DNA of 20,000 bases, taken from Candidatus Parvarchaeota archaeon (lineage in GTDB: Archaea; Nanobdellota; Nanobdellia; WJKC01). The notes under the pieces are model-generated. The model was not told where the DNA came from. It did not search any database and saw only the letters and a program-made list of their open reading frames with translations. Positions 1-20,000 of the stretch are shown here, in pieces. The stretch covers positions 706,885-726,884 of the forward strand of contig JAUWZX010000001.1 of assembly GCA_030615175.1 (NCBI GenBank). Reading direction: 5' to 3'. Both the position numbers and the translations under genes were made by a program. Position 1 is the first letter of the stretch; every line of letters begins with the position of its first letter.

Positions 1-1
1 T

Positions 2-442
2 AGTGAGGATAAATTCATTAGTTTAAGCGTTGCATTATTAATCATTGTTTTACCTACTTTTTTCTGGCATGAATTCGTTCAATTATTTGATAAAAGTTAC
101 TTTAAGTACCTTAAATTCATAGTTCTTTCAGGATTAATTATTGGCTTGTTCTTTAATCCAGTATTAGCTGAGGGGAATGAAACTATTAACGCAACCCAGC
201 AGGGCGTTTTTAACTGGTTTTCTCAGGGCATTGACTTCTTTTCCTCTGCTTCAAACATGTTTAATTCTTTCAAGTCAACTATTGAAGGAACCCTTAGTCT
301 TGACCCGTGGACTTCCCAGATGGTCATGATTATTTTAATTCTCATCCTGGCATTCCTCTTATTCAAGTTCCTGTCACTAGTTATTAAGTGGGTTGTGGTA
401 GGATTAATTATCTGGGTTGTCGCACAGTTATTCTTCCTTTAA
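2..442 (+). CDS. Multi-pass membrane protein, 5'-truncated by the window edge
   Basis: The frame of ORF 146..442 stays open back to position 2 (SEDKFISLSVALLIIVLPTFFWHEFVQLFDKSYFKYLKFIVLSGLIIGLFFNPVLAE...), so TTG146 is probably internal. Several hydrophobic segments, including a C-terminal hairpin. Confidence 0.7.
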   Translation, partial: SEDKFISLSVALLIIVLPTFFWHEFVQLFDKSYFKYLKFIVLSGLIIGLFFNPVLAEGNETINATQQGVFNWFSQGIDFFSSASNMFNSFKSTIEGTLSLDPWTSQMVMIILILILAFLLFKFLSLVIKWVVVGLIIWVVAQLFFL

Positions 443-459
443 GCACTTAATAATGGTTT

Positions 460-909
460 TTATAAATTGTTTTCGAACGTGATGACTGCTCCTATTGAAG
501 GGTTATTATCACCAACAAGCAGTATTTCCGTTCCTGATAAGTAATTGCCTGTTAGCATTGAATTCGTTGAGTAATTAAGGCATCTGGTCATTACAACATC
601 CCCTGTACTCCTGGCGCATAACCTGTTACCGTCCACGAAAACCCTGTAAGAGCTTCTATCAATTTTTGACGGCATGCCTCCGGTTATTGTGAAAGTCGTG
701 TTAACTCCGCTCCTCATCTGATAATCAACCCTTACTATCATTGAATTAACCTGGTTGATTATGCCTTCTAACTGCTCGTTATAACTAAACCTTTTTATTT
801 CAGGAATCATTGTCGTGTTGAACATGGCTGTGACTGTTACGAGCACTAGGACTCCGAACGTGAAAGCAAATACTTCCCTTAGGACTACCATCATTGATTT
901 ACGGTTCAT
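460..909 (-). CDS. Archaeal type IV pilin-like protein (class III signal peptide)
   Basis: N-terminus MNRKS|MMVVLREVFAFTFGVLVLVTVTAMF: short basic leader ending in KS, a hydrophobic helix with an early Glu, then a small beta-rich domain with a Cys pair. ATG909 preferred over GTG918. Confidence 0.65.
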   Translation of the reverse strand: MNRKSMMVVLREVFAFTFGVLVLVTVTAMFNTTMIPEIKRFSYNEQLEGIINQVNSMIVRVDYQMRSGVNTTFTITGGMPSKIDRSSYRVFVDGNRLCARSTGDVVMTRCLNYSTNSMLTGNYLSGTEILLVGDNNPSIGAVITFENNL

Positions 910-914
910 TGCAA

Positions 915-1739
915 TCACAGAGTTATTAAGTCAAGTATTGTTTCCATTTTATCTTTCTTCTTTTCAAGGCTTCTCATCACGTCCTTATAAATTTCCTCTG
1001 ACACCCTGCTGTTAACTAACTTCTCTCTTAGCATGTCCATTTGATTATTTAACTTAGTTATTTCCTGCACTACCTTCACTGTCTTGTCCTGAGGCACTTC
1101 CTTTATCATTCTATCCTCTGGCTTGACTTTCTTCATGTATTTCCTTGCTAAGTCATCATATACGTAGCTCATGTCATCTTTCAGTTTGTTAAGTATTTCT
1201 TTCTTATCCTTATCAGTGTCAGCGCTTATAACCACTCTTAAATCTGCCTTTAATCCTTCAACATCATATACGCCTACCATTTTCACCCAGGCCATTGACT
1301 TAACGCTTTCCTTCATTAAGAATACCATTAATCCTAATGGTAGTGTTATCATTGTGGTCCAGAATAATAAGTCTTTGTTTAATTCCTCGTACGGCAGGAA
1401 GTAGCCTATGAGTGCTATCACGAATACTGTTAACAGTATTTTCCAGATTGCAGGGTACTTGGCGCCTATTGACTTGCTTTTCACTCCTTTAATAATGCTT
1501 TTTATTGGCTTTAAACGCCCTCCTCTGAAGAAGTTTTTGAATTCAGTGCTTTCGAATTCAGTCATCTCGTTTAAGCTTATTCTGTAGCCATTATCAGTTA
1601 GTGTTTCAACGCACCTGCGTCTGAATTCCTCAGGGTCCTGCACCCTGATGTTTAAGTCGTGGAATACCCTCTTATCTCTTAACTTGTCTGTTTTAAACTC
1701 TTTTTCCAGGTCCTCAACGTATGGTCTTCTCCAAAACAT
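915..1739 (-). CDS. Hypothetical membrane protein (2 TM) with C-terminal coiled-coil/SHOCT-like tail
   Basis: 274-aa ORF; central hydrophobic pair (WKILLTVFVIALIGYFLP / LLFWTTMITLPLGLMVFLM); tail LREKLVNSRVSEEIYKDVMRSL. Abuts the pilin gene. Confidence 0.7.
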   Translation of the reverse strand: MFWRRPYVEDLEKEFKTDKLRDKRVFHDLNIRVQDPEEFRRRCVETLTDNGYRISLNEMTEFESTEFKNFFRGGRLKPIKSIIKGVKSKSIGAKYPAIWKILLTVFVIALIGYFLPYEELNKDLLFWTTMITLPLGLMVFLMKESVKSMAWVKMVGVYDVEGLKADLRVVISADTDKDKKEILNKLKDDMSYVYDDLARKYMKKVKPEDRMIKEVPQDKTVKVVQEITKLNNQMDMLREKLVNSRVSEEIYKDVMRSLEKKKDKMETILDLITL

Positions 1740-1774
1740 GTCAGTTATTAATATATCATTTAGTACTTATATAA

Positions 1775-2335
1775 TTATTCAAGCCACTGCTTTTCGCGCA
1801 GCAGGTCATATAATTCTTTTTCAAATCCTTTTAATTCTTTGGGCTCTATTCTTTTTAAATCATTTACGTAATCTAGTGGGAATTCATGTTTTTCAGCTGC
1901 CTTTATTATCAGGTTTAAGTAATCCTTTATTACAGGCACTTCTTTGTTTTCCTCTTTTTCTTTTTTCACCTTGAATGTTTTTACTTTAATCTCTGTTCCT
2001 TCAACAATTGAGGTTAATTCTAATTCATAATAATCCCCTATAGGGTCTTCTTTGCTTTTTATTTTATCATAATCCTCGTTAGTTAATTGCAGGATTAACC
2101 CCCATAAGTCTTTTTTAGAGCTGAACGTCATATTGGCTGCTCCAGTGTACCATTTAGTTGAGTAGTAATTAAATGTTATTGTTGCTTTCTCAATTCTTGC
2201 TTTAACTGCATTATACTTTATTGGTTCGTACCCTTTATTTATGAGCCATTGCTTTACGTTTTCTTCATTCATGTTCGGGCCGTACACGAAGTAGTTTACT
2301 CCATTATTCAATAATAACTCACGTACTGCATCCAT
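1775..2335 (-). CDS. Gamma-glutamylcyclotransferase (GGCT/AIG2-like) family protein
   Basis: YFVYGPNMN resembles YFAYGSNM; LWGLILQLTNEDYDKIKSKE includes the expected catalytic-region Glu; C-terminal DYLNLIIKAAEKHEFPLDYVNDL matches the GGCT tail. Confidence 0.8.
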   Translation of the reverse strand: MDAVRELLLNNGVNYFVYGPNMNEENVKQWLINKGYEPIKYNAVKARIEKATITFNYYSTKWYTGAANMTFSSKKDLWGLILQLTNEDYDKIKSKEDPIGDYYELELTSIVEGTEIKVKTFKVKKEKEENKEVPVIKDYLNLIIKAAEKHEFPLDYVNDLKRIEPKELKGFEKELYDLLREKQWLE

Positions 2336-2391
2336 TGTCTAATCATTTCTTAGTGTTTAGAATGTTATTTAAATACTTTATGCACACTAAT

Positions 2392-3369
2392 TTATATTAT
2401 TTTGACATCTCTTCGCTTTAAAATTTTTATTGACTTCGGGAGAGTTTCTAATTTATTATCATGTAACTCTAGTCTTTCGAGAGATTTTAGGTTTTTTATA
2501 GAATCCGGAAGAGTCGTTAACTGATTATACCCTAAATTTAGTGATTGGAGTGATTCTAAATCTCCTATTGACTCAGGGAGAGCCGTTAATTGATTATAAC
2601 TCAAATCTAGTTTCTGGAGTGATTTTAGGTTGCCTATAGATTCCGGAAGAGTCGTTAACTGATTATACCCTACACTTAGTGATTGAAGTGATTCTAAGCC
2701 TCCCATTAACTCCGGGAGAGCTGATAATTGATTCTTATACAAATGTAGTTCTTCGAGAGATTTCAGGTTTCTTATAGACTCTGGGAAAGTCCCTAATTTA
2801 TTATCATGTAAATCTAGTTTTTGAAGTGATTCTAAATTTCTTACTGACTCCGGGAGGGTTTCTAATTTATTACCATGTAACTCTAGTTTTTGAAGCGATT
2901 CTAAGTTTCCCATTGACTCCGGGAGAGTCTTTAACTGATTATTATATAACAATAGTCTCTGGAGTGATTTTAAGTCGCCTATCGACTCTGGAAGAGCCGT
3001 TAACTGATTATACCCTACACTTAGTGATTGAAGTGATTCCAAGTCTCCCATTGATTCTGGGAGAGTCTTTAATTGATTATTATACAAATCTATTTTCTTG
3101 AGATATTTTAGGTTGCCTATTGACTCAGGAAGAGTTGATAACTGATTACCATGTAAATTTAGTGATTGGAGTGATTCTAAGTCTCCTATTGATTCAGGGA
3201 GAGCTGATAATTGTGTTTCATTTAATCCTAAACCAATAATGTCACCATCCTTAACTTTAAATCCGGTAGTGTCAATTTCTTCTACTTGCGGAATGGATTT
3301 ACCAATAATCTTTTCCAATTCTTCCAGGACTTTCGCTTGATCGGGTTTTACATCATCTTTTTCAGTCAT
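2392..3369 (-). CDS. Cytoplasmic leucine-rich repeat protein (12 x 23-aa LRR)
   Basis: Consensus LxLxxNQLxxLPESIGxLxSLQx repeated 12 times after a ~46-aa N-cap; no signal peptide; GAGGAG RBS shortly upstream of ATG3369. Confidence 0.95.
2404..3231 (-). repeat. 69-bp intragenic tandem repeat encoding the LRR units
   Basis: Near-identical blocks gagYcgttaactgattataccctaMaYttagtgattgRagtgatt start at 2511, 2649 and 2994, spacings of 138 and 345 bp (2 x 69 and 5 x 69). Confidence 0.9.
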
Positions 3370-3392
3370 TAGTTTTTCTCCTCATTATTCTT

Positions 3393-3902
3393 TTATAAGT
3401 CTTTGCTTAACCGCCAGACGTAATTTCTTGATAACCCCGTGATTCTTGCGAGTTTCCTTAATGACACCCTGCATGCCTTGTTCAGTGCTGCGCAGGCAAT
3501 TCCAGTTCCATACGCATCATTGCATAACTTTATTGCTTCACTTATCTCTTTTTCACTTAACCTTAATTCCCATCCTATCCTGCTGGCGTACATGTGAGCT
3601 TCCACTCGCCTTTGCTTTAATCCTGTCACCCTGTTCACGTATCGTTTCTGCCTCATTAATTCCCTGCTCTTCCATTCCTTAATCATTAAAGGGTAATTCA
3701 GGTTATCGCTTGCTATCATAATGCATGCCTTAACTAACTCATCCCTGTTCCTGCCCCTGGTTCCTTTACTGTTCATTAACTTCTTGTATACTTCCAGTGC
3801 TGTTCTAACTACTCTTTCAGGCAGGTAGTGTTCGCCTTTTAATTGCTGGATGATAGCGTATGCTGGCATGAATGCTTTTTTGAATGATTCCTGCTTTGTC
3901 AT
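3393..3902 (-). CDS. Transcription factor B (TFB/TFIIB)-like protein, cyclin repeats only
   Basis: LPERVVRTALEVYKK...TRGRNRDELVKACIMIAS...YPLMIKE matches TFB core repeat 1; a second degenerate repeat ends in an HTH-like SLRKLARITGLSRNYV. No CxxC Zn ribbon. Confidence 0.75.
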   Translation of the reverse strand: MTKQESFKKAFMPAYAIIQQLKGEHYLPERVVRTALEVYKKLMNSKGTRGRNRDELVKACIMIASDNLNYPLMIKEWKSRELMRQKRYVNRVTGLKQRRVEAHMYASRIGWELRLSEKEISEAIKLCNDAYGTGIACAALNKACRVSLRKLARITGLSRNYVWRLSKDL

Positions 3903-3946
3903 TGCTTTTCCTGCTTGTCTGATTCTTTATTTAAATATTTTCTTTT

Positions 3947-4636
3947 TTATAGGACTCGGTTCTTGATGTATGATTTCTTTATGCTTTTAATCTGGTTAAG
4001 GATTCTTTTGATTACGAGTTCACTGCTTAAACTGTTTATAATCAGGAAGCTCTTGTTTTCTTTCACTTCTTTAAGAAAGTCTTCCAAGCTGTCTTCTTTT
4101 CTCTTGTATAATTGTCTGGGCGACACTTGCGCTAGTGAAAGCATGTTTTCCGACATGACTGTTAAGGTTTTCATTATATTATTAGCCCATTGAGGAGTAT
4201 TTTTTTCAATTAGAAAATAAAAGTGATTTAAGATTCTGCGCCGCCCGTCAAGGTAAGATTTCCATAACGTGTTATCCCCATCGCATAACACTATGTCGTA
4301 TGATTTCTCTTCTCTTATTAATGATGATAATTCTTTAAGGCTTGTCACTGTGTAATCTGCCAGTTCATGCGCGCCGCCATTCCTGTCTATTAGCACGTTG
4401 TCAGTGATTACTTTTCCTTTCCACTTGCCTGCTTCCAGTGCTTCCTTTAAGTTGCTACCCTGTTTCAGGTCCCTGTAATTATCGCCTGCCACCATTATCT
4501 TCACAGGGTTATGTCCTTTCTTCTTATAGTATTCAATTACTTTGTAATTATCCAGGAATTTAATTACTGCTTTAATATTTGGTTTATACCCGCGGTGCAT
4601 GATGCCGTCTTCATAAGTTATTAAACCTATATTCAT
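3947..4636 (-). CDS. HAD-superfamily phosphatase, circularly permuted
   Basis: Motif III K18-P, motif IV G51-D-N-Y-R-D56 and the usual C-terminal ADYTVTSLKEL all precede motif I (IVLC-D119-G-D121-NTL) and motif II (LIIN-S202). Confidence 0.75.
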   Translation of the reverse strand: MNIGLITYEDGIMHRGYKPNIKAVIKFLDNYKVIEYYKKKGHNPVKIMVAGDNYRDLKQGSNLKEALEAGKWKGKVITDNVLIDRNGGAHELADYTVTSLKELSSLIREEKSYDIVLCDGDNTLWKSYLDGRRRILNHFYFLIEKNTPQWANNIMKTLTVMSENMLSLAQVSPRQLYKRKEDSLEDFLKEVKENKSFLIINSLSSELVIKRILNQIKSIKKSYIKNRVL

Positions 4637-4741
4637 GCTGGTATAATTTAAGAGCCTAGTTATAAACGTTGCGATTACGTTCTTTCTTATTTACTTTGTC
4701 CCTTATTTAAATAGTTCTTCTTCCCATCTTATTTTACTGGG

Positions 4742-5137
4742 ATGCTGTTCTACTCTCATGTTTTCTTTGCAGCGTTAATCTCCAGAATGCTTGGTCTAAG
4801 CCCTTTCCTTTTCATTCTTGGTTCCTTGCTGCCTGATGTGGATAATCCTAACTCTAATGTCGGCTCCTTGTGCAAGCGCTTGTCTTATTATTTGAAGGAG
4901 AATTATTCTCACCGGGGCTTGACTCATTCATTATTATTCGCCGTGCCATGCCTGTTAATTCCTTCTTTTGGCTTGGGCGTTTTATCCCATATTCTTCTGG
5001 ATTTACTGAATAAGCGCGGGGTTAGGTTATTGTATCCTAGTAAGTCATGTTTTGTTCTCCTTGGAGGCCCTTTGGTTACTGGAAAGCATGATTTCATTTT
5101 TTCAGTGTCATGCCTGGTGGTGATGCTTTTATTCTAG
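4742..5137 (+). CDS. Membrane-bound metal-dependent hydrolase (YdjM-like)
   Basis: Motifs SH, GSLLPDVD, HRGLTHSL and SHILLDLLNKRGVRLLYP. Confidence 0.85.
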   Translation: MLFYSHVFFAALISRMLGLSPFLFILGSLLPDVDNPNSNVGSLCKRLSYYLKENYSHRGLTHSLLFAVPCLLIPSFGLGVLSHILLDLLNKRGVRLLYPSKSCFVLLGGPLVTGKHDFIFSVSCLVVMLLF

Positions 5138-5889
5138 TTGGTCGTGAGGAATTAATCAGTAAAGTATTAGGTTACGTTAGTCATCGACGTTCGCTTTTCA
5201 TTAAGGCTTGCGCTGGCAGCGGGAAGACTGCTTTACTGACTCATCTTGAATTAATTATTTACAGGGCTGCTTACGCTCTTCCTCATTCTAAGAAGGAGAT
5301 TCTTTCATGCATTGCTAAACCATTAAGAGTTCCTGTTAAAGGCAGGCGCGTTTTCGAGTTGTACAGGGATGTTATTTTCGAATTAGAGTATTCTTCATGC
5401 ATTTTATTACTGGATGATGTTCATGAATTAACTAAGTCTGTTAAAGCAGTTGTTATTAAGTTATTAAGTCATGGGCTCGTAGTCATCTGCGCGGGCGAGC
5501 GCAACGTTCTTGGCCTGCCTGAGACTAATATGCCTTCATTGTCCAGGGAGGAGGTTGAGTTAATTATTAATTCAGGGCTTGAGAGGCCTGATCCTTTGCT
5601 TGCTAAATTAATCATTAATGAATGCTCTACGCCTCAGGAGGTTAATCTTGTTTTGCGCAGAGTGAAGCGTTATGATTTATCTTCCCGTGATAAGATTCAT
5701 TCATTTATTGATTCAATGCGCCGCAGGAAGAGGGAGTTAATGCCTGTATGGTCTCTGGCAATCATTATTTCATTAATGCTTTCAATGCGTTACTTTTTTT
5801 ACATGAAGCGTGAATTCCAGACTGGTTACGTTATTGCTTTCACTGCTTATTTATTAAGGGCTTTAACCAGTTTCAGGAAGCGCGGTTAG
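5110..5889 (+). CDS. AAA+/P-loop ATPase with C-terminal membrane anchor
   Basis: N-terminal LVGREE, Walker A ACAGSGKT, Walker B ILLLDDVH, two C-terminal hydrophobic helices; overlaps the upstream hydrolase gene by 28 nt. Confidence 0.8.
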   Translation: MPGGDAFILVGREELISKVLGYVSHRRSLFIKACAGSGKTALLTHLELIIYRAAYALPHSKKEILSCIAKPLRVPVKGRRVFELYRDVIFELEYSSCILLLDDVHELTKSVKAVVIKLLSHGLVVICAGERNVLGLPETNMPSLSREEVELIINSGLERPDPLLAKLIINECSTPQEVNLVLRRVKRYDLSSRDKIHSFIDSMRRRKRELMPVWSLAIIISLMLSMRYFFYMKREFQTGYVIAFTAYLLRALTSFRKRG

Positions 5890-5930
5890 AAGTAATAATT
5901 AATAAATTCAGAATACCTTGTTAATATTTA

Positions 5931-6281
5931 ATGGTTGTAACTGGTCACATAATACATAAAAGATTAAGAATTAAGGATTTTGTAGATATAATTAAGTATT
6001 ACAGTACAGAACAAATTAAATGTACTGACCATACTTTTTTCAGGCTTAGTGAAAAGCAAAGAAAGGAATTCTTAAATTGTGAAAAACTAAAAATTTATAT
6101 AACTGAAAAAATACCAATATTTGTTGGAATACAAAATAACGGGTGTTATGCCATTTATTATTCATTTAATAAGATGAACGCGTTAAAGATGATTTTGGAC
6201 GTAAAACCAAATAATATATCAATAATAACATTTTATATTATTAATAAGGTAACTATACCAAAGATGAAGTATGAAAAGTAG
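5931..6281 (+). CDS. DUF4258-like putative toxin
   Basis: IKCTDHTFFRL resembles the T.Ha..R start of the family; ends in beta-strands (LKMILDV..ISIITFY); overlaps the DUF2283-like gene. Confidence 0.6.
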   Translation: MVVTGHIIHKRLRIKDFVDIIKYYSTEQIKCTDHTFFRLSEKQRKEFLNCEKLKIYITEKIPIFVGIQNNGCYAIYYSFNKMNALKMILDVKPNNISIITFYIINKVTIPKMKYEK

Positions 6282-6651
6282 ACATTTAAAAGGTAAAGGA
6301 ATATTCGATTATGATTACATTAATGATATTCTTTTTTTTAAAACCAAAAACAGAGAGTACGCGAGGTCTGTTGAATTCGGTAACATGGTATTTGACATAG
6401 ACCCTGAAAATTTCATTATCAACATACAAATATTTGAAGCATCAAAATTCTTAGGTATTAAAAAAGTATATTTAAGGAAGGTTCCTAAATGGCGTTTTAA
6501 CGCTATCGTCCATGATGGAATTGTTGAAATTAGATTATTCTTTCAAGTGTTAATAAGGAATAAAATAATAGAGAAGAATCCTATAATCCAGCAACCAACG
6601 AATTTGCCGAATTCTAGATTGGAATGCGTTGCCGTGCCTATTAATAAATAA
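6271..6651 (+). CDS. DUF2283-like putative antitoxin
   Basis: FDYDYINDILFF...SVEFGNMVFDIDPENFIINIQIFEASKFL matches the YD..aDiLyi...v.vD.d....ivGiEi..As pattern. Confidence 0.75.
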   Translation: MKSRHLKGKGIFDYDYINDILFFKTKNREYARSVEFGNMVFDIDPENFIINIQIFEASKFLGIKKVYLRKVPKWRFNAIVHDGIVEIRLFFQVLIRNKIIEKNPIIQQPTNLPNSRLECVAVPINK

Positions 6652-6700
6652 TCTCCTGCACAGGGTAATTCTTAAGTAGTGTTCACGCTTATTAATTATT

Positions 6701-7042
6701 ATGAGTAAATTAAGCATGATTGCAGTTCTCGGGTTGTTAGTAATCCTGGGCTGCACGCAGGCGGATAGTGCTGGGTTGGCTAATCCTTCTGCAGTTCATT
6801 GTGAGGAGCAGGGTTATTCTTATGAAGTGAGGGTTACGCCTGCTGGCAGTAAGGGTTTCTGCGTTTTCAGTGACCTGACTGAGTGTCCTGGCTGGGATTA
6901 TTATAATGGCATCTGCACTCTTGAGACCGCGTTTGTTTGTAAGGATGTGTGCGGTGACGGTGAGTGCCAGGAGATTGTCTGCATGGCTGTGGGTTGTCCT
7001 TGCAGTGAGAGTGTTAGTTCATGTCCTGATGACTGTGCTTAG
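6701..7042 (+). CDS. DUF333-domain Cys-rich lipoprotein
   Basis: Lipobox-like VILGC; GLANPSAVHCEEQGY...GFCVFSDLTECPGWDYYNG is the DUF333 signature; C-terminal CGDGEC...CPDDC module. Confidence 0.85.
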   Translation: MSKLSMIAVLGLLVILGCTQADSAGLANPSAVHCEEQGYSYEVRVTPAGSKGFCVFSDLTECPGWDYYNGICTLETAFVCKDVCGDGECQEIVCMAVGCPCSESVSSCPDDCA

Positions 7043-7049
7043 AAAATTT

Positions 7050-7319
7050 TTATTGGCAGAATATTTGCATTGGGTATGATTCAGCGATAGTGCATTCTCC
7101 TGAGTTGCAGCGGGTGCATGGGTTTCCTGCCCAGCAGATTGGTGTTGTCTGGTCCCGGAACTTGTAGCAGTCCATTCCTCCGGGGCATGGCGTTAACGCG
7201 TCGCATGTGATTTTTTCAAAGTCATCGCTTAACTCTCCTAAGCCATTGCCAGTCACTTCTGTGCTGGTGCATCCTGCTATTAATATTAGTAATGTTATTG
7301 CTCCGAAAATCTTTTTCAT
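7050..7319 (-). CDS. Small Cys-rich lipoprotein
   Basis: MKK plus hydrophobic stretch plus LIAGC lipobox; many Cys in the mature part. Confidence 0.75.
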   Translation of the reverse strand: MKKIFGAITLLILIAGCTSTEVTGNGLGELSDDFEKITCDALTPCPGGMDCYKFRDQTTPICWAGNPCTRCNSGECTIAESYPMQIFCQ

Positions 7320-7377
7320 CTGACAAAAAAGTAATTAGTAATGATTTAAATAATCTTTGATGATTATATTATTAATC

Positions 7378-7782
7378 ATGAAGGTTTTCGGCAAGTCATT
7401 GAGCGAGTACTTATTGCCGGTTAAGTTTTACGTTATTGGCTGTATTATAGTCGTGTTATCACAGTACCTTATCGGCATCCCTGTGCAGGACGCGTTTCCT
7501 TTGTTCCTGAATTTAACTCAGGCTGCCTGGGCTTTACTGGTTGCCTTGTCAGTGGTTAAATTAATTAAGCATTATGATTTCAGTTTTAAGAATGTTTTAT
7601 TCCTTGGCGTTCTTTACTCCTTGATTATTCATGGCTTAAAGGTTTCCATCAGGGCAGTCTTTTACGCCAAGCCTCTTGATTACCTTATTAACCGGTTCCT
7701 TTATGGCAGTTCACTGGTAATGATGATAGTCTTAATCCTTGGTCCTTGCTTTATTTACTTTAAGCGTAAGAGGTTATTATGA
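7378..7782 (+). CDS. Small multi-pass membrane protein (about 4 TM)
   Basis: Four hydrophobic segments. ATG7378 (MKVFGK) preferred over TTG7357 because TTTAAATA at 7345-7352 lies 25 nt upstream. Confidence 0.7.
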   Translation: MKVFGKSLSEYLLPVKFYVIGCIIVVLSQYLIGIPVQDAFPLFLNLTQAAWALLVALSVVKLIKHYDFSFKNVLFLGVLYSLIIHGLKVSIRAVFYAKPLDYLINRFLYGSSLVMMIVLILGPCFIYFKRKRLL

Positions 7783-8000
7783 CAGGCTTAATGATGTTTA
7801 AGGCATTATTCTTATTGTTATTATTAGTTATTGTTAGCGGGTGCACTTCAACTGGAGGCATTGACTGCGTTCTTAATGGTGACTGCGTGGTTTACGGTGA
7901 GTCTGGTGACTGTAATTGCGGGTGCTATAATAAGGATAATCTTCCTGTAGGGACTGGCGGCGAGTGCGTTAACGGTGAGTGTCAGGGCATTTTTGAGTAG
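7779..8000 (+). CDS. Small Cys-rich lipoprotein (possibly internally deleted)
   Basis: Lipobox IVSGC; CxxxxDC...DCNCGC...GECVNGEC; ATGA overlap with the upstream gene. Confidence 0.65.
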   Translation: MTGLMMFKALFLLLLLVIVSGCTSTGGIDCVLNGDCVVYGESGDCNCGCYNKDNLPVGTGGECVNGECQGIFE

Positions 8001-8374
8001 AGGTCTTTCCTTCTTATCTTCTCTGTGTATGATAAGTAAACGTCAATGTCAGATACTCGCTTATCCTGTTTGTTCGTTTCCAGTTTAATGCATGTTTTCT
8101 TTAATTCGTATGGGTTTATGTTTGGCGTGACTTTTAAGACGTAGCCTTTTCTTTGGCCTGCTATGAATGGGTGCCTGAAGTTCCTGAGGCAGTCTGTTTT
8201 TTTAGTGCGCAGGAATTCAATTTCAGGATATTCTTTCTCCAAGTAATGCTTTACCCGGTTAACGTATGGTTTCATGTATTTAGCCCAGCGGTCTTCTTTA
8301 ACCCAGATTTCAATGACTAATGGTTCAACAGTGCATAACCTCTTTATTCTCTGGAACAGGTTTAACCGCGTCAT
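7982..8374 (-). CDS. CitX-like (phosphoribosyl-dephospho-CoA transferase-like) protein, divergent
   Basis: C-terminal PYELKKTCIKLET...KRVSDIDVY...KIRRKDL resembles the CitX pattern LK..ci.lE.....R..DiDV....isR..l. ATG8374 is 24 nt below a TTTTTAAA box; the ORF track starts at 8395. Confidence 0.5.
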   Translation of the reverse strand: MTRLNLFQRIKRLCTVEPLVIEIWVKEDRWAKYMKPYVNRVKHYLEKEYPEIEFLRTKKTDCLRNFRHPFIAGQRKGYVLKVTPNINPYELKKTCIKLETNKQDKRVSDIDVYLSYTEKIRRKDLYSKMP

Positions 8375-8444
8375 CGAGCAAAGTGATGATTTCATTAATT
8401 TAAAAATGTTTTTATATTAATTCCTTCCTTAAGTGGGAGTAATT

Positions 8445-8753
8445 ATGCGTGAACTGGATTTTTATAACTTCCATAAGGGTTGTATCTGTTATAATGAGAA
8501 GAAAGAGGCAGGAGTCCTTCTCTCAATTGAATTAAAGGATGAGTTAAAAGGATTATATCATGCTGTTGGAGTTTATCTTGATGGAAGATTTGACTGCGAG
8601 TACAGGCGTACATGGATTAAGGATGTTAAGACGCGTTCAGGGTGGACCGGGAATAAGTTGAGGATGGTTGGTTTCATAAATCATGAGGACCTGGAGGATG
8701 CCATAAGATTAGCTGATACTGGTCAGAGTTTCGGCACTGAAGTTGAGGAATAA
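8445..8753 (+). CDS. Hypothetical protein
   Basis: Clean ORF with host-like codon style; GGGAG just before ATG8445 and a TATA-like TTTTTATAT about 27 nt upstream; no family recognised. Confidence 0.6.
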   Translation: MRELDFYNFHKGCICYNEKKEAGVLLSIELKDELKGLYHAVGVYLDGRFDCEYRRTWIKDVKTRSGWTGNKLRMVGFINHEDLEDAIRLADTGQSFGTEVEE

Positions 8754-8766
8754 TAAAATTTTTTAC

Positions 8767-9147
8767 TTATTTCTTCTTTTCCCGGTATTTTTTTATCGCA
8801 TCATGCAAGCCATCGGCAGCTAAATTGCTGCAATGCATTTTTATAGGCGGAAGCCCGTCCAGGTTCTTTGCAACATCTGCTCTTGTAATCTCTAAAGCTT
8901 CATCTAATGTTTTCCCTTTCGCTAACTCTGTTACCATTGATGATGTGGCGATAGCTGCGGCGCATCCAAACGTTTGGAAAGATATATCTTCAATAATCTC
9001 TTTACCGTTCTCTTCTTTGACTTTAATGTATATTTTCATCAAGTCACCGCATACAGGATTACCTACTTCTCCAAATGAATCTGCATCCTTCATTTCTCCT
9101 ATATTATGGGGATTTCTAAAATGCTCCATTACTTTTTCTGAGTAAAT
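8767..9147 (-). CDS. iscU: Fe-S cluster scaffold protein IscU/NifU-N
   Basis: YSEKVMEHFRNPHNIG, GNPVCGD, FQTFGCAAAIATSS and LPPIKMHCSNLA with all three Cys. The conserved N-terminus extends upstream of ATG9129 to an ATT at 9147. Confidence 0.93.
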   Translation of the reverse strand: MYSEKVMEHFRNPHNIGEMKDADSFGEVGNPVCGDLMKIYIKVKEENGKEIIEDISFQTFGCAAAIATSSMVTELAKGKTLDEALEITRADVAKNLDGLPPIKMHCSNLAADGLHDAIKKYREKKK

Positions 9148-9153
9148 TTTGAC

Positions 9154-9159
9154 TCACCT
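9154..9159 (-). promoter_or_regulatory. Putative Shine-Dalgarno AGGTGA upstream of iscU
   Basis: Minus strand reads AGGTGA-GTCAAA-ATT-TAC-TCA-GAA; matches the archaeal GGAGGTGA consensus. Confidence 0.55.
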
Positions 9160-9263
9160 ATATTAATGATGTATCATTTATTACTTTAAATCCTTTGTTT
9201 ATTATTGGAACTGGATATGAAGGTTTTTAAATGCTTGATTATTAATTATTTTTTAGTGAGATT

Positions 9264-9905
9264 ATGGAACGAGCGATAATTTTTATCTTTTTGATACCAT
9301 TCTCATTTATTATTAGCTGGTGGTTTAGAAAGAAAATACTAAAAATCCAAAAGAAAAGAGGCTATAAAACAGCACATTATTATCCAATTTATGACTTCTA
9401 TGTCAAAAACAGAGCAACATTGTCAGTTTTTATTATTCTATTAGTCCTTTACGCTGGTTATGGTATTTATTTGAGTTATTTGTTAGATTTTAACTTTTAT
9501 TCATGGGCGTATAGGGCTCAGGTTGCTGGAAACGCGGATGAACTTTGCACTTACTTAGGAACATTAATGATAAATATTGAAAATGAAGGTCTGACAAGCG
9601 GTTATGCTGCTTTGGTATGGAAAACTCCTGAGTCAGACATGTCATTGATTTATACTACGTTGACAAACGTAAAGAATAGAGGATGCGGGTTAAAAGAATT
9701 AGACTCAAATAGTGATGCCTATCAGCAAGGCATGGATGATATTAGGGGCAGGTTAGGGGACTTGGATATAATGGTGTGGCCATGGTTTGCTGCTAACAGG
9801 TTTCCATATTTTCTTTATCATCCGCTGAGCATATTAACGTTTTTGATAGTTGAAGTCGCTCTTCTATTCCTTTCCGTAGGAGCCATAGAAAAGAAGAATG
9901 TATAA
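9264..9905 (+). CDS. Hypothetical membrane protein (about 3 TM) with a helical soluble domain
   Basis: 213-aa ORF; hydrophobic segments at the N-terminus, around aa 53-75 and at the C-terminus. Confidence 0.7.
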   Translation: MERAIIFIFLIPFSFIISWWFRKKILKIQKKRGYKTAHYYPIYDFYVKNRATLSVFIILLVLYAGYGIYLSYLLDFNFYSWAYRAQVAGNADELCTYLGTLMINIENEGLTSGYAALVWKTPESDMSLIYTTLTNVKNRGCGLKELDSNSDAYQQGMDDIRGRLGDLDIMVWPWFAANRFPYFLYHPLSILTFLIVEVALLFLSVGAIEKKNV

Positions 9906-9948
9906 AAAATTTATAACCTTATCTCCTTTTTTGTAGTTAATAGGTTTT

Positions 9949-10140
9949 CTATGTCTTTTTTCTGTATCTATAATATAACAATGAACCAAAGTATACAACT
10001 AAAGATATAGAAAATACTATACTTAAAGTAGACGGCCAACTTTTTGTAAGGACTTCGTAAAACATATTTAATAACATTAGTATTATCGTTATTGCCCATG
10101 CAATAGTTGCGGCTTTTAAATTTTCAATTTTCCATTTCAT
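9949..10140 (-). CDS. Small 2-TM membrane protein
   Basis: 63-aa ORF with two hydrophobic helices and a basic tail (YRYRKKT). Confidence 0.6.
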   Translation of the reverse strand: MKWKIENLKAATIAWAITIILMLLNMFYEVLTKSWPSTLSIVFSISLVVYFGSLLYYRYRKKT

Positions 10141-10300
10141 AATATATTAAATAAAATTAGAAACAAATATTCTTTAAATTTCTTATTATCTGCTTCCAGC
10201 CCGCGCCTAATTCTTTCAGATTCTCTTAATTCCTTCTTTTTGCATATAACCCTTATGGTATACAAATCTTTAAATACTGCTTTTTTACAATACGTTAAGT

Positions 10301-10651
10301 ATGAATGATTATTATTTAGTGTTTATTAATGTGTATAATAAGCCTGTGATTGATAAGATAAAGTTAAGTGAAGAGCCGGGGATTGGTGATAAATTCTTAT
10401 TTTATGATTCGCATCCTGAGTTAGATTTTACTGAGGTAGTTGCTAAAGTGAGTAAGGGTTATTTGAAGGATATTGATTGCCAGGAGTTCTTGAAAGTAAC
10501 TAAGATGAAGAAACTTGATGATAATGGTATCATGATTACTAGTAGGAAAGTAATGAAGAAGGCTCCTGATTCAGGTCTTGAAGTGACTTTAGTGATGTTG
10601 GAGAATCCTACGCCTGATCCGAACAGGATTCCTGTATTAGATCTTATTTAG
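10301..10651 (+). CDS. Hypothetical protein
   Basis: 116-aa ORF with TTTAAATA (10269-10276) 24 nt upstream of the ATG; no family recognised. Confidence 0.6.
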   Translation: MNDYYLVFINVYNKPVIDKIKLSEEPGIGDKFLFYDSHPELDFTEVVAKVSKGYLKDIDCQEFLKVTKMKKLDDNGIMITSRKVMKKAPDSGLEVTLVMLENPTPDPNRIPVLDLI

Positions 10652-11167
10652 TATTCTTTTCTTGTCTAAGTGTTTTAGCATGATTATGAACCATGGTGTG
10701 TACTTTTGAGGGTTTAGTGTGATATCTTTCTTTAAGTCTTGGATGCTTATCCATTTGAATGCTTCTGCTTCTGTTTTATTTATTATTGGATTCTTGTCAT
10801 AGCGTCCTGTGTAGACGTGGTCTATTTCGTGTTCTGTTAGTCCGTTGCTGAATTCTGTTTTGTATTTGAATTTTAATACTTTTTTTAATTGGCAGTCAAT
10901 GCCCATTTCCTCTTTCAGTCTTCTATGAATCGCTTCTTCCAGTGCCTCGCCTGGTCTCGGGTGACTGCAGCAAGTATTAGTCCATAACCCCCCGCAGTGA
11001 TATTTTGTCCTCGCCCTCTGCTGTAATAATAATTGTTTCCGTGAATTAATAATGACTATTGAGAACGCCCGGTGCAGTCTTCCTTCCTCATGCGCTTTCA
11101 TCTTCTCCTCAACGCCCAATTCATTATCCGCCTCATCAACCAGGATAACGTACTCACGACTACTCAT
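10637..11167 (-). CDS. idi: Isopentenyl-diphosphate delta-isomerase, type 1 (Nudix fold)
   Basis: K..AH..G.LHRAFS, LLLQQRA..KYH, WTNTCCSHPRPGE, RRLKEEMGI, EHEIDHVY and YTPWF: the full IDI-1 motif set. Confidence 0.95.
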   Translation of the reverse strand: MSSREYVILVDEADNELGVEEKMKAHEEGRLHRAFSIVIINSRKQLLLQQRARTKYHCGGLWTNTCCSHPRPGEALEEAIHRRLKEEMGIDCQLKKVLKFKYKTEFSNGLTEHEIDHVYTGRYDKNPIINKTEAEAFKWISIQDLKKDITLNPQKYTPWFIIMLKHLDKKRILNKI

Positions 11168-11315
11168 AAATCAACAATAAAAGAACGTTGTTTAAAAAAA
11201 CTTTCTAAATCATTATTCTATTTTCTTCAGCTATGCCTTGACTTTCTTTTTAGTGTTCTTCCTATTCTAGCGAAGAAAATGAGTAATTTAAAGGGGTAAT
11301 TGTTATATTTCTAAT

Positions 11316-11333
11316 TGTTCTTTAATAAGAACA
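11316..11333. promoter_or_regulatory. 7-bp inverted repeat touching the start of the GHKL/HK operon (candidate operator)
   Basis: TGTTCTT-taat-AAGAACA; the last A is the A of ATG11333. Confidence 0.35.
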
Positions 11334-13795
11334 TGTCAAAGAAAAATGAAGTTTTTTTTAATATAGACTCTAAGATACTATTTGAGTTAGGTGAAAAACT
11401 AGTAATAAATAGGGCAGTTGCGCTTGTAGAACTAGTTAAGAATTCGTATGACGCTGATGCAACAAAAGTCACAATTCAAATGAAGGATGTCAAAAAACAA
11501 GGAGGTACAATTATAATAAAAGATAATGGGCGTGGTATGAGTTTATCCCGTTTTAAGGAGACATGGATGAGGATAGCAACAACAGAAAAAGAAAAGAATC
11601 CAATTTCTAAAAAATATAAAAGAAGAAAAGCAGGTGAGAAAGGAATTGGAAGATTTGCATGCAGAAGACTGTCTAACAAATTGGTTTTAAAAACCATCTC
11701 CAAAATAGGTAAAAGGAATAAGGAAGAATTAAATGCGGTTTTTAATTGGCCTAAATTTACTCCTGGAACTGATGTAAATGAAGTTCCTATCGAATACACA
11801 ATCAAAAGGACAGATAAAGGAGAGATAGGCACTACTTTAATCTTGGAGAACACTAGAGATTCATGGAGTTGGAGGGATATTAACAAACTCAGAGAGGAAT
11901 TGACTTCTTTAGTTTCCCCTACAACTCTTAAAGAGAAAAGGATTAATAAAAAGATTGACCCAGGATTTAATATAGAGTTTGATTTGCCTGAATTCGAGTC
12001 GAAAACAAAGCCTTTAGATAAAACCTTTTTTATAAATGCTTGGGCAAAGTTGTTTGGACATATTGATAAGAATGGGATTACAGAATATAAGATAGAAGTG
12101 ATTAAAAAAATTGAGAATAAAATTAAAAAAACATTTAAACGAAAAGAGAGATTTAAAAATTTAAAAAATGTTAATTTTCAAATCCACATTTTTGTTTATT
12201 CAAGTGAATTCTTTAAAGATTCCGAATGGGCCCTTAGCAAGGCGAGACAGATTAGTACAGAAAAAGGAGGAATCAAGGTGTATGCTGATAGTTTTAGAAT
12301 ATTTGGTTATGGAGAATCCGGCGATGACTGGTTAAAAATTGATCGTGATAGGGCCAGATCCAGAACAGTTGTAGATAAAGAGGTTTCTATTTTTGCAAAA
12401 GAAGCTAAAAGACCAGGTTTGCATTTATTCAGGAATCAAGCTCTTTTTGGTCATGTATTATTTTCAAAGGAAGACAACCCTAAATTAGAGATTTCTATAA
12501 ATAGGGAGAGGCTAATAAAAAATAAAGCATTTGAGGAGTTAAAACAGTTTGTCAGGTTGGGAATAGATTTTGCTACAATTTTATATGCAAATGAGATTGT
12601 TCAAAAGGAAAAAAAGAAAAAAGAAAAGAAAAGAAAAGAGGGGGAAAAAGTACAAGAAGAAGTTAAGGAAGAAATACATAAAATTGAGGAATTAATCAAG
12701 AAATCTAAAGAGAAAATAATAAAGGCTAAAAAGAGAGTAAAAAAAATTGAAGAAAAAATAAAAAGAATAGAAGGAGATAAAAAAGAATTAGAGAAAACGC
12801 ATATAAAATTAGGTGAAAAATTATTAAATGTTAGTAGTCCAAAATATAAAAATAAGATTAAAGACATCCTGCAGGAGGAACAGAAGAATCTAAAATTAGA
12901 AAAAGGACTAAGAGAAGAAGAAAAGAAAGCCAGAAAAGAATTAGAAAAAATACAAGATGAGTCTGAGAATATAATTCTAAACTCTATAAAAGAAAGTATT
13001 GTAGCAACTGAAAAACTAGAAGAAATTTATCGGCAAGAAGTAGTACAGGAAAAAGAGGAAATTAAACATATTATGATTTTAGCTGCAACAGGCACCCTTA
13101 TACTAATATTTGGTCACGAGATTATTGCATTTATAACCAATATTGAAGAGCTTATTAAAAAAATTTCCCCTTTGTTACAAAAACCAAAAAAAATCAAAGA
13201 GGAAACAATAAAAGAATTAGAAAAATATATGAAGGAACTTAAAATTAAAAAAGAAATGATGAAAGAAATGGGAAGTTTAATTGGATTAATCTCAAGCAGG
13301 GAAAGTAGACTTGAAAGAAAGGAATGGGTCTTATTACCAATAGTAAAAGAAGTTTTCAAACCATTTAGAGAATATTTAAAGGAGACTATTGGAATAAAAT
13401 ACGAATTTTCAATACACAAAGCTTTAAGGACACCAGAAATGCACCGTTCTGAGATATTTTCAATCTTACATAATTTATTGACAAACTCAGTTAAAGCACT
13501 TAAAGAGGTTGAAAAAAGAAAAATAGAAGTTAGAGCATTAGAAAACAATAAAAATGTTTGTATATTATTCCTTGATACAGGAATTGGTGTTAAAAAAGAA
13601 AGAAGGGAGAAAGTGTTTGAAATGTTTGAAAGCACTAGTGAACCTGACATGGAATTTGGTGTAGGAACAGGATTGGGACTATATTTGATTAGAGAAATAA
13701 CGAGGTCTTATGGTGGAGATGTTAAATTCATTGATGCACCAAAAGGATGGAAAACTTGTGTTGAAATTATTTTGCCAAAGGATGTGAAAAAATGA
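11333..13795 (+). CDS. MORC-like GHKL ATPase / coiled coil / histidine kinase fusion
   Basis: N-terminal GHKL motifs ALVELVKNSYDADA, IKDNGRGM, GEKGIGRFA, GTTLIL; S5-like region GGIKVY..FRIFGYG..DDWL...NRERL; long K/E coiled coil; H-box FGHEI (His codon 13115-13117); HATPase HNLLTNSVKA, DTGIGV, VFEMF, GTGLGLYL. No TM segment. ATG11333 preferred over TTG11315. Confidence 0.9.
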   Translation: MSKKNEVFFNIDSKILFELGEKLVINRAVALVELVKNSYDADATKVTIQMKDVKKQGGTIIIKDNGRGMSLSRFKETWMRIATTEKEKNPISKKYKRRKAGEKGIGRFACRRLSNKLVLKTISKIGKRNKEELNAVFNWPKFTPGTDVNEVPIEYTIKRTDKGEIGTTLILENTRDSWSWRDINKLREELTSLVSPTTLKEKRINKKIDPGFNIEFDLPEFESKTKPLDKTFFINAWAKLFGHIDKNGITEYKIEVIKKIENKIKKTFKRKERFKNLKNVNFQIHIFVYSSEFFKDSEWALSKARQISTEKGGIKVYADSFRIFGYGESGDDWLKIDRDRARSRTVVDKEVSIFAKEAKRPGLHLFRNQALFGHVLFSKEDNPKLEISINRERLIKNKAFEELKQFVRLGIDFATILYANEIVQKEKKKKEKKRKEGEKVQEEVKEEIHKIEELIKKSKEKIIKAKKRVKKIEEKIKRIEGDKKELEKTHIKLGEKLLNVSSPKYKNKIKDILQEEQKNLKLEKGLREEEKKARKELEKIQDESENIILNSIKESIVATEKLEEIYRQEVVQEKEEIKHIMILAATGTLILIFGHEIIAFITNIEELIKKISPLLQKPKKIKEETIKELEKYMKELKIKKEMMKEMGSLIGLISSRESRLERKEWVLLPIVKEVFKPFREYLKETIGIKYEFSIHKALRTPEMHRSEIFSILHNLLTNSVKALKEVEKRKIEVRALENNKNVCILFLDTGIGVKKERREKVFEMFESTSEPDMEFGVGTGLGLYLIREITRSYGGDVKFIDAPKGWKTCVEIILPKDVKK

Positions 13796-14877
13796 AAAAA
13801 GTAAATGTAATATATATAGACGACTCAGAAGAAGAACTTGAAAAGTATAAAAAGAAATTTGAGAAGAATAATAAGGCACAAAGGCTTTTCAAGATAATTC
13901 CAATACAATCTCAAGAATTAAAACGTGATGAAATTTCAACTCTTCCAATAAAAGGAGCTGCTTTGGTACTAATGGATTATGATTTGAGTTATCGTTCAAG
14001 TGATGAGAAGACAAGTCCTTTTTTTGGAATATCATTAGCAACTGGGATAAAACAAAAATTTTTTGATGTACCAATAATACTTTTCATGAGGCGGGGCATA
14101 TTTATTCAATATCAAACAATTGTCAAAAAGTATCCAAACGTAGTGATTGACATAATTTTGAAAAGAAATTTATTTAGGAAAAAAGAAAAATTAGATTATC
14201 TTTATAATCTTGCTATGGATTTTTATAAACTTAGTAGAGTTAAAAATAAAGGATTAAATAAATTATTGGAATTGCTAAAAGTGCCAAAAGAAGACTCTAA
14301 TAGTATTAAACTTGCGAACCCACCCCTTAATAAAAAAGGTTTGTGGTCAGTTTCAGAGATATCAAAATGGATTCGAAAAATTTTATTAGCATACCCAGGT
14401 ATTTTATATGACCCCATTCATGCAGCTACTTTTTTAGGACTATCCAAAAAATCCTTCCTGAAAAAAGAAGTTCAAAAATTCTTCAAAGATGCGAAATATG
14501 AAGGTGTTTTTGCACCAGCAGACGGAAGATGGTGGAAATCAAAGTTACAAAAAATTGCTTTATCTATAGTAGAAATTGAAATGAAGGCCATACCTATACG
14601 TAAGAGTTTTCCTGAATCTTGGGAAAATAAAAAGGGTAGAATTAATAAATCAAAATGTGTTTTTAGTAGAAAATCGCCTGCAGAATGGGTATGTTGTATC
14701 TTAAAGAAACCAATCATGCTTAGATACTCTTTACCATACCATAAGGATAATCGCCCAGTAATTATGGACGAGGCGAGGATTTCCTATAAAGCTATAAGAG
14801 AATCTAATGAAATTAACGATGATTTTCTCGATTTAGCAGATAAACCATTATTGAAAAAAATTAGAAATAAAAGATGA
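13792..14877 (+). CDS. Response-regulator receiver protein with uncharacterised Cys-containing C-terminal domain
   Basis: VIYID10-D11, LVLM-D62-YDL, G..LA..IKQKFFDVPIILF, K124; C-terminal YPGILYD...YEGVF...RWWKSKL...CVFS...VCC. ATGA overlap with the kinase. Confidence 0.8.
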   Translation: MKKVNVIYIDDSEEELEKYKKKFEKNNKAQRLFKIIPIQSQELKRDEISTLPIKGAALVLMDYDLSYRSSDEKTSPFFGISLATGIKQKFFDVPIILFMRRGIFIQYQTIVKKYPNVVIDIILKRNLFRKKEKLDYLYNLAMDFYKLSRVKNKGLNKLLELLKVPKEDSNSIKLANPPLNKKGLWSVSEISKWIRKILLAYPGILYDPIHAATFLGLSKKSFLKKEVQKFFKDAKYEGVFAPADGRWWKSKLQKIALSIVEIEMKAIPIRKSFPESWENKKGRINKSKCVFSRKSPAEWVCCILKKPIMLRYSLPYHKDNRPVIMDEARISYKAIRESNEINDDFLDLADKPLLKKIRNKR

Positions 14878-15626
14878 TAATTATGCATTTAAAAAGTTAT
14901 CCTGCTATCTTAAAAAGATTAAACCACCACATCAAACCTTTTTTGGATGCAAGTTCTCACGATACACTACATCAAGTAGCAGATAATTTTATTGAGAAAG
15001 AGGAAAAAAGGAAAATAATATGGCATATTAAAATATCAAAACAATATCCTTTGTTGTTTTCAACCACAAAAGATCTTAATTTTCCTTTACAAGTAGATCT
15101 TTCTTGCAACATAAAAGGAGAATTTAATAAACAAGATTCCACTAATAAAGTGGAAAAACATAATGCAATTATTAGCGTATGGTCTATGGATAAAAAATTA
15201 AGCTATAGAAAAAAAATAGATGCTAAAAATATTAAAAAACCACTTGAAAATTCAGATTGGAGAAGAGTTATATTACGCTTTCACATAGATAAAAAATCTC
15301 CTAATAATAATTTTGAACCTTTATATCATTTACATTTTGGGGGCAAATGTAAAAATGATGAATTTTGTTGGTTTCCAGAAAAAGTATCTGAACCAAGATT
15401 TCGTTTTTTTCCTATGGATGTGGTTCTTTTGTGTGAATTTATTCTAACAAACTTTTTTCCAAAAGAATCTCTTGATTTGAGAGCGAAGCGCGAGTGGATA
15501 ACTCTTGTTAGAAAATGTCAAGAAGCATACTTAGAATCTTATATAAATCAATGTAGAAGATTTTTGAATAATAATGATAATACATTTTTAGGGTTTTTGA
15601 TAAAAAACAAGGAGTTGTATAAATGA
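14874..15626 (+). CDS. Uncharacterised protein with RFHID / PLYHLHFGG / PR..PMD motifs (DUF2290-like, candidate effector)
   Basis: 250-aa ORF joined by ATGA overlaps on both sides. The family resemblance is from memory of the motif only. Confidence 0.6.
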   Translation: MIIMHLKSYPAILKRLNHHIKPFLDASSHDTLHQVADNFIEKEEKRKIIWHIKISKQYPLLFSTTKDLNFPLQVDLSCNIKGEFNKQDSTNKVEKHNAIISVWSMDKKLSYRKKIDAKNIKKPLENSDWRRVILRFHIDKKSPNNNFEPLYHLHFGGKCKNDEFCWFPEKVSEPRFRFFPMDVVLLCEFILTNFFPKESLDLRAKREWITLVRKCQEAYLESYINQCRRFLNNNDNTFLGFLIKNKELYK

Positions 15627-17194
15627 AGTTAAAAGAAACTCCTAAGAGTCATATAAAAAATCATGAACTTACAGAATATGCTGAAAATTTAACTAATATT
15701 TATTTAGGTTTAACGGATTCAAATCATCGCAAAAAAAATGAGCAATTTTTTACACCAAAAGAAGTAGCTATGTTAATGGTTCGCCAGTTCGACAATTTAA
15801 GTAAAAAATCAAAAATTAAAATATTAGACCCTGGGGCCGGAATAGGTATTTTCGAGAGTACAATATGTGAATTCTTATTATCTAAAAACATAAAATCGGA
15901 AATATTATTCGAAATATATGAAAAAGATGATAAAATACTGCCCTTTCTCAAAAAAAATTTAGAACATTGTAAAAGATTAATGTCTAAAAAAAATACAAGA
16001 ATAAGTTACAATATAAATAATTCTGATTTCATTTTAGAAAACTCTTTTATCCTGAAAGAAAATAAAAAATTGGATTTAAAATATTGTTTTGATTTTATAA
16101 TTTGCAATCCTCCTTATCAAAAAACAAATGAATATTTGAAGAGTAATAAAAATTTAAAAGAGATAGTAAAAAACCAGCCTAATATGTATACGTTGTTTAT
16201 GACCTTAGCCTCTAAATTATTGAAAGCAGGAGGAGAATTGACTTTTATAACACCAAGAAGTTATTGCTCTGGTTTATATTTTAAGCATTTCAGAAAATCA
16301 TTCTTAAATGAAATTAAACCAACTAGAATACATATCTTCAATTCGAGAAATAAGGTATTCAAAAAATACAATGTATTACAAGAAATAATAATTTTGACTG
16401 GTTTAAAGACAAAAAAGTCACCCAAAAAAGTTATAATAAGTAAGAGCGAAGGCATACCTCATAAAATAAAAAAATTAGAAAAAAGAAAAACGATTTTTGA
16501 AAATGTAATTGTTAAAAAAGGAGATGGGGTCATCATAAAAGTACCTCTTTCTGATTTTGAAGAAAAATTAACTAACAAATTAAATACTTTAAAATTTAAA
16601 ATGCCTGAATTAGGAATAAAAGTTTCAACTGGGCGTGTTGTTCCTTTTAGATCAAAAAAGTTTATAATAAAACATTTCAAAAAACATCAAAAACATTATC
16701 CTTTGATTTGGATGCAAAATATCCAAAATGAAAAAGTTAAGTGGCCTTTAAATAATAAAAAACCCATAGCAATTAAAAAAGAGGATGGCTGTGCTAATCT
16801 TTTAGTACCTAATCAAAATTATGTGTTAGTGAAAAGATTTAGTGCTAAAGAAGGGGAAAGAAGAATTTGTGCCGGAGTTTTATTAAATTCCATGACTAAT
16901 TATGAATATATTGGAATTGAAAATCATGTAAATTATATTCATAAAATCAATGGAAATTTAACGGTTCAGGAAACTTATGGGATAACTGCATTGCTGAATT
17001 CAAAAATTTACAATATTTATTTTCAAACAGGTAATGGTAGTACACAAGTAAATGCATATGAATTGGAAACGCTGCCACTACCATCACTTAAAAAAATTAG
17101 AAAGATAGGAAGATTAGTTATGAAAAATAAAAAAGCAAATATTGACAAGATACTCGCTAACAAATTAAATTTGCCTTATAATTCTAACTTTTAA
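15623..17194 (+). CDS. N6-adenine DNA methyltransferase, gamma class (Eco57I-domain, BsuBI/PstI-like)
   Basis: QFFTP, motif I ILDPGAGIG, motif IV IICNPPY, PNMYTLF, FITPRSYCSGLYF, VSTGRVVPFR, ENHVNYIH and GSTQVNAYEL..LPLP. Confidence 0.92.
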   Translation: MKLKETPKSHIKNHELTEYAENLTNIYLGLTDSNHRKKNEQFFTPKEVAMLMVRQFDNLSKKSKIKILDPGAGIGIFESTICEFLLSKNIKSEILFEIYEKDDKILPFLKKNLEHCKRLMSKKNTRISYNINNSDFILENSFILKENKKLDLKYCFDFIICNPPYQKTNEYLKSNKNLKEIVKNQPNMYTLFMTLASKLLKAGGELTFITPRSYCSGLYFKHFRKSFLNEIKPTRIHIFNSRNKVFKKYNVLQEIIILTGLKTKKSPKKVIISKSEGIPHKIKKLEKRKTIFENVIVKKGDGVIIKVPLSDFEEKLTNKLNTLKFKMPELGIKVSTGRVVPFRSKKFIIKHFKKHQKHYPLIWMQNIQNEKVKWPLNNKKPIAIKKEDGCANLLVPNQNYVLVKRFSAKEGERRICAGVLLNSMTNYEYIGIENHVNYIHKINGNLTVQETYGITALLNSKIYNIYFQTGNGSTQVNAYELETLPLPSLKKIRKIGRLVMKNKKANIDKILANKLNLPYNSNF

Positions 17195-17207
17195 TAAGAA
17201 TTGTTTT

Positions 17208-17747
17208 TCAAATGTTTTTCGTACCTCTTATTCTATCCATTCCTTTATTAATTTTTAATAAATTTTTCCATTCAGATAATCTTTCGGATTTCCAACGATT
17301 ACATTGTGGGCTCGTGGAATATGCACTTTCTATTCTTAATTCAAGTTCTTCAAGTTTACTATAATATTTCTTCCATTTTTTCTTTATTGTCCTGCCACCA
17401 TTTAAAAAAATTAACTTTAGATTGGGTGTTGCTTCTTTTAATTTTGAAAAATCATTTGATTTCTCATTACGTATTTTTTTATCAGTGCTTCCGTCTCTTT
17501 CGCAGGAATAAAAAAGATCCCATAATCCAATTTTATTTTTAAAAAGCATTTCTTTTCTCTCTTCATAGGATAAAGAAGTAGTAAAGTCTTCATTTAATAC
17601 TTGAAACATTATCTTCCAAAATTGGTTTTTTTCATTTGCATAATATTTACCTTTCTTCAGTGATTCCTCTCCTGGAAACGACCCTAATATTAAAGTCTCT
17701 GTTTTATTGTTATAAATTGGACCTAACCCTTTTTTAATCATTATCAT
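17208..17747 (-). CDS. Uracil-DNA glycosylase superfamily, family 6 (hypoxanthine-DNA glycosylase-like)
   Basis: LILGSFPGEESL...YYAN..NQFW, IGLWD, SCER.GS.D..I, IFLNG and STSP. Confidence 0.88.
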   Translation of the reverse strand: MIMIKKGLGPIYNNKTETLILGSFPGEESLKKGKYYANEKNQFWKIMFQVLNEDFTTSLSYEERKEMLFKNKIGLWDLFYSCERDGSTDKKIRNEKSNDFSKLKEATPNLKLIFLNGGRTIKKKWKKYYSKLEELELRIESAYSTSPQCNRWKSERLSEWKNLLKINKGMDRIRGTKNI

Positions 17748-17823
17748 TAAACGATTGCTGTTTTTATTTAAATAATTTCTTGTAGTGACTAATAAATACT
17801 TCAGAATCGTTATTTGGTTTTAT

Positions 17824-18489
17824 TTAGCCATTCTTTTTCTTCTTGGCTTTCTTTTCCTCTTTTTCTCTCCTTTCTTTATCTCGAATTGGTAAAGTTATAT
17901 TTACATAATTAAATTCGTCTATGGCCTTAGGTAGTGTTTTATTATTATCTCTATAACTCATAGTTTCATATATTTCTTGCATATTTCTAAGAAATTGAGT
18001 ATACCCCTCTGCATCTCTTTTGTACTTTTTAAGCCCCCAATACCCATTCCTTACAATTTTAAGATTTTTATAATACCTTTTAGATTTTTGGCCACTAATG
18101 TATGAATCCCACATCACAAATACAGATGGGTTTTTTAAATGCATAATTTTTGAAGCACCAGTATAACCAACTCCCTCAATTGCAGATAAAGTATTAAATA
18201 TCATCTTTATTTCTTCTCTATAAGCATCAAAATTAATTGTTTTAAATTTTTTATTTTTAAATTTTTTAAAATGTTTATCAAGTTTTCCCATCGTTTTTTT
18301 GAAACCATTGATGTCAAATTCTTTCACGTACCTAAAATAACCAATATTCCACGTTGACAAAATAAACAAACAAGCTTCAGTTCCTAATTCTTTATCGATC
18401 ATTTTAAGAAACATAGGATAATAACTTCCTCTGTTTTCAAGTTGATTAAATTTTTTAAATGCCTTTTTAAATTCACCATTAAGAACCAT
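17824..18489 (-). CDS. Putative HhH/OGG-fold DNA glycosylase-like protein
   Basis: LSAIEGVGYTGASKIMHL (HhH-like motif followed by Lys) then P..FVMWD (Asp), plus L.TWN and KAIDEFNY; Lys-rich tail. Confidence 0.55.
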   Translation of the reverse strand: MVLNGEFKKAFKKFNQLENRGSYYPMFLKMIDKELGTEACLFILSTWNIGYFRYVKEFDINGFKKTMGKLDKHFKKFKNKKFKTINFDAYREEIKMIFNTLSAIEGVGYTGASKIMHLKNPSVFVMWDSYISGQKSKRYYKNLKIVRNGYWGLKKYKRDAEGYTQFLRNMQEIYETMSYRDNNKTLPKAIDEFNYVNITLPIRDKERREKEEKKAKKKKNG

Positions 18490-18626
18490 ACATTACTCAA
18501 AGATCTATACATTAATATCTTTTACTTTCTTCTTAAGTTTTCTTCCTCATTTTCATTATCTTTCATAATAATATTTTTGGTTAATTTATAATAACTTTTT
18601 TATAGTTATCTTAAATAGATTTCATT

Positions 18627-19616
18627 ATGACATTTTTATTAAAAGACGATGTTGAATACAAAAGAACTGATTTCAGAAATGAGGATGAACTTGAAAAAGT
18701 TGTTGTTAAGAATTATAAAAGAATTTTTGGAGAAAAAACAGTTTATTTTGACATCAAGAAGAAAGTTAAATCAAAAAAGGGAAACATAAATAGTATCCCT
18801 GATGGTTATGTTATTAGTTTCATGGGGCCTAAACCTCGATTATTAGTTATAGAAAATGAGTTATCAATACATGATCCAATCAAGCATATTGGAATTCAAT
18901 TATGGAACTTTGCTAGTTCATTTAAGGATGGTAATAGAACAATTAAGAAATTTTTATTAAACGAAATAAATAATAACAAATCAATTAAGCAAGAGATTAA
19001 TAAATATCTTAAAAAAACCGTATTTCCAAATATTTCTGAACTGTTAGATTTTGTTATTTTTGAAAATGATTATTCCTTTGTTGTTGTAATTGATGATATT
19101 ACTGAAACTTTAAATTTTGCTCTAAAACAATTAGCTAATAAACCAGATATTATTGAATTAAAAAAATATACTTCAACTATTGACGCCTCAAAGATTATTT
19201 ACAGGTATGATAAATTCCAAGGAGAATTGTTAGTATCTATATCAAAGAAGGTTCTTAATGTTTCTGAATTTGATACAATAGTTTGCCCTGCTAATAAACA
19301 AGGATTTAAAGACGTGTTTTTAGGTGAAGATAGATGGTATGCTATTAGAATGTCTCCATCAATAATACCTCAAATTAGATACGTGGCCATGTACGAAACA
19401 GCTCCAGTATCAGCTATAAGATGGATTGGAATCATTAAAGAAATTAAGCCATATAAAGATACAGCTAAATATGAAATAATTTTAATTGATAAAAAGCAAA
19501 TAAAACCGATAAAATTAACTCCGGAAGAAACTAAGAAAGGTTATGCGCCACAAGGCCCAAGATATTCAAAAATGGATTTAATTAAAAAAGCTAAAAAGAT
19601 GAGTGATATATTTTAA
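18627..19616 (+). CDS. PD-(D/E)xK nuclease fused to a C-terminal PUA/EVE-like domain (candidate modification-dependent restriction enzyme)
   Basis: N-terminal EDELE...IPDGY...VIENEL..HD...HI..QL..F (NucS/Mrr-like); separate C-terminal domain DTIVCPA...GF..VFLGEDRWYAIR...YVAMYETAPVSAI...APQGPRY. Confidence 0.7.
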   Translation: MTFLLKDDVEYKRTDFRNEDELEKVVVKNYKRIFGEKTVYFDIKKKVKSKKGNINSIPDGYVISFMGPKPRLLVIENELSIHDPIKHIGIQLWNFASSFKDGNRTIKKFLLNEINNNKSIKQEINKYLKKTVFPNISELLDFVIFENDYSFVVVIDDITETLNFALKQLANKPDIIELKKYTSTIDASKIIYRYDKFQGELLVSISKKVLNVSEFDTIVCPANKQGFKDVFLGEDRWYAIRMSPSIIPQIRYVAMYETAPVSAIRWIGIIKEIKPYKDTAKYEIILIDKKQIKPIKLTPEETKKGYAPQGPRYSKMDLIKKAKKMSDIF

Positions 19617-19621
19617 TTAAT

Positions 19622-19768
19622 TTATTTCTTTTTTAAGTATCCTATCAGCGCTTGTTCTACTTTCCCTGATGTTGCTCTCATACTTCTCGTTTCCTTGAAT
19701 ACTCTTTCTTTGAATTTGTCCCATAATTCTTTATCGATGCTCAAGGTCACTTTCACTTTTTCTGTCAT
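19622..19768 (-). CDS. Ribbon-helix-helix (CopG/Arc-like) regulator, 48 aa, absent from the ORF track
   Basis: Manual translation MTEKVKVTLSIDKELWDKFKERVFKETRSMRATSGKVEQALIGYLKKK: alternating beta-strand KVTLSID, helix, then S..VEQAL..YL. Confidence 0.8.
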   Translation of the reverse strand: MTEKVKVTLSIDKELWDKFKERVFKETRSMRATSGKVEQALIGYLKKK

Positions 19769-19780
19769 TACGGTCTAAGT

Positions 19781-19835
19781 CATACAACCATAATATTTAA
19801 ATATTAGTTTTGCCATATTATACCATATAACCATA
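19781..19835. promoter_or_regulatory. Divergent promoter: palindromic TATA flanked by direct repeats (candidate RHH operators)
   Basis: Perfect 16-bp palindrome TAATATTTAAATATTA (19791-19806); CATACAACCATA (19781-19792) and CATATAACCATA (19824-19835); extra CCATA at 19813. Confidence 0.65.
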
Positions 19836-19847
19836 CAAGGAGATATT

Positions 19848-20000
19848 ATGTATAAAGGTATTAAAATCTTCACTGCTCGCAGGTCATTTTATGAAGGGTC
19901 TAAAGCCATTGATTTCGTCCTTAAACCGCCCGAGAAGATTGAAGAATTCAGCATTGACTACGGAATGACAATCAAGATCAGGGAAGGAAAGAATAAAAAC
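19848..20000 (+). CDS. Hypothetical protein, 3'-truncated by the window edge
   Basis: AAGGAG RBS then ATG19848; MYKGIKIFTARRSFYEGSKAIDFVLKPPEKIEEFSIDYGMTIKIREGKNKN is open to position 20000. Confidence 0.65.
   Translation, partial: MYKGIKIFTARRSFYEGSKAIDFVLKPPEKIEEFSIDYGMTIKIREGKNKN

What the first reader, a model, noticed from the sequence alone, without database searches (positions are those of the whole stretch)
3947..4636. Circularly permuted HAD phosphatase (motif order III-IV-I-II)
Seen: the protein starts with what is normally the second half of a HAD (LITYED..YKP; MVAGDNYRD; ADYTVTSLKEL), runs through a short linker (SSLIREEKSY) into the normal N-terminus (DIVLCDGDNTLW), a cap-like helical region, then FLKEVKENKSFLIINSLSSELVIKRIL (motif II). 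All catalytic residues are present in one ORF. Established: canonical HADs have DxD near the N-terminus and order I-II-III-IV. Inference: a natural permutation, for example from tandem duplication and trimming, that standard HMMs would hit only partially.
Basis: partly seen in the sequence, partly recalled or inferred. Interest (0 to 1): 0.75.

Follow-up and report, generated by a model that had tools for sequence, protein, structure and literature searches.

The report
Circularly permuted archaeal HAD phosphatase family
This gene of a tiny-genome archaeon encodes a member of the very common HAD enzyme family with the usual second half of the chain placed first, a layout shared by relatives in two archaeal families; it keeps all four catalytic motifs and is likely a working magnesium-dependent phosphatase whose substrate is untested.

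Summary
Confirmed. ORF 3947-4636 (-), 229 aa, carries the HAD motifs in the order III-IV-I-II. Against an independent canonical HAD-IA profile, the 28-member family profile aligns as two crossed pieces in native order. Rotated at residue 111-114 it gives one full-length alignment (E about 3e-15; shuffled controls far lower). It is not a chimera: full-length relatives with this order occur in 13 of 401 genomes of the class, all in two families, and a contig of a related strain bridges the junction. D119 and D121 are invariant (28 of 28). The AlphaFold model is confident (pLDDT 87.5), but I could not measure active-site distances. The single protein gets no significant Pfam, NCBIfam or fold hit, and rotating it alone gains nothing. 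A genome of the same genus holds a second permutant, cut elsewhere but with the same new junction, which fits duplication, fusion and trimming. The cap helix is unusually hydrophobic; the substrate is unknown. Six literature searches found no natural HAD permutant. This scan earlier noted a Cof-type HAD with the same order on other DNA (e1-9909958, not checked). Verdict: new variant of a known kind; interest 0.55.

The parts
3947..4636 (-). ORF for the circularly permuted HAD protein, 229 aa (P0001)
   Evidence: family alignments
4580..4633 (-). aa 2-19: canonical strand S3 and motif III (GYKP, K18), now at the N-terminus
   Evidence: strand E2-6 in the model; aligns to canonical 129-145; K 23/28
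4469..4504 (-). aa 45-56: strand S4 and motif IV (GDNYRD; D52, D56)
   Evidence: E45-51; aligned to the canonical GDsxxD; tally
4310..4411 (-). aa 76-109: strands S5 and S6 and the canonical C-terminal helix (ADYTVTSLKEL)
   Evidence: E76-83, E95-97, H100-109; matches the C-termini of solved HADs such as 2hoq 150-227 and 1x42 190-228, weakly
4298..4309 (-). aa 110-113: new junction between the canonical C-terminus and the canonical N-terminus
   Evidence: rotation optimum at 108-114; bridged by contig 17 of run X4; L100-to-D119 spacing 18-20 in 28/28
4262..4297 (-). aa 114-125: strand S1 and motif I (DGDNT; D119 nucleophile, D121 acid/base by analogy)
   Evidence: E115-119; D119 and D121 28/28
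4094..4249 (-). aa 130-181: helical insert at the C1 cap position; the most variable part, with a hydrophobic helix
   Evidence: H130-146 and H149-168, pLDDT 48-78 over 131-170; 20 of 51 positions differ from P0002 against 13 of 178 in the core; hydropathy
3998..4093 (-). aa 182-213: helix, strand S2, motif II (S202) and following helix, now near the C-terminus
   Evidence: H184-193, E197-201, H206-213; aligns to canonical 86-121

Best explanation
The gene encodes a HAD-superfamily protein with its motifs in the order III-IV-I-II, likely a Mg2+-dependent phosphatase derived from a C1-capped HAD-IA ancestor by circular permutation. The chain is opened between the helix after strand S2 and strand S3, and the old C-terminal helix is joined by about four residues to strand S1 (shown by alignment). 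The core is predicted to refold into the normal HAD sheet, so the normal chemistry would apply: D119 attacks the substrate phosphate to form a phospho-aspartate, D121 acts as acid/base, S202 and K18 hold the phosphate, D52 (with D56) holds Mg2+ (inferred from motif conservation). The cap at 130-181 would set specificity. Its hydrophobic helix flanked by basic residues makes a membrane-near or lipid-like phosphomonoester my preferred substrate class, at only about 0.3. The most likely origin is one event of tandem duplication, in-frame fusion and trimming, followed by gene duplication into two paralogous lineages that both occur in both carrier families (inferred).
For: Rotation test: crossed pieces in native order, one full-length alignment at cut 111-114, null maximum 25.9 of 40 against 82-83. 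The family profile hits solved HADs in two non-colinear pieces: profile 121-228 to 3mc1 4-128, and profile 8-119 to 2hoq 150-227 and cN-III 183-250 (E 0.01-0.05, weak). Catalytic residues are conserved across members at 19-88% identity to the query. The model has pLDDT 87.5, pTM 0.85, and each motif sits at the end of the expected strand (motif positions as defined in PMC8069645, passages). A low-confidence model of the C-terminal half of a relative had YniC (1te2, residues 6-146) as best match and the only Z>=5 of 48,161 chains (Z 5.2, rmsd 3.3, 71 aligned; weak). The closest canonical proteins, P0025 and P0030, score as HAD_2/Hydrolase. Permuted members form one side of a branch (SH-aLRT 99 with caps, 28 rows; 88 without caps, 23 rows). 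Best 18-residue hydropathy of the cap is >=0.7 in 28/28 members and 2/30 canonical controls (medians 1.08 and 0.29). Second permutant P0035 shares the junction (E 9e-8; 26.8 bits).
Against: No activity or expression data. Rotation of single sequences mostly gives no gain; no member reaches a full-length hit against the canonical profile (best 15.8 bits; P0001 5.2). The cap does not align locally with canonical caps. 9 of 28 members have Asn at the first acidic position of motif IV, so part of the family may be weakly active. Single origin is not starred once caps are removed (88). No HAD-HAD fusion was found. The query's own cap is at the low end of the hydrophobicity range (0.8) and lacks the Arg that most relatives keep there. 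Gene neighbours differ between lineages and give no substrate.
Confidence: 0.75

Rival explanations
1. The permutation is real, but the protein is a soluble house-cleaning nucleotidase or DNA-end phosphatase, and the hydrophobic cap helix is a packing or dimer surface rather than a membrane anchor. This differs from the best explanation only in substrate and is a sub-case of 'active HAD'.
For: The short paralog follows Hjc and an Ogg glycosylase gene in 6 of 8 loci inspected. The long paralog precedes a metallo-beta-lactamase-fold hydrolase in 8 of 8 family-f3 loci. Most members are basic (pI 7.6-10.0). A named carrier lacks de novo nucleotide synthesis (10.1101/728089, passages).
Against: These neighbourhoods are each confined to one family and so are not independent; neither holds in the window's own family. 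Many canonical controls are just as basic.
Confidence: 0.35
2. The permuted protein is a catalytically dead or degenerate HAD kept as a binding protein or regulator.
For: Far from all canonical models; Asn for Asp in motif IV in 9 of 28; the genome also has four proteins over the PF13419 cut-off that could supply the activity.
Against: DxD is 28/28 and T123 27/28 at identities down to 19%. Two of the four canonical-order paralogs in the genome have lost part of DxD, while this family has not.
Confidence: 0.15
3. The layout arose by fission and re-fusion of two half genes, or more than once, rather than by one duplication-and-trimming event.
For: No duplicated intermediate found; no HAD remnant in the 2.6 kb around the ORF; the two carrier families are not sisters in a quick EF-2 tree (2 changes needed, though starred branches force only 1).
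Against: A second permutant with another cut but the same junction is what trimming one tandem fusion at two places predicts (model as described in PMC3320104, passage). The permuted rows cluster together in both trees.
Confidence: 0.2
4. Assembly chimera or chance motif matches in an unrelated Rossmann-like protein.
For: Whole-model fold searches list methyltransferases and RecA-like ATPases at Z 6-9 rather than HADs.
Against: Same order in 13 genomes and many metagenome proteins; junction bridged in run X4; rotation test. The aligners used follow chain order, so a permutant is expected to score poorly against its own family (inference).
Confidence: 0.02

Closest known systems
HAD subfamily IA (C1 cap) phosphatases: Pfam HAD_2 PF13419 / Hydrolase PF00702; PGP-, PpaX- and YniC-like; solved examples 3mc1, 2hoq, 1te2
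   Same: All four motifs, their strand context, the helical insert after motif I, and the C-terminal 'ADYxVxxLxEL' element. The nearest canonical sequences found are P0025 and P0030.
   Different: Chain order is III-IV-I-II; the termini lie between S2 and S3; the cap is not alignable and is more hydrophobic; the window's protein has no significant HMM hit.
Natural circular permutants of enzymes explained by 'permutation by duplication' (DNA methyltransferases, saposin/swaposin; PMC3320104, passage)
   Same: Same kind of rearrangement; more than one cut point is seen among relatives (P0035).
   Different: Here in the HAD fold; no full or partial duplicated intermediate was found.
CheY-like receiver domains
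   Same: Known to share the Mg2+ and phosphate site with HADs in a non-sequential relationship (PMC10400377, passage citing Ridder and Dijkstra 1999; original not held). From recall, the CheY order corresponds to IV-I-II-III, one element away from this family's order. A REC domain (6swl) appears weakly in the Foldseek list (E 0.028).
   Different: This family keeps HAD sequence motifs, a cap and HAD-IA ancestry, and is confined to two families, so it is a late derivative and not an ancestral link.
Permuted Cof-type (HAD-IIB) phosphatase noted earlier by this scan (e1-9909958)
   Same: Reported motif order III-IV-I-II.
   Different: Another genome and another HAD subfamily by that note; no sequence look-alike was found for P0001. 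Not checked here.

Membership tests
HAD superfamily phosphatases | Motif I DxDx(T/V) at the end of strand S1 | tested here: met
   D119-G-D121-N-T123 after strand E115-119; 28/28, 28/28, 27/28
HAD superfamily phosphatases | Motif II Ser/Thr at the end of strand S2 | tested here: met
   S202 after E197-201; S/T in 26 of 28 rows; aligned to canonical S2
HAD superfamily phosphatases | Motif III Lys at the start of the helix before S4 | tested here: met
   K18 before H22-30; 23/28 in column, the other 5 have an invariant Lys two columns on
HAD superfamily phosphatases | [quoted passage not shown] | tested here: met
   G51-D52-x3-D56 after E45-51; D/N at 52 in 19/9 of 28, D56 23/28, DD in the other 5
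HAD superfamily phosphatases | Rossmannoid core with sheet order 54123 and all motifs meeting at one site | tested here: inconclusive
   Confident model with the expected strands. Order-dependent fold searches list no HAD among the top rows for the whole chain; the half model gives YniC at Z 5.2. Distances could not be measured.
HAD superfamily phosphatases | Squiggle and flap after S1 | tested here: inconclusive
   The model shows short bridge or strand residues at 121 and 125-126 before the cap; not compared in 3D
HAD superfamily phosphatases | Mg2+-dependent hydrolysis through a phospho-aspartate | not testable with these tools
   needs an assay
Canonical HAD-IA (PF13419 / TIGR01549) | Motif order I-II-III-IV with DxD near the N-terminus | tested here: not met
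   Order III-IV-I-II, DxD at residue 105-154 in 28/28
Canonical HAD-IA (PF13419 / TIGR01549) | Score above the curated cut-off | tested here: not met
   No HAD_2 or TIGR01549 hit for P0001; 6 of 20 members hit HAD_2 weakly, best E 0.0023
Canonical HAD-IA (PF13419 / TIGR01549) | Helical C1 cap between motifs I and II | tested here: met
   Helices 130-146 and 149-168 lie between D119 and S202; the cap sequence itself does not align locally
CheY-like receiver domain | Sequence or structure match to the REC fold without a cap | tested here: inconclusive
   No Pfam REC hit; one weak Foldseek row; the protein has a cap and HAD motifs

The most novel reading that the evidence does not exclude
One fused tandem HAD gene in these DPANN archaea was trimmed at two different points, giving two living permutants of the same enzyme (III-IV-I-II in a two-family clade, and tail-first I-II-III-IV in P0035). 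The first then gained a new membrane-binding cap and works on lipid-linked phosphates taken from a host. Together with the Cof-type case noted elsewhere by this scan, this would show that the HAD core has a recurrent permissive cut before motif III, that such enzymes are invisible to current HMM and fold annotation, and that a HAD can work in a near-CheY connectivity.
Probability: 0.2. Interest if true: 0.75.

Novelty: new variant of a known kind. Interest (0 to 1): 0.55.

Why it matters
The HAD fold is one of the most common and best-studied enzyme scaffolds, and the sources I read describe it with one motif order. A conserved natural permutant shows where the core tolerates new termini. It supplies a natural test of the permutation-by-duplication model, since a second cut point exists in a sister genome, and of the known non-sequential HAD-CheY relationship. 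In practice, these proteins are labelled hypothetical and are missed by Pfam, NCBIfam and order-dependent fold searches, so an enzyme activity is missing from metabolic reconstructions of two DPANN families. It is a new arrangement of known chemistry, not a new system.

Tried and rejected
Pfam on the whole protein and on each half: no HAD family. ESM Atlas feature and structure searches: nothing usable. Foldseek and VIA-align on the whole model: no HAD among the listed rows; methyltransferases, RecA-like ATPases and periplasmic-binding folds at Z<=9.1, which I read as topological look-alikes of the new strand order (strand orders recalled, not tested). Foldseek on the half model (pLDDT 64): nothing at E<=0.001. 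Rotation of P0001 against a first canonical set gave 30.4 to 31.9 bits with no full-length hit; 12 of the 16 proteins in that set had been found with the family's own N-half, so I set it aside. In one search only 11 proteins from 30 loci passed my pattern; redid the set with 33 proteins from all 30 loci. Search for longer (481-2000 aa) fused forms: none among 7992 scored candidates, weak evidence. No ORF with two HAD domains in 29 canonical loci. No relative of P0001 in viral or metagenome contigs by pattern scan. No RNA holder listed. No PADLOC hit for five permuted proteins. No informative promoter, terminator or repeat around the ORF. In the class searches 14 further genomes matched only the N-half at E 1e-5 to 5e-4; 10 of these loci were read as canonical-order HADs and 4 were not examined; 3 weak hits were not examined either. 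The careful tree did not finish, so only quick trees are quoted. Literature searches for a permuted HAD found none: I read passages of six listed papers and saw the rest only as listings. Burroughs et al. 2006 and Ridder and Dijkstra 1999 were not read and could bear on novelty.

Full report
Observation. The ORF at 3947-4636 (-) encodes 229 aa. It lies between a TFIIB-repeat protein gene (3393-3902, same strand) and a divergent YdjM gene (4742-5137). The genome has 1.0 Mb in 5 contigs. A relative is named 'Candidatus Nanoarchaeia archaeon' by its source, so this is a DPANN archaeon.

The single protein is almost invisible to standard tools. Pfam gives no HAD family for the whole chain or its halves. 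NCBIfam gives TIGR01681 at E 0.061 over residues 115-210. PDB sequence search and the ESM Atlas give nothing useful.

Family. Homologue searches gave 3, then 11, then 26 proteins, 16 of them at E<=1e-10 among 1.84 billion representatives. In 401 genomes of the class, full-length matches occur only in family f1 (4 of 4, the only family of its order) and family f3 (8 of 9, the ninth): 13 of 401. Fourteen other genomes matched only the N-half; 10 were read as canonical HADs and 4 were not examined. One member lies in a named record (L073) of 'Ca. Tiddalikarchaeum anstoanum', order Tiddalikarchaeales (10.1101/728089, passages), and f3 is likely that family. All 28 aligned members have the permuted order. 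There are two paralogous lineages, a long one (215-274 aa, including the window's gene) and a short one (about 198 aa). The window's genome has both (second copy at C5:420719-421315), as do several f3 genomes. In a quick EF-2 tree f1 and f3 are not sisters, though this is not forced by starred branches. An old origin with losses and a transfer between orders both remain open.

Test of the permutation. I built a canonical HAD-IA profile from 33 proteins in 30 loci fetched with PF13419, independently of the query. In native order the family profile aligns in crossed pieces. Locally these are 5-109 to 129-202, 182-217 to 86-121 and 113-134 to 4-25. Globally they are 1-121 to 117-219 and 114-241 to 1-151. 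Rotating the alignment gives a peak at cuts 108-114, with one full-length global alignment at probability 98.6-98.7 and E 2.5e-15 to 4e-15. Forty block-shuffled controls scored at most 25.9 against 82-83. The same crossing shows weakly against solved HADs. Against this reading: single sequences gain little or nothing from rotation (P0001 4.6 to 5.2 bits; best member 15.8), and the cap does not align locally.

Not a chimera. Besides the 13 genomes, a contig from run X4 covers 3568-4517 in one piece, with 70 differences and 18 bases of deletions inside the cap, across the junction at 4298-4309. The X1 contig ends 27 bases past the junction and is not counted; X2 and X3 do not cover it. P0002 (86% identical) shows the same six-residue shorter cap. 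Differences from P0002 fall in 20 of 51 cap positions and 13 of 178 core positions, the pattern of a constrained core.

Structure. AlphaFold with 20 sequences gave pLDDT 87.5 and pTM 0.85, low only in the cap. The elements are strand 2-6, K18, helix 22-30, strand 45-51 ending in GD, helix 54-69, strands 76-83 and 95-97, helix 100-109, strand 115-119 ending in D119, cap helices 130-168, helix 184-193 and strand 197-201 ending in S202. These match S3, motif III, S4/motif IV, S5, S6, the C-terminal helix, S1/motif I, a C1 cap and S2/motif II as defined in PMC8069645 (passages). Whole-chain fold searches returned methyltransferases and RecA-like ATPases at middling Z and no HAD among the listed rows. 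This is what order-dependent aligners would give for a permutant (inference), but it is no confirmation. A low-confidence model of the colinear C-terminal half of a relative (pLDDT 64) had the HAD-IA enzyme YniC, residues 6-146, as the only Z>=5 hit of 48,161, with four more HAD-fold chains in the top 50, three of them aligned at their N-terminal part; Foldseek found nothing significant. I could not measure active-site distances.

Mechanism. By conservation and established HAD chemistry, D119 would be the nucleophile, D121 the acid/base, S202 and K18 the phosphate ligands and D52/D56 the Mg2+ ligands. I put the permutation at about 0.95 and an active phosphatase at about 0.75-0.8. The substrate is open. 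The cap's best 18-residue hydropathy is at least 0.7 in 28 of 28 members and in 2 of 30 canonical controls (members are related, so this is not 28 independent observations). That suggests membrane contact or a dimer surface; the window's own protein is at the low end (0.8). Neighbours differ by lineage: a metallo-beta-lactamase-fold gene follows the long paralog in 8 of 8 f3 loci, Hjc and Ogg precede the short paralog in 6 of 8 loci, and neither holds in f1.

Origin. Trees of rotated members with canonical HADs place the permuted rows on one side of a branch (SH-aLRT 99 with caps, 28 of 70 rows; 88 without caps, 23 of 60 rows after dropping 11 near-copies, long branches and one truncated row). 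The canonical proteins P0025 and P0030 are nearest. Tandem canonical HAD genes exist in this class (three in L045, two in L049). A weak hit in G001, same genus as the window's genome, proved to be a second permutant, P0035 (L093:3028-3720). It starts with the canonical tail (S5, S6, C-terminal helix), continues with motifs I-II-III-IV (PF00702 over 44-217) and stops soon after motif IV. Its residues 16-58 match the family profile straight across the junction (26.8 bits; E 9e-8). Against the canonical profile its N-terminal piece scores only E 0.04, and rotating it gives no gain. It groups next to the family with weak support (80) and is a singleton in 401 genomes. Two cuts sharing one junction are what trimming of one tandem fusion predicts (PMC3320104, passage), but any permutant must join the same two ends, so convergence is not excluded. 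No fused intermediate was found.

Known and new. It works like a HAD-IA phosphatase and meets the four motif criteria of the HAD superfamily, but fails the order and score criteria of canonical HAD-IA. Six searches of the held library found no natural HAD permutant (passages read concern other folds or general remarks). HAD and CheY are cited as a non-sequential pair (PMC10400377, passage). Subscription literature, including Burroughs et al. 2006, was not read. This scan had noted a Cof-type HAD with the same order in another genome (e1-9909958; unchecked) and no look-alike of this sequence.

Verdict.

Noticed in passing
L093:3028-3720 (+) (G001:C2, same genus as the window's genome): A second, different HAD circular permutant (P0035): canonical tail first, then motifs I-IV. 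GTG start overlaps the stop of an upstream PLP-decarboxylase gene; a 36-nt imperfect direct repeat covers its 3' end and recurs 84 nt later. Singleton in 401 genomes.
   Followed up: partly
G000:C5:420719-421315 (+) (L010): Short paralog of the permuted family in the window's own genome, near a gene that looks Sua5-like (name from recall); G001 has the same neighbour.
   Followed up: partly
window 3393-3902 (-): 169-aa protein with a TFIIB repeat and a C-terminal HTH but no N-terminal zinc ribbon; close relatives in all three other f1 genomes, three copies in G002.
   Followed up: partly
   Followed up: no
window 11315-17194 (+): Low-GC (25-34%) four-gene block: a protein with two GHKL ATPase domains, two genes without Pfam hit (the first looks like an N-terminal receiver domain, by eye), and a type II adenine methyltransferase (PADLOC E 3e-110); looks like an acquired defence island.
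   Followed up: partly
window 4742-6651 (+): YdjM-family membrane protein, a small AAA/STAND-like ATPase with C-terminal hydrophobic segments, and a small gene pair whose second member is DUF2283.
   Followed up: no
window 7982-8395 (-): 137-aa protein just over the Pfam CitX cut-off on a partial match; no citrate lyase genes recognised among the window's ORFs.
   Followed up: no
L013:1273-1935 and L014:258-977 (own genome): Two canonical-order HAD_2 paralogs with a degenerate motif I (second Asp missing) and motif IV; possibly inactive or non-phosphatase.
   Followed up: no
L045 and L049: Tandem arrays of three and two canonical HAD-IA genes in other genomes of the class, two of them with abutting frames.
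   Followed up: partly

Follow-up and report, generated by a model that had tools for sequence, protein, structure and literature searches.

A candidate Ambrosia-like cassette with a DUF2290-related protein in a small-genome archaeon

Described systems joining kinases, receivers and DNA methyltransferases

Ambrosia (AbrR-AbrA-AbrB-AbrC-AbrD) is an anti-phage system of Pseudomonas aeruginosa, made up of an XRE protein (the HipB-like AbrR), an N6-methyltransferase (MTase; AbrA), a HATPase kinase (AbrB), a REC-wHTH protein (AbrC) and an HNH protein (AbrD), according to the accessible part of the preprint (bioRxiv 10.1101/2025.09.30.679545). In that part, protection needs every gene and the receiver aspartate (AbrC D60), phage propagated on a strain carrying only the MTase were still sensitive, reporters were induced on infection with the evidence favouring transcriptional induction, and host toxicity was not seen in defence (10.1101/2025.09.30.679545). 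Phage thus gain no protection from methylation, yet each gene is required. Pairs of HEF_HK (PF19191) and Response_reg_2 (PF19192) proteins encoded beside restriction-modification (R-M) genes have been proposed to control R-M, their role being left open in the portion of the source available (PMC8011034), and the accessible text on paraMORC and prokaryotic MORC GHKL ATPases likewise proposes an R-M role (PMC2292703). DUF2290 is the partner in the Helicase+DUF2290 system, which blocks T7 (PMC9122126), while a lactococcal homologue of that system gave zero protection (PMC11381338), each as described in the available portion of the paper. No biochemistry of DUF2290 was reported in the literature searched.

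The cassette considered here lies in a 20,000-nucleotide stretch of the genome of a Candidatus Parvarchaeota archaeon, referred to below as the window. An initial annotation knew of no experimentally studied kin of its layout; Ambrosia, which has the same parts and is anti-phage in the accessible part of the preprint (10.1101/2025.09.30.679545), is such kin. By analogy with it, we tentatively read the locus, at somewhat short of even chances, as an Ambrosia-like cassette, acquired horizontally and directed against phages (or plasmids), in which a phosphorelay would switch on the third gene product, ORF3. That the cassette defends against mobile DNA is very probable. The class of system is already known (Ambrosia-like); the putative effector in its slot, a remote DUF2290 relative, differs.

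Layout, spread and mobility of the cassette

The window holds four tightly packed ORFs in one orientation, with ATGA stop/start overlaps at 13792, 14874 and 15623; coordinates and sequence confirm the co-orientation and the three overlaps first described, and all four genes are translationally coupled in the window. Upstream, a divergent 165-bp intergenic gap (11168..11332, assigned to neither strand) separates ORF1 from a host Nudix gene and forms the edge of a low-GC island. This gap is of insufficient length for an XRE gene, the window has no XRE match, and a promoter scan of the gap gave a result no better than chance. An in-frame TTG lies at 11315, upstream of the ORF1 ATG.

Homologues of the four genes occur together, a check that the initial annotation had called for. 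Among receiver-seeded and partly redundant loci, the kinase is upstream of the receiver in 73/73 assessable cases, ORF3 is downstream in 83/84, and an N6-MTase adjoins the triad in 20/20 fully flanked loci; independent finds seeded with ORF3 sit in the full cassette in 2/2 cases, plus 6/6 further genomes. Kinase, receiver and ORF3 form a near-obligate triad, and the N6-MTase is exchangeable, at least two MTase subfamilies alternating beside closely related triads. On sequence grounds the layout exceeds chance, since gene order is conserved across phyla. The triad is present in bacteria and archaea, mainly in anaerobic or sediment organisms.

A search of 300 further genomes from the host phylum and of 30 relatives found no copy of the cassette. 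Its GC content is 28% against 36%, and across loci its neighbours are, among others, genes for R-M, toxin-antitoxin systems, integrases and transposases. From its absence in these genomes, its low GC and its R-M, integrase and transposase neighbours, we infer that it was horizontally acquired. The four genes are a real, mobile cassette in a small-genome archaeon. The 150 of 155 neighbour ORFs scanned held no HNH and no conserved SF2 helicase or Vsr, helicase domains occurring only in type I/III R-M and HerA genes of single loci. A small XRE profile of six sequences matched 1/102 sequences, itself a seed member; upstream sequence of 600 nt or more was present in 40 receiver-seeded loci.

The sensor kinase, its receiver and the methyltransferase

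ORF1 (11333..13795, + strand; 820 aa from the ATG) is an AbrB-like sensor kinase, a likeness drawn, as for the other Ambrosia parts, from domains and description and not from Ambrosia sequences. Its two ATPase modules, reported at the outset, are both matched in Pfam: HATPase_c_3 at residues 28-135 (E 1.7e-24) and the C-terminal kinase ATPase, HATPase_c, at residues 706-816 (E 5.2e-25). From the N terminus, a paraMORC-type GHKL ATPase and an S5-like transducer precede a long linker rich in K and E, the DHp that holds the phospho-accepting His595 (codon at 13115) and the C-terminal ATPase, where the S5 and coiled-coil labels are putative and draw on the available part of PMC2292703 and on composition, not on fold. 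All 47 full-length homologues share E33/N37/D40, the G boxes, H595, N718 and G778/G780/G782, which upholds the earlier call of an intact kinase histidine. The 'MORC-like' label survives in part: the GHKL motifs and R-M context of the broad paraMORC class are present, with the S5 label putative, whereas the MORC signature as given in the accessible text of PMC2292703 (GhXhhpXXRhl, S5 domain) is found in 0/48 sequences, 45 of which carry G-x8-R-x3-YG, one residue longer. HEF_HK (PF19191) gave no ORF1 match at E ≤ 0.1 in Pfam, and among seven kin kinases only that of locus L107 matched it, below threshold (E 0.0079). ORF1 is apparently the sole histidine kinase of the genome, which yields two matches in ORF1 and one N-terminal-type match elsewhere.

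ORF2 (13792..14877, + strand; 361 aa) joins a canonical receiver (residues 3-150, with D10, D11, D62 at codon 13975, and K124) to an output region of ~210 aa that belongs to no known family. The AlphaFold model (pLDDT 82.9) compares well with known receiver folds (VIA Z 14.5, rmsd 2.3, 126 aligned), PF00072 is matched in 42/46 aligned members and PF19192 in 0/46 at E ≤ 1. Both D62 and K124 are common to 74/74 homologues, so the Asp62 noted earlier as intact is indeed kept; the receiver as a whole is not fully intact, position 99 (codon 14086) being Met where all 74 homologues have Thr or Ser. In departures from near-invariant positions the window receiver ranks 4th of 75 and the window kinase 4th of 48, and because of these ranks and the loss of Thr99 this copy of the cassette may be weakened. 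Two-component parts had been called uncommon in the lineage, which does not hold: 82/151 genomes of the host phylum have a PF00072 match above cut-off.

ORF4 (15623..17194, + strand; 523 aa) is a gamma-class N6-adenine DNA MTase of the BsuBI/PstI-like group, with the motifs FFTP (42-45), DPGAGIG (69) and NPPY (162). Its catalytic residues, too, are kept throughout the family. It is of Eco57I/N6_Mtase type (Pfam Eco57I E 4.8e-17; PADLOC MTase_II E 2.7e-110) and its best plasmid match is annotated as BsuBI/PstI family, in agreement with the first assignment. No BsuBI/PstI endonuclease domain was found in the window ORFs scanned (15 against Pfam, 7 against PADLOC), again as first described, and among the scanned neighbour ORFs of related loci this domain appears only at L061 and L077, adjacent to or fused with the MTase. 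The MTase gene can occupy the opposite strand, as at L008 and L138-L140.

The adjacency of the MTase in all fully flanked loci, its descent from BsuBI/PstI-type R-M methylases and the R-M role proposed for paraMORCs in the accessible part of PMC2292703 would suit a regulated classical R-M system, in which self DNA carries the mark of the MTase, ORF3 is a new restriction enzyme acting on sites that lack it, and cleavage is licensed by the kinase-receiver pair. We consider this quite unlikely. The alternation of MTase subfamilies beside related triads is at odds with a fixed ORF3 specificity, pre-methylated phage were unprotected in the available account of Ambrosia (10.1101/2025.09.30.679545), and the host genome shows no strong avoidance of palindromic 6-mers (CTGCAG observed/expected 0.78, like several others), a weak test where the cassette is a recent arrival. 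The original suggestion that the MTase marks self loses ground by analogy with the same Ambrosia result, as described in the preprint's accessible part, and the MTase may instead supply or report a DNA mark, as a required partner and not a simple self-protector.

ORF3, its control and comparison with known systems

ORF3 (14874..15626, + strand; 250 aa) is a putative effector with the family motif RxHxD...PxxHxQxGG...PR...PxD and 338 representatives at E ≤ 0.001. Its key residues are H152 (codon 15327), H137 (15282), D139, R135 and R175. H152 is invariant (127/127 homologues) and H137 is kept in 113/127, while H154 occurs in only 20/127 (Gln in 105), and 'HxH', the label first given to this protein, is thereby not the family motif. 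In HHalign, ORF3 matches DUF2290 with probability 86.6 and E 4.5e-6, over 57 columns only and against a shallow template profile (Neff 2.5); the score of 43.6 compares with at most 22.5 in 30 shuffles, and reversed and receiver profiles gave <0.2%. The shared core reads RFxxD...PxxHL..G...P.P...F..F...NF[FY], and the invariant ORF3 histidine pairs with a DUF2290 histidine in the alignment (60/60). The PADLOC DUF2290 model matches 8/128 ORF3 members (best 2.5e-6) and the Pfam model (PF10053) 3/128 (best E 2.2e-4), the window ORF3 itself matching neither. By these profile comparisons ORF3 is a remote DUF2290 relative, under the Pfam gathering score. This link supports defence because DUF2290 belongs to the T7-blocking Helicase+DUF2290 system of PMC9122126, as described in the portion available.

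The AlphaFold model of ORF3 (pLDDT 94.5) has no clear match to a solved fold and matched none of the nuclease folds compared (best Z 4.4); ORF3 has no HNH match, and a comparison of 102 sequences with two HNH proteins of kin cassettes gave 0 matches. That ORF3 and the output region have no known fold or family could fit a selfish or epigenetic-regulatory module with no part in defence, the two-component pair controlling methylation and ORF3 acting as a non-catalytic adaptor, as could the open role of such pairs in the accessible part of PMC8011034. The invariant His, Arg and Asp of ORF3, the nucleases that kin carry in its place, a patchy cross-domain spread and a validated defence relative make this highly improbable.

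In kin cassettes on plasmids the downstream slot holds an HNH protein at L110 and L111 and an MBL protein at L115; an ORF3-type protein fills it at L105, L106 and L108 and, by our reading, a PIN-like protein at L113. The kinases of L108 and L113 are sisters (SH-aLRT 100, quick tree). ORF3 sits where kin kinases carry HNH or MBL proteins, and because it fills that slot the phosphorelay-controlled defence with a 250-aa effector, as originally put forward, appears the best reading. On balance, ORF3 would be an effector centred on H152/H137/D139, either a nuclease that depends on histidine or a toxic hydrolase of another kind. PIN-like and MBL proteins in this slot are also what a guard or abortive-infection system might carry, in which the MTase would serve as bait for the anti-restriction proteins of phages, the kinase would keep watch on it and ORF3 would kill or stall the cell. 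PARIS is a known example of a guard system, and the MTase here is always present, freely swapped and orphan. Such a role is very unlikely, given that Ambrosia works without host toxicity in the part of the preprint available (10.1101/2025.09.30.679545).

Under the Ambrosia-like reading, the N-terminal paraMORC ATPase is probably an ATP-gated DNA clamp or sensor that would meet the DNA of an invader or a complex of MTase and DNA that has been disturbed, upon which H595 would autophosphorylate and the phosphate pass to D62. The receiver output region would then switch ORF3 on. We give even chances to this step being an activation at protein level and not solely by transcription. The output region carries the motifs YPGILYD, WWKS, C289/C301 and DxRPxxMDxARxS, and searches of Pfam, PDB and Atlas gave no match for it. 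Protein-level coupling is suggested by a natural receiver-ORF3 fusion (P0131, a single sequence that may be an assembly error), by the pattern of matches to the output-region profile and by persistence across both domains of life. The profile matches the receivers of L105, L106, L107 and L113 and misses those beside HNH or MBL genes as well as that of L108.

In a transcriptional relay of the kind proposed for Ambrosia, by contrast, the phosphorylated receiver would bind DNA through an HTH-like output and induce the MTase and ORF3 on infection, the latter being active once made. A MerR/excisionase-type wHTH could lie in residues 205-257, which are predicted to run as a short strand, three helices, a strand and a helix; the opposite-strand MTase genes would need their own expression, and the available part of the Ambrosia preprint reports induced reporters and a wHTH in AbrC (10.1101/2025.09.30.679545). 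HTH families nevertheless gave one weak match, and nothing else, among 39 output regions; against the HTH_17 set the hhalign probability is 4.5% over 12 columns only (score 17.8; the highest of 50 shuffles reached 14.5). The window genes are moreover translationally coupled, and the family has no conserved XRE gene. Bacterial and archaeal RNA polymerases differ, and the hosts include both. We regard this relay as unlikely. A direct switch would account for movement of the cassette between bacteria and archaea; its fullest form, in which ORF3 and DUF2290 share a new His-dependent nuclease fold, the paraMORC clamp reads methylation and the receiver unleashes ORF3 directly with no transcription, is rather unlikely. 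If true, the nuclease reading would open DUF2290 to biochemical study for the first time, and H152, H137, D139, R135 and R175 are named for mutation. The several-hundred-protein family tied to this anti-phage domain is unannotated, and a variant that spans two domains of life, with no XRE and a replaced HNH, could tell control by transcription from control at the protein level in kinase-gated immunity.

The HEF_HK/Response_reg_2 pairs resemble the locus, in the accessible part of PMC8011034, in having a soluble kinase (HATPase_c_3, DHp, HATPase_c) followed by a receiver and adjoining DNA methylases. The window proteins match neither Pfam model, however, the receivers are canonical, the MTase is N6-adenine and not mainly C5 as described there, and the present family has a conserved third gene. 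With paraMORC/MORC ATPases, as described in the available part of PMC2292703, ORF1 shares the N-terminal GHKL and a putative S5-like region, intact ATP motifs, sporadic spread in bacteria and archaea and neighbouring methylases, but it differs in its missing MORC signature, its fusion to a histidine kinase and the absence of a conserved SF2 helicase or Vsr among the scanned neighbours. ORF3 and the Helicase+DUF2290 system share the DUF2290 core, each being a small partner to an NTPase-type sensor; the homology is only remote, and the partners of ORF3 are kinase, receiver and MTase, not a helicase, such as lies beside DUF2290 at L100/L104. ORF4 belongs to the MTase group of BsuBI/PstI type II R-M, whose cognate endonuclease is absent from the window and present in only two related loci.

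Ambrosia is likened to the cassette in its N6-adenine MTase, HATPase/histidine kinase, receiver and a single small protein encoded downstream, all within one cluster, and an ORF1-related kinase occurs in an XRE-MTase-kinase-REC-HNH layout on a Deinococcus plasmid. The window cassette differs in having neither XRE gene nor HNH, with a DUF2290-like protein in the HNH slot, and, where Ambrosia has a wHTH, in an output region of ~210 aa of no known family, in which a wHTH is at most a candidate. The MTase is usually last in the present family, which is found mainly in anaerobic or sediment bacteria and archaea, whereas Ambrosia is found in Gammaproteobacteria. By analogy, the cassette may be a variant of Ambrosia in which a distant DUF2290 relative has replaced the DNA-cutting enzyme.

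Gene order, setting and distribution of the cassette

Re-reading of the sequence confirmed all four ORFs at 11333-17194 (+), with the coordinates and three ATGA overlaps reported in the initial annotation: ORF1, a kinase; ORF2, a receiver protein; ORF3, a putative effector; and ORF4, an N6-methyltransferase (MTase). The window is the final 20 kb of contig C5, in a genome of 1.02 Mb (87% complete) from a phylum whose genomes are small, at about 0.5–2 Mb. The GC content of the cassette is 28.5% versus 36.5% for the genome, and is equally low in 7 of 989 same-sized windows. A repeat search found no convincing terminal repeats or target duplication around the cassette, and a promoter scan of it gave no signal above chance. 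The sequencing runs listed comprise one DNA run containing the genome (0.07 share) and no RNA run.

Flanking genes are what we take to be Rpl21e, RNA polymerase subunit F and Cbf5. A domain scan also found a TFIIB-repeat gene, and together these genes mark the host as archaeal. In the stretch 3393-5889, a TFIIB-repeat/HTH gene is clustered with a HAD-like ORF, an ORF resembling membrane metal hydrolases and an AAA ATPase that has membrane helices at its C-terminus. At 2392-3369 (-) lies a 325-aa leucine-rich-repeat protein with 23-residue eukaryote-like repeats, here in a small-genome archaeon. An isolated CitX-like match (apo-citrate lyase transferase, E 1.2e-6) falls at 7982-8395 (-); the window showed no gene for citrate lyase itself. 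Three genes 3' of the MTase (17208-19616) were considered as cassette parts and ruled out, as homologues occur in 0 of 93 cassette loci. Two of them lie at 17208-18489 (-): one is a DNA-deoxyinosine glycosylase, scoring over the TIGR04274 cut-off, and the other, of 221 aa, shows a motif resembling helix-hairpin-helix and weakly matches DUF6308; possibly two DNA glycosylases adjoin the cassette, and they may perhaps act on modified phage DNA. The third, a 329-aa ORF at 18627-19616 (+) in the same low-GC island, has by eye an N-terminus like that of PD-(D/E)xK nucleases (PDG...IENE), no more than a weak Cas4 match (PADLOC E 0.0057) and no PDB match.

Searching with the receiver alignment yielded 15 GTDB and 78 metagenome loci, which are partly redundant and receiver-seeded. 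The kinase lies immediately upstream of the receiver in 73/73 loci with enough sequence, ORF3 immediately downstream in 83 of the 84 assessable loci (the exception is L001), and an N6-MTase adjoins the kinase-receiver-ORF3 triad in all 20 loci having both flanks, that of L077 being a BsuBI/PstI fusion enzyme encoded on the opposite strand. The co-occurrence across genomes proposed as a check was thereby borne out. ORF3-seeded searches recovered the full cassette in 2/2 and 6/6 loci; the former set includes one locus nearly identical to L011 and leaves out a 51-aa contig-edge fragment. Single-sequence scanning of GTDB with ORF3 gave no locus. Plasmid tblastn with ORF2 and two ORF3 relatives gave no matches, which is a matter of sensitivity, because the kinase route later gave divergent plasmid members.

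Named hosts include Methanoperedens, Methanolobus, ANME-1, Woesearchaeota, Chloroflexota, Desulfomonilaceae, Verrucomicrobiae and Eubacteriales; distant members are carried by plasmids of Hymenobacter, Halomicrobium and Rhizobium. The cassette was found in 0 of 300 other host-phylum genomes, in 0 of 30 relatives, and in three other phyla in 2/401, 3/401 and 7/301 genomes, seed genomes included; it is rare everywhere sampled. The cassette is real, conserved and mobile. Among 150 of 155 neighbouring ORFs (de-duplicated, at least 75 aa) there are type I and III R-M, toxin-antitoxin, integrase and transposase genes, with no HNH and no recurring nuclease; a dedicated search of 102 sequences found XRE in 1 and HNH in 0.

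Kinase and receiver

ORF1 carries HATPase_c_3 at 28-135 and HATPase_c at 706-816, and HEF_HK was absent from the same Pfam scan. H595 and every tested motif residue of both ATPase modules are common to 46-47 of 47 full-length homologues. The description of ORF1 as MORC-like holds for its GHKL ATPase and fails for MORC proper: since the MORC signature (PMC2292703) occurs in 0 of 48 sequences, paraMORC-like is the right label. The window kinase, apparently the sole histidine kinase of its genome, ranks 4 of 48 for departures from near-invariant positions, among the more deviant copies. In a quick tree with long branches, from which the split L111 kinase was left out, it falls within a starred 17-member clade of mixed archaea and bacteria.

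PF00072 is found in 42 of 46 receiver-family members, the divergent ORF2 itself escaping the model, and PF19192 in none. ORF2 matches solved receivers with a Z of 14.5, and by profile and predicted structure is a canonical receiver. D62 and K124 are invariant across 74 homologues; position 99 is Met in the window copy and Thr/Ser in all others (74/74). The receiver had been called intact, which is so for Asp62 and not for the conserved Thr/Ser99. It ranks 4 of 75 for departures from near-invariant positions, and weakening of this copy of the cassette by the Thr99 change is conceivable, if rather unlikely. Its closest GTDB match is a Woesearchaeota contig (46% identity), which, with the archaeal genes and the small genomes of the phylum, makes a DPANN-like host plausible. 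The C-terminal output region (~210 aa) had no match when compared with Pfam, the Atlas and PDB sequences. A profile comparison of it with a MerR/excisionase-type HTH aligned 12 columns at a probability of 4.5% (score 17.8, at most 14.5 in 50 shuffles); a degenerate zinc finger near C289/C301 is only an impression, in a part of the model (290-305) with pLDDT <50. Two-component systems had been thought uncommon in such archaea; receivers, at least, are not rare in the host phylum, with 82 of 151 genomes over the PF00072 cut-off. Up to 12 receiver domains per genome were seen in this sample of small-genome archaea.

ORF3, DUF2290 and the methyltransferase

The ORF3 family has 338 representatives at E<=0.001, and its predicted model is confident (pLDDT 94.5). 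With Foldseek, nothing in the PDB or among viral models reached E<=0.001; a VIA-wide structural search gave no clear match (best Z 4.4) and a PDB sequence search a best E of 0.15. The model thus appears to match no known fold, which does not in itself prove a new one; a new nuclease fold joined to a direct phosphorelay switch seems rather improbable. An E2/UBC-like or TumE-like fold, also considered, was dropped when structural match lists gave no support. The family motif is RxHxD...PxxHxQxGG...PR...PxD, with H152 kept in 127/127 homologues, R175 in 126, D139 in 117 and H137 in 113. The HxH that the initial annotation had singled out is incidental, because H154 is kept in only 20 of the 127. 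A shorter subtype of 195-200 aa, with ~50 residues fewer, occurs at L002, L003, L014, L019, L031, L040, L044 and L058, in Methanoperedens and other hosts, and offers a natural minimal version for biochemistry.

Three lines of support that are not fully independent point to a remote relationship between ORF3 and DUF2290 (PF10053). The Atlas gave DUF2290 as a lead (score 0.89, 15% of members); library matches were obtained for 3/128 family members with Pfam and 8/128 with PADLOC (best 2.5e-6); and profile-profile alignment, using 60 of 120 fetched DUF2290 proteins, gave a probability of 86.6 (E 4.5e-6) over 57 columns, with a score of 43.6 where the highest of 30 shuffles reached 22.5. In this alignment H152 falls on the invariant His of DUF2290. 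Helicase + DUF2290 has been reported to block T7 (PMC9122126), and one lactococcal homologue gave no protection (PMC11381338), as far as the accessible parts of these papers go; in the literature searched, partly accessible, no description of DUF2290 chemistry was found. A role for the cassette outside defence is considered very improbable.

ORF4 was annotated as an intact BsuBI/PstI-like MTase, and domain, PADLOC, residue and plasmid-match evidence uphold this: it is an intact N6-MTase of that group. Adjacent MTases fall into at least two subfamilies, placed downstream, upstream or on the opposite strand of the triad. Whole BsuBI/PstI R-M units, in separate or fused form, occupy the usual place of the orphan MTase at L061:4287-6808 and L077:11243-13795, a hint that the MTase of the triad may have been acquired from an R-M system of this kind.

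The effector slot and comparison with known systems

Eleven plasmid loci were opened among 20 kinase matches listed. The gene position right after the receiver, or effector slot, holds an ORF3-type gene in L105, L106 and L108 and a weakly ORF3-like one in L107; in L110 and L111 it holds HNH and in L115 a metallo-beta-lactamase-fold protein. The slot gene of L109 is unassigned, and none was found in L112 and L114. On a Clavibacter plasmid (NZ_CP040793.1) the slot protein (L113:8026-8607 (+)) is PIN-like by motif reading, with no Pfam match. In the quick, long-branched tree, the kinase of L108, whose slot holds ORF3, groups as sister to that of L113 with its PIN-like protein (SH-aLRT 100). Judged from sequence, ORF3 is one among several exchangeable proteins of a slot often held by nucleases. 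On a Halomicrobium plasmid (NZ_CP044130.1), an ORF3 homologue right after the response regulator (L106:8322-9161 (+), E 1.2e-13) is absent from the record's gene table. A Stenotrophomonas plasmid (CP031730.1) carries a C5-MTase, a kinase and a short receiver followed by an unlisted 232-aa ORF (L109:8261-8959 (+)); this ORF has no Pfam match, and its HG and SCG motifs recall a caspase/CHAT-type protease, possibly another effector type.

The likeliest reading, held tentatively, is that the paraMORC module would sense either the DNA of an invader or a disturbance of the MTase-DNA complex, phosphate would pass from H595 to D62, and the receiver output region would turn ORF3 on; ORF3 may then act as a His-dependent nuclease-like effector. 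Protein-level gating is the favoured mode, on the basis of P0131, a single protein fusing receiver and ORF3, of an output region that partly co-varies with the third gene among kin, of the lack of XRE and of the spread over two transcription machineries.

ParaMORCs have been placed in R-M operons (PMC2292703), and HATPase_c_3-DHp-HATPase_c kinases with receivers adjoin methylases, where R-M control was proposed (PMC8011034), in the sections of both papers available. The initial annotation knew of no experimentally defined mechanism for this four-gene layout; the accessible text of one preprint describes a tested relative, the Pseudomonas aeruginosa system Ambrosia (XRE, N6-MTase, HATPase kinase, REC-wHTH and HNH), in which each gene is required and D60A abolishes defence (bioRxiv 10.1101/2025.09.30.679545). 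According to the same text, expression is induced by infection. By analogy this argues against protein-level gating and for a transcriptional relay, in which the receiver would act through transcription; that relay is considered unlikely. No host toxicity was seen there, and a guard or abortive-infection role is judged quite improbable. Phage passaged through the Ambrosia MTase stays sensitive, and by analogy the earlier claim that the MTase marks self, as in classical R-M, is doubtful.

The full Ambrosia layout occurs at L110, and at L107 with a weak ORF3-like gene. Neither HEF_HK (PF19191) nor Response_reg_2 (PF19192) is matched by the window cassette, which also differs from Ambrosia, as described in the available text, in having no HNH and no XRE. 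A literature search mostly outside subscription journals found no description of this variant and no link of DUF2290 to a kinase-receiver-MTase cassette. Likened to Ambrosia by description rather than sequence, the cassette probably works similarly and appears to be a variant of this already known class.
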